Below, piece after piece: positions 1 to 64,000 of a DNA stretch of 64,000 nt. The stretch is taken from assembly GCA_034002365.1 (NCBI GenBank), contig JAVFAR010000003.1, forward strand, positions 490 through 64,489. The letters run 5' to 3'. The number at the start of each line of letters is the position of its first letter. Within the stretch, counting starts at the first letter, position 1. The translations under genes were made by a program, and so were the position numbers. The stretch is from Trichloromonas sp. GTDB taxonomy: Bacteria > Desulfobacterota > Desulfuromonadia > Desulfuromonadales > Trichloromonadaceae. The notes beneath the pieces were generated by a model that was not told the DNA's origin, did no database searches, and saw only the letters and a program-made list of their open reading frames with translations.

Positions 1-2
1 CG

Positions 3-200
3 GTCATCAACCAGTCCAACACTCAAGGCGCCGCCAACATCGCCATCGGCCAGGACAACACCGCCAACATGGGCTCCACCAATATCCAAAACTCCGCCGT
101 CAAGGGCGCGGTGATCAACACCTCCAACGCTCAGGGCGCGGCCAACATCGCCATCGGCAAAGGCAACGAAGCCAATATGGGCTCGGTGAACGTGAAGTAA
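3..200 (+). CDS. 3' end (partial) of an Asn/Gly/Ala-rich repeat protein, candidate major amyloid/fibre subunit
   Basis: Not in the ORF track. The frame from nt 3 reads VINQSNTQGAANIAIGQDNTANMGSTNIQNSAVKGA-VINTSNAQGAANIAIGKGNEANMGSVNVK-stop (TAA 198-200). It has a 108-nt/36-aa imperfect repeat and GC-rich third codon positions. The gene starts before the window. Confidence 0.8.
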   Translation, partial: VINQSNTQGAANIAIGQDNTANMGSTNIQNSAVKGAVINTSNAQGAANIAIGKGNEANMGSVNVK

Positions 201-212
201 TCCGCTTGATCC

Positions 213-239
213 GCCGCCCCCGCCGAGAGCGGGGGCGGC
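213..239 (+). terminator. GC-rich hairpin after the repeat gene, no U-tract (stabilising hairpin or partial terminator)
   Basis: GCCGCCCCCGC-cgaga-GCGGGGGCGGC is a perfect 11-bp stem. A second imperfect hairpin lies at 261-294. Confidence 0.6.
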
Positions 240-310
240 ACTTGTAGTGCAACACCCGATGAGCCCGTCGATGCCCAACCGGCGTGACGGGTTCCCTTTA
301 AGAAAGGACC

Positions 311-664
311 ATGGTGATGACAGGCAAATACTGGGCCACTCTCTTTCTGCTCGTCGGTCTGCTCCTGGCCGGCACCGGTGTCGTCCTGGCGGATGACCTG
401 GATGACGGCATCGGCAAATTCACGGATGACGGCGTGGATAAATACGATGAACTGGGGGAAAAGGACCGCAACATCAGCTTTATCGTCCAGGACGCCAAAA
501 GCCGCGCCAACGTGCGCGCCCAGGCCGGACAGGAGCAAGGCATGGCCGGAACCAGCGGCGGAGGAAACATGAACAGCGTGATCATGGGCCCGGGCGGCAA
601 GGTCAGAGGGGACATCATCATCATCGACCAAAGCAGGGGTGACAAGACCCAGGTGGTTGAATAA
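311..664 (+). CDS. Secreted protein with one degenerate copy of the upstream repeat (candidate minor subunit/nucleator)
   Basis: RBS AAAGGA and Sec-type signal peptide ending VLA. The C-terminus NMNSVIMGPGGKVRGDIIIIDQSRG aligns with the repeat NMGSTNIQNSAVKGAVINTSNAQG. Confidence 0.7.
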   Translation: MVMTGKYWATLFLLVGLLLAGTGVVLADDLDDGIGKFTDDGVDKYDELGEKDRNISFIVQDAKSRANVRAQAGQEQGMAGTSGGGNMNSVIMGPGGKVRGDIIIIDQSRGDKTQVVE

Positions 665-711
665 CCGAAACCGTTCCGGTGGATCGCATACAGTGATGAA
701 GGGATAGATAG

Positions 712-2121
712 ATGGAAAGTGTTGCCCGCTCTTGTCGATTTCTGCTGTTGCCGCTTTTCCTGCTGCTGGCCGCTTGCGCCGGCCTCGATCCGGCTAATGT
801 GGACGTGCAGTTGCCAGAGTCGGCGCCTCAGGCGAAATCAACCTCCTACACCCAGGCCTTGCGCGATCTGGGGCTCATGACCGAAATTTACGGCTCTCAG
901 ATAGTCAAGATCCAGAGCAATCCCATCGGCGACAATACCGGAACTTCGGGCAGTACCGGCGGGGAAATCCCTCGGGACATCACCGAAATGATCAAAAGTT
1001 CGCTGAACTCCATCGGCGGGCAGGTGACTTTCATCCCTTACGATCCCGCCTTCATCCAGAACCAGATGGTGACCGGCTACTCCACCTTCGATAACAAGCT
1101 GATTCCCGATGTCGTCATCAGCGGCGGCATCACCGAGTTCGACCGCGGCCTGGAAACGCGCGGCAAGGGGACCGATGCCGGAGCCGAAGCCACTTTCACC
1201 AACGCTCCCGGCTGGGTTCCCTCCAAGTCGGTCAGCCTTGATTACAGCGACACGGACAAAATCGGACTGGCCCGCATCACTCTCGATTTCAACCTGCTCG
1301 ACTTTCAGACCATGGCCGGGATTCCCCGCATGAATACCACCAACAGCATGGAAGTGAGCAAGGGCATGGCCGAACGGGAAATCGGCATCACCCTCTTCGG
1401 CCCCACCTTCGGCCGCAAAGGCTCGATCAAAAAGGTTCAAGGTCGCCATGCGGCGGTACGGCTGCTGGTGGAAGCCAGCATGATGCAGATTGTCGGAAAA
1501 TACCTCAATCTCCCCTATTGGAAGCTGCTTGGCGAAGATGCCGAACCGGATCAGGTGGTCATGGATTCCATCTCCCAGGAGTTCTACCGCAGCACGGAGG
1601 CGCAACGGATCGCCAAGGCGCAGGTCTGGCTCTTCCTCATGGGCCACAACGTTCCGGTGAACGGCGTTCTCGACCAGCCGACACTGGCGGCCCTGACCGC
1701 GGTCGATTCTTCCGTCTCCATGCAGACGGCGAGCATCAGCGTTGAAACCTACGGCAAGCTTTTCCAGTCCGTCCCCATTAAACCGGCCACCCTCGGGCGA
1801 CGGAATATGCTTCTCAGCGGCGTGACTCCGCCCGCCACCCCTGTCGCCGCGCCGCCGCTGACGGCACCGACCCCGACTCCCGCCGCGGTGCAGTCCGCTC
1901 CGGCACCGACCCCGGATCCCAAACCCGCCGCGACGCCGGCTCCGGCCCCCTCGCAGCCGGCGTCGCGGACAGCTCAGGCCAGCAAAGCTGCAGCGGCTGC
2001 CGCAGCCAGTAAGCCGACACCGCCACCGGCACCGGCACCCAAAGCCGCACCGGCGACGGCCCCGGCACCAGCATCGAGCGGTGGTTCGGTCGGGCGGAAG
2101 CTCAGTGACGAGGAATGGTGA
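712..2121 (+). CDS. CsgG/HfaB-family lipoprotein with peptidoglycan-binding-like domain and Pro/Ala-rich tail
   Basis: Lipobox LAAC. CsgG-like motifs IGDNTG, ITEMIKSSL, DVVISGGITEFD, ITLDFNLLD, AVRLLVE. PG-binding-like motif QVWLFLMGH-VNGVLDQPTLAAL. About 90 aa of P/A/T-rich C-terminus. Confidence 0.72.
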   Translation: MESVARSCRFLLLPLFLLLAACAGLDPANVDVQLPESAPQAKSTSYTQALRDLGLMTEIYGSQIVKIQSNPIGDNTGTSGSTGGEIPRDITEMIKSSLNSIGGQVTFIPYDPAFIQNQMVTGYSTFDNKLIPDVVISGGITEFDRGLETRGKGTDAGAEATFTNAPGWVPSKSVSLDYSDTDKIGLARITLDFNLLDFQTMAGIPRMNTTNSMEVSKGMAEREIGITLFGPTFGRKGSIKKVQGRHAAVRLLVEASMMQIVGKYLNLPYWKLLGEDAEPDQVVMDSISQEFYRSTEAQRIAKAQVWLFLMGHNVPVNGVLDQPTLAALTAVDSSVSMQTASISVETYGKLFQSVPIKPATLGRRNMLLSGVTPPATPVAAPPLTAPTPTPAAVQSAPAPTPDPKPAATPAPAPSQPASRTAQASKAAAAAAASKPTPPPAPAPKAAPATAPAPASSGGSVGRKLSDEEW

Positions 2122-2125
2122 GAAA

Positions 2126-2434
2126 ATGCCGACCAAGGGTCAACATATTGTGGCGATCTCCCTGCTGGTCTGCGCCTTTGGTCCCGGCGCCGCCCTGGCG
2201 ACCGCCGGCAATCGTGTCATGGTCGAGGAGAGGGTGAAGGAGCTGTCCGAGCTCAATCAACAACTGCTCGAACAGGAAGAGCTTCCCCGGGACGGAAAGC
2301 TCGAACTTAAAGCCGAGGCCCGATACCTTCAGGACGGATCGATCAATCTGCAGGTTTACAGCCGAAAATTTTCCGCCATCGATGAAAAACCCATCACCTT
2401 TGACGGGCAGCAAACCAGAATGCCCGCCCAATAG
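2126..2434 (+). CDS. Hypothetical exported protein
   Basis: ATG 4 nt after the previous stop, signal-peptide-like N-terminus, operonic spacing. Confidence 0.6.
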   Translation: MPTKGQHIVAISLLVCAFGPGAALATAGNRVMVEERVKELSELNQQLLEQEELPRDGKLELKAEARYLQDGSINLQVYSRKFSAIDEKPITFDGQQTRMPAQ

Positions 2435-2445
2435 AGGAGCCTGAC

Positions 2446-3189
2446 ATGCCGAGCAAGTATCCTGGTTTTTTTCTGGCTGCGTTGTGCTGCCTGCTGCTGG
2501 TGGCACCTCCAGCCATGGCCGGCAACAAACGCATCATGAGCGTCAAGGCCGCGAAGGTCATGGCGGAACGGGCTTTGGTTGAATCGGTCTACGGGCTCAA
2601 GCTGCGGGCCGAGGAACGGGTCGAGGACATGGTTTCCGCGAGCTTCATCGGCAATACCGAATCGAAGACCGCCGCCCAGATCAAGGGGATCGTCTTCGAA
2701 GAAGTCATCTATGACGCCAACCAGGATATCGCTCAGGTGACGGCTTCGGTGAAAATGCCGAGCATCACCAACATCGACGGCCAGACGGTGAACCTCGGCA
2801 ACAAGGTCTTCCGGCGCGTCGGCTTCGCCACCTCCACCCCCAAGGCGGCCGGTCCACTCAAGGCTCTGCGGGCGGCGGAACTCGACGCCTACAAGGAACT
2901 GATCAAACAACTGGTCGGTTTCGAGCTGGAAAGCCATACCACCGTGGAAAACTTCATGTTGACTTCCGACGTGGTTAAAACCAAGGTCATGGCGACCCTC
3001 TTCATGGCGGAACTCACCGAATACGGCTGGACCCCGGAGGGGGACGGCTATGTAAAGATGCAGCTCAACCTGAAGGAAGCCTCGGAAGTTCTGGGGCAGA
3101 ACATTATCACCGACCGGGAAATCATCGACGTCGAAGGGCAGGGCGCTCAGGTTGATGATTTCACCGCCGCTAACGGCGAAAAAAGATGA
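2446..3189 (+). CDS. Exported protein with two tandem LPP20/FlgP-like domains
   Basis: RBS GAGGAG and signal peptide ending AMA. Two similar segments: KAAKVMAERALVESVYGLKLRAEERVEDM and RAAELDAYKELIKQLVGFELESHTTVENF. Confidence 0.7.
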   Translation: MPSKYPGFFLAALCCLLLVAPPAMAGNKRIMSVKAAKVMAERALVESVYGLKLRAEERVEDMVSASFIGNTESKTAAQIKGIVFEEVIYDANQDIAQVTASVKMPSITNIDGQTVNLGNKVFRRVGFATSTPKAAGPLKALRAAELDAYKELIKQLVGFELESHTTVENFMLTSDVVKTKVMATLFMAELTEYGWTPEGDGYVKMQLNLKEASEVLGQNIITDREIIDVEGQGAQVDDFTAANGEKR

Positions 3190-3515
3190 ATTCCGGAGAC
3201 CCGATGGATATTCAACCGCAAAAAGGTCGATTCAAATATTTCTGTTTGGGTTTGCTCGCCGCCTTGGCCGTGATGCTGCTGGCCGGAGCCGGAGACATCG
3301 TCGGCGCGAATAATTTCGGCCCCCCGAACTATGGCCGCTATCAGATCTCTTCCTGGAGTTCCGACTTCGGTGATAAAGGCGGCGGCTTCGGCCTGTTCAT
3401 GGCCGACACCGCGACCGGCGAGGCCAAACTGGTTTACAGCCGGGTTTTCGGCGAGGTCGGCAACGGCGATGTGAAAAAGGATGAACTGGGGAAGCCTTTC
3501 GGCAGCATCAGGTAG
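3186..3515 (+). CDS. Hypothetical membrane-anchored or exported protein
   Basis: ATGA overlap with the previous gene. Hydrophobic helix FCLGLLAALAVMLLAGAG followed by GRYQISSW and DTATGE. Confidence 0.65.
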   Translation: MNSGDPMDIQPQKGRFKYFCLGLLAALAVMLLAGAGDIVGANNFGPPNYGRYQISSWSSDFGDKGGGFGLFMADTATGEAKLVYSRVFGEVGNGDVKKDELGKPFGSIR

Positions 3516-3570
3516 TCATTGACCACGGTTGCAAGCAAATGACCACTCACACAAACCTTAAGGAGCTGCC

Positions 3571-4287
3571 ATGCGCGCTCGACATCTTAAAACGTTCCTG
3601 ATTCTTTCCTGCTCCGGATTACTGCTTCTCTCGGGACAAAGCTGGGGGGCCGTGCAGATCAACATCGGCTCGAATATCGTCAATACCGGTAACGTCAGCG
3701 GCTGCGTTGAGGGGAGCGGCTCCGCCAAGGAAGAAAGCCGCTCCCTGCCGGCCTTTCACGGATTGGATGTCGAAGGAGCCTACACCGTTCGGATCGACGT
3801 CCAAAAGGATCAGAGCGTCGAAATCTCCGCCGACGACAACCTGCTCCCCTTGATCACGACCGAAGTTCAAGACGGAATCTTGCGCGTCACCTCGAAAAAA
3901 TCGATTTGTGCCAGCGCCCCCATGGTCCTGACCATCACGGTGGAGACCCTTGACCAGATCCGCTCCAGCGGCGCCAACGAGTTTCAGGTACGAAACCTCA
4001 AGGGGGACGCCTTGGCGGTCGATCTATCCGGGTCCAGCAACATGACCCTGGATGGGACGGTGGAGGAACTGAAGGCCAAAATCGACGGAGCTTCGGGACT
4101 GGCCGCCGGGCGACTGAAGGCGAAAGAGGTTTCCGTGGCGATCAGCGGCGCCGGATCCGCCGAGGTCTATGCCGGCAAACGGCTTCAGGGGGACATCAGC
4201 GGCGTCGGCAGTATCCGTTACTCCGGGCAACCGGGGGAAGTGGTGAAAAACATCACCGGTTGGGGGGATATCACCCCCGTCGATTGA
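3571..4287 (+). CDS. DUF2807 / head-GIN-domain beta-helix exported protein
   Basis: RBS AAGGAG and signal peptide. Motifs GSG...E.R.L..F, SADDNLLPLITTEV..G.L and repeated SGA/SGS strands ending ISGVGSIRYSGQP. Confidence 0.85.
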   Translation: MRARHLKTFLILSCSGLLLLSGQSWGAVQINIGSNIVNTGNVSGCVEGSGSAKEESRSLPAFHGLDVEGAYTVRIDVQKDQSVEISADDNLLPLITTEVQDGILRVTSKKSICASAPMVLTITVETLDQIRSSGANEFQVRNLKGDALAVDLSGSSNMTLDGTVEELKAKIDGASGLAAGRLKAKEVSVAISGAGSAEVYAGKRLQGDISGVGSIRYSGQPGEVVKNITGWGDITPVD

Positions 4288-4291
4288 GTTG

Positions 4292-4324
4292 AAAAGGGCG
4301 GCTCCAAAGGAGCCGCCCTTTTTC
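4292..4324 (+). terminator. Rho-independent terminator closing the 1-4.3 kb operon
   Basis: AAAAGGGCGGCTCC-aaa-GGAGCCGCCCTTTTT. Confidence 0.85.
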
Positions 4325-4539
4325 GTATCTCACGCAGCCCTTCGCAGAAGCACACACCGTCGCCACGGCGCCTCTCTTTTTTAAATACCCGGAGACCTGC
4401 TCGACCACTCCTGATCTCATCCCTGCCAAAGGGTTGGGTCGATCATCACCGATGAAGATCAACCGGCAAAAATACCAAGAGGCCTTGCTTTATACTTATT
4501 CTTGATATATATTGTAAATCAAATTAAAGGAGGTCGACG

Positions 4540-4695
4540 ATGGATTTTCTCTGGTTTATCGGGCTTATCGTTCTGTGGTATGTCATTAACCGCTGGATTT
4601 TCCCCCGGCTGGGCGTACAAACCTGACTCTCCGATTCCTGCAGTCTTCCCGTGCGGAAGGACAAACAATCCGAAAACAAAACGGGCAGCCCTTAG
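4540..4695 (+). CDS. Small membrane protein, candidate selenoprotein (UGA at codon 29, UxxxxC); 28 aa if UGA is a stop
   Basis: Not in the ORF track. RBS AAGGAGG and possible promoter TTGCTT-N17-TATATT (4485-4513). Reads MDFLWFIGLIVLWYVINRWIFPRLGVQT-UGA(4624)-LSDSCSLPVRKDKQSENKTGSP-TAG. Hairpin at 4643-4662. Confidence 0.6.
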
Positions 4696-4711
4696 GCTGC
4701 CCGTTTTGTTT
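4674..4711. terminator. Bidirectional intrinsic terminator
   Basis: 17-bp inverted repeat AAACAAAACGGGCAGCC-ctta-GGCTGCCCGTTTTGTTT between convergent genes. Confidence 0.8.
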
Positions 4712-4729
4712 GGCACCCTTTGCGGAAGA

Positions 4730-5059
4730 TCAGCGCAAAGGGGTAGCGCAGCGTGGACAGGTCAACATGCTGGTGGAGGGCACCCTGTGCCCACAGGTCG
4801 GGCAGTTGAACCAATATTTGCAGAACTTGCACTGAGGCTCGGAAAGGCCCTGTTTCTTCTTGCACTTGGGACACTGCCGATACATCTTGCGGGATTCCAT
4901 ATACTCCTTGAAGAGCAGCCCGCATCGGGGACAGACCTCCACCCCCGGCTTACCGATTTCAGCACCACAACCCGGCGCCGGGCAAAGAAATACCGTCTTG
5001 CATGCCTTGCACCAGTACTTGCCTTTTTGTTCTTCCTTGCACACCGGACATTTTTCCAT
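4730..5059 (-). CDS. Poly-zinc-ribbon (double-zinc-ribbon-like) protein, 109 aa
   Basis: Start MEKCPVC with RBS AGAGG. Eight Cys pairs: CPVC, CKAC, CPAPGC, CPRC, CPKC, CKFC, CPTC, CPRC. Confidence 0.8.
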   Translation of the reverse strand: MEKCPVCKEEQKGKYWCKACKTVFLCPAPGCGAEIGKPGVEVCPRCGLLFKEYMESRKMYRQCPKCKKKQGLSEPQCKFCKYWFNCPTCGHRVPSTSMLTCPRCATPLR

Positions 5060-5257
5060 AAAACCTCTCTTCTTCCCTTTCCGGGCAATAACAAACGCGG
5101 GAACACCTGACCGCGGCATTCCCGGGAACCGGTTTTCGGCCCGAACACGACATCGGGAGCGAATAAGTTCTTCAGGGTGCGGAGCAGGCCTGGGAGTTAG
5201 GCCACGGGAGGGGGAGCCGGAACGCCGGACCACCCCGGCGCTCCGGCTGGAGGGAAA

Positions 5258-5761
5258 TCAGTCGATCTTCTTGAAAGCGCTCTTCGCGGCGTTGCAGACC
5301 GGACAGGAACCGGCGGGCTCGCCTTCGTGGGTATGGCCGCAAACCTGGCAGACATAGTAGTCCACGGCCTCGTTGCGCCCCAGGTTGTCGAGGGCCTTCT
5401 GATAGAGCGCGGCATGCTCCTGCTCGACGGCATTGGCGAACTTGAAGTTGCGCAGGGCCGCCTGCTCCCCTTCCGCCTCGGCTTCGGCGATCATCCGCGG
5501 ATACATGCTGGTGAATTCGTGGGTTTCCCCGCCGATGGCGGTGCGCAGGTTTTCCGCCGTGTCGTTAATGCCGCCCATGGTCCGCAAATGGGCATGGGCA
5601 TGGACGGTCTCGGCATCGGCCGCCGCCCGAAAGAGCTTGGCCACCTGCAATAGACCTTCCTGCTCGGCTTTTTTCGCGAAAGCCAGATAGGTACGGTTGG
5701 CCTGGGCTTCCCCGGCGAAGGCTTCCTGAAGATTTTTACGGGTTTTGCTTGCTTCGGTCAT
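5258..5761 (-). CDS. rbr: Rubrerythrin
   Basis: Di-iron motifs NLQEAFAGEAQA, ETVHA, GETHE, EQEH and rubredoxin-like CQVCG...CPVC. Upstream TTGACA-N16-TAAAAT (5881-5854). Confidence 0.92.
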   Translation of the reverse strand: MTEASKTRKNLQEAFAGEAQANRTYLAFAKKAEQEGLLQVAKLFRAAADAETVHAHAHLRTMGGINDTAENLRTAIGGETHEFTSMYPRMIAEAEAEGEQAALRNFKFANAVEQEHAALYQKALDNLGRNEAVDYYVCQVCGHTHEGEPAGSCPVCNAAKSAFKKID

Positions 5762-6006
5762 TCCGTTACTCCCTGATTGGATGGGTTGAGTCTTTTTCAT
5801 GTTCCCGCTATCGGCGCTTGCGCCCGGGAACTTCGTCATGTTCACAGACTTGAATTTTAACCGGCCCAGGTTTTCTGTCAATCGAAACGGAGCTCCGCCA
5901 CAGGGGCCAGGCCGCCTTTTGCTTGCTTCACTTGGAAAAAGGGCTTAGCATTAATCGCTCGCATCCTCGACGATCAACTCCCCTTTCCCGATCAGGAGAC
6001 GGCTCG

Positions 6007-6453
6007 ATGAACGATTACCGGGTGGAGAAAATCGAACTTCCCGTCACCCTCTTTCTCGCCGACGGCGTCGTGCATGAAGGAATCCTCTTCCTCAGCCCCT
6101 TCAGCCCGTCCCACAGCGGTCCGCAGCGGAGGGTGGAGATGTTTCGCGAGACGGATGTCTTCTTCCCCTTCAGGGACAAAAACGGCCGCTTCGCCCTGGT
6201 CAATAAAAGCTCCATCACCCATGTCCGGTACCCGCTTCAGGACGAAGACACGGATTTCGGCGACCGCAACCGCGTGCGCCTGACCTTCTACGGCGGCGAG
6301 CTGCTGGAAGGGGAAATCACCATCGCCATGCCCGCCGGGAAAAGCCGCCTGCAGGATTACGTCAATTCTACCCCCGGCTTTTTCTGCCTGTACAGTCACG
6401 ACGCCCACTATATCGTCAACGGCGACCTGATCCGGGAAATCTCCCCCGCCTGA
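6007..6453 (+). CDS. Hypothetical protein with internal duplication
   Basis: RBS AGGAG before ATG 6007. Two similar halves: VTLFLADGVVHEG...FF and VRLTFYGGELLEG...FF. Confidence 0.7.
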   Translation: MNDYRVEKIELPVTLFLADGVVHEGILFLSPFSPSHSGPQRRVEMFRETDVFFPFRDKNGRFALVNKSSITHVRYPLQDEDTDFGDRNRVRLTFYGGELLEGEITIAMPAGKSRLQDYVNSTPGFFCLYSHDAHYIVNGDLIREISPA

Positions 6454-6457
6454 ACCC

Positions 6458-9337
<2,880 letters not shown>

Positions 9338-9344
9338 GAAAACC

Positions 9345-9370
9345 GGTGATTGGTAATTGGTGATTGGTTA
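9345..9370. repeat. Heptamer tandem repeat (GGTRATT)x3.7
   Basis: GGTGATT GGTAATT GGTGATT GGTTA fills the pdxA-uvrA spacer. Confidence 0.7.
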
Positions 9371-10363
9371 TAAATCCGCCGCCATTTGCTCAGCCATCTT
9401 CACCGCCGCGACCAGGCTCTCGGTGCTGGCCTGGCCGGTGCCGGCGAGGTCGTAGGCGGTGCCGTGGTCGACGGAGGTGCGGACGATGGGCAGCCCCAGG
9501 GTGACGTTGACGCCGTCCTCGAAATGCAGGAGTTTCAGGGGAATCAGGCCCTGGTCGTGATACATGCAGATCACCGCGTCGTATGCCCCGCGGACGGCGA
9601 AGTGAAAGAGGGTGTCGGCGCTGTGCGGGCCGCTGGCGGCGATCCCCTCCGCCTGGGCGGCCGCGATGGCCGGGGCGATCAGGCGCGGTTCCTCGTCGCC
9701 GAACATCCCTTGCTCTCCGGCATGGGGATTGAGCGCCAGCACCGCCAGGCGCGGCTCTTTCAGGCCGAAAAAGCGGCGCAAAGAGCGATCGGTGATGCGG
9801 ATCGTTTCCAGGATCTCCCCTTCGCTGAGCACCCGCGGCACCTCGGCCAGAGCCAGATGAGTCGTCACCAGACAGACCTTGAGTCGCTCACCGGCGAGCA
9901 TCATCACCACCTTGTCGACCCCGCAGCGCTCGGCCAGCAGTTCGGTATGGCCGGGAAAATCGCAGCCGGCGGCATGAATCGCCGCCTTGCTGATCGGCGC
10001 CGTGACCATGGCCGCCGCCTCGCCGGAACGACAGGCGTCGCAGGCCCACTCGATGTAGCGCAGCATGGCCCGGCCGCAGGGGATGTCCGGCCGGCCGTAG
10101 ACCAGTGTTTCCGCCTCCAGGTTCGACAGCGGCACAACCTCAAGGGCGCGCCCGGCGCAGACCAGCCGCGTCCGTTCGCCAACCGGCACGACCGCGCAGG
10201 GGGCGCCGCAGACCGCCGCCGCCCGCCGCAGCACCGCCGCATCCCCGGCCACCCACAGGGGACGCGAGAGGGCATCGAAGGCCCCCTCCAGCAGGGCCTT
10301 GACTATGATTTCCGGGCCGATCCCGGTGGGGTCGCCCTGGGTGATGACTATCGGTCGCCGCAT
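9368..10363 (-). CDS. pdxA: 4-hydroxythreonine-4-phosphate dehydrogenase
   Basis: GDPTGIGPE, GHTELLA, LNPHAGE, MYHDQGLIPLK, RTSVDHGTA. Confidence 0.96.
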   Translation of the reverse strand: MRRPIVITQGDPTGIGPEIIVKALLEGAFDALSRPLWVAGDAAVLRRAAAVCGAPCAVVPVGERTRLVCAGRALEVVPLSNLEAETLVYGRPDIPCGRAMLRYIEWACDACRSGEAAAMVTAPISKAAIHAAGCDFPGHTELLAERCGVDKVVMMLAGERLKVCLVTTHLALAEVPRVLSEGEILETIRITDRSLRRFFGLKEPRLAVLALNPHAGEQGMFGDEEPRLIAPAIAAAQAEGIAASGPHSADTLFHFAVRGAYDAVICMYHDQGLIPLKLLHFEDGVNVTLGLPIVRTSVDHGTAYDLAGTGQASTESLVAAVKMAEQMAADL

Positions 10364-10436
10364 GAAAAACTCCTGACTTCGCTCAAGCACCGGACAGGGG
10401 ATCAGTATAGTTCAAACCCCGAAAGATGGACGAAAT

Positions 10437-10467
10437 AAAAAAGCCCCGCCGGCAAAGGCGGGGCTTT
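10437..10467 (-). terminator. Intrinsic terminator after surA
   Basis: AAAGCCCCGCC/GGCGGGGCTTT stem followed by a U-tract on the minus strand. Confidence 0.75.
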
Positions 10468-10491
10468 GGCTCATCGTCGGCAAAACTTCCG

Positions 10492-11445
10492 CTATTCCCG
10501 GATATCGATACGGGCCGACTTGCGCAAGCCCTCGGCCCAGCTTTTGAAAGCTCCATCGGTCTTCTGCTCGGTGAGGATCTTGGCGATGTCATCCTTGACG
10601 GCATCGAACTGCCGCACCGAGCCGGTATCACGCTCCAACACCTTGAAGAGGTGGAAGGCCTCGGGGGTCTCCACCGGCTCGCTGACCTCGCCAGCCGTGA
10701 GACCTTTCACCGCCTCGGCGAAAGCCGCGGTCAGCTCCTCTTCGGCGAAACGCCCCATGTCCCCCCCCTGGGCCCGTCCCTCGCCGGTATACTCCGAGAG
10801 AACAGCGAGGAAATCCTCCCCGCCCCGGACCCGTTCCCGCGCCTCGCGGGCCAGGGACCGGGCCGCCTCCACCTCTTCGGCGCTGGGCCGATCGGGCAGG
10901 GGAAAGGTGATGCGGGCGAGATGGACCATCGGCTTCTGCCGGTAATCCTCGATATGCTCGCGGAAGTAGTCGAGCAGTTCCTGCTGGGTGACATCGACCT
11001 TGCTTTTGACCTCGCGGCCGAGAAGCTTGAAACGCAGGATCTGTTCCCGCAGCTTCTCCTGGTAGGCGTCGAACTCCATCCCCTGCAGGCTCAGGGCCTC
11101 GATCAGTTCCTCCCGGGTCAGCTGGTTCTGGAGGAGGACATCGCTGATGGCCGCCTCAATCTCTTCCTGGCTCACCTCCAGTCCCAGCTCCTTGACCCGT
11201 TGCCGCACCAGGGTTTCCTCGATCAGGCTGTTCAACACCCGCTGCCGCAGTTCGCTCAGCTGCTCGGGAGTCAGCAGGGCCTGGGCCTCGGCTCCCATCT
11301 GCCGCTTCTCCAGCTCCTGCTCGATCTGGTACTGGGTGATGATGTCCGTGTTGACCACGGCGACAATGCGGTTGACGGTTTGCGCGCCGAAAAGCGCCGC
11401 GGGAAAGAGCGCCAACATGGCCAGAAGGGCCAGAAAACGATTCAT
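10492..11445 (-). CDS. surA: SurA-family periplasmic chaperone / parvulin PPIase
   Basis: Signal peptide, VNRIVAVVNTDIIT and parvulin motif GGDMG; upstream of pdxA. Confidence 0.85.
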   Translation of the reverse strand: MNRFLALLAMLALFPAALFGAQTVNRIVAVVNTDIITQYQIEQELEKRQMGAEAQALLTPEQLSELRQRVLNSLIEETLVRQRVKELGLEVSQEEIEAAISDVLLQNQLTREELIEALSLQGMEFDAYQEKLREQILRFKLLGREVKSKVDVTQQELLDYFREHIEDYRQKPMVHLARITFPLPDRPSAEEVEAARSLAREARERVRGGEDFLAVLSEYTGEGRAQGGDMGRFAEEELTAAFAEAVKGLTAGEVSEPVETPEAFHLFKVLERDTGSVRQFDAVKDDIAKILTEQKTDGAFKSWAEGLRKSARIDIRE

Positions 11446-11509
11446 CGCTTATCCTCGGATGGAATGTGAAAAGGTCGGCCGGTGGAAAACGCCCTCGGCC
11501 GGAAACGGA

Positions 11510-12439
11510 TCAGTCGAACAGCGACCAGTTGATGGCGATGGCCGCCCGCTCGCGCAGACCCCGCAGCCATTCCTGATAGGCTTCTTCCTCGGCGCGCTCG
11601 CGCAGCCGCGCGCGGATTTTTTCCCGCGCCTCTTCCAGGGAAAGCTGCAGGGCCGGGCGGCGCTCCAGAAGCTGGAAAAGATGATAACCGTACTCGCTCC
11701 GAACCAGTCCGCTCAGATCCCCCGGAGCCATCTTCCAGACGGCCGAGCCGATCTCGGGGGGCATTTCCTCCTGGGCAAAAAAGCCGAGATCTCCCCCCTC
11801 CTCGCCGTCGGGGGAGAGGGAATGGCGCCGGGCCAGCTCGGCAAAATCGGCACCCGCCCGCAACTCCGCCAGCAGCCGTTGCCCCTCCGCTTCGTCCGCG
11901 ACCAGAATCTGCCGCGCCCGAACCTGCTCGGGCCGGGCGAACTCCTCGGCATGCTCCCGATAGTAGGCGGCGACCTCATCGTCGCTGACCTCGATCTTAT
12001 CGTAGACGGTCAGGCGCGCGACCTTTTCCATCAGCAGGCTTTCTTCCAGCTCGCGCCGCCAGGCCTTTTCGTCGAGACCGCGGGCCTTCAGCCCGGCACG
12101 GAACTCCTCCTCGGGGTAGCCGCTGCGCGCCTCGGCCTCGGCCGCCGCCAGCTCTTCCGCCGACAGGGAGACATCGAGGCGCTCCGCTTCCGCCAGGGTC
12201 AGTTCGCGGTCGACAATGCGAACGAGAAAAGCCCGCTCCAGCTCGGCCCGCTCTTCGGCGCCCAGTTGCTGATCCCGGGGGAGGGTCTTGGCGAAGCGCT
12301 CCTGGAATTCACCGTGACTCACCTCGCGGCCATTGACCTTGAGCAGCACCTGCGGCGAAGCCTCTCCCCGCTCACGACAGCCCAGGAGCATCAGCCCGAA
12401 GAGGAGCAGCAGGAGCAGTCGATAGCGGCCCATGACCAT
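11510..12439 (-). CDS. PpiC/parvulin-type PPIase lipoprotein
   Basis: Lipobox LLGC; VRARQIL, FAELARRHS, GGDLGFF, SEYGYHL. Confidence 0.88.
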   Translation of the reverse strand: MVMGRYRLLLLLLFGLMLLGCRERGEASPQVLLKVNGREVSHGEFQERFAKTLPRDQQLGAEERAELERAFLVRIVDRELTLAEAERLDVSLSAEELAAAEAEARSGYPEEEFRAGLKARGLDEKAWRRELEESLLMEKVARLTVYDKIEVSDDEVAAYYREHAEEFARPEQVRARQILVADEAEGQRLLAELRAGADFAELARRHSLSPDGEEGGDLGFFAQEEMPPEIGSAVWKMAPGDLSGLVRSEYGYHLFQLLERRPALQLSLEEAREKIRARLRERAEEEAYQEWLRGLRERAAIAINWSLFD

Positions 12440-12523
12440 GAAATCCTCGCGCGGAAGACTCCGCCATGACGTCTTGAAGGAAGAGAAGAAAAACAACGAA
12501 TTCAAAAGGGAAAACTAGCACAG

Positions 12524-16000
<3,477 letters not shown>

Positions 16001-16073
16001 GGCTTCAACTGTCCCTAAAAAAACGGGGCGTGCCGAACACGCCCCGCATGATGATTTCTTCGGCGAAAACCGG

Positions 16074-16988
16074 TCAGTCCCGGGGAATGGCCAGCATCCG
16101 CTCCAGGGCCACCCGGGCCTTTTCCCGCACCTCATCCGGCACGGTGATCCGGGGACTGAGGGTTTGCAGGCTTTTCAACACATCCTCCAGGGCGGTCAGC
16201 TTCATGTTGGGGCAGATCAGCTTCCGCGAGGGGAGGATGAATTCCTTGCCGGGATTCTCCAGGCGCAGCCGGTAGAGGATGCCCGCCTCGGTGCCGACGA
16301 TGAACTTTTTCGCCGGATTGCTCTTGGCGAAGCCGTACATGCCGGTGGTGGAACAGATATGATGGGCCAGGGCGAGAATCTCCGGGGTGCACTCGGGATG
16401 AGCCATGAAGAGAGCGTCGGGATGCTCGGCCAGGGCCTGCTTGACCTCTTCCGCCGCCAGGCGGTCATGGGTCGGACAGTAACCCTCCCAGAAATGGCAC
16501 TTCTTGTCGGTATGGGCGGCGATGTAGCGGCCGAGGTTGCGGTCGGGGACGAGAATCACCTCGTCGGCGTCAAGGGAGTTGACCACCTTGACGGCGTTGG
16601 CGCTGGTGCAGCAGATGTCGCTTTCGGCCTTGACCGCCGCCGAGGAGTTGACATAGGTCACCACCGGCCGCCCGGGGAGCCGGGCCTTCATTTCGCGCAG
16701 GCCCTCGACGGTCACCATGTCGGCCATCGGACAGCCGGCATCGGGACGGGGGAGGAGGACGATCTTCCCGGGCGCCAGAATCGCCGCGCTTTCGGCCATG
16801 AAATGGACGCCGCAGAAAACGATCACCTTGCGCTCGGTGCGCGCCGCTTCCAGCGACAGGGCCAGGGAATCGCCGGTGATATCGGCCACGGCCTGAATCT
16901 CGTCGCGCTGGTAGTTGTGCGCCAACAGCAGGGCATCGCGCTCCTCGGCCAGCCGGCGAATTTCCTTGAACATTTCTTCCTGAGTCAT
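16074..16988 (-). CDS. nadA: Quinolinate synthase A
   Basis: [38 protein letters not shown]. Confidence 0.97.
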
Positions 16989-17035
16989 GGTCCACCTTCC
17001 GTCGCCGTGCGGCGAAGAGCTTGCAAAGTCGCCGT

Positions 17036-17115
17036 ATACTAGTTTAAAAGCCCTGATATGTCAAACCCTTATCGACTCCCTTTGACCTTGACAGGGGAGG
17101 GGAAGACGGGATAAT
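17036..17115. promoter_or_regulatory. Divergent sigma70-type promoters for nadA and tatBC
   Basis: Minus strand TTGACA(17064-17059)-N17-TAGTAT. Plus strand TTGACA(17088)-N16-GATAAT. Confidence 0.6.
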
Positions 17116-17165
17116 CTCGGCACGCTTGTCCCACATCCCGCCCCCCATATCCCAAGGATTCTTTT

Positions 17166-17498
17166 ATGTTCGGTATCGGCATGCCCGAGCTTCTGTTGAT
17201 TCTGGCCGTCGCGCTGATCGTCATCGGCCCGAAAAAACTTCCCGATCTGGCCCGCGCCCTCGGTCGCGGCCTGTCCGAGTTCCGCAAAGCCACCGACGAA
17301 CTGAAAAACACCCTGAACGAGGAAAGCCGCTCCGACCGGAAGCCCGAACCGCTGCCCTCTCCCCCCCGCCAGACCACGCCGCCGGTGACGGCCTCCAACC
17401 CCTATGTCGACGGCACCAGCGCCGAGCTCGACGCGCTCACCCCCGGCCCCGAGGAGGCTCCTCGCCCGGAATCCAAGGACCCCGCCCATGGCGGATGA
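17166..17498 (+). CDS. tatB: Twin-arginine translocase subunit TatB (TatA/B family)
   Basis: [26 protein letters not shown]; overlaps tatC. Confidence 0.85.
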
Positions 17499-18270
17499 TC
17501 AGCTGCCTCTCACCGCCCATCTCGAAGAGCTGCGCAAACGGCTGATCATCGCCGCCAGCGCCTGGCTGGTGGCGTTCGGCGGCTGCTACGTGGTGGCCGA
17601 GAAACTCTTCCAGTTCATCGCCGGACCGGTGCGGGCCGCCCTCCCCGAAGGCAGCTCGCTGGTCTTTATCAACGCCACCGAGCCCTTCTTCACCTATCTC
17701 AAGATTTCCGCCATCGCCGGGCTAGTGGCGGCCCTTCCGATCATCCTCTGGCAGGGCTGGGCCTTTGTCGCGCCAGGGCTTTACGGCCACGAAAAGCGCT
17801 TCGCCATTCCCTTCGTCATGGTCAGTTGTCTCTGTTTCGGCGCCGGTGCCTATTTCGGTTTCACTTACGTCTTTCCCACCATTTTCACCTTTCTGATCGG
17901 TTACGGCACCAGCATCGCCGGCATCAGCGCCATGCTGTCGATGAGCAGCTACCTGACCCTGTCGTCCCAGTTGCTGCTGGCCTTCGGCCTGGTGTTCGAA
18001 CTGCCGGTGGTGATCTTTTTTCTCGCCCGCATAGGCGTGGTCGACTACAAATGGCTGGGCAAACACCGTAAATACGCCCTCCTCGCCGCCTTCATCGTCG
18101 GCGGCATTCTGACCCCATCGCCGGACGTCTTTTCGCAGACCTCGGTCGCCGTGCCGTTCTACATCCTCTACGAAGTCGGCACCCTCGCCGCGCGGTTTTT
18201 CGGTAAGAAAAAACCCGCCCCCGACCCGGAGGACGAAAAAGCCCCCCCTCCTTCCGCAACCACCGAGTAA
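17488..18270 (+). CDS. tatC: Twin-arginine translocase subunit TatC
   Basis: [28 protein letters not shown], six TM helices. Confidence 0.96.
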
Positions 18271-18292
18271 AAACCGGCCGTCGGTCCGACAT

Positions 18293-18330
18293 AAAAAAGC
18301 CCGTTGTCATGTTCGGCAACGGGCTTTTTT
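18293..18330. terminator. Intrinsic terminator after tatC
   Basis: AAAAAAGCCCGTTGTC-loop-GGCAACGGGCTTTTTT. Confidence 0.85.
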
Positions 18331-18483
18331 ATGGTGAAAAAATAAAACGCATCGATTGGGCGAAAACCTAAGGGATTCAGATTTCGGCCTGTTCAGGCAA
18401 AAAATCCCTGCCCCGAGCTTGCAATTTCGCAATTCGTGTACTATTGGTAATATCTAATTTATTATCGATGGGGAGGTTAGCCT

Positions 18484-19803
18484 ATGTCCGGGCAATTGAC
18501 TCAGCATCCTTCTGTACAGGATTCGATGATTCCGACGAGCCTCGACTTATTCCAAAGGCTTTTTTCCAGAGTCCCTAAACCCTTTGCCGTCCGTCTCTGG
18601 GATGGTTCCACATGGCGGCACGGCAATGACCCGCCACTTTTCACCCTGGAAATCAAGCACCCTTCCGCGCTGCGCCGCATGTTCTGGCGGCCGACCGAAC
18701 TTTCCCTCGGCGAAGCCTTCATTTTCGACGACTTTGACATCCACGGAGACATCGAAGCCAGTTTTGTTCTGGCCGATCACCTGTTGGCTCGTAACTGGCG
18801 AATCACGGAGAAACTGGGCTTGGCCTGCAAACTGTTGCGACTTCCCGTAAATCAGCCGACCGGGAACCGGCGTGGATCCGCCGCTTTACGTGGCCGGGCG
18901 CACTCAAGGGCACGTGATGCCCAGGCGATCCAGTATCACTATAATGTCTCCAACGAATTCTATCGATTATGGCTGGATCAGCGCATGGTGTACTCCTGCG
19001 CCCTGTTTCACCGGCCCGACGAAAGTCTCGACGGAGGCCAGTACCGCAAGCTGGATTACATCTGCCGTAAACTGCGGCTCAAACCGGGAGAAAAACTCCT
19101 CGATATCGGCTGCGGTTGGGGTGGCCTCGTTATTCACGCCGCCGCCAACTATGGCGTCGACGCCCAGGGAATTACTCTCAGCCAACCCCAGGCCGATCTG
19201 GCTAACGAACGAATTCGTAACGCCGGCCTGTCGGATCGCTGCCGGGTCGAGGTCTGCGATTACCGAGACGTCCCATCCAAACAAGGCTTCGACAAGCTGG
19301 TAAGTGTCGGCATGTTCGAGCATGTCGGCAAGACGAAACTACCGGCGTATTTCCGCAAAGCCTACCAACTGCTCAATCCAGGCGGCGTTTTCCTCAATCA
19401 CGGCATCACCGAGGTGGCGGGAAGGACACAGCCCGACAAGCCATCCTTCATCGATAAATATGTGTTTCCCGACGGCGAACTGGAATCGCTTAACACTTCG
19501 TTGCGCGTCGCCGAGGAAATGGGGTTCGAAATTCGGGACGTGGAAAGCCTGCGCGAGCACTACGCCCTGACCTTGCGCCAGTGGGTCAGGCGCCTGGAGG
19601 AGCATCGCGAGCAAGTTATTGATTTGACCTGCCCGATAACCTATCGAATCTGGCGGATTTACATGGCGGGCTCGGCCCACGGTTTCGAAACCGGAAAGCT
19701 CGGGCTCTATCAGACGCTGCTGGTCAAGTCGGGAAAACAGTCGAGTGGGCTGCCGCTGACCCGTTGCGACTGGTATCGCCCCTGTCCGAACGGGTATCAT
19801 TAA
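18484..19803 (+). CDS. cfa: Cyclopropane-fatty-acyl-phospholipid synthase
   Basis: HYNVSNEFY, MVYSCA, LDIGCGWG, SVGMFEHVG, FIDKYVFPDGEL, HYALTL..W. Confidence 0.93.
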   Translation: MSGQLTQHPSVQDSMIPTSLDLFQRLFSRVPKPFAVRLWDGSTWRHGNDPPLFTLEIKHPSALRRMFWRPTELSLGEAFIFDDFDIHGDIEASFVLADHLLARNWRITEKLGLACKLLRLPVNQPTGNRRGSAALRGRAHSRARDAQAIQYHYNVSNEFYRLWLDQRMVYSCALFHRPDESLDGGQYRKLDYICRKLRLKPGEKLLDIGCGWGGLVIHAAANYGVDAQGITLSQPQADLANERIRNAGLSDRCRVEVCDYRDVPSKQGFDKLVSVGMFEHVGKTKLPAYFRKAYQLLNPGGVFLNHGITEVAGRTQPDKPSFIDKYVFPDGELESLNTSLRVAEEMGFEIRDVESLREHYALTLRQWVRRLEEHREQVIDLTCPITYRIWRIYMAGSAHGFETGKLGLYQTLLVKSGKQSSGLPLTRCDWYRPCPNGYH

Positions 19804-19966
19804 CCGCCGGCTCGATTTTGAAAATGGTGAGCTTGACGCCTATCGGAAGGGGAAGACCTGTGGTTTCAATACCAGACCTGATTAGCGCCAATCTTCAGCC
19901 ATGACATATTCTGTCACAGGCTGGGCTTAACCTAGCCATGGACACCCCAACGTCAGGAGGCCGCCG

Positions 19967-20110
19967 ATCGTCGACATCTCGGCGGACAAGGTGGAAGCGG
20001 TACCGCCGATGATGGCCCACGCCGAATATGTCCTGGCCATGGCCAAACTCGCCAATCAGGCGAAAATCCTCCTCGATGTCAACCGTATCGTTCAGGAAAC
20101 CTGCCACTAA
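19967..20110 (+). pseudogene. C-terminal remnant of a CheW-like gene
   Basis: Reads IVDISADKVEAVPPMMAHAEYVLAMAKLANQAKILLDVNRIVQETCH*. In-frame stop upstream at 19928 and no N-terminal two-thirds. Confidence 0.6.
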
Positions 20111-20144
20111 CCGCTGAACCGGGGAAGGGGAGTGAAGGATTCCC

Positions 20145-21197
20145 TCAGCCGGCGAAGAGCTGGATGAAGAGCTCGAAGAGCTTGCGGTCGAGGTCCGAGG
20201 TGAACTGCTGGTACATGATCTTGAAGGCGTCGAAGGCCGACTTGCGCTGGTGGTAGGGGCGGTCGGCGGTCAAGGCCTCGTAGACATCCGCCAACCGGCA
20301 GATGCGGGCGTAAGGATGGATGTCGTCCCCCGTCAGGGCATTGGGGTAGCCCTTGCCGTCATCCCGCTCATGGTGCTGGAGGGCGATGATCTTCGCCTCT
20401 TCGGTGAGCAGCCCGCTTTCGGCGAGCATGATATGTCCGTCGTCCGGATGTTTGTTGACGATCCGGCGCTCGCTGTCGCTCAAAGCCCCCGGCTTGTTGA
20501 GAATCTCGATGGGAATCCGGCACTTGCCGAGATCGTGGAGGAAAAACCCGGGACCCAAGGTCTCCATTTTTTTCATCGAGTCGCTGCCGAAAAAGATTTT
20601 CGCCAGGGCGACGCCGTAAATTCCCACATTGGTGCAGTGGGTGTAGGTCGAATGGTCGTAGGCGGTGAGACGGATCAGGTGCCGAGTCGCGCTGTCGTCG
20701 GTCATGATCAGGCTGACCGTCGGCAGAATCGCCTCCTGGGCCTGACGGACGAAGGGAGCCCGGGGCTCATCGAAGGCCCAGCGGAGAATCTCCTGACAGG
20801 AGGCGTGGACCGCCTGGGCCTTCTTTTCTGAGCTGGTATGGGGATCGCGAACGACGGAAATCAGCGAATTTTTCAGAAAATCGAAATAGACCGGGCTGTC
20901 TCCTTCCTGAATGTACAGGTAATTCAGGCCATGGGTCAGCAGTCGTTCACGTACGACGCGATCGACGGGGAGACGACGCTGGGAGAAGAGCACGAAGCGG
21001 TCCTGCCCCGTTCTGCGATAGAGATCGCACGGCGTCACGATCTCCGGGTCGAGACACCGCAGATCAACAGGATACCACCCCTGTTCACTCACCGGAGGAA
21101 GGGACGAACGTTCGGTGGAAGGGGTCAGGGGTGTCGGCTGTTCCTGCAATAGAGCCTCGCAAAGTTCAAGAGCTTTGATCTTTATACCGTTCGACAT
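20145..21197 (-). CDS. HD-GYP domain protein (c-di-GMP phosphodiesterase-type)
   Basis: THCTNV, HDLGK, HHERDDGKGYP, LADVYEALT..RPY. Confidence 0.9.
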   Translation of the reverse strand: MSNGIKIKALELCEALLQEQPTPLTPSTERSSLPPVSEQGWYPVDLRCLDPEIVTPCDLYRRTGQDRFVLFSQRRLPVDRVVRERLLTHGLNYLYIQEGDSPVYFDFLKNSLISVVRDPHTSSEKKAQAVHASCQEILRWAFDEPRAPFVRQAQEAILPTVSLIMTDDSATRHLIRLTAYDHSTYTHCTNVGIYGVALAKIFFGSDSMKKMETLGPGFFLHDLGKCRIPIEILNKPGALSDSERRIVNKHPDDGHIMLAESGLLTEEAKIIALQHHERDDGKGYPNALTGDDIHPYARICRLADVYEALTADRPYHQRKSAFDAFKIMYQQFTSDLDRKLFELFIQLFAG

Positions 21198-21320
21198 TTT
21201 ACCTTACCCGATGAAAGAAAATCCAGCTTCCTCCAATTGCAAAGCTCGATGGCCCCGCGCACAACAAAAAACGGCGCTCACAGGGAACGCCGCTTATCAT
21301 TCTTTATTCAGCGAAGCCTC

Positions 21321-22031
21321 TCAGACGTCGCCGACTTGCTGTAAAATCGAACCTTCGAACGGACGCCCCTCTTTCTGCGCCATGCTCTGGATCAGCTGCT
21401 GACCGCCAAAAGCGGCGGTTTTTGTCACCAGGGTTTCCGCCAGCTCTCCATCCCGGGCCTTGAATGCTTCAAGCAGCTTGCGATGCTCCTGCACCGAGAC
21501 TTCCATCCGCCCAGGCAGGCTCAGGGAAGCCATGCGCAGACGATTAAATTTGAGCAGAAGCTGGCTGATCAGTTCCAGTAGCTTATCATTCCCCGAGGCG
21601 CGAATAAACGCTTCATGGAAGTCGCTGTGAACACGGAAGAAATTTTTGACATCTCCCTCGCGGGCGAGCTTTTCCAAACGGTCGTTGATCGTTTCCAGGC
21701 GCTCAATATCCCGGTCGCTGAGCTTGTCGGCGGCCATTCTCGCCGCATAACCTTCAAGAACGCTCTTGATGGCGAAGAACTCCTCCACATCCCGTTCCGA
21801 CAGGGAAGCGACGACCGCGCCCTTGCGCGGAATAACGGTCAAGTAGCCTTCCGATTCAAGTTGCCGGAACGCCTCCCGAATCGGCGTGCGGCTGATGCCG
21901 AATCGCTCCGCCAATTCCGGCTCGGCGACTTTTTCTCCCGGCTTGAGCGAGCCCTTGAGTATGGCTTCACGGATCGTTTCGAGAATCTTTTCCCGTAAAG
22001 TCAGATGGCTGTCGACAAGTTTCTTTCTCAC
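21321..22031 (-). CDS. GntR-family (FCD) transcriptional regulator
   Basis: wHTH motif LAERFGISRTPIREA; FCD motifs FH...ASGN and EH. Confidence 0.92.
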   Translation of the reverse strand: MRKKLVDSHLTLREKILETIREAILKGSLKPGEKVAEPELAERFGISRTPIREAFRQLESEGYLTVIPRKGAVVASLSERDVEEFFAIKSVLEGYAARMAADKLSDRDIERLETINDRLEKLAREGDVKNFFRVHSDFHEAFIRASGNDKLLELISQLLLKFNRLRMASLSLPGRMEVSVQEHRKLLEAFKARDGELAETLVTKTAAFGGQQLIQSMAQKEGRPFEGSILQQVGDV

Positions 22032-22077
22032 CGAAATACTCCCATCCCCCTGATGAGTTGTCCTTCATCCCCGGCGA

Positions 22078-22105
22078 ATTGTATACAGTATACATTTTAT
22101 GTCAA
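22078..22105 (-). promoter_or_regulatory. gntR promoter with overlapping palindromic operator
   Basis: TTGACA-N16-TACAAT on the minus strand, overlapped by TGTATAC-A-GTATACA (22080-22094). Confidence 0.65.
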
Positions 22106-22248
22106 GTTTTTTCCTGCAAACAGTTTTGATTATTGTGTTTTTTTCGCTGTCTTATCAGTAAGTTTTCGGAAAAGAAAAAGGGCGCAGGAGATATTGATTA
22201 CCGGAATACTCTGCGAAGGGGGATGGATTTATCGAAGCGCGGAGCACT

Positions 22249-22280
22249 AAAAAAGGCGACCCCGGAGAGCCGCCTTTTTT
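22249..22280 (-). terminator. Terminator of the atp operon
   Basis: AAAAAAGGCG...CGCCTTTTTT just past the atpC stop. Confidence 0.75.
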
Positions 22281-22303
22281 ACAAGTTATCAGCAAGTTCT
22301 TTT

Positions 22304-22717
22304 TCAGCGTCCCTGACGGCCGGCAACCTGAATACGGGTCAGGGCGCGCTCCAGGGCGGCCTGCATGACCAGGAAATCCTTGTCCTCGGAAGAAAGCTTG
22401 CGCAAGGCCTCCTCGGCACGGCCCAAGGCGGCCCGGGCCCGTTCGAGATCGATCTCGTCGGCAGGCTCGGCCGTTTCCACCAGGACGGTCACCTTGTCGT
22501 CTTCAACTTCCACATAGCCCCAGTTCACGGCCAGATGAAAGACCTCGCTGCCGCGTCGGTACGACAGCTCGCCGATCTTGAGAGTCGTAAGCAGGGGAGT
22601 ATGCCCGGGAAGAATGCCGAATTCGCCCAGCGTGCCGGGGGCCGTGACCTCATCGACTTCCTCGGAGAGGGCCTTTTTATAGGGGGTGACCAATTCGAGT
22701 CTGAGCTTTTCTGCCAT
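22304..22717 (-). CDS. atpC: ATP synthase epsilon subunit
   Basis: LELVTP, GEFGILPGHTP, EIDLERA. Confidence 0.96.
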   Translation of the reverse strand: MAEKLRLELVTPYKKALSEEVDEVTAPGTLGEFGILPGHTPLLTTLKIGELSYRRGSEVFHLAVNWGYVEVEDDKVTVLVETAEPADEIDLERARAALGRAEEALRKLSSEDKDFLVMQAALERALTRIQVAGRQGR

Positions 22718-22773
22718 TACGAACATCCTTTACCGGAGTGGCGGGGCTTGACGCCCCGCCGCAACAACATCTA

Positions 22774-24234
<1,461 letters not shown>

Positions 24235-25104
24235 TTAATTCTTGACCGATTCCGCCCCTGAAATAATCTCCATGAGCTCCTTGGTGATGGCCGCCTGCCG
24301 GGCGCGATTGTACTGCAGGGTCAACTTGCCGATCATTTCCTTGGCGTTCTTGCTGGCACTGTCCATGGCGCTCATACGGGCGCCGTGTTCCGATGCCACG
24401 GACTCAAGGAGAGAGCGGAAGATCTGCACTTCGACGTTTTTCGGCAGCAACTGCGCCAGTACCGCGCCGCGATTCGGCTCGTACAGATACTGGGTCATAT
24501 GCGTTCCCTCGTCTACTTCGCGAGGAATAATCGGCAGCAGCTGGGCGGTCGTGACCACCTGGGAAATGGCGCTGCGGAAGGCGTTGTAGATAAGGTAAAC
24601 GGCGTCATACTGCTCGGCCACATACCCGTCGACAATCTCCTGCCCAAGCAAGGAGGCCGTTCCGATGGAGATACTTCCGGTAATGTTTTCGTAGACCTTG
24701 CCGATGTTGAGGCCAGACCGGTGTTTGAGATATTCCTTGCCCTTGCGGCCGATAATCATCAGGTCGTAAGCTTCGAAACCATCTTCATTCTTACGGACAA
24801 AGCGCTCGGCAGTCTTGCAGATATTGGCGTTGAAACCGCCGCACAGGCCCCGGTCCGCCGTCAGAACAACAACCAGTGCCCGCCGTTTGCCCCGGGAAAA
24901 AAGCAGGGGATGGGCTTCCGCTTCCTCTCTGGCGGCCAGGCTGGAAAGTACTTCCAGCATCTTGTCGGCGTAAGGCCGCGAGGCGACCACCGCTTCCTGG
25001 GCGCGCCGGAGTTTCGCGGCCGAAACCATTTTCATGGCCTTGGTGATCTGCTGGGTGTTTTTGACCGAGCCGATCCGTTTTTTTATGTCCTTCAGACTTG
25101 GCAT
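24235..25104 (-). CDS. atpG: ATP synthase gamma subunit
   Basis: [33 protein letters not shown]. Confidence 0.98.
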
Positions 25105-25130
25105 CTGTCTAACCTTTGGCTGTCGATGAT

Positions 25131-27186
<2,056 letters not shown>

Positions 27187-27190
<4 letters not shown>

Positions 27191-27789
27191 TGTAATTCTC
27201 CCACCTTCTTCATGTATTCATCGACGAGACGGTTCTGATCGTTGCTGTTGAAGTTCTTTTTCAGCAGTTCCTCGGCCAGCTTCAGAGCCATGTCGCTGGC
27301 TTCCCGCTGTAATTCGATGCGGGCTTTGGCGATTTCAAGGGCGGCGGACTTCTTCGCCTCCTCTTCGATCTTGAGCGCCATCTCACGGGCGTTAGCGAGG
27401 ATGCGTTCCCGCTCCAACTCCCCTTCGCGCTTGATGGCGGCGTAAATGCCGTCGATTTCCGCCGAGGCCTGGGTCAGCTTGTTGTCGTACTCGGCGAACT
27501 TCGCTTCGGCCCTCTCTTGGGCGGCCTTGGCTTCGGCGAGGGATTTTTCAATTCCTTCTTTTCGTCCGGCCAGTCCCTTACGAATCGGCTTGGTTACAAA
27601 GTACGCCAGCAGTCCGAAGGTGACGGCGAAATTGAACAGGCGATACAGAAAATCCTTGAGCAGCACACCGCTGTCGACAGGGTGCCCCTCACCGCCGGCG
27701 GCGAAAACCGTGGCAGACGTCGCCCCCACTAAAAGAACGGCAAGAATGCCGGTCAGCTTCGTTTTCATGCGAACCCCCTTGACGTTCAT
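27187..27789 (-). CDS. atpF: ATP synthase b subunit
   Basis: TM helix followed by an Ala/Glu/Lys coiled coil; operon position. Confidence 0.9.
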
Positions 27790-28215
27790 TTACACCGCCC
27801 TCCCGAGAATCTTGGAGGCAATCTGCGAAGCCAGGGCATTCGCTTCCTTTTTCAGAACCTTGGCGGCAGCCTCAGCTTCCCCGGCAACCCGCGTCTTGAT
27901 TTCCTGAAGCTGTGCGGAGGCCTTGTTCTGCGCCTGGGTCAGAATAGTCGCTTCTTCGGCGGCGGCCGCCTTGCGCATTTCGGCACGCTCTTCATTCCCT
28001 TTGATCTTGGCGGCCTGCAGCTGCTGCTGATAACGCTCCATCTTTTCATTGATCAAGGTTTCCAGCTCCTTGGCCCGGGCGTGAGAGCCGTCGATGGTTT
28101 CACGACGGTGGTTGAGCATGCCGCGCAGAGGGCGGTAGAGAATGAAGTTCAGCGCCGCCATCAGGATGAAGAAGTTGGCGAACTGAAGCCAGATTGTCCA
28201 ATCGACTTTGATCAC
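27790..28215 (-). CDS. ATP synthase b' subunit
   Basis: GTG start; QFANF..L...LN..LYRPL followed by a coiled coil. Confidence 0.88.
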   Translation of the reverse strand: MIKVDWTIWLQFANFFILMAALNFILYRPLRGMLNHRRETIDGSHARAKELETLINEKMERYQQQLQAAKIKGNEERAEMRKAAAAEEATILTQAQNKASAQLQEIKTRVAGEAEAAAKVLKKEANALASQIASKILGRAV

Positions 28216-28436
28216 TGCACACCCCTTGTTTGAGCCTTGAGATAAAGAAGCCGGTTCGGAACGCAATCTTTCGAACCGGTTGATTAAAAATCCAGCCTAG
28301 CCAGGAAGTAAAACAGGCCATTGCTATCACAGGAGATCCAGGACTGTCAAGCCTCTTTACTTGGAACCCGCGGCTTTTTTGGTTTTTTTTACGTGAAAAT
28401 CCTGGCTGGACCACGGCACTGTCAGGAAGATTGTTC

Positions 28437-28823
28437 TCAGATCGATTTTGAGGCCTCGCCAGAACTCATTGACAGTGTCCCATTAAGAATAACACCCGCC
28501 TCCATCATCAGGACGGGGGTTTCAAGAGATCCGTCGACCTGGGCGGGTGCTCGCAGTTCCACCTTGTTCAGCACCTTGATATTTCCGTGCAGTTTACCGC
28601 TGACAATCAGCGTTCCAACGGAAATTTCTCCCTGGATATCCGCCCCGGGGCCGATGATGAGAATGTCCCGCGATTGGATTTCACCACGAAAAACGCCGTC
28701 GATACGCACGATTTCATCAAACACCAATTTCCCCTCAAACTGGCTCCCCGGACCCAGGAAGGCTTTGATATCACTTTTTTCCACGGGGTTTTCCTTACGC
28801 ATGCGGTCTTTGTTCCTTCCGAT
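28437..28823 (-). CDS. Bactofilin (polymer-forming cytoskeletal protein)
   Basis: FLGPGSQFEGKL, RIDG.F.GEI, beta-helix repeats ending EAGVILNG. Confidence 0.9.
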   Translation of the reverse strand: MGRNKDRMRKENPVEKSDIKAFLGPGSQFEGKLVFDEIVRIDGVFRGEIQSRDILIIGPGADIQGEISVGTLIVSGKLHGNIKVLNKVELRAPAQVDGSLETPVLMMEAGVILNGTLSMSSGEASKSI

Positions 28824-28843
28824 CATCAACACACAAATGCTCC

Positions 28844-29692
28844 TCAGGCGACCCCGAGAAATTCCAACAGCCGATTCAGTTCCTCCGGGGAGTAAAAAGC
28901 GATCTCGATCTTCCCTCCCTTGCCATGGCTGTTGATTTTCACCTGGGTTCCCAAGACCTTTTTCAGCTCTCCTTCAAGGTGCTGCAACTGCGGATTAACC
29001 TGGGGCTTTTTCCTTGCCTTGACGGGGCTGCCAAAACTTTTGATCTTCTTTACCAGGGCTTCCGTTTCACGGACCGACAGTCTCTTCTGTACCACCTGGT
29101 CCCGGGCTTCAAGCAGATCCTCGTCATTATCCAGAGAGAGCAGAGCGCGGGCATGGCCCATGCTTAACCGTGCCTGCATGACATCCTCCCGCACCCCTTC
29201 CGGCAATCTCAGCAGGCGCAGGGAATTGGCGACGGTGGAACGATCCTTACCCACGCGCCGGGCCATCTCCTCCTGGGAAAAGTCGAAGTTTTCCATGAGG
29301 TTCCGGTAGGCTTCGGCCTCTTCAATGGGGTTCAGGTCTTCCCGTTGGATGTTTTCGATGAGCGCCATCTCCAGCGCCCAATCCTCGGAAACATCCTGAA
29401 TAACCACGGGAATTTCCCGCAGACCGGCCTTTTGCGAGGCCCGCCAGCGGCGTTCGCCGGCGATGATCTGATAATGGTCATCGACCTGGCGGACTACCAG
29501 GGGCTGAATCACGCCCTTTTCCCGGATAGAGGCGACCAGTTCCGCCATCTTTTCATCGTTGAAGGTTTTCCGGGGCTGCTGGCTGTGAGGCCGTAATTCC
29601 TCGATAGGACAAAGGAAATACTTCCGTCCTTCCTGGGTGGCGGAATTCAGGAGAGCGCCGATGCCTTTGCCGAGCGCGGGTCGTTTTGCCAT
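28844..29692 (-). CDS. parB: Chromosome partitioning protein ParB
   Basis: LGKGIGALL, QPRKTF, IIAGERRWRA, ENIQREDLNPIEEA. Confidence 0.97.
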   Translation of the reverse strand: MAKRPALGKGIGALLNSATQEGRKYFLCPIEELRPHSQQPRKTFNDEKMAELVASIREKGVIQPLVVRQVDDHYQIIAGERRWRASQKAGLREIPVVIQDVSEDWALEMALIENIQREDLNPIEEAEAYRNLMENFDFSQEEMARRVGKDRSTVANSLRLLRLPEGVREDVMQARLSMGHARALLSLDNDEDLLEARDQVVQKRLSVRETEALVKKIKSFGSPVKARKKPQVNPQLQHLEGELKKVLGTQVKINSHGKGGKIEIAFYSPEELNRLLEFLGVA

Positions 29693-29693
29693 A

Positions 29694-30458
29694 TCAATGT
29701 CCTGCTTCGATGATTTCCTTGGCGAGTTCCAAATAGGCCTGCGCTCCCCGTGAAGCGATGTCGTAAAGCAGCACCGGCAGACCATGGCTCGGGGCCTCGG
29801 AAAGGCGGACGTTGCGGGGGATCACGGAGGTAAAAACCTGATCGCCAAAATGGGAGCGGATTTCTTCACTGACCTGATGGGATAAATTGTTGCGACCATC
29901 AAACATGGTCAGAAGTATGCCCAGTACTTTCAGTTCGGGATTGAGCTGCTTTTGAATCAGCCGGATGGTCTTCATCAACTGACTCAACCCCTCCATGGCA
30001 TAGAACTCACACTGCAGGGGGATCAGCACTGAATCGGCGGCGGTCAGAGCGTTAACGGTCAGCAGGCCGAGGGAAGGGGGGCAGTCGATGATGATGTAAT
30101 CATATTCGGCACTAATCTGCCCCAAAACCTCTCGCAACTTTCCTTCGCGGGCAAAGGCCGAGACGAGTTCGATTTCCGCGCCGATCAGATCGGTGTTGGA
30201 GGGCAGAATATCGAGATGTTCAAGGTTGGAGCGGACCCGGACTTCCTGGGCGGAAGCATCCCCGAGCAAGGCGTGGTAGACGGTCAATTCCTGGCCGCAT
30301 TTATCGATACCGACACCGCTGCAGGCATTGGCCTGGGGATCTATATCAACCAGCAGGGTCCGTTTTTCCGCGGCGGCGAGCGAGGCGGCCAGATTGACGG
30401 CTGTGGTCGTCTTACCCACTCCCCCCTTCTGGTTAGCTACCGCGATGATTCGTGCCAT
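29694..30458 (-). CDS. parA: Chromosome partitioning ATPase ParA/Soj
   Basis: NQKGGVGKTTT, DIDPQAN, DCPPSLG, IPRNVRLSEAPSHG. Confidence 0.97.
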   Translation of the reverse strand: MARIIAVANQKGGVGKTTTAVNLAASLAAAEKRTLLVDIDPQANACSGVGIDKCGQELTVYHALLGDASAQEVRVRSNLEHLDILPSNTDLIGAEIELVSAFAREGKLREVLGQISAEYDYIIIDCPPSLGLLTVNALTAADSVLIPLQCEFYAMEGLSQLMKTIRLIQKQLNPELKVLGILLTMFDGRNNLSHQVSEEIRSHFGDQVFTSVIPRNVRLSEAPSHGLPVLLYDIASRGAQAYLELAKEIIEAGH

Positions 30459-30652
30459 ATGGTTTTCTCCTTGGGCTGGGCCGGAACGCAGAACTTACCA
30501 TAACCCCCTTATCCAGCAAAGGAAAAACTGTTTTAGACGGATCAGTTCGGGATTATCAGCAGATATGGGAGAGTATCCGCCACCTGACACTATATATTGT
30601 AGCCCACCAAGGACCATCCCTGATTGTGTCTGTTGTTTCTTTTCAGTCCCCT

Positions 30653-31309
30653 TTAAATTCGGCGAAAAAGAAGGATTTGCCGCTCTCCGGCAGCGAGCGG
30701 CAAGGAGAATCTATGTAAGGCTTCAAACTCCAACCCGAGTTCACGCAGAAATTTCTCATCCATGCGCAGTTCCCGGTCCCCCTCCGGCCCCTTCATCGCG
30801 AGCAAACGCCCTTCTCGGCTCAGACAGGGATGAGCGAGACGGGCAAAATCCCTGATTGAGGCAAAAGCCCGGGAGAGGATCACATCAAAACCACCGTCAA
30901 AATCACTCCACCGGGGCAGATCCTCCATACGCAGATGCAGGGGAAGACAGTGATCAAGCCCTAGGCGGCGTACGACATGCCGCTGAAAATGGATTTTTTT
31001 ACCTACAGCATCCACCGTCACCACGTCCCGTGCAGGGTCGACTATCGCCAGGGGAAGTCCGGGAAAACCTCCTCCCGAGCCGACATCGAGAAGACGTTCA
31101 TCAGACTGCAAAAGGGGAACAACCGTAAGGGAGTCCGCCAGATGCTTGACAACGACCTCTTCCAGCAGGCAGATGGAAGTCAGATTGACTTTTTTGTTCC
31201 AGCGCAGCAACTCTTCACCGAGCCAGAGGAGCCGTTCACAGACCTCCGTCGAGAACTCCAGATTCAACTCATCCAGACAACGCTGCAAAAGGGCAAGAGC
31301 ATCACCCAC
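30653..31309 (-). CDS. rsmG: 16S rRNA m7G527 methyltransferase
   Basis: WNKKVNLT, HLADSL, DVGSGGGFPG, SRAF, MKG. Exact start uncertain. Confidence 0.93.
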   Translation of the reverse strand: MGDALALLQRCLDELNLEFSTEVCERLLWLGEELLRWNKKVNLTSICLLEEVVVKHLADSLTVVPLLQSDERLLDVGSGGGFPGLPLAIVDPARDVVTVDAVGKKIHFQRHVVRRLGLDHCLPLHLRMEDLPRWSDFDGGFDVILSRAFASIRDFARLAHPCLSREGRLLAMKGPEGDRELRMDEKFLRELGLEFEALHRFSLPLAAGERQILLFRRI

Positions 31310-33161
31310 GGCGCAACCAAACACTGAGAATGGCGATAGCGGCAGGGGTAATGCCGGGAATACGCGCCGCCTGTCCCAGGGTTAGTGGCCGCCCTCGATG
31401 AAGTTTTTCGCGCACTTCCGCGGTGAGGCCGGGAATTTTTAGGTAATCGAATTCTTCCGGGATAACCACCGATTCCGTTTTGCGAAAACGTTCGATTTCA
31501 TCTTCTTGCCGCTTGATATAACCGGCGTATTTCGTCGCTATCTCCAACTGCTCCAACACCTCGGCGGACATCTCCGCCAAGCGGCTATCGATCTGCGCCA
31601 ATGCACAAATAGTGATTTCTGGGCGGCGCAACAGTTCAGCAAAAGAGCTACCGTTCTTCAACTCGGCCAAACCTAATTTATCCATTGAGCCCTGGTCGGA
31701 AGCGGTGATCCGGGCATCCTGCAAAACCGCCTCCCCCCGGCTCAGCGCCTCCATCTTTTCGCAGTAGATTCGCCAGCGCTCATCGCTGATCAATCCCAGC
31801 TTTCGGCCGATGGGGGTCAAGCGCTGATCGGCATTGTCCTCCCGCAACAGCAAACGATATTCCGCGCGCGAGGTAAACATTCGGTAGGGTTCATTGGTAC
31901 CGCAATTCACCAGGTCGTCTATCATCACCCCGGCATACCCCTGGTCCCGTCCAATCACCAAGGGCGGTTCGCCCCTGACTTTCAATACCGCGTTGACGCC
32001 GGCAACCAACCCCTGGGCCGCAGCCTCTTCGTATCCCGAGGTGCCATTGATCTGACCGGCATGGAAGAGATTCTCGACCCCCTTTGTTTCCAGACTGGGA
32101 TACAACTCCATCGGATCGACGAAATCGTACTCGATGGCATACCCGGGACGCATCATTTCAACATTTTCAAGTCCCGGGATTGAGCGAAGATAGGCCTGCT
32201 GCACATCCGGAGGGAGCGAGGTCGAAACGCCGTTAGGATAGATTTCTCCGCAATCAAGTCCTTCCGGTTCGAGAAAAACCTGATGACGATCCTTTTCCGG
32301 AAAACGCACGACCTTGTCCTCAATCGAAGGACAGTAACGCGCTCCCACGCCTTCGATCACACCACTGTAGAGCGGTGAGCGGTCCAGGCCCCCACGGATC
32401 AGCTCATGGGTGCGGGCATTTGTGTGGGTGATGTAACAGGGAACCTGCTGCTGGGCTATTTTTTTATTCAAGAAGGAAAAAGGGCGCGGCTCCCGATCAC
32501 CGTATTGTGCTTCCAACTGGGAAAAATCGATAGTCCGGCGGTCCAGACGTGCTGGTGTACCGGTCTTCAGTCGTCCGACTCTCAAACCCAACGTGCGCAG
32601 ACAGTCGGAAAGTCCCTCGGAAGCCGGTTCTCCGGCTCGGCCTCCGGGATAGTTATTCAGCCCGACATGAATCAGTCCCCGCATAAAGGTTCCAGTCGTC
32701 AAAACAATCGCGTCCCCGTAAAAAATCAACCCTTCGCGAGTTTCCACTCCCGCCGCTCGATTCTTTTCGACGATCACCCGCGTGACCGCCCCATGCTTCA
32801 AATCAAGCAAGGGATAGCTTTCGACACGGCTTTTCATGCGTGCGGCGTAGAGTCGACGGTCCGCCTGCGCTCGTGAAGAGCGCACCGCCGGACCCTTGCG
32901 GGTATTCAGGATACGAAACTGGATTCCCGTGGCATCAATATTCAAACCCATCTCTCCACCCAGGGCATCCACTTCCTTGACCAGGTGTCCCTTTCCCAGT
33001 CCCCCAATCGCGGGGTTGCAGGACATCTGCCCCACAGCATCGAGACTCATATTCAACAGCAGCGTCCGACATCCCAGCCGCGCCGCGGCCAATGCCGCCT
33101 CACATCCCGCATGTCCGGCACCAACAACGATAACCTGGTATTTTCCAATTCCTGCTGCCAT
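31302..33161 (-). CDS. mnmG: tRNA uridine-5-carboxymethylaminomethyl modification enzyme
   Basis: GAGHAGCEAA, MSCNPAIGG, RYCPSIEDK, GQINGTSGYEEAAAQG. Confidence 0.98.
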   Translation of the reverse strand: MAAGIGKYQVIVVGAGHAGCEAALAAARLGCRTLLLNMSLDAVGQMSCNPAIGGLGKGHLVKEVDALGGEMGLNIDATGIQFRILNTRKGPAVRSSRAQADRRLYAARMKSRVESYPLLDLKHGAVTRVIVEKNRAAGVETREGLIFYGDAIVLTTGTFMRGLIHVGLNNYPGGRAGEPASEGLSDCLRTLGLRVGRLKTGTPARLDRRTIDFSQLEAQYGDREPRPFSFLNKKIAQQQVPCYITHTNARTHELIRGGLDRSPLYSGVIEGVGARYCPSIEDKVVRFPEKDRHQVFLEPEGLDCGEIYPNGVSTSLPPDVQQAYLRSIPGLENVEMMRPGYAIEYDFVDPMELYPSLETKGVENLFHAGQINGTSGYEEAAAQGLVAGVNAVLKVRGEPPLVIGRDQGYAGVMIDDLVNCGTNEPYRMFTSRAEYRLLLREDNADQRLTPIGRKLGLISDERWRIYCEKMEALSRGEAVLQDARITASDQGSMDKLGLAELKNGSSFAELLRRPEITICALAQIDSRLAEMSAEVLEQLEIATKYAGYIKRQEDEIERFRKTESVVIPEEFDYLKIPGLTAEVREKLHRGRPLTLGQAARIPGITPAAIAILSVWLRRG

Positions 33162-33184
33162 ATTATTCTCCTGCCGAAAACACC

Positions 33185-33200
33185 TGTTTCACGTGAAACA
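33185..33200. other. parS centromere-like site (perfect consensus)
   Basis: Palindrome TGTTTCACGTGAAACA between mnmE and mnmG. Confidence 0.92.
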
Positions 33201-33202
33201 TA

Positions 33203-34561
33203 TTACTTCCCAATACAAAATCTTGAGAAAATCCGGTCAAGTATGTTGTCAGGCGTGGTTTTCCCAAGGATCTCACCGAGAGCATCAAGGGCTTCGCGCA
33301 GCTCCAATGCTGGGAATTCGGGAGACAAACCCGCAGCCATTGCGGACTGAAAACGGATAAGGGCTTCGCGAGTTCTTAACAGGGCATCTCGGTGGCGACG
33401 ATCGGAAAAAATCACATCCTGCGCCAAGTCTCCCTGCACAGATCCCCCCAACAAAGAAACGATGGAATCGCGTAAAACCGGTAGCCCCTCACCGGTACGG
33501 CAAGAAAGAAAAACATTAGGCACATGAATAACTTCAGAAGGCAATGGTATTTGAGAAAGATCCGCCTTGTTACAGACGAGAAGGGTTTTCTGATCACGGC
33601 AGGCATTAAAAGCAAGTCGATCCTGCTCGTCAAGGGGGCGACTGCTATCGATTACCAACAAAATCAAATCAGCCGAAGCAGCCTTGGCCCGGGCACGAGC
33701 AACGCCTTCCGCTTCAACGGGATCATCCGTGTCCCGTACCCCGGCCGTATCGATAAGGCGAAGAGGGATGCCGCCAAGAACGAGGGTTTCTTCAATGGTG
33801 TCCCGGGTGGTGCCAGGAATATCGGTTACGATCGCGCGCGCTTCCCCGAGAAGGAGGTTCAGCAGGGAGCTTTTCCCAACATTGGGTTTTCCGAGAATAA
33901 GAACCGACAATCCTTCACGGAGAATCCGACCCATATCGAAATTTTCGAGAAAATTATCGATTCGGCCAAGAAGGTTGTCAGCCTCTTCTTCAAAAAAAGA
34001 AAGCTCGGCAAATTCGATATCCTCTTCCGGGAAGTCGACCAAGGACTCAACATGGGACAAAAGGTCCGCAAGGCGATCGGACATTTCGGCGATGGTACGA
34101 GAAACCCGACCGTCCAGCTGGGCAAGGGCTACCCTTCCGGCCGATTCCGAACGAGCTCGGATTAAATCAATCACCGCTTCCGCCTGTGAAAGATCCAACC
34201 GGCCATTGAGAAAAGCTCGCTGAGTAAACTCACCCGGACCGGCAAGACGGGCGCCGACTTCAAGAAAGGCATCCACGATCTGGCGGATAATCACCATCCC
34301 GCCATGGCAATGAACCTCGACCACATCCTCCCGGGTAAAAGAGTGCGGCGCGCGCATAACCACCACCATCACTTCATCGATGATTTGCCCACCGACGGCA
34401 CGGAGATGGCCCAGGTAAAGGCGATGAGACAGAAGTTTAGCAGGAGGGCGAAGCGCACAAAAAAGTTGATCGAGATAAACTTCTGCGCAAGGGCCGGATA
34501 AACGCACGATGCCGATAGCCCCCTCACCGGGAGCCGTAGCAACAGCAACAATTGTTTCCAT
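33203..34561 (-). CDS. mnmE: tRNA modification GTPase
   Basis: TIVAVAT, GEFTQRAFLNG, GKPNVGKSS, GTTRD, DTAG, NKAD, FCIGK. Confidence 0.97.
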   Translation of the reverse strand: METIVAVATAPGEGAIGIVRLSGPCAEVYLDQLFCALRPPAKLLSHRLYLGHLRAVGGQIIDEVMVVVMRAPHSFTREDVVEVHCHGGMVIIRQIVDAFLEVGARLAGPGEFTQRAFLNGRLDLSQAEAVIDLIRARSESAGRVALAQLDGRVSRTIAEMSDRLADLLSHVESLVDFPEEDIEFAELSFFEEEADNLLGRIDNFLENFDMGRILREGLSVLILGKPNVGKSSLLNLLLGEARAIVTDIPGTTRDTIEETLVLGGIPLRLIDTAGVRDTDDPVEAEGVARARAKAASADLILLVIDSSRPLDEQDRLAFNACRDQKTLLVCNKADLSQIPLPSEVIHVPNVFLSCRTGEGLPVLRDSIVSLLGGSVQGDLAQDVIFSDRRHRDALLRTREALIRFQSAMAAGLSPEFPALELREALDALGEILGKTTPDNILDRIFSRFCIGK

Positions 34562-34681
34562 GGATCGCATCAATTCTGGTTCACACAAATGGTCTAAAAA
34601 CTAAAGTGTAAATGACGTTCCACAAACCCAAAAGCCCGGAAAATCCGGGCCTGGGTGGGTCAAAATAAAAAAGCTGAAAAT

Positions 34682-36286
34682 CTAAGCAGCGGGTTTTTTA
34701 TGAATAATATATTGCTGAAGAATCGTCAGAAGATTATTCACCAGCCAGTAAAGCACCAGACCGGAAGGAAAGTTGAGGAACAAAAAAGTAAAGATAATCG
34801 GCATCAGCATGAAAACTTTAGCCTGGGTCGGGTCCATGGTGCTGGGAGTCAGCTTTTGCTGGATAAACATGGTCGCCCCCATAATCAAAGGGGTGACATA
34901 ATAGGGATCTTTCAAGGAAAGGTCCGTAATCCACAGAGCAAAAGGAGCTTGACGCAACTCAATGGCATCCAACAAGACTTTATAGAGTGCAAAAAAGACG
35001 GGGATCTGTACCACCATCGGCAGACAGCCGCCTAAAGGATTGACCCGATGTGTTTTGTATAACTCCATTAACTCACGATTTTGCCGCTCCCGGTCATTTT
35101 TAAATTTCTCTCGAATTTTTTGCATTTCAGGCTGTAATTTTTGCATTTCCTTCATCGAAGCGTAGGATTTGTGGGTCAGCGGCCAGAAAAGCAATTTGAT
35201 GATCACCGTCAAAAGGATGATAGAGACACCGTAATTACCAAAAAAAGAATAAAAGAATTTAAGAACGTGAAGCAAAGGCTTAGAGATCGGTGTAAAAAAA
35301 CCAAAATCAATCGCTCTGGCCAGATCATAATTAACAGCTTTGAGTATATCGAGATCTCGAGGACCGAAGTAGACGAGAAAATATTGCCGAAGTGTCTGTC
35401 CTACAGCTAAATCACTGGAAGTCGATTCGAAAATATTCCGAACGATACCGGATAGCTGATCAACCTGAACCTTGGCAAGAGAAGCAGATAGGGGAACAAT
35501 CGCATGGATAAAATACTTATTTTCGAAAGCACTCCATTTAACCCCTTCAGCATATTGACGAGGCTCTTTAACCAGGTCTTCGGGATCGTCCGTTTGAATG
35601 TCATCATCAACAAAAGTAACCGGTCCGACAAAAGTAAAACTGTCAGGTTTACTCTCCTTACTCCAGGGTGTAGACAGGATTAGGTTGCTACGTCCCCGTA
35701 GCGGTTGGTCCGAAGCATTGGTGATAAGAAACTGAAGTTGAAAAGGATACTTATCACCGGAAAAAGAATAGATTTTTTCTAAACGAAGCCCATCCGCGCG
35801 TTGATGAAAAAAACGAATTTGGCCTTCATCCTGATTGGACAGAGTTAAATTATCGGTAGATGAATCAATATAAAAGAGCAGATTTTCGGAAAAACCGAAA
35901 CCTTCCATACCGGAAGTTATCAAGGTAGGGTTACCATCAACCAGCGAAACATGAGGAGCATCAGCCTCGGTCTTCTCGCGATAATTCTTTGTCGTAAAAG
36001 AAATCAGAGTTGCGCCGCGGGAAGAAAAAACGGCACGATAAAGATCGTTTTCGACAACGATCTCACGAGCAGGCGCAACATCACCGGGGTTTACCTCGGA
36101 TGATTCAATTGGTACCACACGAGAATTTTCAGGATAAATTGTATCTGAGGGCTGAACATCATCTGTTGTGGCGGTTCCCTGTTGTACATTTTCCGTAATC
36201 GGGGGGGCCGGAGTCATAAAAAAACTGAAAGCGAACCAAACGGCCAGCATCAGCATCAACGCGATTAAGGTATTCTTATTTTCCAT
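34682..36286 (-). CDS. yidC: Membrane protein insertase
   Basis: IDFGFF, GNYGVSII, NPLGGCLP...QIPVF, WITDLS..DPYY. Confidence 0.97.
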   Translation of the reverse strand: MENKNTLIALMLMLAVWFAFSFFMTPAPPITENVQQGTATTDDVQPSDTIYPENSRVVPIESSEVNPGDVAPAREIVVENDLYRAVFSSRGATLISFTTKNYREKTEADAPHVSLVDGNPTLITSGMEGFGFSENLLFYIDSSTDNLTLSNQDEGQIRFFHQRADGLRLEKIYSFSGDKYPFQLQFLITNASDQPLRGRSNLILSTPWSKESKPDSFTFVGPVTFVDDDIQTDDPEDLVKEPRQYAEGVKWSAFENKYFIHAIVPLSASLAKVQVDQLSGIVRNIFESTSSDLAVGQTLRQYFLVYFGPRDLDILKAVNYDLARAIDFGFFTPISKPLLHVLKFFYSFFGNYGVSIILLTVIIKLLFWPLTHKSYASMKEMQKLQPEMQKIREKFKNDRERQNRELMELYKTHRVNPLGGCLPMVVQIPVFFALYKVLLDAIELRQAPFALWITDLSLKDPYYVTPLIMGATMFIQQKLTPSTMDPTQAKVFMLMPIIFTFLFLNFPSGLVLYWLVNNLLTILQQYIIHKKPAA

Positions 36287-36310
36287 GCCAAAACTCCACG
36301 ATAAGAAAAG

Positions 36311-36523
36311 TTAATCAACCGGATCGTAACCACCAGGATGATAGGGATGACAGCGACATATGCGGCGGATAGACATTAATAAACCTTTGCCTAATCCATA
36401 TTTATGAATGGCCTGAAAAGCGTAATCAGAACAACTTGGATAAAAACGACAGGTAGGAGCCTTGAGAGGGGAGATAAAACGGCGATAAAACAGAATCAAA
36501 TTGAGGAAAATATTCTTGAACAT
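36311..36523 (-). CDS. yidD: Membrane protein insertion efficiency factor
   Basis: ISP...[13 protein letters not shown]...GGYDPV. Confidence 0.95.
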
Positions 36524-36538
36524 GAGTAGTCCGCCATA

Positions 36539-36880
36539 TCAACCTGTCAACAGATGTTTGATTTCAGACTGAACTTCCTCATAACCAAGAGAATGAGATC
36601 CTTTTTTAGCAATTATGGAGAAGTCTACGCAATGTTTAATGACCGGATAATTGATACGAAAAACTTCACGTAATAAACGTTTAACGCGATTACGTTGAAC
36701 GGCCCCACCAACTTTACGGCTAGCAGTTATCCCTAGCCTGGTGGGGCCGATCTTATTTTCCAAAATAATAATGATAAAATGATTCGTATGATATTTTTTT
36801 CCCAGATTCCAGGCATTATTGAATTCCCTCCTTTTTTTCAGACGATAAGAGGAAGGAAATACCAGGGATTCCAATATCAA
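36539..36880 (-). CDS. rnpA: Ribonuclease P protein component
   Basis: RLGITASRKVGGAVQRNRVKR.LRE. Confidence 0.95.
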   Translation of the reverse strand: MILESLVFPSSYRLKKRREFNNAWNLGKKYHTNHFIIIILENKIGPTRLGITASRKVGGAVQRNRVKRLLREVFRINYPVIKHCVDFSIIAKKGSHSLGYEEVQSEIKHLLTG

Positions 36881-36893
36881 CTTTCAAAAAAAA

Positions 36894-37043
36894 TTATTTG
36901 ACCGGGATGCTGACGACCAACCGTTTACGACCCTTGGCCCGACGACGCTTGATCACAATACGCCCATTGGCGGTCTGCATACGCTTCCGGAAACCATGAG
37001 TGCGCTTCCTTTTTACATTACTGGGCTGATAAGTCCGTTTCAT
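36894..37043 (-). CDS. rpmH: 50S ribosomal protein L34
   Basis: Not in the ORF track. [49 protein letters not shown] with RBS AAGGAG. Confidence 0.97.
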
Positions 37044-37340
37044 ATCGATACTCCTTGATTGCTGAATAGTTCCACAAGAGGGGAATTATTAAACATATAG
37101 GGCGGGTAAAGTCAAGAAAATAAAATATTTTGAGTTGATTAAAAATCGGAGACGGAGAGGAACTCCATAAAGACGGCGACAAAAACGTCAGCCAGAAATG
37201 GGTTGCAAAAACCCTGCTCCTCTGTTAATTTTGAAACCTCAGAAAAAAATTAAAAATTTTGTAAATAACTGTTTTGAAAGAAAAAAACAACATATCAACA
37301 GATGTGAACAATTCTGTGGATATTTTCAAGAAAAGAATTC
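37044..37340. promoter_or_regulatory. rpmH-dnaA intergenic region with degenerate DnaA boxes
   Basis: TGTAAATAA (37260), TGTGAACAA (37303), TGTGGATAT (37315); AT-rich. Confidence 0.65.
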
Positions 37341-38696
37341 ATGCCTAAGAATAAACACTGGCAGGACTGCCTGTCTACTCTTGAAAAAAAAATATCCCCA
37401 CAAAATTTTTCGACATGGATCAGACCCATCCGTTTAAAAGATATAACGGGTAATGTGGTCCATCTTGTCGTACCGAACCGATTTATCCGCGACTGGATTA
37501 ATGAAAATTATCAAGAAATTATTGAAGATACCTTAAGTCACTTAATCAACGAAAAGTGTCGAATTAAGTTCGAAATTTCATCGGCCATAACGAAAACAGA
37601 AATTAAACCAAGTTCCGTCGATAGAGTCGATGAAACCATCGAAAAATCTAAGAAAGAAATAAATATAAAAAATTCAGGACTCTATTTAAACGAAAAATAT
37701 ACATTCGAAGACTTCGTACCAGGTTCATCGAATCAATTTGCCTATGCTGCAGCTATGGCTGTAGCAAATAATCCGGCAACAACTTACAACCCTTTATTCA
37801 TATATGGGGGTGTTGGATTAGGAAAAACTCATATTATAAATGCTATAGGAAATGAAATAATTAAGAGAAATGATAATTTAAAGGTTTGCTATTATTCTTC
37901 TGAAAAATTCATGAACGAATTGATTAACTGTCTACGTTATGCAAAAATGGATGAATTTCGGCAAAAATTTCGTTCGATGGATGTTTTGTTGATTGATGAT
38001 GTGCAATTTATTGCCGGAAAAGAAAGAACTCAAGAAGAATTTTTTCATACCTTCAATGCATTATATGAGTCACATAAGCAGATTGTTGTAACATCAGATA
38101 AATTTCCAAAAGATATTCCTGGACTAGAAGAACGCTTAAGATCACGCTTTGAATGGGGTCTTATAGCCGATATTCAACCACCGGATATCGAAACAAAACA
38201 AGCTATTCTCAAAATGAAAGCCGATCAGAACGGAATATATCTTCCGGAAGATGTAACACTATTTTTAGCTAATTCAATAAGTAGCAACGTTAGAGAACTG
38301 GAAGGTTATCTAATCCGTATCGGGGCCTATGCAAGTCTGACTTCAACGCCAATCAACTTGAATATGGCTAAAGAAATACTAAAAAATATTCTCATTGAAA
38401 AAAACAAAGAAATTTCTATCGAAGAAATTCAAAAAAATGTAGCCGCATATTTTTCAGTAAAAGTTTCGGATCTGAAATCTGCAAAGCGCTTGAAAGCATT
38501 AGTAATTCCACGACAAATCGCTATGTACATTTCTCGACAGTTAACATCCTGCTCCTATCCTGAAATCGGAGATAAATTTGGTGGCAAGGATCATTCAACG
38601 ATTATCCACGCCATCAAAAAAATTGAAAGACAAATGGAAGAGGATTATCAATTGAAGATAACCGTCGAAAATCTTAAAAATTCCCTAACAAACTAA
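37341..38696 (+). CDS. dnaA: Chromosomal replication initiator
   Basis: YNPLFIYGGVGLGKTH, LIDDVQF, QEEFFHTFN, RLRSRFEWG, DHSTIIHA. Confidence 0.99.
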   Translation: MPKNKHWQDCLSTLEKKISPQNFSTWIRPIRLKDITGNVVHLVVPNRFIRDWINENYQEIIEDTLSHLINEKCRIKFEISSAITKTEIKPSSVDRVDETIEKSKKEINIKNSGLYLNEKYTFEDFVPGSSNQFAYAAAMAVANNPATTYNPLFIYGGVGLGKTHIINAIGNEIIKRNDNLKVCYYSSEKFMNELINCLRYAKMDEFRQKFRSMDVLLIDDVQFIAGKERTQEEFFHTFNALYESHKQIVVTSDKFPKDIPGLEERLRSRFEWGLIADIQPPDIETKQAILKMKADQNGIYLPEDVTLFLANSISSNVRELEGYLIRIGAYASLTSTPINLNMAKEILKNILIEKNKEISIEEIQKNVAAYFSVKVSDLKSAKRLKALVIPRQIAMYISRQLTSCSYPEIGDKFGGKDHSTIIHAIKKIERQMEEDYQLKITVENLKNSLTN

Positions 38697-38925
38697 AAAT
38701 TATGCTGGTGGGTAACCCGTTTAAAATACTGTGGATAAATGAAAAACTTTAAGTTATCAACAAATATAGAAAAAATAAAAGGATAAAAAAATTTTTGAAT
38801 AAACAGGCTAACTAGCCGTATTTAAGACATTAATTATGATTATCAAGAAATCCACAGGCATCTATTACTAAGTACTATAAGAACATTAAAAATAAAATAA
38901 TAGTTGCCTGTGAACAGGAGTCGTT
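38697..38925. other. oriC unwinding region (DnaA boxes plus DnaA-trios)
   Basis: Perfect box TGTGGATAA (38730-38738), TTATCAACA (38754) and TTATCAAGA-AATCCACA-GGC-ATCTATTACTAAGTACTA (38840-38877). Confidence 0.85.
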
Positions 38926-40047
38926 ATGGAATTCAGTATAGAAAAAGAAACATTTTTTAAGGGATTATCAAGAGTTCAGGGAATCGTAGAAAAAAGAAAC
39001 ACAATTCCAATTCTTTCAAACGTATTAATAGAATCAAATTCAGAAGGAATTTTCATAACTGCTACCGATCTAGAAGTAGGCATGAAAGCTTTCTATCCTG
39101 CGCATATAATAAAGCCTGGAAAAATCACAATATCGGCAAAAAAACTTTATGAAATAACAAAAGAGTTTCCGGATAAAGAAATAGTATTTAAAGCAAAAGA
39201 AAATAGCTGGATTGAAATTAAATGCTGCAAATCTATATTTAACATTGTAGGTTTAGCTGCAGATGAATTTCCGTATTTTCCAGAACCGGAAAACGATAGA
39301 TTTATTTCTATAAGTAGTGATTCCATAAAAGAGATGATAGACAAAACATATTTTTCTATATCAACAGATGAAACAAAATATAATTTAAATGGTATTTTTT
39401 TTAAATCTGAAGAATCAAACGGTGATAATAGAACACTTTCATTGATTGCTACTGATGGTCATAGATTGTCTATGATAAAAAAACCTATTATAAATCACCA
39501 GATAAAAGAACTTGAAAAAGGCGTAATTTTTCCAAAAAAAGGAATATATGAACTTAAAAAAATAACTGAAGAAGATCAAAATGAAATTCAACTTGGTTTC
39601 ATGGATAATAATGCTGTTATTAAAAAAAATAAGACATTCATCATCATGAGGTTAGTCGATGGTGAATTTCCTGATTATAAACGAGTCGTCCCTCAAAATA
39701 ACGATCTTGTCATAACAATTAATAAAGATTTATTTTATCATTCATTGAAAAGAATTTCCATACTTTCAAATGAAAAATCCAAAGGTATAAAAATTACAAT
39801 TAAAGAAAATCTGTTGGAACTTTCGTCTTCAAATCCGGAATTTGGAGAAGCAAGAGAAGAATTGGATATCGAATATCAAGGTCCGGAAATAACTATCGGT
39901 TATAATGCTCGTTATATAATGGACGTATTACAAAATCAGCATTCTGATAAAATACAAATTTTTATCAAAGATCATCTATCTCCCGGGTTAATAAAATCTT
40001 TTGACGATGATGATTATTTAGCTGTAATTATGCCTATGCGGCTTTAA
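38926..40047 (+). CDS. dnaN: DNA polymerase III beta clamp
   Basis: IPILSNVLI, ATDLEV, ATDGHRL, GEFPDY, IMPMRL. Confidence 0.98.
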   Translation: MEFSIEKETFFKGLSRVQGIVEKRNTIPILSNVLIESNSEGIFITATDLEVGMKAFYPAHIIKPGKITISAKKLYEITKEFPDKEIVFKAKENSWIEIKCCKSIFNIVGLAADEFPYFPEPENDRFISISSDSIKEMIDKTYFSISTDETKYNLNGIFFKSEESNGDNRTLSLIATDGHRLSMIKKPIINHQIKELEKGVIFPKKGIYELKKITEEDQNEIQLGFMDNNAVIKKNKTFIIMRLVDGEFPDYKRVVPQNNDLVITINKDLFYHSLKRISILSNEKSKGIKITIKENLLELSSSNPEFGEAREELDIEYQGPEITIGYNARYIMDVLQNQHSDKIQIFIKDHLSPGLIKSFDDDDYLAVIMPMRL

Positions 40048-40053
40048 AGCTAT

Positions 40054-41148
40054 ATGCTGCTTGAACACATAATACTTACTAACTTCAGAAACATTTCAAG
40101 ATTGGATTGGTCACCTGATTCTCGATTAAATATTTTTATTGGTAATAATGCTCAGGGAAAAACGAGCATTATTGAATCTATCTATTTGGCCGGATATTTG
40201 AAAAGTTTCCGATCTACAAAGAATGAGCATCTTATTAAACAAGGGCATAAAACAGCTTTAATAGATTTAAAAATTTCCAGCCTTGGTATAAGAAAAGAAA
40301 TTAAAATAATTTTTGATAAAGAAAGCAAAGATGTTCTGATCAATAATAAAAAACCTGATTCATATCAGGATTTTTTTTCAGGACTTGCTCCAATATTATT
40401 CGCCCCGGAAGAAATACAGCTGATTAGAGGAACACCGTCAGGGCGGAGAACACTCATTGACCGAGCCGTATTCCAAGGAAATACTCAATTTATTCGAGCC
40501 GCTATTGATTATAATCGCTGTCTTCGACAGCGTAATAAGCTTCTTAAAGAAGATCGGCCTTCTGATGAAATATTTCCCTGGACTCAGGGTTTAATAAAAA
40601 CGGGTGCGCGTATAAGAGCTGAACGTATTCGTTATCTTGATAAAATTTCTCCTTTTTTTAAAGAAGTTTATGAAAAAATTACTGCTGATCTTGAAACAGC
40701 GGAACTTGGTTATCTTATCGATAGTTCCGACGAATCCTTTTTGACGAAACAATTATCTGAAGAATTTATGAGGACGGCAGAAAGAGAAAGACAGTTGAAA
40801 CAAACGCTAGCCGGCCCGCATCGCGATGATCCTGTCTTTACTATAGATGGTAAGTCATTACGCCAATATGCTTCACAGGGGCAGCAACGTTCATTCGTCC
40901 TTGCGTTCAAAATTTCACAGATCCTTGAATTAGAAGAAAGGACAGGAGTAACTCCTGTCCTGTTGCTTGATGATTTGACCAGTGAACTCGATCAGCAAAG
41001 GCAAAAATTTTTTTTCGATTTCATTCAAAAACGGAGCGGGCAGGTTTTTATTACAACAACGGATATCGATCCTTTGATTAGGAGAGGATTGACGGACGGT
41101 ACTTTTTACGCGGTCGAGGGTGGCGCGATCCATCCCGTGGCGCACTAA
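40054..41148 (+). CDS. recF: DNA replication and repair protein RecF
   Basis: GNNAQGKT, GPHRDD, SQGQQR, LLLDD..SELD. Confidence 0.97.
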   Translation: MLLEHIILTNFRNISRLDWSPDSRLNIFIGNNAQGKTSIIESIYLAGYLKSFRSTKNEHLIKQGHKTALIDLKISSLGIRKEIKIIFDKESKDVLINNKKPDSYQDFFSGLAPILFAPEEIQLIRGTPSGRRTLIDRAVFQGNTQFIRAAIDYNRCLRQRNKLLKEDRPSDEIFPWTQGLIKTGARIRAERIRYLDKISPFFKEVYEKITADLETAELGYLIDSSDESFLTKQLSEEFMRTAERERQLKQTLAGPHRDDPVFTIDGKSLRQYASQGQQRSFVLAFKISQILELEERTGVTPVLLLDDLTSELDQQRQKFFFDFIQKRSGQVFITTTDIDPLIRRGLTDGTFYAVEGGAIHPVAH

Positions 41149-43548
<2,400 letters not shown>

Positions 43549-43614
43549 GTACCCGGCCCGAGACCGCCGATGCGGTATCAGCCTTAAGGCGGCCGGGCTT
43601 TCGGAGGAACATCC

Positions 43615-46125
43615 ATGGATTCGCAGCATAATCAGAACAAAATGCCGGTCAACATCGAAGACGAAATGCGTAAATCCTATATGGATTACGCCATGAGCGT
43701 CATCGTTGGCCGTGCCCTTCCCGATGTGCGTGACGGCCTCAAACCGGTGCATCGCCGGGTACTCTTCGCCATGAGCGAACTGAGCAACGACTGGAACAAG
43801 CCCTACAAAAAATCGGCCCGCGTCGTCGGTGACGTCATCGGTAAATACCATCCTCACGGCGATAGCGCCGTTTACGACACCATCGTGCGCATGGCCCAGA
43901 GCTTCTCCATGCGGCATCCGCTGGTGGACGGTCAGGGGAACTTCGGGTCCATCGACGGCGACTCGGCGGCGGCCATGCGGTACACCGAGGTGCGCATGGA
44001 CCGGCTGGCCCATGAGCTGCTGGCCGATATCGACAAGGAAACCGTCGATTTCGGCCCCAACTACGACGACTCGCTGCAGGAACCGCTGGTTCTTCCCTGT
44101 AAGTTTCCCAATCTGCTGGTCAACGGCTCGGAAGGGATCGCCGTCGGCATGGCGACGAAAATCCCGCCCCATAACCTGGGGGAGGTGATCGATGCGTTGG
44201 TGGCCGTCATCGACAATCCGGCCCTGGATTTCGATGACTTGTTGCGCCTGGTTCCCGGTCCCGATTTTCCTACCGGAGGCTTCATTCTCGGTCGTGACGG
44301 TATCCGCGAGGCCTACGCGACTGGCCGGGGGATCATTCAGACCCGTGCCCGCGCTTTGGTGGAGAAGGATCGCCGTACCGGCAGAGAGAGCATCATCGTC
44401 AGCGAGATCCCCTATCAGGTCAATAAGGCCAAGCTCATCGAGAAGATCGCGGAACTGGTCAAAGAGAAGAGGATTGAAGGGATCTCCGATCTGCGCGACG
44501 AGTCGGACCGCGACGGCATGCGTATCGCCATCGAGCTGAAAAAAGATTCAATCCCCGAGGTTATCCTCAACCAGCTGTACAAGATGACGCAGATGCAGTC
44601 TTCCTTCGGCATCATCATGCTCGCCATCGTTTCCGGGCAGCCGCGCATTCTTGCCCTGCGCGAGGTGCTGGACCGTTTCATCGAGCACCGTAAGGAGATC
44701 ATCACCCGCCGCTGTATCTTCGAGCTGAAAAAGGCCGAGGCTCGCGCCCATATTCTCGAAGGGCTCAAGATCGCTCTGGAAAATCTCGACGAGGTGATCC
44801 AGATCATCAAGAGCAGCTCCAGTCCGGCCGAAGCCAAGGAGCGCCTGATGACGCGCTTTGGTTTTTCCGCCTTGCAGGCCCAGGCGATTCTCGATATGCG
44901 TCTGCACCGCCTCACCGGTCTGGAGCGGGACAAGATCATCGCCGAGTACAACGAAATTCTCGCCCTGATTCAGCGCCTCAAGGAAATCCTTGCCAGCGAG
45001 GTCGAGATTCTCGCCATCATCAAGCAGGAACTGGCCGAGATCAAAGAACGCTTCGCCAATCCCCGGCGCACCGAGATCATCGCCAAGAGCGGCGACCTTT
45101 CTCTCGAGGACCTGATCGTCGAGGAAGACATGGTCGTCACCGTATCCCATACGGGCTATATCAAACGCAACGCCGTCTCCCTCTACCGCGCCCAACGCCG
45201 GGGCGGGAAGGGGAAGACCGGAATGCGCCCCAAGGAAGAGGATTTCGTCGAGCATCTTTTCATTGCTTCGACCCATGCCTTCATCCTGGTCTTCACCGAT
45301 CTGGGCAAGGTCTACTGGCTCAAGGTCCACGAAATCCCCCAGGGAGGTCGGGCCACCCGCGGCAAGGCCATCGTCAATCTTCTGCAGCTTTCCAGCGAGG
45401 AAAAGGTCACCTCGATCCTGCCGGTCAAGGAGTTCGTCGAGGACAAATACATTGTCACCGCCACCCGTAACGGCGTGGTCAAGAAGACCGAGTTGATGGC
45501 CTACTCCAACCCGCGGGCCGGCGGCATTATTGCTCTGACCATCGACGAGGGGGATCGTCTGGTCTCAACCCGTCTCACCGACGGCACCATGGACATTCTC
45601 CTGGCCAGCAGCCACGGCAAGTTGATCCGCTTCCCGGAAAAGGACGTGCGTTCCATGGGCCGTACGTCCCGAGGGGTGCGGGGGATGATGCTTGAAGATG
45701 GGGACAGCATCATCGGCATGGAGGTGGTCACCGACGCCACTGCCGCGACACTCGTCACGGTGACGGAAAACGGCTACGGCAAACGCACCGATCTCGACGA
45801 GTACCGGGTGCAGAGCCGTGGGGGCAAGGGGATCATCACCATCAAGACAACCGAGCGCAACGGCCAGGTGGTCGACATCAAGCTGGTCAATGACGAGTCG
45901 GATCTCATGTTCATCACCGACCGGGGTAAGGTGCTGCGCACCGGCGTTTCCATGTTGTCGGTTATCGGCCGTAATACCCAAGGGGTGCGGTTGATGGTTC
46001 TGGAAAGTGGCGAAAGGATTGTTGCCGTTGCCCGCCTGGCCGAGAAGGATGAGGAAAATGGAGATTCGGAAGCTGAAGAAGAAGCTTTTGAAGGAGGAAC
46101 TGAGGCACCGGAGGAAGAATTCTAA
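43615..46125 (+). CDS. gyrA: DNA gyrase subunit A
   Basis: [22 protein letters not shown], GyrA-box QRRGGKG, acidic tail. Confidence 0.99.
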
Positions 46126-46939
46126 AGCCTACCGGCTGCTGTGCCGGGCGATTCCGGCGCTGCTGATCCTGCTGCTGGCGGGGGGAGCCTGGGAACTCTA
46201 TCGGCGGGAAGGCCGAGATCTGAAATACTACGCCCGGGCCGAAGCGCAACAACAGGCGGGACGTTACCAGGAGGCGGCGCGCCTCTATAAAAAACTCCAG
46301 CGCCGGCACCCCGACTCGCCGAAGGCGGATGAAGCGCTTTATCGGCTGGGCCAGATCCGGCAGTTCCAGCTCAAGAATTATCCGGAAGCGGTTCTCGCCT
46401 ACCTGTCGCTGGAAAAGGATTACCCCCATTCCCCGCTGGCGGGGGAAGCCCTGCGGCAGGTGGCGGATCTTTACAAAAACCAGTTGCTCGACTATCCCCG
46501 GGCGATTGTGATCTATCAGAAGCTTCTCGATCGAGGGACGGCGGAAGCCGACGCCGTCCAATATCAGATTGCCGACTGCTACTTTCGCCTCACCAACTTC
46601 GAGCAGGCCCGGATCGAATTCGAAAACCTGCTGAAAAATCATCCGGAGAGTTCGTTGAGCGCCGAAGTGCATTATCGTCTGGCGGTCAACCTGGCCCTGC
46701 AAGGGGAGGGGAAAAAAGCCATAGCGCTCTTTACCCAAGTGGAAAAAGATTGGCCGGAAAGCCCCTATGCCGTCGAGGCGCGGTTCGGGCGGGCCGGGGT
46801 CCTGGAGGACCGGGACGATCTCGGCGGGGCACTGAAATTGCTGGAGGGGCTGCGCGGCAGCTACCCCAACGGCGAAATCCTCGAACAGCGGATTTCCCAG
46901 GTGCAGACCAGAATCAAGAAAAAGACCCAGGGATTGTAA
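46058..46939 (+). CDS. Membrane-anchored tetratricopeptide-repeat protein
   Basis: Basic N-terminus, one TM helix and repeated TPR motifs (Y..A...Y...P.S..A..AL). The start overlaps the 3' end of gyrA. Confidence 0.8.
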
Positions 46940-46944
46940 GATTT

Positions 46945-47946
46945 ATGGATATCGCGGTCATTGGTGCAGGGAGCTGGGGGACGACCCTGGCCAATCTGTT
47001 GGCGAAAAAGGGGCATCAGGTCACTCTCTGGATCTATGAGCAGGATCTCGCCGCACGCATAGTTTCCAGCCGGGAAAACGACCTCTATCTCCCCGGTTTT
47101 TCCCTCTCCCCCCAGCTCGATTTCACCGCCGATCTGCAAGCGGCGGTGCGCGGGCGCCAAATGATCCTCCTTGTCCCCCCCTCTCAGGTCATGCGTCAGG
47201 TCGTCTCCGGGATTGCCGGCGAAATTGGCGAGGAGACGCTGCTCGTTTCCGCCTCCAAGGGGATTGAGAACGACACCTTGCAGACCATGGCGGAGGTTAT
47301 CGGCGACTGCCTGGGCCCCAAGAGCCGAAAGCGCCTGACCTTTCTGTCCGGCCCCTCTTTCGCCCGCGAGGTGGCGGCGGAAATGCCCACCGCCGTTGTC
47401 GCCGCTTCCAGTGATGGGCAGGCGGCAGCGACGACCCAGGAGGTCTTCAGCACCCCCTATTTTCGCGTCTACACCAACGACGACGTGATGGGGGTGGAAC
47501 TGGGCGGGGCGTTGAAAAACGTCATTGCCCTGGCCGCGGGAGTTTCCGACGGCCTCGGCTTCGGTTATAATACCCGAGCGGCCCTGATCACCCGGGGGCT
47601 GGCGGAAATGAACCGCATGGGCCTCGCTCTGGGCGCCAACCCGGCAACCTTCGCCGGCCTGGCGGGAATGGGCGATCTGGTGCTGACCTGCACCGGCGAC
47701 CTCTCCCGCAACCGCACCGTCGGTATGGAACTGGGGCGGGGAAGCACCCTGGCGGAGATTCTCGCCGGGATGAGGATGGTCGCCGAGGGGGTGAAAACCA
47801 CGCTCTCCGCCTATCAGCTGGCCTGCCGTCTCGGCGTCGATATGCCGATTACCGAACAGATGTACCGGATCCTCTACGAAAATAAGGATCCCCGCCAAGC
47901 CGTCACCGACCTGATGCTGCGCGGCCTCAAGGCCGAAGCGGCCTGA
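46945..47946 (+). CDS. gpsA: NAD(P)H-dependent glycerol-3-phosphate dehydrogenase
   Basis: GAGSWGT, SKGIE, SGPSFA, GALKNVIA, GDLVLTC...SRN. Confidence 0.97.
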   Translation: MDIAVIGAGSWGTTLANLLAKKGHQVTLWIYEQDLAARIVSSRENDLYLPGFSLSPQLDFTADLQAAVRGRQMILLVPPSQVMRQVVSGIAGEIGEETLLVSASKGIENDTLQTMAEVIGDCLGPKSRKRLTFLSGPSFAREVAAEMPTAVVAASSDGQAAATTQEVFSTPYFRVYTNDDVMGVELGGALKNVIALAAGVSDGLGFGYNTRAALITRGLAEMNRMGLALGANPATFAGLAGMGDLVLTCTGDLSRNRTVGMELGRGSTLAEILAGMRMVAEGVKTTLSAYQLACRLGVDMPITEQMYRILYENKDPRQAVTDLMLRGLKAEAA

Positions 47947-47971
47947 ACCGACCACCACGGAGGATTTCCCC

Positions 47972-48544
47972 ATGATTCAGCGTTTCATCGGCGTCTGCCT
48001 GTTTTTTCTGCTTTTTTCCACGACCGCCTTGGCCGGGGAGTTTGCCCTGATCCGGACCAGCCTCGGCGACATCAAGGTGGAACTGAACCGGGAAAAAGCG
48101 CCGCTGTCGGTGGCGAACTTTGTCGCCTACGCCGAGCAGGGGTTCTACCAAGATACCATTTTTCATCGGGTCATCAAGGACTTCATGGTCCAGGGCGGGG
48201 GCTTCACCGCCGGCATGAAGCGCAAGGAGACCCTTCCCCCGATCAAAAATGAAGCCGCCAACGGCTTGAAAAACCTGCGCGGCACCATCGCCATGGCTCG
48301 CACCAATGTCATCGACAGCGCCACCAGCCAATTTTTCATCAACCACAAAGACAACGATTTTCTCGATCACAAAGGCGTGTCGCCGGCGACTTACGGCTAT
48401 GCCGTCTTCGGTCAGGTCGTCCAGGGGATGGAAGTGGTCGACGCCATCGCCGCGAAAAAGACCGGCGGCAATGGTATGTTCAAGGATATGCCGGTCGAGC
48501 CGGTGATCATTCGCGACGTGCAGGTACTGCAAGAGGGGCAGTAG
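47972..48544 (+). CDS. ppiA: Periplasmic cyclophilin-type PPIase
   Basis: Signal peptide, FHRVIKDFMVQGGG, AMART, SATSQFFIN, GYAVFG. Confidence 0.92.
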   Translation: MIQRFIGVCLFFLLFSTTALAGEFALIRTSLGDIKVELNREKAPLSVANFVAYAEQGFYQDTIFHRVIKDFMVQGGGFTAGMKRKETLPPIKNEAANGLKNLRGTIAMARTNVIDSATSQFFINHKDNDFLDHKGVSPATYGYAVFGQVVQGMEVVDAIAAKKTGGNGMFKDMPVEPVIIRDVQVLQEGQ

Positions 48545-48614
48545 CCTATCGGCCGAGGATCTGAAAGCTGCTGCCGACGGGAAGAAAACCGTCGGCCCCC
48601 CGGGGGAGCGAAAC

Positions 48615-49349
48615 GTGACCACCATCCGCATCATGACATACTGTGTAGGGGAGTGTCGGGGCGCGGACGGCCGGGTCGATCCCGAGCGGGTTGTCGCGGT
48701 GGTCAAGGAAGCGGCACCGGATGTCCTGGCGGTGCAGGATCTCGCCACCACGACACTCCCCGATCAGCTTGACTATCTCGCTCGCCGGCTCGGGATGCGC
48801 GCCTATAGCGCCCCCCAGGCGCCCGGCTGCGGTTGGCTCGCCTACGCTCCGCTCAAAGGGGTTCAGGGCTACGATCTGGGGGAGGGCGGTTGCCTGCTTC
48901 GTGCCGATCTCGATGTCGACGGGAAACGTCTGCATCTGCTCAACCTGCGCCTGACCGCGGAACGCTCCGCGCGACAACGGCAGATCGCCACTCTGGTCGG
49001 TCCAGATCTCCTCGGTGACCGCTCTCTGACCTGTGCCACGTTGCTCCTCGGCGATTTTGCCGACACCTTCTGGGGCGCCGGCAACCTCGCCCTCAACCTC
49101 CATCTGAAAAAGGCCGTCCGCTCCTTCTGGCGCGGCACCTACCCCGCCTCCCTGCCGCTGATCGACCGTGATCGTGCCTATTACCGCGGTCATCTGCACA
49201 TCATCGACAGCCACATACCGAGAAACACCGCCGCTCGCCAGGCCTGTCGTCACCTGCCGCTGATCGTCACCGTCGAGGTCACCGACCCGCGCACCTTCCT
49301 GCGGGCGGAAAAACTCAAACGGAGCCGGATGGAAGTGGCCCCGGGCTGA
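48615..49349 (+). CDS. Endonuclease/exonuclease/phosphatase-family protein (degenerate motifs)
   Basis: IRIMTY, PDVLAVQD, LLGDF, RHLPL. Several canonical catalytic residues look substituted. Confidence 0.7.
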   Translation: MTTIRIMTYCVGECRGADGRVDPERVVAVVKEAAPDVLAVQDLATTTLPDQLDYLARRLGMRAYSAPQAPGCGWLAYAPLKGVQGYDLGEGGCLLRADLDVDGKRLHLLNLRLTAERSARQRQIATLVGPDLLGDRSLTCATLLLGDFADTFWGAGNLALNLHLKKAVRSFWRGTYPASLPLIDRDRAYYRGHLHIIDSHIPRNTAARQACRHLPLIVTVEVTDPRTFLRAEKLKRSRMEVAPG

Positions 49350-49354
49350 AAAGG

Positions 49355-49386
49355 TTATGCACACTTGTGGATAAGGGTGTTGAAAA
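49355..49386. promoter_or_regulatory. DnaA-box triplet upstream of nth
   Basis: TTATGCACA-ct-TGTGGATAA-ggg-TGTTGAAAA. Confidence 0.7.
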
Positions 49387-49402
49387 GAACCCGAAAAGGG
49401 GG

Positions 49403-50041
49403 ATGAGCCGGCGCCGGGCCCTGATTCTGCTGGAGCGTCTCGAAGGACTCTATCCCGATGCCCGTTGCGCCTTGTTCTATCGCAATCCCCTGGAGCTGCT
49501 TATCGCCACCATTCTTTCGGCGCAGTGTACCGATGTCCGCGTCAACCAGGTCACGCCCGCCCTCTTTGCCCGCTATCCCGATGCCCAGGCCCTGGCCGCC
49601 GGCGATCCCGCCGAACTCGAAGATCTTATCCGTTCCACCGGATTTTTCCGGAACAAGGCGAAAAACATTATCGGTTGCGCCCAAGCGCTGGTTTTTCACC
49701 ACGGCGGAGAGGTGCCGCGGCGGATGGAAGATCTGGTCGCCCTCCCCGGGGTCGGGCGCAAGACCGCCAACGTCGTTCTGGGTAACGTCTTCGCGACCCC
49801 CGGCATGGTTGTCGATACCCACGTCAAGCGATTGGCCGGGCGCTTCGGCTGGACCCGGGAAAGTGACCCGGTGCGCATCGAGAGGGATCTCTGCCGACTT
49901 CTTCCCAAGGAGCGCTGGACCCAAACCAGCCATGTCCTCATCCTCCACGGCCGAGCCCTGTGCAAGGCGCCCATTCCCCATTGCAGTCTCTGTCCGGTGC
50001 TTGACCTCTGTCCGCGCCAGGGGATTACCCGTTCCCCCTGA
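49403..50041 (+). CDS. nth: Endonuclease III
   Basis: LSAQCTD, HhH motif LPGVGRKTA, VDTHV, 4Fe-4S motif C-x6-C-x2-C-x5-C. Confidence 0.96.
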   Translation: MSRRRALILLERLEGLYPDARCALFYRNPLELLIATILSAQCTDVRVNQVTPALFARYPDAQALAAGDPAELEDLIRSTGFFRNKAKNIIGCAQALVFHHGGEVPRRMEDLVALPGVGRKTANVVLGNVFATPGMVVDTHVKRLAGRFGWTRESDPVRIERDLCRLLPKERWTQTSHVLILHGRALCKAPIPHCSLCPVLDLCPRQGITRSP

Positions 50042-50054
50042 ACCGTGTTCATTT

Positions 50055-50070
50055 CATTTCACGTGAAACA
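50055..50070. other. Second parS site (two mismatches)
   Basis: CATTTCACGTGAAACA, intergenic. Confidence 0.7.
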
Positions 50071-50071
50071 A

Positions 50072-50103
50072 AACGGCCCATGCGTGCTAGCGCATGGGCC
50101 GTT
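50072..50103. terminator. Hairpin between convergent genes
   Basis: AACGGCCCATGCG-tgctag-CGCATGGGCCGTT. Confidence 0.7.
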
Positions 50104-50137
50104 GATCATTGGTAGAAGGGGATGCTCCTTTTTGGGA

Positions 50138-50917
50138 TCAATCCTTTTTCGTTTCGTCCTCTTCTTCCCCCTCGTCGGGCAGGGTCGGAATCAATGTGAT
50201 GCTCTGATCGTCCTCGTGGGGCTTGTCGGTTATCTGTGTGGTCGAGTTGTCGAGGCTGATCGACTTGCCCTCCCGGTCGAAAACCGAATTATCATCGAGG
50301 ATGACCAGCCCCAGGCGTTCGGCCACATCCCGGCGATACTGATACTGGTGGTTGAGCTTCTCCCGCCGCAGGCGATAACTGAGATACATCCAGACCATGG
50401 CGAAGACCGCCGCGACCCCGAGGAGGACACCGAGGGAGGCAAGGAGATAAAAGGCCGCCCGTTCGCCGGCATGGCCGATAAAAATGAGAATATCGTCGAT
50501 CTTGTAGATGATCCCGGCGGCCAGCACCAGCATGAGCAGACCGAGCAGGAAGGGAACCTGGCGGGTAATGTTAAGGGCCACCTGCAACTTGGAGGGGGAG
50601 GAAAGGTCGCCGCCGAACCCGGACGCCAACTCCTTGCTTGTCGAATGGGAGTAATCATACAGGTACTTGTTAAAAAAGAGGATGACGACCCCGAACATGA
50701 AGGTGATGGCCACCGGTGCGATGAAAGAGGCGAAGATGTAGGGGCGCCAGGGGAAGGATGCGTCGGGGGAAGAGAGGTGAATGACGAAGCAGACGAAGAA
50801 GATGAGGCCTTCGATCACCATCAGGATAATCAGGTAGTTGAGGATGAAACTTTTAAGTTCGGTTTTGTCGAACAGATTGGCGATACCTTTGAGTTTTTCG
50901 TCGGAAGTGCCGCTCAT
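50138..50917 (-). CDS. Hypothetical integral membrane protein (about 4 TM helices) with acidic tail
   Basis: Four hydrophobic segments and host-like codon usage. Confidence 0.75.
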   Translation of the reverse strand: MSGTSDEKLKGIANLFDKTELKSFILNYLIILMVIEGLIFFVCFVIHLSSPDASFPWRPYIFASFIAPVAITFMFGVVILFFNKYLYDYSHSTSKELASGFGGDLSSPSKLQVALNITRQVPFLLGLLMLVLAAGIIYKIDDILIFIGHAGERAAFYLLASLGVLLGVAAVFAMVWMYLSYRLRREKLNHQYQYRRDVAERLGLVILDDNSVFDREGKSISLDNSTTQITDKPHEDDQSITLIPTLPDEGEEEDETKKD

Positions 50918-51122
50918 GGAAAAATCCTTTGGTCAGTTTGAATGAGGCATCGCTCGGTATAGCGAGCGGTACCGGCAGGCGAGCCAGGTTGGTCGAGTGG
51001 ATAAGTGAGGGTTATGTAAACGTAAATGAAGGGGCATATTAGCAGTCTTTTTTTTAATAATCAAACGATGAGAAGGGCAAAGAAACAATCCCGGCCGCCG
51101 CCGGGTACAGCCAGAGGAAAAA

Positions 51123-51151
51123 TTGACAGGAATGGGTCAAGGGGGTATCTT
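51123..51151 (+). promoter_or_regulatory. sigma70-type promoter of the FKBP gene
   Basis: TTGACA-N17-TATCTT. Confidence 0.55.
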
Positions 51152-51204
51152 ACCGTAGTTTTTATGAGATGTAGCCAACCCCGAGGAGAGAAAGGAAAGA
51201 AAAA

Positions 51205-51651
51205 ATGTTACCAGCGGCCAAAGGCGATATCGTGACCGTTCAGTATACGGGCAAATTGAGCAACGGCGAGATCTTCGACGCCTCCCCCGACGACCGTCCC
51301 TTGCAGTTTGTCATCGGCAAGAAAGAAGTGATCCCGGGCTTCGAATCGGCCGTGACCGGCATGGTGACGGGAGAAAAACGCACCGTCATCATCCCCGCCG
51401 CCGAGGCTTACGGGCAAAAGCTACCGGAACGGATCGAGGAGATCGACCGGGCGCGGCTTCCGGAAAAGCTCAATCCCCGCGTCGGCGAACGTCTGGAGAT
51501 CACCGGTCACGACAACAGCCGGCGCATCGTGGAGGTTGTCGCAGTCAGCGACCAGACCCTGACCCTCGACGGCAACCATCCTCTGGCAGGACGGGATCTG
51601 ACCTTCGACATCACCATGTTGGAAGTGGTCAAACAGCCGAAACTTTTCTAG
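51205..51651 (+). CDS. FKBP-type PPIase (SlyD/SlpA-like, no His tail)
   Basis: V.YTG.L..G..FD.S, VIPGFE, AYG, DGNHPLAG..L.F. Confidence 0.92.
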   Translation: MLPAAKGDIVTVQYTGKLSNGEIFDASPDDRPLQFVIGKKEVIPGFESAVTGMVTGEKRTVIIPAAEAYGQKLPERIEEIDRARLPEKLNPRVGERLEITGHDNSRRIVEVVAVSDQTLTLDGNHPLAGRDLTFDITMLEVVKQPKLF

Positions 51652-51718
51652 CTGACGGATCAACCCGAAAACACCCCGGCTCCGCTCCTTATCGAACGGG
51701 GTTTTTTTTGCACCGGTT

Positions 51719-52483
51719 TCAGCGGCGGTAAGGTTTGAGGACGATGGTGCCGATATCGAGCAGGGCATTTTCGGGGATGGCGGGACAGCCTTGGTTCGTC
51801 TCCGGGATGCCGTAAGGTTCTCCGGGCAGGGGTTGTCCCCGGGTCTGGGACCGGGCGGCCAGGCACCAGTTGCCGGGCGTGGGCAGATAGAGGGTAAAGC
51901 GGCCATCTTCCCCGGCGGGAAGGGAGGTGTGGTCGGGCATGCGATGGCGGTTGCCGTCGCGGTAGGCGAGGACGAAAGCGCCGCCGGCGGGGCGGCCTTG
52001 GGCGTCGAGAAGACGTCCGGTGACGCCGGTTGTTCCCCCGGTGAGGGTGGTGTCCCCGAGAATCGGGCGCTGGGAAAGGCTGTGCAGCCGAAAGTCGACC
52101 CGAATCCGTTCTCCGTCCCTGACCTGTACCGGATTTCTTTCCGGCAGCGCCCAGGCATCCCCTGGTCGGGGCGGCCCGCTGTCGCCGCCGGCTCGCCGCG
52201 AGCGGGCAACCAGGTAAAAGTCGCCGGGGCCGCAGTCGAGAAAATAATCTCCCTGGGCGTCGGCCGGGGCGGCGAAGTCGGCCGGTCCGCGCAGATTGCT
52301 CGCGGCGTTGCGGTAGGCGTAAACCGTCGCCGCCGGATCGGGTGCGCCGGGGGCGGCGCTGATCCGGCCATAAACACCGGTGGCCAGACCCGGTACCGGG
52401 ACGCTCGGTGGCGGCGCGGAAGAAAGACAGGCGCTGAAGGCCAAAGGCAACAGCAGAATCGGTAAGCGCTGCCGGAGGCTCAT
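51719..52483 (-). CDS. Lipoprotein with two carboxypeptidase-regulatory-like beta-sandwich domains
   Basis: Lipobox FSAC. Duplicated G..G...A.V.AYR...D..G.[YF].L...G motif. Confidence 0.72.
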   Translation of the reverse strand: MSLRQRLPILLLPLAFSACLSSAPPPSVPVPGLATGVYGRISAAPGAPDPAATVYAYRNAASNLRGPADFAAPADAQGDYFLDCGPGDFYLVARSRRAGGDSGPPRPGDAWALPERNPVQVRDGERIRVDFRLHSLSQRPILGDTTLTGGTTGVTGRLLDAQGRPAGGAFVLAYRDGNRHRMPDHTSLPAGEDGRFTLYLPTPGNWCLAARSQTRGQPLPGEPYGIPETNQGCPAIPENALLDIGTIVLKPYRR

Positions 52484-54363
52484 GGCAACTCGGCGAAGCC
52501 GTCACCAGCCACGGTCAGAAGCCACAAAGATTGTTGGGTTTCGCCGTTGGCGGCGATGGTGAAGGGGCGGGCGGCTCCGGAGAAATTTTCCACCCGGGAG
52601 AGGGTGTCGCGCAGGCTCTGTCGGTCCTGAACCTGGGGGTGGACCATGAGTTGCAGGAGGAGGCTGGCGACATCGTAACCCTGTGCTTCGAGAATACTGG
52701 GGGGGACGCCGTAGCGGGCGCTGTAGGCCTCTACGAAACGGCGAACGTTGGCGGCGCCGGCCTCGGCATAAAAGCCGTCGGCGAAAATCGCCCCTTGCAG
52801 ATATCGACCGGAAGAGCGGAGAAGTTCCGGGGATTTCCAGCCCGAAATCCCGAGCAGTTGCACATCCTGCAGGCCGTAATAGCTGAGTTGGGGCGCGATC
52901 AGGCTGATTTTTTCGGGATAATCGGGAAGAAAGAGGGCCTCGAAGCGGGGGGGATCGTTGGTTGTAGAGGCGTTTATGTTGGGATCTTCCCCTTTGACCA
53001 GACGCAGAGGGATTCGGAAGTCATTGAGGTTTTCCCCGTAGCCTTCGGTGGCGACAATTTGGCCGCCCCGCCGGAGAACGGCGTTGACGAAGACGCCCGC
53101 CAGTGTCTTGCCCTGCGAGTTTTCAGGATAGAGGACGGCGAAACGGCTCAGCCCCCGGCGCTCCATGGCCTGGCTCAGCAGCGCTTCGACCTGGGCTTGC
53201 GGGGTCAGGGAGTGGCGGAAGATGAAGTCGCCGATCTCGGGAATGCCCTCTTTCGGGGTCAGGGCAAAGAGCGGGATGCGCAACAGTTGGGCCTGGCGGG
53301 CGCAGACGGTGGCGGCGCCGCCGGTGATGGGACCGGCGATGGCCAGGATGGTCGGGTCGGCAGCCAGTTCGCTGACGGCACGGCTGCTTTCCTCGGCTGT
53401 TGTGCCCGAATCGCGAACCACCAGACGACAACCGGGTCGGCTCTGGTTGTGCTCTTCCAGGGCGAATTCCATTCCTTGCCGGATCAGTTGGGCGAAAGGG
53501 GCGTGGCGCCCTTGGAGGGGAAGGAGTACCCCGAGGGCGCGCCCGGAAGACATCGTTGGCGCCGAAGGGAACGGGTTGACGGCAGCTACCGGCGGGTAGG
53601 AGGAGGGGGAAGGCGAGGATGAGGCGGCGAGGGCCAGCCACAGAGTCTCGGCCTCATGCCGGTAGGGAAAGGGGACGGCACTCTGTAACACCTGTGCCAG
53701 CAGGGTTTTCGCCTGTTCCGTGAGACCCTGATGAAAGGCGCGGTTGGCTTGCTCGGTGCGGGCATCCTGGCCCAACGGCGTTCCCTGGAACATGAAGACG
53801 GCTTCGGCGAGCTCGCCGTTGGAGAGCTGTTTCAAGATGTCGTGGGCCTGAGCGAGCAGACTTTCGTCGCGTCCTTCGCCGTGCCGCTGGATCGCCGTGA
53901 GCGCCTCCAGGTTCTGGCCTAGAGACGCCTGGATCTCGGCCAGGGCCGCTCCCCGGCGGAGCTGATCGCCGGGGGATAGCTGCGCCGGGTTACTCTTGAG
54001 CAGGCGGGCGAGAGCCGGCTCCTTCTTTTCGGTTGCCGCCAGGGCCAGCCCTTCGATGAGCAGGGCTTCGGCCCCTTTTTGCTCCTCGGGAATGCGGCCG
54101 GTGTAGAGCAGGGCTTCCGCCGGGCTCCCCTGCTCCTGGAAGATGCGGGCCAGGTAGAGGTAGGCGGTGGGCAGATCGGGATCCTGGAAATTACGGATGA
54201 CAAAGCCGCGCAGCAGGGACAGGGCTTCCTGACGGTCCCCCGCCTCATAGGCGGAAAGCCCCTGTTTCAAGGCGGGATCGCCGGTCGGCGCGGCAACGGC
54301 GGAAAAAGCCGTCATCAAGATCAGCAAAGCGGTAATGCACCAGACGGCGCGGCGACCGGCCAT
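52480..54363 (-). CDS. LpoA/LppC-like penicillin-binding protein activator (TPR plus periplasmic-binding fold)
   Basis: Signal peptide, N-terminal TPRs, GVLLPLQG, AVLYP...G, EALFLPDY, AQGYD. Confidence 0.78.
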   Translation of the reverse strand: MAGRRAVWCITALLILMTAFSAVAAPTGDPALKQGLSAYEAGDRQEALSLLRGFVIRNFQDPDLPTAYLYLARIFQEQGSPAEALLYTGRIPEEQKGAEALLIEGLALAATEKKEPALARLLKSNPAQLSPGDQLRRGAALAEIQASLGQNLEALTAIQRHGEGRDESLLAQAHDILKQLSNGELAEAVFMFQGTPLGQDARTEQANRAFHQGLTEQAKTLLAQVLQSAVPFPYRHEAETLWLALAASSSPSPSSYPPVAAVNPFPSAPTMSSGRALGVLLPLQGRHAPFAQLIRQGMEFALEEHNQSRPGCRLVVRDSGTTAEESSRAVSELAADPTILAIAGPITGGAATVCARQAQLLRIPLFALTPKEGIPEIGDFIFRHSLTPQAQVEALLSQAMERRGLSRFAVLYPENSQGKTLAGVFVNAVLRRGGQIVATEGYGENLNDFRIPLRLVKGEDPNINASTTNDPPRFEALFLPDYPEKISLIAPQLSYYGLQDVQLLGISGWKSPELLRSSGRYLQGAIFADGFYAEAGAANVRRFVEAYSARYGVPPSILEAQGYDVASLLLQLMVHPQVQDRQSLRDTLSRVENFSGAARPFTIAANGETQQSLWLLTVAGDGFAELP

Positions 54364-54385
54364 GAGCCCCTCCCGGGAAAATCCC

Positions 54386-55507
54386 TCAATCGAACAGATT
54401 CTTGACCTTATCGAAAAAACTCTTGCCCATGGGATGCATGTCCTCGCCACTTTCCCGGGCGAACTCTTCCAGCAGTTCTTTTTGCCTGGCGCTCAGCTTG
54501 GTCGGGGTTTCGACCCGCAGAACCACCAGCTGATCCCCCCGGCCGTAGCCTTGCAGGCTGGGGATGCCCTTGCCGGAAAGGGTGAGCACCTTGCCTGACT
54601 GGGTGCCGGCCGGAACCTTGATCTTCAGCTTACCGTCGAGGGTCGGTACCTCAATTTCGCAGCCCAGAGCTGCCTGCACGAAAGAAATGGGCGTTTCACA
54701 GATGACGTCCTGCCCCTCGCGTTTGAAGATCGGGTGGTCCTTCACCGTGATGACCACGTAGAGATCTCCCGGAGGACCGCCCTGGGAGCCGATTTCCCCT
54801 TCGCCGTTGAGCTTGAGGCGGTTGCCGGTCTCGACCCCCGGCGGGATCTTCAGGGAGATGGTCTTCTTGCCCTTGGTTTTGCCGGTGCCGCGACATTCCG
54901 GGCAGGGGCTTTCGATGATCCGCCCCTCGCCGCCGCAAGTGGGACAGGGGCGGGTGAGGGAGAAGAATCCCTGCTGATAACGGACCTGACCGGCCCCCTG
55001 GCAGGTCGGGCAGGTTTTCGGGCTGGTCCCCTTCTTCGCGCCGGAGCCGGCGCAGGCCTCGCAGGTCTGATGGCGGGGGATCTGGACCTTGGTCTCCAGG
55101 CCGAAGGCGGCCTCCTCGAAGGAGATGCTGAGGTTGTAGCGCAGATCGTCGCCGCGCCGCCCCCGGCCGCGCCGGGAGCCGCCCCCGCCAAAGATATCCC
55201 CGAAAATGTCGCCGAAAATATCTTCGAAAGGACTGCCGCCGGAACCGAAGCCTTCGGAAGAAAAACCGCCGCCGCCCCCCAGGCCGGCATGGCCGAATTG
55301 GTCGTAGGTCGCCCGTTTCTGGGCGTCGGAGAGGACCGCGTAGGCTTCGGTCAACTCCTTGAAACGTTCTTCGGCCTGCTTGTCGCCGGGGTTTTTGTCC
55401 GGGTGATACTGCAGGGCGAGACGCCGGTAGGCCTTCTTGATCTCGGTTTCGCCGGCGTTGCGATTGACGCCGAGAACTTCGTAATAGTCGCGTTTGCCGT
55501 TAGCCAA
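54386..55507 (-). CDS. dnaJ: Chaperone DnaJ
   Basis: HPD J-domain, G/F-rich region, four CxxCxGxG motifs. Confidence 0.98.
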
Positions 55508-55533
55508 GGGACGGTCCTTCTTTCATAAAAAAT

Positions 55534-55561
55534 GCAGGGGCGCAGCATGCCGCGCCCCTAC
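55534..55561 (-). repeat. GTAG-family REP element
   Basis: Minus strand GTAGGGGCGCGGCATGCTGCGCCCCTGC, with the same GTAGGGGCG head as the element in uvrA. Confidence 0.65.
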
Positions 55562-55589
55562 CTCGTACCGGAAAATCGAAAAATCCCGA

Positions 55590-57500
<1,911 letters not shown>

Positions 57501-57563
57501 GATGTTTTCCTCCTTGTGTTGAGCCCTTTTAACGGGTGATTTTTTGTGGATTAAGCAGGTCGG

Positions 57564-58148
57564 CTAGGCGGCGGGCGCCTTGGCCACCATGACCAGGGTG
57601 GGGCGGAGCAGACGGCCGTTGAGCTGGTAGCCCTTCTGCAACTCCTTCACCACCGTGTTGGCTGGATGCTCGGCGCTTTCCAGCTGCCCCATCGCTTCGT
57701 GCCAGGCCGGATCGAAGGGCGCCCCTTCCGCCTGGATCGGGGTGACGCCGAATTTTTCCAGACTTTTGACAAAGAGCCCCAGGGTCATCTCCACCCCCTG
57801 ACGCAAACTTTCCTCCCCCGCGCCGCCTTCCTGGCGGGCGTGTTCGAGAGCCCGCTCGAGATTGTCCAGCACCGGCAGCAGTTCCTTGAGGATGTTTTCG
57901 TTGGCGAAGCGCGCCAGATCTTCTTTCTCCTTCTGGGCGCGGCGCCGGAAATTCTCCAGGTCGGCCCGTTCGCGCAGATAGAGATCCCAGTTCTTCCGCG
58001 CCACTTCCTGCGCCGCCGCCAGCTGTTCCTCCAGGCTCGGAACGGATTCCCGGGTCTCGGCCGCGCCCGTTTCCTCGGTGACCTCGGCGGGAGCCTCTTC
58101 GCTGACGGGCGGGGACTGCTCTTTAATGTGTTCGGATTTTTTTGCCAC
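57564..58148 (-). CDS. grpE: Nucleotide exchange factor GrpE
   Basis: ADLENFRRR, LLPVLDNLERAL, FDP..HEA, QKGY.L..RLLRP; GTG start. Confidence 0.96.
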   Translation of the reverse strand: MAKKSEHIKEQSPPVSEEAPAEVTEETGAAETRESVPSLEEQLAAAQEVARKNWDLYLRERADLENFRRRAQKEKEDLARFANENILKELLPVLDNLERALEHARQEGGAGEESLRQGVEMTLGLFVKSLEKFGVTPIQAEGAPFDPAWHEAMGQLESAEHPANTVVKELQKGYQLNGRLLRPTLVMVAKAPAA

Positions 58149-58171
58149 GATATACGTTCTCCTGTGTCTGA

Positions 58172-59212
58172 CTATTCCAATTCGTTTTCGAGAATCTGGC
58201 TGACCAGGCGCGCGGTGTAGTCGACCACGGGAATCACCTGGGAATAGTTCATGCGGCTGGGGCCGATCACCCCGAGGGTGCCGATCGTTCCCCGGCTGCT
58301 CGAATAGTTGGCGGTTATCAGGCTGCACCCCTCGATTTCCCGGTATTCGGACTCGCTGCCGATGAAAATCTGCACTCCTCGCGCCTGCTGGCTTTTGTCG
58401 AGCAGTTCGACCAGCAGGCTCTTCTGCTCGAAGGTCCGAAAGAGCCGTTTCATCCGTTCCAGATCCTTGAATTCGGGCTGTTCCAGAATATTGGCGGCCC
58501 CTTCGATGTAGACCTGGCCACCCAATTCATCGCTCATGGCCTCTTGCGAGAGTTCCAGGGCGCGGCTCAGCAGTTTGTCGTAGATCGCTTTCTCCTCGGC
58601 CATTTCCCGGACGATCTTGGCTTTGATCTCCTGGATGCTCAGGCCGCTGAGGGTCTGGTTGAGATAGTTGGAAATATGCTCCAGTTCCGCTTGGGAAAGG
58701 GAAAGGTCGGTTTCGATGACCTTGTTCTGCACCATGCCGGAACGGGAGACAAAGATGACCAGCAGCCGCCCCTGGGAGAGTTTGAGAAACTCGATATGGC
58801 GGAAGACCGTGCAGTTGAAGCGCGGCGTCATCACCACCCCGGTGTAGCTGGAAATGGCCGAAAGCACCTTCCCCGCCTCCCGCAGCCGCTCTTCGACGCG
58901 CAGACCGTCGATGCGGTAATAGTCTTCGATGCGGCTTTTCTGTTGCGAGTCGAGCTGCCCGACCTGCAACAGGGTGTCGACGTAAAAACGGTAGCCCTTT
59001 TCGGTCGGCACCCGCCCCGCCGAGGTGTGGGGAGAGACGATGTAGCCCATCTCTTCGAGATCGGCCATGACGTTGCGCACCGTCGCCGGCGACAGGCCGA
59101 GATGGTGGCGGCGGGTCACCGCCCGCGAACCGATCGGTTCGGCGGTGCCGATGTAATCCTCGACGATCGCTTCGAGAATGCGCCGACTACGCTCGTTGAG
59201 TTCATCGCTCAT
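58172..59212 (-). CDS. hrcA: Heat-inducible transcription repressor
   Basis: SPATVRN.MADLE, PHTSAGRVPT..GYR.YVD, GVIGP.RM.Y. Confidence 0.97.
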   Translation of the reverse strand: MSDELNERSRRILEAIVEDYIGTAEPIGSRAVTRRHHLGLSPATVRNVMADLEEMGYIVSPHTSAGRVPTEKGYRFYVDTLLQVGQLDSQQKSRIEDYYRIDGLRVEERLREAGKVLSAISSYTGVVMTPRFNCTVFRHIEFLKLSQGRLLVIFVSRSGMVQNKVIETDLSLSQAELEHISNYLNQTLSGLSIQEIKAKIVREMAEEKAIYDKLLSRALELSQEAMSDELGGQVYIEGAANILEQPEFKDLERMKRLFRTFEQKSLLVELLDKSQQARGVQIFIGSESEYREIEGCSLITANYSSSRGTIGTLGVIGPSRMNYSQVIPVVDYTARLVSQILENELE

Positions 59213-59264
59213 GGTTTATCCGGCCCCAAAAAACTCAAGCCGGAAAGCCCCGGCCGTCATTGCC

Positions 59265-59291
59265 TTAGCACTCATCACTTCCGAGTGCTAA
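59265..59291. promoter_or_regulatory. CIRCE operator (perfect)
   Basis: TTAGCACTC-N9-GAGTGCTAA upstream of hrcA. Confidence 0.97.
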
Positions 59292-59299
59292 CGTCGCAC

Positions 59300-59328
59300 A
59301 ACATAACAATGCCCCTTTTCTTTGTCAA
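59300..59328 (-). promoter_or_regulatory. hrcA operon promoter
   Basis: TTGACA-N17-TATGTT with a TG extended -10, immediately 5' of CIRCE. Confidence 0.75.
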
Positions 59329-59432
59329 GGGCAAAGCCCCCTAATACAGGGCATTTTCTCCGGCTAAAGGGGGGCGGTTCAGGTGGCGCGGTCGGCCGGG
59401 GCGCTGAAAAACGTTCGCACTTCAGCCGCCGG

Positions 59433-60569
59433 TCAGAGAAAGGGGAGGATCAGGTGATCGAAGATCAGCCAGCCGCAAAGGTCGAAGGCCCAGCGGTTGT
59501 TTTCATGGCGCAGATGGCTGCCGGCGCGGGCGATGGCCGGAGCGAAGTGTTCGCCGAGGGATTTTCCGAAGCGCGCGGTGAAATCCCGGTCGTCGACTCC
59601 CTCGGCGGTGCGCAGGCCGAGGTAGAGGGTTTCGGCCATGGCCCCGGCGCGGTCAAAGCATTCCAGCTCCAGCAGGGGATCGCGCCCCATCTCCAGCGTC
59701 TTCCGGCAGGCGTCAAGATCGCCGGGGGCCGCCAGGCGCCGGCCCCAGCCGGCGGGATCGAAGGCATGGGCGCCGGCACCGAGGGCCAGACATCCCTGGC
59801 GATGCCAGTAACCGAGGTTGTGACGGCATTCCCGGCCGGGGCGGGCGTAATTGGAGATTTCGTAGTGAGCAAAGCCGGCTTCGGCAAGGCGTTCATGGAG
59901 GAGAGTAAACTGCCGGGCGTAGTTCTGTTCGTCGGGAAGGGCCAGGCCCCCATGCCGCTGAAGGGCATGGAAAGGGGTCTCCTCCTCGACGCTCAGGCCG
60001 TAGCAGGAGAGGTGTTCCGGTTCCAGGGCGAGAAAGGCGACAAGTTCCCGTTCCAGCTCGGCCAGGCTTTGGCCGGGGCGGGCATAGATCAGGTCGAGAC
60101 CGAGATTGGTGAAGCCCGCCGCGCGACTCCAGGCCACCGCCTGGCGAATCTCGGCGGCGCTGTGGATGCGGCCAAGCTGGGCCAGGGCCCGATCATCGAG
60201 GGACTGGGCGCCGAGGGAGAGGCGGTTGACCCCGGCGGCACGGTAGCCGGCGAGGGATTGAGGGGAGAGGGTGCCGGGGTTGGCTTCCAGGCTGATTTCA
60301 CAATCGGCGGCGAAACCAAAGCGGGCGGCGGCTGCTCGCAGAATCCGGCCAAGCTGTTCCGGCGTCAGCAGCGAAGGGGTGCCGCCGCCGAAAAAGACCG
60401 TCGTCAGCGGCCCCTCCCAGACTTCGGCGGCCGCGGCCGACTCCAGCTGTTTGAGCAGCAGTTCGACATACTCCGCCAGCAGCGCCGGGGAATGGCGGTC
60501 GGTGGAAAAAAAATCGCAATAGGGACACTTGCGGGCGCAGAAGGGGATGTGCAGGTAGAGGGAGGTCAT
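59433..60569 (-). CDS. hemW: Radical SAM heme chaperone (HemN-like)
   Basis: LYLHIPFCARKCPYCDF, GGGTPS, EANP, HYEISNY, HNLGYW; upstream of hrcA. Confidence 0.9.
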   Translation of the reverse strand: MTSLYLHIPFCARKCPYCDFFSTDRHSPALLAEYVELLLKQLESAAAAEVWEGPLTTVFFGGGTPSLLTPEQLGRILRAAAARFGFAADCEISLEANPGTLSPQSLAGYRAAGVNRLSLGAQSLDDRALAQLGRIHSAAEIRQAVAWSRAAGFTNLGLDLIYARPGQSLAELERELVAFLALEPEHLSCYGLSVEEETPFHALQRHGGLALPDEQNYARQFTLLHERLAEAGFAHYEISNYARPGRECRHNLGYWHRQGCLALGAGAHAFDPAGWGRRLAAPGDLDACRKTLEMGRDPLLELECFDRAGAMAETLYLGLRTAEGVDDRDFTARFGKSLGEHFAPAIARAGSHLRHENNRWAFDLCGWLIFDHLILPFL

Positions 60570-60611
60570 GAGCAAAAAGGGCGGCCGGGGTGAGCGGCCG
60601 CCCTGTCAGGG

Positions 60612-62378
60612 TCACCAGAAAAAGATGAAGGACATCACCGAGAGGCAAAGGACCGCGAGCAGCACCCCGATCCCCACCGGGTAGGCGCCGAGCCGGCTGC
60701 GGCGCTCAATGGCCGCGTCGATGGCGGCCAGATCCCCGCTCGTGCCCGCTGTCAGATGCGCGACACTTTTCTGGATATTGGCACCGGGGTCGGCAAAGAA
60801 GCGGGCCAGGGCGCCGGGAATCCCCCGGACGAAAATGCGGTCCGCCCAACTGTTGAGGCCGTTGAAAATCCGGTCACTCAGGGTGTAGAAGAGGCGCCCC
60901 CCTTTGCGGTAGAACCAGTCGGCGTCAACATTGACGCTGCGGATTTCCGCCGGATAAATTCCGGATAGCAGCAGCAGGGTGAAGGCAAGCGCCGAAAAGA
61001 AGAGGAGCTGGGTCTGGGCCACGACATGGGAGACGGTATAGGGTTGATAGTCGGTGGCGTAGGGGAGCAGGCGGTAGAGATACTGGGGAAAGCTGCCGAT
61101 AAAAATACAGAGAAACGCGGTCAGGCCCATGGCCAGCAGCATGTGCCGGGGGGCTTCCTTGCAACGCAGTCCCGAGTCATGGGAGAAGAAAGCGAAGAAG
61201 GGGATCTTGATCCCGGCATGGTGGAAGACCCCGGCCGAGGCGAAGAGCAGCACGAACCAGACCAGCCGCAGGTTGTCGTGGGCGGCAGCCTCCATGACCA
61301 TCGATTTGCTGACGAAACCGGAAAAAAGCGGGAAGGCGGAGATCGAAGCGGCGCCGACAATGCAGAAGGCGCAGGTCCAGGGCATCGATTTGTAGAGGCC
61401 GCCGAGATCGGTGGCGTTGATCTTGCCGGTACGGTATAGAACGGCGCCCATGGTCATGAACAACAGGCCTTTGAAAAGGATGTCGTTGAAGGCGTGGGCG
61501 ACGGCGCCGTTTACCGCCAGTTCGGTGCCGATGCCGATGCCGACGACCATGAAACCGACCTGGTTGATCAGGCTGTAGGCGAGGACCCGGCGCAGGTCGT
61601 TTTCGATGACCGCATAGAAGATGGGGAAGCCGGCCATGACCGCGCCGATCCAGATCAGGGCGTCGGTACCGGCGAAGGAGCGGGCCAGCAGGTAGACCGC
61701 CGCCTTGGTGGTGAAGGCCGACAGATAGATGGTGCCGGTCACGGTCGAGGCCGGATAGGCGTCGGTCAGCCAGGTGTGCAGCAGCGGCCAGGCGCAGTTC
61801 ACGCCGACACCGATGAAGATCAGGTACGAGGCGAGGCCGTTCAGGCCGAGGAAGGTGACGGCCACGCTGCCGGTCTGTTGCACATGGAGCAGGATACCGG
61901 CCAGCAGGCAGAGACCGCCGGCGACATGGACCATGAAGTAACGGAAACCGGCGCCAAAGGCATCGGGAGTGCGCCGGGCCAGCACCAGAAAAGTAGCACA
62001 GACGGTCAGCAGCTCCCAGAAAACGAAGAGGGTAAAGAAATCCCCGGCAAAGATTACCCCCAGGGCGGCCCCGGCATAGGCCAGCCCGGCGATATTTTGC
62101 ACCCGGTCTTCCACATGCAGGGCATAGAGGTTAGTGATAAAGGCGATCAGGTGGAAGATGTAACCAAACACCAGACTGAGGCGGTCAAGTTGGCCAAGCA
62201 CCAGTTCATAGTCCATGAACTGGAAACTCCAGTGGGTGCCGGCGGGAATCGACAACAGGTTAACGAAGCTGGCAATGGGGAGCAACAGCATCCAGGCCTG
62301 CTTAAGCCGCCCCTTGAGCAGGGGAACCAGCAGTGCGCCAACGATGAGGATGACTGCGGGCGGCAGAGCATTAATCAT
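60612..62378 (-). CDS. Na+/H+ antiporter subunit D (MrpD/NuoL-M-N family)
   Basis: FWE, PLLHTWL.DAYP, RRVLAYS...QVG, FKGLLF, many TM helices. Confidence 0.88.
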   Translation of the reverse strand: MINALPPAVILIVGALLVPLLKGRLKQAWMLLLPIASFVNLLSIPAGTHWSFQFMDYELVLGQLDRLSLVFGYIFHLIAFITNLYALHVEDRVQNIAGLAYAGAALGVIFAGDFFTLFVFWELLTVCATFLVLARRTPDAFGAGFRYFMVHVAGGLCLLAGILLHVQQTGSVAVTFLGLNGLASYLIFIGVGVNCAWPLLHTWLTDAYPASTVTGTIYLSAFTTKAAVYLLARSFAGTDALIWIGAVMAGFPIFYAVIENDLRRVLAYSLINQVGFMVVGIGIGTELAVNGAVAHAFNDILFKGLLFMTMGAVLYRTGKINATDLGGLYKSMPWTCAFCIVGAASISAFPLFSGFVSKSMVMEAAAHDNLRLVWFVLLFASAGVFHHAGIKIPFFAFFSHDSGLRCKEAPRHMLLAMGLTAFLCIFIGSFPQYLYRLLPYATDYQPYTVSHVVAQTQLLFFSALAFTLLLLSGIYPAEIRSVNVDADWFYRKGGRLFYTLSDRIFNGLNSWADRIFVRGIPGALARFFADPGANIQKSVAHLTAGTSGDLAAIDAAIERRSRLGAYPVGIGVLLAVLCLSVMSFIFFW

Positions 62379-62667
62379 AGTAGTCCTCTTTGCGCATGAC
62401 CAGGGGACGCAGGATATATTTGGCCACCAGTACCAGGATGACGCAGGCGACGAAGCCGTAAATGGCGTAGAAGCCGAATTTCTCTTCCCAGGGGAAGAGT
62501 GCGTGCTTGTGGTAGAAGAGGTCGACCAAAAGCAGGATCACCACGCAGCTGTAAAAGCCTTGGAGCAGGCGCTGAACGTTTCGCGGGTTGTCGAAGATGC
62601 CCGGTTTTTCTTCCCTGGCGCCGTCCGGACGGACCTGCTGGTCGGGGCATTCCGGTTCTCTTTTCAT
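62371..62667 (-). CDS. Small Mrp-cluster membrane protein
   Basis: Two TM helices, FDNPRNV, GFYAIYGFVAC, MRKEDYYD; overlaps the mrpD start. Confidence 0.8.
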   Translation of the reverse strand: MKREPECPDQQVRPDGAREEKPGIFDNPRNVQRLLQGFYSCVVILLLVDLFYHKHALFPWEEKFGFYAIYGFVACVILVLVAKYILRPLVMRKEDYYD

Positions 62668-62677
62668 CCGTGTTACC

Positions 62678-62824
62678 TCACAGGGTGGTGAACAAAACGT
62701 AAGCGAGATAGAGACAACTGACCGCGAAGATGACGGCGAACACCGGGCGAAAGCCGGGAACCGGATCATGGGCCAAGATCATTAATTCCTCCCCGTGGGG
62801 GTCGTGCCGGGACTCGTGACTCAT
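62678..62824 (-). CDS. 48-aa single-TM protein in the Mrp cluster
   Basis: Not in the ORF track. RBS GGAGG; MSHESRHDPHGEELMILAHDPVPGFRPVFAVIFAVSCLYLAYVLFTTL*. Confidence 0.65.
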   Translation of the reverse strand: MSHESRHDPHGEELMILAHDPVPGFRPVFAVIFAVSCLYLAYVLFTTL

Positions 62825-62845
62825 GGAAACCTCCTGGCGAACGCG

Positions 62846-64000
62846 CTAGGGGAAAAGGGCGACCCGGATCAATCCTAGAAAGATCTGGGGAAAGAAGAAC
62901 AGAACCAGGGAGCAGAGCGCCGTGATCGACAGGGGCAGCAGGCAGAAGAGCGGCGCTTCCTGAACCCCGGATTCCGTCTCGCCTTCGGGGAGTTTGGCGA
63001 AAAATCCCCGGTAGACGATGGGGAAGAAATAGGCGGCATTGAGAAGAGAGCTGACCAATAGCACCACCACCAGCACGATCTGCTGCGCTTCAAAAGCGCC
63101 GATGACCAGATTCCACTTGCTCAGAAAGCCCCCCATCGGCGGCATGCCGATGATGCTCATGGAGCCGAGGAAAAAAGCCAAATAGGTGATCGGCATCTTG
63201 CGGCCGAGACCGTCCATCTGGCTGATGTATTTTTTGTGATGGGCGACGTAGATCGCCCCGGCGCAGAAGAAGAGGGTGATCTTGCCGAAGGCGTGCATAG
63301 CGATGTGCAGCACGCCGCCGGTCATCCCCGCCGCCGTCAGCATGCCGGCGCCGAGAATCATGTAGGAGAGTTGGCCGATGGTCGAATAGGCGAGGCGCCG
63401 CTTGAGGTTGTCCTGGGTCAGCGCGACCAGCGAGGCCGTGAGGATGGTGATCGAGGCGATGGTGGCGATGACTACCCCGAGATTCAGATCGCGCAGCAGG
63501 TCGGGGCCGAAGATGTCGAATATCACCCGGAGGATGGAGAAAACCCCGACCTTGACCACCGCCACGCCGTGGAGGAAGGAGCTGACCGGCGTCGGCGCCA
63601 CCATGGCCGCCGGCAGCCAGCCGTGAAAGGGCATGATCCCGGCCTTGGCGAAACCGAAGATGAAGAGGACCAGCAGCAGGGCGACGGTATTCGGCGAGGC
63701 GCAGCCGGTCAGAATGCCGCCCTGGGTGAAGTCAAGGGTGCCGGCGGCCTGATAGGTGATGAGCATGGCCGGCAGAACCAGCCCGATGGAGGTACCGAGA
63801 ATGTAGGTAAGATATTTCCGGCCCGAGGCTCGTGCCTCGGCGGTCTGTTCGTGAGCGACCAGCGGGTAGGTCGACAGGGAAAGCATCTCGTAGAAAAGAT
63901 ACATGGTCAGCAGATTGGCCGAGAAGGCCACGCCGATGGTGGCGGAAATAGCCACCGCGAAGGAAGCGAAATAACGGGTCTGATCATGCTCCCCGAGGCT
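62846..64000 (-). CDS. Monovalent cation/H+ antiporter subunit D family protein (5'-partial)
   Basis: FYEML, KAGIMPFHGWLPAAMVAPTPVS, KRRLAYST, HAFGKITLFF. Continues beyond the window. Confidence 0.9.
   Translation of the reverse strand, partial: SLGEHDQTRYFASFAVAISATIGVAFSANLLTMYLFYEMLSLSTYPLVAHEQTAEARASGRKYLTYILGTSIGLVLPAMLITYQAAGTLDFTQGGILTGCASPNTVALLLVLFIFGFAKAGIMPFHGWLPAAMVAPTPVSSFLHGVAVVKVGVFSILRVIFDIFGPDLLRDLNLGVVIATIASITILTASLVALTQDNLKRRLAYSTIGQLSYMILGAGMLTAAGMTGGVLHIAMHAFGKITLFFCAGAIYVAHHKKYISQMDGLGRKMPITYLAFFLGSMSIIGMPPMGGFLSKWNLVIGAFEAQQIVLVVVLLVSSLLNAAYFFPIVYRGFFAKLPEGETESGVQEAPLFCLLPLSITALCSLVLFFFPQIFLGLIRVALFP

Follow-up and report, generated by a model that had tools for sequence, protein, structure and literature searches.

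A widespread gene cluster of sediment bacteria that pairs a CsgG-fold lipoprotein with secreted 36-residue-repeat proteins: a candidate type VIII-like assembly system

The stretch of DNA analysed here (the window, 64,000 nucleotides of a Trichloromonas contig) begins with seven genes, and we favour, with moderate confidence, the view that they encode a type VIII-like system, akin to that of curli or the holdfast anchor, which exports beta-solenoid repeat proteins of a new class across the outer membrane and assembles them. The view comes from the company that the genes keep: a distant relative of the curli channel CsgG lies beside secreted beta-solenoid proteins made of 36-residue repeats, and the locus therefore probably builds a new surface fibre or anchor. 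The gene cluster is real and widely conserved in anaerobic sediment bacteria. It is apparently undescribed so far; no published description of the module was found in the literature.

Only for curli has CsgG-based secretion been worked out in detail; for the Caulobacter holdfast anchor an outline exists. Most proteins of the Pfam CsgG family are not linked to curli (only 171 of 601 are; PMC3521004), and most are without a known substrate. For one large orphan CsgG branch, the present module offers a candidate for the substrate together with a complete list of parts. A further question that it poses is how a channel of the CsgG type can operate when CsgE and CsgF are missing.

Layout and conservation of the operon

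The seven open reading frames are co-oriented on the + strand (3-4287) and are closed by a strong terminator. The features are:

1..200, + strand: 3' end of gene 1 (g1; ORF 3-200), the repeat subunit; the remainder lies upstream, on bases 1-489 of contig C3 and on contig C206
213..294, + strand: two GC-rich hairpins in the g1-g2 spacer, recognised by folding energy against shuffles
311..664, + strand: gene 2 (g2), a 117-aa secreted protein of no known family
712..2121, + strand: gene 3 (g3), a 469-aa outer-membrane lipoprotein, assigned from a CsgG-fold model and a lipobox
2126..2434, + strand: gene 4 (g4), a 102-aa exported protein with a coiled-coil-like segment, without a family
2446..3189, + strand: gene 5 (g5), a 247-aa exported protein with two LPP20/FlgP-like domains in tandem
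3186..3515, + strand: gene 6 (g6), a 109-aa protein with an N-terminal membrane anchor, without a family
3571..4287, + strand: gene 7 (g7), a 238-aa exported DUF2807 beta-helix protein (Pfam PF10988)
4292..4323, + strand: Rho-independent terminator at the operon end, a GC-rich stem with a T-run

The gap between g1 and g2 is 110 nt. The later gaps are 47, 4 and 11 nt, followed by an overlap of the g5 stop and the g6 start (ATGA) and then 55 nt, which confirms the co-orientation and tight spacing described in the initial annotation of this DNA. The single strong terminator that it placed at the end of the operon is also borne out. The terminator was overlooked by a simple pattern scan and was detected by its folding energy (-30.2 kcal/mol, z -4.5; none of 200 shuffles equalled it). 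The hairpins at 213-294 are likewise stable (-56.6 kcal/mol, z -4.7; 0 of 200 shuffles) and are without a T-run. They may serve as an mRNA 3' stabiliser or as a partial terminator favouring the g1 transcript. On reading the sequence, every product carries a hydrophobic N-terminal signal or anchor, as had been noted earlier. A metatranscriptome contig of 3,141 nt from a sediment library, about 94% identical, covers the end of g1 through g6; this is a weak hint only of operon expression, as DNA carry-over is possible.

Conservation was surveyed at 81 loci with g3 homologues from several phyla, the denominators varying by gene. A repeat gene with a signal peptide and a period of 36 (or 72/74) is found upstream of the g3 homologue at 57 of 60 loci, and g2 directly upstream at 75 of 79. 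Downstream, a g4 homologue was detected at 40 of 74 loci and g5 at 63 of 74; g6 is present at 47 of 73, and g7 lies downstream at 34 of 67 and divergently upstream in some others. The order g1-g2-g3-(g4)-g5-g6-(g7) was met repeatedly, the loci being labelled Thermodesulfobacteriota (Desulfuromonadia, Desulfobacteria, Desulfobulbia), Nitrospirota, Campylobacterota and FCPU426, and in all of them the repeat keeps its 36-aa period. Just upstream, the neighbouring contig carries one more conserved gene, the eighth, whose product is a secreted protein of 133 aa.

The co-occurrence anticipated in the initial annotation is thus found in dozens of genomes of several phyla. The chance that the genes are mere neighbours or mis-called ORFs without a shared function is, in our judgement, negligible. 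The only thing that speaks for this reading is the lack of family matches for g2, g4 and g6. It is effectively refuted by the recurrence of the same order at most of the 81 loci, and has to contend also with the tight spacing, the one overlap, the single terminator and the 50-70% identity of g3 and g5 across phyla.

The repeat protein and its small partner

The window begins at base 490 of contig C3, and g1 is interrupted by a contig break. Contig C206 overlaps C3 by 314 nt, with 2 mismatches, and contributes the ribosome-binding site, start codon and signal peptide of g1. The joined product is of 237 aa and consists of the signal peptide and about six 36-aa repeats, and nothing else. As C206 carries the start and the signal peptide, g1 is a small secreted protein and not a domain of a large one, which removes an objection foreseen in the initial annotation. 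The 36-aa repeats reported there are confirmed by TRF (period 108 nt, 5.8 copies, 80% matches; super-period 216 nt at 87%). The number of repeats here is uncertain because the contig break falls inside them; close relatives have 8 (309 aa).

Asn, Gln, Gly, Ala and Ser abound in the repeats. A beta-solenoid had been expected, and the AF2 model of g1 agrees: it is an all-beta, uncapped beta-solenoid (pLDDT 94.5). The repeat of 36 aa would make about five strands per coil, with one coil per repeat as read from alignment ranges rather than from coordinates. The repeat of CsgA is 19-23 aa long and makes two strands. The curlin repeat model (Curlin_rpt, PF07012) does not match g1 at E<=10, and no curlin repeat was found in the whole genome (88% complete), the E. 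coli control being positive. CsgA also has an N-terminal targeting segment, N22; no separate segment of this kind is evident in the g1 sequence, a point against the proposed export.

Comparison of the g1 model with solved structures returned only generic beta-helix matches and no look-alike. The best was the antifreeze/adhesin beta-helical region of MpAFP (Z 11.2), and bactofilin was among the others (Z 9.2). The FapC structure 9u4u_A matched at chance level (E 0.17, TM 0.12-0.15). Among predicted shapes, the nearest is a cluster containing Caulobacter HfaD (TM 0.61 by query and 0.37 by target; 173 of 176 residues aligned). A 36-residue coil without a solved look-alike would be a new fibre architecture.

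Relatives of g1 come in short forms of about 200-310 aa (5-8 coils), without a capping or anchoring domain at either end, and in forms of up to about 1,700 aa. At many loci a long and a short repeat gene are paired. These features bear on whether g1, if exported through g3, polymerises at all. It could instead be a monomeric rod-like adhesin, or a beta-helix binding mineral, ice or polysaccharide, that stays tethered at the channel. The match to MpAFP is in keeping with such a protein, the relatives of about 1,700 aa are long enough to be single-molecule rods, and HfaD itself is an anchor and not a long fibre (PMC6707917). The short forms, however, lack any cap or anchor domain, which favours end-to-end stacking, and the pairing of long and short genes recalls major and minor subunits. 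We therefore consider a non-polymerising g1 quite unlikely, and prefer a subunit that assembles.

An acidic N-terminal motif (DLDDG...) is almost invariant in g2, whose product also has a Gly/Ser linker and a short C-terminus rich in beta structure and matches no known family in a Pfam search. The initial annotation had seen in it one degenerate copy of the repeat, and this was not upheld: an HMM of 149 repeat units gives g2 homologues at most 2.6 bits, compared with a 99th percentile of 2.9 for shuffled sequences, and in hhalign only the signal peptides of g2 and the g1 repeat proteins align. HfaA is the only named family near g2 in a language-model search (score 0.77, rank 36), a lead below threshold.

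The CsgG-fold lipoprotein and the accessory proteins

Three parts can be told apart in the g3 product: at about residues 33-280 the CsgG-fold channel domain, at about 281-331 a domain of three helices that is peptidoglycan-binding-like, and a tail rich in Pro and Ala. The AF2 model (pLDDT 89.8) has long hairpins at 134-161/173-197 and 203-228/232-242. When the model was used to search the PDB with Foldseek, the top 25 matches were all CsgG (best 6l7a_A, E 2e-11, probability 1.0), and the model fits the membrane-bound form of CsgG better than the pre-pore form. The structural comparison with CsgG gave a VIA Z of 17.4 (218 residues aligned, rmsd 5.0), other folds scoring at most 11. The signal sequence closes with ...LAAC, whose cysteine, Cys22, is invariant in 45 relatives. 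Fold and lipobox together confirm the CsgG-like lipoprotein proposed from the sequence.

In sequence the relation is distant. The protein is only about 10% identical to CsgG of curli and scores 12 bits (E 0.13) with Pfam CsgG (PF03783), under a cut-off of 20.8; a search with the whole protein gave no hit. The same model matches 11 of the 45 relatives at E<=0.01, the best at 8.5e-9. The window protein is thus a distant CsgG-fold relative and not, by its own score, a member of PF03783. The C-terminal part behaves similarly: PG_binding_1 (PF01471) does not match the window protein and matches 15 of 45 relatives (best 1e-5), while the g3 profile weakly matches the peptidoglycan-binding domains of AmpDh2 and related enzymes (E 0.1-0.6). 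ESM Atlas neighbours of g3 have PG_binding_1, and the model is helical at 281-331.

The family differs from CsgG in the region that corresponds to the CsgG constriction. By profile alignment, the loop is about 5 residues shorter and is without Tyr51/Asn55/Phe56-type residues. It is Thr/Ser/Gly-rich and free of aromatics, with the conserved pattern Asp-x-Thr-Gly...Thr-Gly-Gly-Glu-Ile-Pro. Since the constriction residues of CsgG are missing, the channel may have other properties, or protein may not pass through the ring at all. If it is a pore, nanopore engineering might find in this family CsgG-like pores whose constriction is of another kind.

The loop bears on a reading in which there is no secretion. 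The CsgG fold is found also in periplasmic lipoproteins that are not channels (PelC, FlgT and the N-terminal domain of TolB), and FlgT and PelC share the fold of g3 at a lower Z of about 10-11. The products of g3 and g5 could accordingly be wall-anchored rings of the FlgT, FlgP and PelC kind, and g1 could polymerise within the periplasm in the manner of bactofilin, the whole being a scaffold in the periplasm or associated with the outer membrane that strengthens the envelope or serves in positioning. The FlgP-like nature of g5, the peptidoglycan-binding-like domain of g3, the overlap of the g1 model with bactofilin and the missing constriction residues all fit. We nevertheless find a scaffold rather unlikely. 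The g3 model is nearer to CsgG than to any ring-only lipoprotein and fits the membrane-inserted conformation best. Moreover, the two long hairpins are missing from the ring-only relatives, whereas here their amphipathic character is kept: alternating hydrophobic and polar columns are seen in both predicted hairpins (154-162/173-179 and 223-229/232-240) across 45 sequences. These features argue for the export channel.

Of the remaining products, g4 and g6 match no family, and g4 is poorly conserved in sequence. The g5 product falls just below the cut-off of Pfam LPP20 (PF02169; E 6e-5, 23.8 bits against 25.9), which matches 23 of 27 relatives (best 3.5e-10). The profile of the g5 family matches FlgP-type ring subunit chains in the PDB (E 3.1e-6 to 1.7e-4), and its two halves align with each other (hhalign E 3.2e-5, 84 columns). 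Unlike Lpp20 and FlgP, g5 has no clear lipobox on reading its sequence. The g7 product is a DUF2807 protein over the full profile (114.9 bits against a cut-off of 24.2; positions 1-181 of 181). Both partners named in the initial annotation, one LPP20/FlgP-like and one DUF2807, are thereby substantiated.

Likeness to known systems and a proposed assembly path

With curli, the locus shares a CsgG-fold lipoprotein with two predicted transmembrane-type hairpins, a Sec-exported Asn/Gln/Gly/Ala/Ser-rich subunit made of tandem repeats only and predicted to be a beta-solenoid, and the clustering of subunit and channel genes. It differs in the shorter constriction loop without Tyr/Asn/Phe, in the added peptidoglycan-binding-like domain and Pro/Ala tail of g3, in the 36-aa repeat that Curlin_rpt does not match, and in the lack of CsgE, CsgF and CsgC. 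The absence of CsgE and CsgF had been suspected earlier, and holds both for the seven products (Pfam) and for the 88%-complete genome (PF10614 and PF10627). In their place are the FlgP/LPP20 tandem, the DUF2807 protein and three orphan proteins.

In the Caulobacter holdfast anchor (HfaA-HfaB-HfaD(-HfaE)), surface display of HfaD and HfaA requires the CsgG-like HfaB, and the two proteins form multimers that resist SDS (PMC6707917; bioRxiv 10.1101/2022.07.20.500906). As noted, the g1 model is nearest in shape to the predicted HfaD cluster. The small secreted g2 lies directly upstream of the channel gene, and hfaA adjoins hfaB in the hfa operon. On the other hand, g3 scores 10.3 bits with the HfaB equivalog NF037935 (cut-off 300), g1 and g2 have no sequence match to the Hfa models searched, no holdfast polysaccharide genes are in the operon, and the anaerobic hosts carry the labels Thermodesulfobacteriota and Nitrospirota rather than Caulobacterales. 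As an analogue, the holdfast anchor (HfaB with HfaD) stands at least as near as curli does.

The Fap system of Pseudomonas has repeats of the same order of length and can be grouped with g1 as a secreted amyloid-type subunit, secretion being presumed for g1. Its channel is the FapF barrel, whereas here the channel has the CsgG fold, and no Fap family matches the seven products in Pfam. Finally, the C-terminal domain of g5 appears to belong to the family of the flagellar disk proteins FlgP, FlgQ and FlgT and of H. pylori Lpp20. Concentric rings of FlgP lie beneath the outer membrane, and FlgQ resembles a two-protomer FlgP repeat (PMC12222027); g5, with its two domains, is like FlgQ in this. Here, in contrast, no flagellar genes are in the operon, and g5 is always linked to a CsgG-like gene, not to motor genes.

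These likenesses allow an assembly path to be proposed. All products would cross the inner membrane by Sec, given their signal peptides. The lipidated g3 would settle in the outer membrane and form a CsgG-like oligomeric channel, the fold and two amphipathic hairpins being features of the model and the ring and pore presumed; its peptidoglycan-binding-like domain and Pro/Ala tail would tether the channel to the cell wall. Beneath this channel the g5 product may form a collar or ring in the periplasm, much as FlgP encircles the flagellar motor, and with g4 and g6 may stand in for CsgE and CsgF. The g1 product would be exported unfolded and would fold outside, one 36-residue coil per repeat. As its ends are uncapped, successive molecules could join end to end and build a fibre, rod or anchor; the relatives of about 1,700 aa would be long rods by themselves. 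By its position, g2 might perhaps be a channel adaptor or nucleator, and the beta-helix of g7 may be a cap or anchor.

In sum, the distinct type VIII-like system suggested by the initial annotation, with long repeats, a CsgG-type pore and LPP20-like and DUF2807 partners, agrees with the models, the gene order and the absence of CsgE/CsgF. More tentatively, and at somewhat short of an even chance, the module may be a third independent CsgG-based (type VIII) branch beside curli and the holdfast anchor. Such a branch would have a peptidoglycan-anchored channel with a differently lined constriction, a FlgP-like collar replacing CsgE/CsgF, and functional-amyloid-like beta-solenoids of wide 36-residue coil (5 to >45 coils) as surface fibres or rods; the module as a whole would seem to pass horizontally among lineages labelled Thermodesulfobacteriota, Nitrospirota and Campylobacterota.

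In biofilm-forming anaerobes the module probably serves adhesion or the building of a matrix. Among its hosts are biofilm formers that respire electrodes and metals (Trichloromonas/Desulfuromonas, Geomonas), along with sulfate reducers and Nitrospirota. A surface fibre made for the purpose could be of importance where cells attach to minerals, to electrodes or to partner cells.

Subunit gene and locus layout

For this locus, the initial annotation's reading as a distinct type VIII-like system is supported, one that resembles curli or the holdfast anchor. The support comes from the fold of the CsgG-like lipoprotein g3, from topology signals and from strong synteny over 81 loci. By analogy with the curli channel CsgG and its holdfast-anchor counterpart HfaB, the system would export a subunit, form a pore and allow polymerisation (PMC6707917; 10.1101/2022.07.20.500906). 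The genome that carries it is 88% complete in 233 contigs, and the window takes up bases 490-64489 of contig C3; near-identical proteins (99%) carry the source name Trichloromonas (formerly Desulfuromonas) acetexigens.

Features of the locus (window coordinates, except for the last entry, on locus L004 of the neighbouring contig C206)
3-200, + strand: g1, repeat subunit, 5′ part cut by the window and contig break
213-294: pair of very stable GC hairpins lacking a T-run, within the g1-g2 spacer (folding z -4.7)
311-664, + strand: g2
712-2121, + strand: g3, CsgG-like lipoprotein
2126-2434, + strand: g4
2446-3189, + strand: g5, LPP20/FlgP-like
3186-3515, + strand: g6, ATGA overlap with g5
3571-4287, + strand: g7, DUF2807
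4292-4323, + strand: terminator hairpin, 14-15-bp GC-rich stem plus T-run, five bases past the g7 stop
L004:420-821, - strand: gene for a 133-aa secreted protein without a family match, about 80 nt upstream of g1

The successive spacings from g1 to g7 are 110, 47, 4 and 11 nt, the ATGA overlap, and 55 nt. The terminator was found by folding (-30.2 kcal/mol, z -4.5); a simple pattern scan did not pick it up. The hairpins of the g1-g2 spacer may stabilise mRNA or act as an attenuator for the subunit gene; they could determine how much subunit transcript there is relative to machinery transcript.

The repeats of g1 run on upstream of the window in bases 1-489 of its contig, C3. The start of C3 overlaps the reverse strand of C206 (L004:1-339, - strand) by 314 nt with 2 mismatches, which places the assembly break inside the repeat gene. 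C206 provides the ribosome-binding site, the ATG and a typical signal peptide. The joined product has 237 aa: the signal peptide leads straight into about six repeats of 36 aa, and there is no other part. The join thus gives a small secreted protein and removes the concern, raised in the initial annotation, that the repeat gene might lack a signal peptide or be a domain of a larger protein. At the DNA level the repeats have a period of 108 nt (5.8 copies by TRF) and a 216-nt super-period. Since two close relatives have eight repeats (309 aa) and the break falls within the repeats, the count of about six in this genome is uncertain and possibly under-assembled. The operon may start with the 133-aa protein gene upstream of g1. 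Homologues of this gene recur near the cluster in 23 of 67 loci, immediately before the repeat gene in six loci or close by on the opposite strand.

In an alignment of 29 g1 homologues the 36-aa units are near-perfect; in each of them three Gly, three Asn and one Ala are invariant, and Pro, Cys and aromatic residues are absent. The AF2 model is all-beta (pLDDT 94.5), each repeat forming about five strands. Along its whole length of 216 residues it can be aligned with about 114 residues of a helix that has 19 residues per turn, from which we infer one 36-residue coil per repeat. Foldseek found no solved structure in the PDB at E<=0.001, the amyloid FapC (9u4u) reaching only E 0.17. A wide search with VIA returned generic beta-helices only (MpAFP, Z 11.2; bactofilin, 9.2; DUF2807 crystal structures, about 9). 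Closest in shape was the ESM Atlas cluster of Caulobacter HfaD (TM 0.61, 173/176 residues, rmsd 3.2). The subunit thus models as a new beta-solenoid, and the lack of a cap at both ends would fit end-to-end stacking. Two other readings of g1 were considered. It could be a pentapeptide-repeat protein, to which there were weak matches (NCBIfam E 1e-3, 19 bits vs. a cut-off of 125; PDB Np275/276, 2e-5), but these looked compositional, since 36 cannot be divided evenly by 5 and no fold matched. A conductive fibre was rejected for the lack of aromatic, Cys and His residues.

The putative channel protein g3

g3 is, by its predicted structure, a lipoprotein of the CsgG fold, a conclusion for which sequence models alone are insufficient. 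The whole protein had no match in Pfam; its N-terminal 330 aa scored 12 bits against Pfam CsgG (cut-off 20.8), and against the HfaB model the score was 10.3 (cut-off 300). It belongs to a large family with tight conservation: a word-indexed search gave 884 matches, and an exhaustive one 484 clusters at 50% identity. In a diverse set of 45 members, Pfam CsgG matches 11 (best 8.5e-9) and PG_binding_1 matches 15. CsgG is also the top solved-structure match of the family profile (E 0.048).

The AF2 model of residues 1-340 has a pLDDT of 89.8, and its top 25 Foldseek matches in the PDB are all CsgG (best E 2e-11), the membrane-inserted form outranking the pre-pore form. VIA alignment with CsgG gave Z 17.4 over 218 residues; DUF330, FlgT, PelC, the TolB N-terminal domain and LptE gave Z <=11. 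The likeness of this product to CsgG, first noted from sequence, is thus borne out by the model. In the 45 sequences, hydrophobic and polar columns alternate in two long hairpins and the lipobox Cys is invariant. There are differences from CsgG as well. The equivalent of the constriction loop is five residues shorter and, in place of the Tyr/Asn/Phe set of CsgG, has a conserved Thr/Ser/Gly-rich loop closing with Glu-Ile-Pro. Moreover, after the channel domain come a helical domain of peptidoglycan-binding-like type and a tail rich in Pro and Ala. Some relatives are fused to TPR repeats (P0069, P0110, P0111). Four further genes in the genome exceed the Pfam CsgG cut-off, on contigs C28, C45, C32 and C35 (L090-L093); none is at the operon, and one of them lies in a 538-aa frame.

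Partner proteins

Searched singly against Pfam and NCBIfam, the proteins gave nothing significant except DUF2807, with LPP20 near threshold; g2, g4 and g6 belong to no family in either collection. g7 is a full DUF2807 beta-helix (Pfam). g5 falls just under the Pfam LPP20 cut-off, 23 of 27 relatives match, and its profile matches solved ring subunits of FlgP (3.1e-6), so that the partners originally proposed, LPP20/FlgP-like and DUF2807, are both upheld. FlgP assembles into concentric rings that lie below the outer membrane, and FlgQ resembles two FlgP protomers (PMC12222027). The two halves of g5 align with each other (E 3.2e-5), and hence g5 is a tandem, a build that it has in common with FlgQ (PMC12222027).

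The features first read from the sequence were all confirmed except a degenerate repeat copy in g2. As a statistical claim this copy is rejected, its score with a single-repeat HMM being no better than that of shuffles; hhalign of the g2 and g1 families aligned only the signal peptides. An acidic N-terminal motif, near-invariant among its homologues, comes directly after the signal peptide of g2. In a language-model search HfaA was the sole named family near g2 (0.77), which we take as a lead only. Prediction of a g1-g2 complex scored 0.00, which says nothing for or against binding.

Neither the locus nor the 88%-complete genome yielded Curlin_rpt, CsgE or CsgF, the E. coli controls being detected; the lack of CsgE and CsgF noted initially therefore holds at this scope. 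In the literature searched we found no description of the module, no paper joining CsgG with LPP20, FlgP or DUF2807, and none on this kind of 'CsgG-like' system.

Conservation, spread and transcripts

A one-genome-per-species scan, with a query alignment of 11 closer sequences, found 203 relatives of g3. Synteny was counted in the loci of the best 80 of these and in that of Desulfobacula phenolica, a locus being included only where its flank was long enough.

Position of the other genes relative to g3
Repeat gene (g1 type), upstream: 57 of 60 loci
g2, directly upstream: 75 of 79
g5, downstream: 63 of 74
g6, downstream: 47 of 73
g4, downstream: 40 of 74
g7, downstream: 34 of 67

Across loci the repeat proteins are about 150 to about 1,700 aa long; a signal peptide and a period of 36 (or 72/74) are nearly always present, and in many loci a long and a short one occur together. 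The gene order is also kept in D. phenolica, where homologues of g2, g3, g4, g5 and g6 follow a gene for a 273-aa repeat protein. The DUF2807 gene of this species lies upstream in divergent orientation and adjoins a second CsgG+TPR gene. It is part of another group of envelope genes, which borders the module and diverges from it (L008:639-6518); the group encodes DUF2807, a FlgT_N-like protein, a CsgG+TPR fusion of 668 aa and an fn3-like protein of 670 aa.

The distribution is patchy: of 401 genomes sampled from the phylum only 4 have the module, and none does among 13 others of the same order or class. Lineages are intermixed in the g3 tree, where a clade of Desulfobacteria is sister to Nitrospirota and Desulfuromonadia appear at several places. 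This suggests horizontal spread, of which a tree is no proof.

Transcript evidence came as contigs. One contig of 3,141 nt from a sediment metatranscriptome library, with about 94% identity, covers the end of g1 through g6, a weak hint that the cluster of a relative is transcribed. The RNA libraries cover only small shares of the stretch, and repeat collapse and the contig format bar any reading of expression level. One biofilm metatranscriptome covers the g1 repeat region only; the lack of cover over g7 and the terminator is uninformative in such contigs.

The module survives rearrangement: in two loci (L067, L089) the order is permuted, with g3-g5-g6 at the front and both g2 and the repeat genes downstream. 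A 2.4-kb contig labelled Promethearchaeota archaeon (L083) carries g2-g3-g4. Its g3 is separated by a tree path of about 0.07 from that of a Thermodesulfobacteriota MAG (L062), and the contig is most likely a mis-binned bacterial one rather than an archaeal copy.

What the first reader, a model, noticed from the sequence alone, without database searches (positions are those of the whole stretch)
3..200. Hidden 36-aa repeat protein with cross-beta/beta-solenoid signature, missed by the ORF track
Seen: unit 1 is VINQSNTQGAANIAIGQDNTANMGSTNIQNSAVKGA (3-110) and unit 2 is VINTSNAQGAANIAIGKGNEANMGSVNVK (111-197). The motif VINxSNxQGAANIAIGxxNxANMGSxNx is conserved despite synonymous DNA changes. 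The 65 visible residues have no Pro, aromatic or Cys, only five charged residues and 13 Asn. Known: Asn/Gln ladders with Gly turns and no Pro typify CsgA and FapC. Inference: this is a new repeat family that stacks as strand-arc-strand rungs, matching neither the curlin nor the Fap consensus exactly.
Basis: partly seen in the sequence, partly recalled or inferred. Interest (0 to 1): 0.8.

Follow-up and report, generated by a model that had tools for sequence, protein, structure and literature searches.

The report
Repeat-only fibre subunit beside CsgG-like channel
The finding is the tail end of a small secreted protein built only of 36-residue repeats, which heads a conserved, unnamed operon with a distant relative of the curli export channel CsgG, so it is probably the building block of an undescribed bacterial surface fibre, though this rests on computation alone.

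Summary
Window 3-200 encodes the last two 36-aa repeats of a gene cut by the window edge. The whole protein is about 237 aa: a Sec signal peptide followed by six contiguous repeats and nothing else. It comes from a Trichloromonas/Desulfuromonadaceae metagenome-assembled genome (MAG).

- **Family:** it matches no Pfam or NCBIfam family and is not a curlin (hhalign probability 0.2%). Relatives with 4 to 21 repeats occur in Desulfobacterota MAGs.
- **Fold:** AlphaFold2 (pLDDT 92) predicts an uncapped parallel beta-solenoid with one rung per 36-aa repeat.
- **Self-association:** a two-copy prediction stacks subunits head to tail in register (ipSAE 0.54, best control 0.00).
- **Context:** 22 of 35 loci keep the same downstream genes. 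These include a lipoprotein that is a divergent CsgG homologue (hhalign 95.7%, E 9e-9; CsgG is the top structural hit with two aligners) fused to a peptidoglycan-binding domain. The other genes encode a FlgP/LPP20-like protein and a DUF2807 beta-helix protein.
- **Expression signal:** a strong hairpin follows the subunit gene in 16 of 17 loci.

Best reading (about 50%): the major subunit of a curli-like, CsgG-dependent fibre system with a non-curlin subunit. Amyloid behaviour is untested.

This scan has noted the same kind of system before on other DNA. Novelty: a new variant of a known kind.

The parts
3..200 (+). 3' end (last 65 codons plus stop) of the repeat-subunit gene. The full gene is about 237 codons, starts upstream of the window and is split over contigs C206 and C3.
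   Evidence: AF2 model with pLDDT 92.
213..239 (+). Perfect 11-bp GC stem-loop directly after the subunit gene's stop codon. Candidate attenuator or mRNA-stabilising hairpin that would give an excess of subunit over machinery.
   Evidence: -30.7 kcal/mol, z -3.1, 1 of 200 shuffles folds as well. A strong hairpin of different sequence stands at the same place in 16 of 17 orthologous loci.
311..664 (+). 117-aa secreted protein. It has a conserved acidic N-terminus (DLDDGISKFTDD) and a C-terminal ANMNSV..G.G..VKGDIIIIDQSKG segment that resembles one repeat junction. Candidate nucleator, anchor or cap.
   Evidence: Conserved in 22 of 35 loci. Alignment. Similarity to the repeat is weak (hhalign E 0.012 over 23 columns).
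712..2121 (+). 469-aa lipoprotein: a divergent CsgG-family domain (about residues 20-270), a PG_binding_1-like domain (about 280-355) and a Pro/Ala-rich tail.
   Evidence: hhalign against an 18-sequence CsgG alignment: probability 95.7%, E 8.9e-9, 220 columns. Foldseek's top 25 hits are all CsgG, E 5e-6. VIA-wide top hit is CsgG 6lqh, Z 13.4, and the PG-binding domains score Z 6-7. The Pfam CsgG HMM reaches only 11.5 bits. The model's pLDDT is only 58.
2126..2434 (+). Small exported protein of about 102 aa counted from ATG 2126 (117 aa from GTG 2081). No known family.
   Evidence: Orthologues found in only 6 loci.
2446..3189 (+). 247-aa exported LPP20/FlgP-like protein.
   Evidence: Pfam PF02169 E 6e-5, 23.8 bits, just under the 25.9-bit cut-off. 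Weak matches to FlgP-type lipoproteins in the PDB, E 4e-3. Syntenic in 17 loci.
3186..3515 (+). 109-aa protein with an N-terminal hydrophobic segment. No known family. Its start overlaps the preceding stop (ATGA).
   Evidence: Syntenic in 14 loci.
3571..4287 (+). 238-aa exported DUF2807 (GIN-domain) beta-helix protein.
   Evidence: Pfam PF10988 E 4.6e-33. PDB relatives 4opw, 3ljy, 3jx8, 3lyc and 3pet. A relative of the repeat protein is fused to a DUF2807 domain (P0004).

Best explanation
Window 3-200 is the end of the major-subunit gene of an undescribed curli-like secretion operon, that is, one that depends on a CsgG-type channel (type VIII-like).

Proposed mechanism:
1. The protein is exported by Sec. 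The signal peptide is cut after AFA.
2. It crosses the outer membrane unfolded, through the channel formed by the neighbouring CsgG-family lipoprotein. That lipoprotein is tethered to the cell wall by its own peptidoglycan-binding domain.
3. Outside the cell it folds into a parallel beta-solenoid. Each 36-aa repeat forms one rung of five short strands, with conserved small hydrophobic residues inside and Asn ladders.
4. Both ends of the solenoid are uncapped, so subunits add head to tail into a fibre.
5. The small second-gene protein, which ends in a repeat-like segment, is the likeliest nucleator or anchor.
6. The hairpin after the subunit gene would set a high ratio of subunit to machinery.

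Shown here (computationally): the gene, the repeats, the signal peptide, the synteny, the CsgG homology, the predicted fold and the predicted self-stacking. Inferred: export route, polymerisation, and the roles of the accessory proteins.
For: - **Gene anatomy:** a signal peptide followed only by six contiguous 36-aa repeats, ending right after ANMGSVNVK, with no capping element.
- **Fold:** the AF2 model has pLDDT 92 and pTM 0.88 and is all-beta. Its best structural matches are parallel beta-helices: Vag8 at Z 13.6, rmsd 2.5 A, 162 residues; bactofilin with 85 of 90 residues at 1.8 A, spread over five repeats.
- **Self-stacking:** the two-copy prediction scored 0.54 against a best control of 0.00. 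That mark was reached by 20 of 30 proteins solved as pairs of one chain and by 1 of 23 proteins solved as single chains. The runs agree in at least 87% of contacts and partner pLDDT is at least 83. The interface joins C-terminal residues 186-228 to N-terminal residues 13-50 with pairs i to i-180. This continues the solenoid in register with a 36-aa rung.
- **Synteny:** the order subunit, 117-aa protein, lipoprotein, LPP20-like protein, 109-aa protein is kept in 22 of 35 loci across Desulfuromonadaceae, Desulfobacterales and Desulfobulbales.
- **Co-occurrence:** in a 250-genome sample of the phylum, the repeat family (E <= 1e-8) was found only in the two genomes that also hold a strong orthologue of the lipoprotein, and adjacent to it.
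- **Channel homology:** the lipoprotein is a CsgG homologue by profile-profile comparison (95.7%, E 8.9e-9, 220 columns). Two structural aligners agree.
- **Variable length:** repeat number ranges from 4 to 21, as in curlins, where it ranges from 4 to 62 (PMC10192328).
- **Hairpin:** a strong hairpin follows the subunit gene in 16 of 17 loci.
Against: - Everything is prediction. There are no expression, localisation or fibre data.
- AlphaFold and ESMFold readily build and stack beta-solenoids from any idealised repeat.
- The lipoprotein model is of low confidence (pLDDT 58). The Pfam CsgG model scores only 11.5 bits against a 20.8-bit cut-off. The region aligned to the E. coli CsgG constriction loop has a different sequence.
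- CsgG-fold proteins also include ring proteins that do not secrete anything, such as FlgT and PelC, which also appear among the hits.
- No accessory protein resembles CsgB, C, E or F.
- The same repeats occur as modules fused to FecR, DUF2807 and a subtilase. There they probably act as a folded stalk rather than a polymer.
- The similarity of the 117-aa protein to the repeat is statistically weak (E 0.012).
Confidence: 0.5

Rival explanations
1. The protein is a secreted or surface-exposed monomeric beta-helix, for example an adhesin, a spacer or a matrix-binding protein. It would be exported by the same CsgG-like machinery but would not polymerise, and repeat number would simply set the rod length (about 2-10 nm).
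For: The nearest folds are monomeric beta-helix passengers and adhesins: Vag8, IgA1 protease, HMW1, EtpA and DUF2807 'putative adhesins'. The repeats also occur as modules in multidomain exported proteins.
Against: Neither end carries a cap. In-register head-to-tail stacking is predicted, at 0.54 against a best control of 0.00 (20 of 30 proteins solved as pairs of one chain and 1 of 23 solved as single chains reached that mark). The hairpin after the gene suggests bulk production.
Confidence: 0.25
2. The operon builds a periplasmic or sub-outer-membrane ring or scaffold. Its parts would be a CsgG/FlgT-fold lipoprotein bound to peptidoglycan and an FlgP-like ring protein. The repeat protein would be a periplasmic structural element, like a bactofilin polymer but in the periplasm, and would not be secreted.
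For: FlgT, PelC and LPHT-ring chains are among the structural hits for the lipoprotein. The LPP20-like protein weakly matches FlgP ring proteins. The lipoprotein has a PG-binding domain. Bactofilin is a close partial structural match for the subunit.
Against: CsgG itself stands 3 Z units above FlgT (13.4 against 10.2) and fills the top 25 Foldseek ranks. The profile alignment spans the whole CsgG domain, including the hairpin regions that form the barrel.
Confidence: 0.15
3. The protein belongs to a known repeat class: pentapeptide repeats, or the NSVAIG-type head repeats of trimeric autotransporters.
For: There are weak pentapeptide-repeat hits: PDB 2j8k at E 1e-5, and NCBIfam Alr5209 at E 1e-3 with 19 bits. 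The motif ANIAIGxxNxAN looks like YadA-head repeats; this comes from memory and is a lead only.
Against: The scores lie far below the curated cut-offs (19 bits against 125). Pfam gives no hit. The period is 36 aa, not 5 or 20 or 14. The protein is secreted and has no autotransporter anchor. Foldseek TM-scores to pentapeptide proteins are 0.11-0.15.
Confidence: 0.03

Closest known systems
Curli system (type VIII secretion; CsgA/CsgB subunits, CsgG channel, CsgE/F/C; E. coli)
   Same: A Sec-exported, repeat-only, Asn/Gln/Gly/Ala-rich subunit without Pro or Cys. A predicted uncapped beta-solenoid that stacks head to tail. Variable repeat number. A CsgG-family lipoprotein encoded in the same locus (PMC10192328).
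   Different: There is no curlin-repeat similarity. The rung is 36 aa with five strands, against about 23 aa strand-arc-strand in curlins. The channel homologue is very divergent and carries a PG-binding domain and a Pro/Ala tail. No CsgB/C/E/F-like proteins were found; the partners are instead an FlgP/LPP20-like protein, a DUF2807 protein and three proteins of unknown family.
Fap functional amyloid of Pseudomonas (FapC/FapB, FapE, FapF channel)
   Same: The rung is of similar size. FapC's imperfect repeats each form one Greek-key-shaped layer stabilised by conserved Asn and Gln (PMC12822426). There is also a small partner protein that could nucleate or anchor.
   Different: No sequence match was found. 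Foldseek against FapC 9u4u gives E 0.28 and TM 0.07-0.10. The repeats are contiguous, without linkers. The channel is of CsgG type, not a FapF beta-barrel.
Caulobacter holdfast anchor HfaA/HfaB/HfaD (HfaB is a CsgG-family protein)
   Same: It is a non-curli system in which a CsgG-type lipoprotein handles polymer-forming surface proteins (own knowledge).
   Different: Only a non-significant NCBIfam HfaB hit was obtained (E 0.29, 10 bits against a 300-bit cut-off). No HfaA-like or HfaD-like protein was detected.
DUF2807 / GIN-domain beta-helix proteins (PDB 3jx8, 3lyc, 3pet)
   Same: The predicted fold is similar (Z 7.9-8.6). A DUF2807 protein is encoded in the same operon and is fused to the repeats in P0004.
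   Different: The subunit has no sequence match to PF10988. DUF2807 proteins are single capped domains, not repeat-only proteins of variable length.

Membership tests
Curlin (CsgA/CsgB, Pfam Curlin_rpt) | Sequence match to the curlin repeat (N-x-psi-x-psi-x-Q motifs, about 23-aa unit) | tested here: not met
   No Pfam hit at E <= 10. hhalign of the family alignment against E. coli CsgA gives probability 0.2%. The unit is 36 aa.
Curlin (CsgA/CsgB, Pfam Curlin_rpt) | Encoded beside a CsgG-family outer-membrane channel | tested here: met
   hhalign 95.7%, E 8.9e-9. CsgG is the top hit in Foldseek and in VIA-wide. Synteny holds in 22 of 35 loci.
Curlin (CsgA/CsgB, Pfam Curlin_rpt) | CsgB, CsgE and CsgF partners | tested here: inconclusive
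   hhalign of each accessory-protein alignment against single E. coli sequences gave probabilities of 3% or less. This test has low power.
Curlin (CsgA/CsgB, Pfam Curlin_rpt) | Forms extracellular amyloid fibres (ThT or Congo red binding, cross-beta diffraction) | not testable with these tools
   Only a prediction of head-to-tail stacking is available.
Fap (FapC) | FapC/FapB repeat sequence and a FapF channel in the operon | tested here: not met
   None of the seven operon proteins has a Fap-family hit in Pfam or NCBIfam.
Autotransporter / two-partner-secretion haemagglutinin | C-terminal beta-barrel translocator or N-terminal TPS domain | tested here: not met
   The protein is a signal peptide plus repeats only, about 237 aa, and has no Pfam domain.
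Autotransporter / two-partner-secretion haemagglutinin | Right-handed beta-helix passenger fold | tested here: met
   Vag8 Z 13.6, IgA1 protease Z 12.2 and 10.0, HMW1 Z 9.9. This is a fold-level likeness only.
Pentapeptide repeat proteins | A(D/N)LXX period of 5 residues, with curated model scores | tested here: not met
   NCBIfam gives 19 bits against a cut-off of 125 and 13 bits against 260. The period is 36 aa. TM-scores are 0.11-0.15.
CsgG family (for the neighbouring lipoprotein) | Pfam PF03783 match above the gathering score | tested here: not met
   11.5 bits, E 0.2, against a cut-off of 20.8. No hit in hmmscan.
CsgG family (for the neighbouring lipoprotein) | Lipobox Cys, profile-level homology over the whole domain, and the CsgG fold | tested here: met
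   The LAAC lipobox is aligned to that of E. coli CsgG, and 220 columns align at probability 95.7%. Foldseek E 5e-6. VIA Z 13.4.
CsgG family (for the neighbouring lipoprotein) | Nonameric 36-stranded outer-membrane channel | not tested
   No oligomer prediction was run. The monomer model has low confidence in the hairpin regions.

The most novel reading that the evidence does not exclude
This would be a second class of CsgG-dependent extracellular beta-solenoid fibre, unrelated to curlin and found in anaerobic sediment Desulfobacterota. It has 36-residue five-strand rungs and subunits of 4 to 21 rungs. Its own accessory set comprises an FlgP-like ring protein, a DUF2807 beta-helix protein and a small nucleator with a repeat-like end. 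Other exported proteins (a subtilase, FecR-domain proteins) would carry a few of the same rungs as a tag that docks them onto the fibre.
Probability: 0.35. Interest if true: 0.75.

Novelty: new variant of a known kind. Interest (0 to 1): 0.6.

Why it matters
If this reading is right, secretion through a CsgG-type channel is not tied to curlin. Bacteria would then have evolved at least one more functional amyloid or beta-solenoid fibre on the same export principle, with a rung the size of FapC's but a curli-type channel.

That would widen the known range of bacterial matrix fibres in anoxic sediments and electroactive biofilms. It would also offer a new, highly regular and aromatic-free scaffold of tunable length for protein materials. 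A PG-tethered CsgG-like pore may interest nanopore engineers too.

The family is unnamed in Pfam and NCBIfam. I found no paper describing it in four full-text searches.

Tried and rejected
- **Searches that gave nothing for the subunit:** Pfam and NCBIfam; ESM Atlas, which returned only unnamed clusters scoring 0.88 or less; Foldseek against the PDB, with no hit at E <= 1e-3.
- **Pentapeptide-repeat reading:** weak hits were rejected because of the period and the scores.
- **Lipoprotein against CsgG:** hhalign against E. coli CsgG alone was weak (35%). A PDB profile search found only the PG-binding domain. The relationship became clear only with a CsgG family profile.
- **Accessory proteins against CsgA/B/C/E/F:** nothing.
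- **The 117-aa protein against the repeat:** E 0.028 with a single unit and E 0.012 with a double unit, so suggestive only.
- **Rfam on eight related loci:** no riboswitch or other RNA family near the operon.
- **Alignment-based locus search:** The single protein was used instead.
- **Literature:** four searches found no description of this family or operon.

Full report
**1. The observation**

The 65 residues hold 13 Asn and 5 charged residues, with no Pro, Cys or aromatic residue. The two units are 74% identical in DNA, with 6 synonymous and 8 non-synonymous codon differences over 29 codons.

The frame is open at the window's start. The window is G000:C3:490-64489, and the contig's first 489 nt extend the frame to 228 aa. 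The end of a second contig, C206, supplies the start codon and the signal peptide MKKQVAIVAGMFVLAGSAAFA|ASDIKG. It overlaps the first 314 nt of C3 with two synonymous mismatches, which points to strain variation in a metagenome-assembled genome (MAG).

The whole product is therefore about 237 aa: a Sec signal peptide, then six contiguous 36-aa units in two alternating subtypes, ending directly after ANMGSVNVK. Nothing else is present. The mature 216 aa are 20% Ala, 17% Asn, 14% Gly and 12% Ile, and lack P, C, F, W, Y and H. Because the assembly breaks inside the repeats, six units is a minimum. The closest relatives, at 94-95% identity, have eight.

**2. The family**

Pfam and NCBIfam give nothing meaningful. 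The only hits are pentapeptide-repeat models at 13-19 bits against cut-offs of 125-260 and weak PDB pentapeptide matches. The ESM Atlas returns only unnamed clusters. A profile comparison with E. coli CsgA gives probability 0.2%.

Relatives do exist:
- 21 proteins in the 5.8-billion-protein set, all unnamed.
- 254 cluster representatives at E <= 1e-3, 109 of them at E <= 1e-10, among 1.84 billion proteins.
- 35 loci in species-representative genomes. All are MAGs, labelled Trichloromonas/Desulfuromonadaceae (the window's own group), Desulfospira and other Desulfobacterales, Desulfobulbaceae, Desulforhopalus, Desulfopila and others.

Within the window's genus, 7 of 9 genomes hold the gene. In a 250-genome sample of the phylum, only 2 genomes hold it.

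All standalone members share one plan: a signal peptide, then 4 to 21 units of 36 aa, ending just after the ANMGS motif. The conserved columns read G-A-V-[IV]-N-x-[GS]-N ... A-A-N-[VI]-A-I-G-x-x-N-x-A-N-[ML]-G-S ... S-x-[VI]-K.

A few relatives carry two to seven units fused to other exported domains. These are FecR in front, a DUF2807 domain in front, or a subtilase with its prodomain behind.

**3. The predicted fold**

AlphaFold2 with a 14-sequence alignment gives pLDDT 92 and pTM 0.88. The model is all-beta, with five strands of 8, 7, 4, 4 and 2 residues per 36-aa unit.

Foldseek finds no significant PDB match. An all-against-all structural alignment ranks parallel beta-helices first:
- Vag8 passenger: Z 13.6, rmsd 2.5 A, 162 residues.
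- A Bacteroides IgA1-protease-like protein: Z 12.2.
- MpAFP: Z 10.6.
- HMW1 and EtpA: Z 9.9 and 9.8.
- DUF2807 structures 3jx8, 3lyc and 3pet: Z 7.9-8.6.
- Bactofilin: 85 of 90 residues at 1.8 A, spread over 185 model residues.

The bactofilin match uses about 17 residues from each 36-aa unit, which implies one rung per unit.

The two-copy complex prediction confirms this. Contacts pair residue i of one copy with i-180 of the other over a whole unit (for example 221 with 41, 202 with 22, 212 with 32). The first unit of one subunit therefore lies in register on the last unit of the other. The score was 0.54 against a best control of 0.00. That mark was reached by 20 of 30 proteins solved as pairs of one chain and by 1 of 23 solved as single chains. 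The runs agree in at least 87% of contacts, and partner pLDDT is at least 83. This supports head-to-tail stacking but does not show it. Such models stack idealised repeats easily, and they do the same for curlins (PMC10192328).

**4. The neighbourhood**

Seven co-oriented genes follow one another closely: the subunit, a 117-aa secreted protein, a 469-aa lipoprotein, a protein of about 102 aa, a 247-aa protein, a 109-aa protein and a 238-aa protein. A conserved 133-aa secreted protein with no known family lies 80 nt upstream of the subunit gene, on contig C206.

tblastn shows the order subunit, 117-aa protein, lipoprotein in 22 of 35 loci. Most of these also hold the LPP20-like and 109-aa genes. 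The 13 loci without the machinery mostly carry extra, longer copies (15-21 units) in genomes that hold the operon elsewhere.

In the phylum sample, the two genomes with strong orthologues of the lipoprotein (E <= 1e-170) are exactly the two with the repeat family, and there the repeat gene lies next to the lipoprotein gene.

*The lipoprotein.* Pfam finds nothing by hmmscan, and the CsgG model reaches only 11.5 bits in a genome scan. Three other lines point to CsgG:
- The ESM Atlas pointed to clusters combining CsgG with PG_binding_1 (score 0.92).
- A profile of 15 orthologues, compared with an 18-sequence CsgG alignment (E. coli CsgG plus Pfam-positive members from the phylum), gives probability 95.7%, E 8.9e-9 and 220 aligned columns. 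The alignment runs from the lipobox Cys to the C-terminal helix.
- The AF2 model is poor (pLDDT 58). Even so, Foldseek's top 25 hits are all CsgG (E 5e-6). The aligner that does not depend on Foldseek puts CsgG 6lqh first at Z 13.4, ahead of FlgT (10.2), CT253 and PelC. It matches residues 280-355 to peptidoglycan-binding domains at Z 6-7.

The protein is thus a divergent CsgG-family domain fused to a PG-binding domain and a Pro/Ala-rich tail.

*The other genes.*
- The 247-aa protein is LPP20/FlgP-like (PF02169 at 23.8 bits, just under the cut-off; FlgP-type lipoproteins in the PDB at E 4e-3).
- The 238-aa protein is a clear DUF2807 beta-helix (E 4.6e-33).
- The 117-aa protein is strongly conserved. 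It has an acidic mature N-terminus (DLDDGISKFTDD) and a C-terminal ANMNSV..G.G..VKGDIIIIDQSKG. This segment resembles the junction between two repeats, but only weakly in statistical terms (E 0.012, 23 columns).
- No accessory protein resembles CsgB, C, E or F (low power).

*The hairpin.* A perfect 11-bp GC hairpin stands just after the subunit's stop codon (window 213-239; -30.7 kcal/mol, z -3.1). A strong hairpin of unrelated sequence stands at the same place in 16 of 17 orthologous loci. From general knowledge of pilus and fibre operons, such a structure is a plausible way to express the subunit in excess over the machinery. No Rfam element lies nearby.

**5. Interpretation**

The most economical reading is a curli-like, CsgG-dependent system whose subunit is not a curlin. 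The steps would be Sec export, passage through the CsgG-type channel, folding outside the cell into an uncapped 36-aa-rung solenoid, and head-to-tail growth. The 117-aa protein would be the candidate nucleator or anchor. I put this at about 0.5.

The main rival, at 0.25, is a non-polymerising exported beta-helix, for instance an adhesin or rod. The fold matches and the fusions to enzymes and FecR domains favour it.

A periplasmic ring or scaffold reading, at 0.15, draws on the FlgT, PelC and FlgP likenesses and on the PG-binding domain.

Membership of pentapeptide or autotransporter families is rejected. There is no sequence match and no translocator domain.

**6. Comparison with known systems**

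The system shares with curli the type of channel, the repeat-only Asn-rich subunit, the variable repeat number and the predicted stacking mode (PMC10192328). It differs in subunit family, in rung size (36 aa against about 23) and in all accessory proteins.

It shares with FapC a rung of similar size and complexity (PMC12822426). It shares no sequence with FapC and does not use its channel type.

**7. Novelty and limits**

I found no description in four literature searches, and no family model covers the protein. Notes from this scan report the same kind of operon on other DNA. These include 36-aa-repeat subunits beside CsgG-fold lipoproteins in sediment anaerobes and cable bacteria. One of those notes was later checked, and its boldest claim was marked down. 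I treated them as leads only.

Noticed in passing
L004:1-339 (-) and L001:1-320 (contig ends C206 and C3, upstream of window position 1): The subunit gene is split across two contig ends. They overlap by 314 nt with two synonymous mismatches, so the assembly broke in the repeats and probably merges strains. The repeat number in this MAG is uncertain.
   Followed up: partly
L004:420-821 (-); orthologue at L020:8256-8657 (+): A 133-aa secreted protein with no Pfam family lies 80 nt upstream of the subunit gene. tblastn detects it in 10 of the 35 related loci, so it may be the first gene of the operon.
   Followed up: partly
Proteins P0022, P0049, P0053, P0014-P0020, P0004: The same 36-aa repeats occur as short modules fused to a subtilase with prodomain (seven units at the N-terminus), to FecR domains (about three units at the C-terminus) and to a DUF2807 domain.
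   Followed up: partly
L032-L037, L042 (for example L035:7971-10304): Desulfobulbales and related MAGs carry extra giant copies (13-21 units, 520-830 aa) away from the operon, among unrelated genes. In L033 two family members lie back to back.
   Followed up: partly
G000 contigs C28, C45, C32, C35 (loci L060-L063): The same genome holds at least four other proteins that pass the Pfam CsgG cut-off. The divergent CsgG-like lipoprotein of this operon is therefore one of several CsgG-fold proteins in the cell.
   Followed up: no
L055, L056, L058 (C-termini of the 506-556-aa paralogues): A divergent subgroup of repeat proteins ends in GGGDAIMNSVVSG..., which resembles the conserved C-terminal motif of the 117-aa operon protein (GGGNMNSVIMGPGG...).
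   Followed up: no
window 5258-5881 (-): A 207-aa ORF ending in CxxC ... CxxC looks like a rubrerythrin. This is judged by eye from the translation and was not tested.
   Followed up: no

Follow-up and report, generated by a model that had tools for sequence, protein, structure and literature searches.

Positions 4540-4695 on the forward strand of the analyzed window, a 64,000-nucleotide stretch of Trichloromonas sp. DNA, very probably constitute a selenocysteine-encoding gene of a large family that is absent from the catalogues checked. The explanation favored here as a whole is a 51-residue membrane-anchored selenoprotein, whose topology, chemistry and physiological role, including a redox function, we infer; its probability is put at about 0.8. 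The case above chance rests on comparison, namely on the conserved TGA, the conserved Cys, a positioned and covarying hairpin and homologues carrying Cys in place of selenocysteine (Sec). The original prediction had called the gene a candidate selenoprotein and had named three outcomes that would speak against this, none of which occurred.

The coding sequence starts with ATG at 4540, contains the Sec codon at 4624-4626 and ends with TAG at 4693-4695. Taken conventionally, it is an ORF of 28 codons ending in TGA (4540-4626, +), which encodes the peptide MDFLWFIGLIVLWYVINRWIFPRLGVQT; translated with TGA as U, the frame runs on as U-LSDSC-SLPVRKDKQSENKTGSP to the TAG, giving a predicted selenoprotein of 51 residues. 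The UGA at 4624-4626 (+) is read as selenocysteine (U29) on the strength of TGA conservation and the aligned Cys forms, and the following L-S-D-S-C (4627-4641, +) completes a U-x4-C motif with Cys34, encoded by TGC at 4639-4641. The 22 codons of open frame past the UGA are by themselves unremarkable. A Shine-Dalgarno sequence, AAGGAGG (4527-4533, +), lies 6 nt before the ATG, and a GGAGG-type site is present 5' of the start codon in nearly all relatives, where the start is located 28-29 codons upstream of the UGA. The strong ribosome-binding site with its start codon, the UGA, the downstream Cys and the frame open to the TAG are all as originally described.

A promoter-like pair (4485-4513, +) precedes the gene, consisting of a -35 element TTGCTT (4485-4490), a 17-nt spacer and a -10 element TATATT (4508-4513). 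The consensus promoter scan missed it because the -35 element matches at just three of six positions; nevertheless, almost all of 30 loci from the same order have cTTGC-N16-18-TATAT(A/T), with the start codon following 25-30 nt later. Many Desulfuromonadales also have a GTCAAG(A/G) motif about 45-50 nt upstream of the -35 box (loci L018, L019, L021, L027, L029, L031, L032, L036 and L038), possibly a site for a regulator or else the tail of the preceding gene. Downstream, folding of 4615-4715 (-38.7 kcal/mol, z = -4.5) revealed a terminator hairpin at 4674-4711 with a G+C-rich 17-bp stem and flanking A- and T-runs. The read-through TAG falls within its loop, in agreement with the earlier placement of the terminator at this codon. 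The gene would thus be monocistronic, with its own promoter, strong ribosome-binding site and terminator. A contig from a sediment metatranscriptome, belonging to a near relative, covers about 4519-4706 at about 92% identity and hints at a short monocistronic transcript, the RNA runs being assembled contigs of relatives from which neither transcription nor transcript ends are provable. Where this RNA-library contig departs from the window, it agrees with L014, a relative in the same genus. Contigs of a close relative, from both DNA and RNA, carry a change at 4602 (C>G, F21L) and synonymous changes at 4635, 4638 and 4644.

The terminator probably serves both the small gene and a convergent zinc-ribbon gene. 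This neighbor (4730-5233, -) encodes a 167-residue protein with many CxxC pairs, for which the Pfam zinc-ribbon matches (Zn_ribbon_3, DZR) were all below cut-off. An attenuator or leader-peptide arrangement, in which read-through melts the terminator, was ruled out because the next gene is convergent. Two long ORFs, 4502-5110 (+, 202 aa) and 4860-5357 (+, 165 aa), overlap the small gene in another frame and are antisense to the genes for the zinc-ribbon protein and rubrerythrin. ORFs of this kind cluster in 34 loci, presumably as a by-product of conservation in the sense genes, and these two ORFs are probably not genes.

The gene was recovered from 38 of 41 genomes of the same order by a six-frame search with the 51-residue translation, with most of 27 families covered, and each match runs through exactly one TGA and reaches residues 43-51. 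A profile built from the order-level loci was then applied to 401 genomes sampled evenly across Desulfobacterota; it detected the gene in 183 of them, and nearly all matches listed contain one in-frame TGA. A pattern scan with one genome per species yielded 345 loci. Alignment of 30 order-level loci gave M-x27-T-TGA-[LM]-S-x-x-C-S-L-P-[VG]-R-[KE], followed by a variable tail of Lys, Glu and Asp. A supposed second copy in contig C4 of the same genome proved to be a chance match, weak and off-frame, inside rpsI.

According to the original prediction, a genuine Sec codon should not be replaced by TAA or TAG among homologues, and the peptide should be conserved beyond it. The stop codon at the site is TGA in all 143 distinct sequences extracted (TAA 0, TAG 0), and the frame past it stays open for at least 13 codons in every one of them (median 23). 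Cys is found at +5 in all 141 U-x4-C forms, encoded by TGC in 90 and by TGT in 51. Ser occupies +2 in 129 of these 141 forms (TCN 99, AGY 30) and +4 in 91 (AGY 65, TCN 24). A switch between TCN and AGY requires two base changes, and the use of both codon families therefore points to the amino acid, and not the RNA, as the object of selection. The pattern provides evidence of purifying selection on the predicted peptide 3' of the UGA.

Bacterial SECIS elements lie inside the coding sequence, and criteria of the bSECISearch type look for a stem-loop 16-37 nt from the UGA with a G early in the apical loop. The SECIS-like hairpin of the window (4643-4662, +) has its stem at 4645-4649/4655-4659 and a loop CGUGC at 4650-4654 with G as the second base; the CUUCC/GGAAG core is lengthened by a G-C and a U-A pair across a bulged G. 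In a close relative, 4644 T>C converts this bulged lower stem into an uninterrupted 7-bp stem, as in most relatives. The hairpin is present as predicted, and its position and loop G are conserved among relatives, but taken singly it does not stand out from shuffles: folding the 45 nt in isolation gives -8 kcal/mol (z = 0.09), with a different structure as the minimum-free-energy fold.

Across the family, 129 of 143 TGA forms have a perfect hairpin of at least 5 bp (5-8 bp). The distance from the U of the UGA to the start of the loop is 23-27 nt in 118 of these 129, and a G stands within the first two loop bases in 126. Stems at this one position are lineage-specific, for example CUUCC/GGAAG, GUAUCGA/UCGAUAC and CUCCCGC/GCGGGAG. 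In the largest register class (59 sequences), the pair 23-33 forms in every sequence, as U-A in 38 and as C-G in 21; another class (15 sequences) shows two or three Watson-Crick types at four pairs. Within the order, CTT...AAG changes jointly to CTC...GAG in six of six cases, at the cost of a Lys-to-Glu change, and locus L042 keeps the CUUCC/GGAAG stem despite a peptide change to ELPRDGS. In the homology-selected order set, 81% of cells are paired and covariation is 0.095 versus 0.058 in shuffles (0 of 500 as high), with one covarying pair only; in slid controls, the true register was best for pairing, although a slide of -1 gave higher covariation (0.143). RNAalifold returned no consensus structure for the 56 most diverse UGA+45 segments, because the hairpin register shifts by up to about 4 nt between lineages, and no matching Rfam family was found for the hairpin. 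In Cys forms, hairpins occur anywhere between 16 and 36 nt, without a positional peak, and the fold z-score is -0.08 versus -1.59 in TGA forms (Mann-Whitney p = 8e-10), although the Cys forms are more G+C-rich. In locus L028 (G030:C27), the 3' half of the SECIS region (CCG GTA CGG GAG GAG) is duplicated around an N, which looks like an assembly artefact in that MAG. According to the mechanism proposed here, SelB with Sec-tRNA would be recruited by the hairpin 19-38 nt downstream and would decode the UGA at 4624 as selenocysteine.

Homologues with Cys at position 29 had been predicted, and many were found. When 1.8 billion representative proteins were searched with a profile, 840 matched at E <= 0.001. 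Many of these are full-length, 50-90 residues long, and have Cys where Sec would stand (...LNRWVLPxFG[IV]xT-C-MSGAC...); others are Sec forms ending at ...GVQT. The DNA of 36 distinct Cys forms, retrieved from metagenome contigs, has TGC in 33 and TGT in 3; these were found with the narrower alignment A3, the broad Cys alignment A2 having no stretch conserved enough to scan. Locus L169 is a Cys form that resembles the Sec forms of Desulfuromonadales (...TC-LSGGCGLPVRE), and in a single type of operon, close relatives alternate between Sec (L155, L176, L186) and Cys (L154, L180, L194). A search of the ESM Atlas gave just a sub-threshold lead (0.88), an unnamed cluster commonest in Planctomycetota.

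The product is predicted to consist of an N-terminal transmembrane helix (residues about 3-21), an interfacial segment N-R-W-x-L-P-x-x-G-x-x-T, the pair U29-x4-C34 and a disordered tail. The transmembrane and juxtamembrane part (residues 3-23, 4546-4608, +) contains a hydrophobic stretch at residues 3-17 and the conserved residues W13, N17, W19, L21 and P22. AlphaFold2, supplied with an alignment of 29 homologues, modeled one helix at residues 3-23 (pLDDT about 86) and left the remainder unstructured, consistent with the single transmembrane helix of the original prediction. The C-terminal tail is rich in Lys, Glu and Asp; the N-terminus has no positive charge, and Arg and Lys occur after the helix and throughout the tail. 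Given this charge distribution and the positive-inside rule, the Sec/Cys pair and the tail probably face the cytoplasm at the membrane surface.

No neighbor gene is universal across the loci. In the window and its close relatives, the flanks comprise a DUF2807 gene, the zinc-ribbon protein and rubrerythrin. The original prediction had stressed the adjoining rubrerythrin and poly-Cys protein; both are present, but within 3.5 kb rubrerythrin occurs at 16 of 143 loci and the double-zinc-ribbon cluster at 25 of 143, a count whose neighbor set leaves out the 167-residue protein of the window, and this adjacency was rejected as a functional clue since it is only local synteny. In its own genome, as in most Desulfuromonadales, the gene is either solitary or located after a sensor kinase gene, and no kinase adjoins it in the window. 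In another lineage, which has both Sec and Cys forms, it belongs to an operon that starts with ArsR, rhodanese+YgaP_TM and metallo-beta-lactamase+rhodanese genes and continues 3' of the small protein with TauE/SafE, an FAD oxidoreductase and a methyltransferase. The downstream part at L155, L176 and L186 includes the SAM methyltransferase, and some loci have pirin and a CoA-disulfide-reductase-rhodanese fusion. We take the set of ArsR, rhodanese, persulfide-dioxygenase-like, TauE and CoADR-rhodanese genes to be typical of BigR/CstR-type sulfide/persulfide detoxification clusters, as distinct from metal-resistance clusters. This sulfur-operon context belongs to lineages other than that of the window, with rhodanese-YgaP at 15 and ArsR at 11 of 179 loci. 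Other Cys forms sit after thioredoxin and zf-HC2 anti-sigma factor genes.

These operon contexts point towards reactive-sulfur or thiol chemistry over metals. The motif, the interchange of Sec and Cys and the operon contexts in other lineages led us to propose, tentatively and with less than even confidence, a membrane-anchored selenol/thiol pair that cycles via a selenenylsulfide and handles sulfane sulfur or thiol-reactive species. At the membrane, such a pair would take up sulfane sulfur or reduce oxidised species, and thioredoxin would recycle it. The earlier suggestion of a redox or metal-binding protein stays an inference on both counts, its redox side being favored by the operon contexts and its metal side disfavored.

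The alternative that survives best accepts a genuine selenoprotein and assigns it, instead of a redox or persulfide carrier, a role in binding metals or metalloids (Hg, Cu, Zn, As) or in modulating a partner, either an MgrB-like kinase or a TauE/YgaP-type transporter. Cys/Sec pairs bind soft metals, and ArsR-family regulators adjoin 11 loci; however, the ArsR operons also hold the rhodanese, persulfide-dioxygenase-like, TauE and CoADR-rhodanese genes, and no metal transporter or chaperone is among the recurrent neighbors. A membrane protein partner is suggested by the strong transmembrane/juxtamembrane conservation, by TauE directly downstream in the operon lineage and by 31 Desulfuromonadales loci at which genes for an OmpR-type regulator and a HAMP histidine kinase immediately precede the small gene on its own strand (30 of the 31 with a cardiolipin-synthase-like gene downstream), yet a universal neighbor is lacking. 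On balance, such a role is unlikely, at roughly the odds of one in five or a little better, and the redox or persulfide role is preferred.

The decoding of the UGA as Sec further depends on the Sec machinery. The same genome encodes selA (513 bits), a SelB wing domain (63 bits) and a selD with its own in-frame TGA. This selD is split over two contig ends outside the window (C82:11744-12190 and C171:4222-4824), the N-terminal piece following directly after selB on C82. Since that piece contains one in-frame TGA, the selenophosphate synthetase of this organism is, as judged from its sequence, itself a selenoprotein. The expectation of a genome equipped for Sec was borne out for these three genes but not for tRNA-Sec, which was not found in the assembly (88% complete, 233 contigs); it is present in five of five relatives tested (73-80 bits), two of them in the same genus. 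Many deltaproteobacteria use selenocysteine. In the phylum, SelB was found in almost every genome (375 of 401); the host background thus fits, but co-occurrence of SelB with the small gene is uninformative.

The missing tRNA-Sec could be taken to mean that the UGA is recoded by near-cognate read-through inserting Trp, Cys or Arg, with the hairpin as stimulator, and a few database relatives do have W, R or L at the site (P0005, P0044, P0050, P0015, P0036, P0030). This is highly improbable, because the W forms are most simply TGA called under genetic code 4, the true sense-codon homologues have Cys at the site, which is a hallmark of Sec sites, the position, size and loop G of the hairpin are as in bacterial SECIS elements, and the Sec machinery exists here and in relatives. 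Equally slim is the chance that the UGA is an ordinary stop ending a 28-residue membrane peptide, with the downstream conservation due to a non-coding RNA element, for example a hairpin that stabilises the mRNA or accompanies the terminator: gene callers and databases do end the protein at ...GVQT (28-29 aa), a real terminator lies within 50 nt of the UGA and the window hairpin is unremarkable when taken singly, but the invariant Cys at +5 is written as TGC or TGT, Ser is encoded by TCN in some forms and by AGY in others, the frame continues in 143 of 143 forms, TAA or TAG never occurs at the site and dozens of relatives with Cys there continue in frame.

Sec insertion remains the preferred reading, and on sequence evidence the small protein very likely represents a new family of a known kind, the bacterial SECIS-dependent selenoproteins, missing from the catalogues checked. 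NCBIfam (June 2026) gave no family at E <= 10 for the Sec form and nothing relevant for ten Cys forms, and the Sec form and ten Cys forms had chance hits only, below cut-off, in Pfam-A. A 2006 survey (PMC1794560) listed six selenoproteins in Desulfuromonas acetoxidans and eight in each Geobacter species, and a small U-x4-C protein is not among them; no description of one was found in Haft and Gwadz, the deep-Sep paper or the Olavius symbiont paper. A recent inventory (PMC13188914, May 2026) comprises 119 prokaryotic selenoprotein families in its Table 1; those inspected all have a domain identifier, and neither a U-x4-C motif nor a single-pass membrane microprotein is listed. The type of evidence is alike for those families, such as TsoA (NF045695, 'LULAXC motif selenoprotein') and OS_HP3 (NF041197, 'Dual CXXC motif small protein'), and for the small protein: an in-frame TGA, Sec/Cys pairs, a loop-G hairpin 3' of the UGA, a Sec-Cys redox-type motif and public annotation that stops at the UGA. 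The small protein differs from TsoA/OS_HP3-type families in having no sequence relationship to them, a U-x4-C motif, 51 residues, a single membrane pass and no globular domain.

Among eukaryotes, SELENOK and SELENOS are single-pass membrane selenoproteins with an N-terminal anchor and a disordered cytosolic tail that carries Sec near its C-terminal end; their SECIS elements lie in the 3' UTR, and in SELENOS the Sec forms a selenenylsulfide pair with a Cys. The small protein likewise combines a membrane anchor with a disordered Sec-bearing part, an analogy rather than homology. Unlike them, it is bacterial, at most half their size, and has its Sec close to the membrane and its SECIS in the ORF; no match came from the Pfam scan, in which the SelK/SelS families should be represented.

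In the YgaP-like transmembrane domain (PF11127/DUF2892) of membrane rhodaneses, as in the small protein, a hydrophobic segment terminates at the membrane surface in G-[IV]-x-T-C, and in the operon lineage the rhodanese+YgaP_TM gene is two genes upstream of the small protein gene. However, the small protein has one helix, not two, and a second Cys four residues later. Remote homology to this domain was considered and rejected (no Pfam hit; hhalign of alignment A2 against A4, probability 10.9%).

MgrB of E. coli is a small membrane protein of about 50 residues that modulates a sensor kinase and has one helix and functionally important Cys residues. The small protein resembles it in length, in its single helix and in relying, as predicted, on such residues, and lies beside a two-component system at the 31 Desulfuromonadales loci; it differs in that its gene has its own conserved promoter and no adjoining kinase in the window. 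To our knowledge, MgrB has no sequence similarity to the small protein.

Gene callers miss this gene or shorten its product to 28-29 residues, and a curated model is needed for annotation pipelines. The family would add hundreds to thousands of entries to bacterial selenoproteomes and, at 51 residues, its member described here would in our assessment rank among the smallest selenoproteins. A peptide of this length is chemically synthesisable, making it a tractable model of Sec/Cys redox chemistry at the membrane surface. The lineage-varied stems at one place and the loss of the stem upon Sec-to-Cys conversion offer a clean natural data set for SECIS evolution. The family occurs in operons for sulfide detoxification and in Desulfuromonadales that respire sulfur and metals, which suggests that reactive-sulfur handling has a membrane-side component so far missing from the picture. 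In its broadest form, the proposal is of a large family of minimal membrane selenoproteins, with the small protein as a founding member, that is present in roughly half of the Desulfobacterota, has Cys forms elsewhere among bacteria, holds a selenol at the cytoplasmic membrane surface and handles membrane-soluble reactive sulfur (persulfide, polysulfide, S0) or lipid-borne oxidants; we regard this as possible, with odds of about one in three. If true, the family would be a new class of very small membrane redox catalysts and among the most widespread selenoproteins of anaerobic sediment bacteria.
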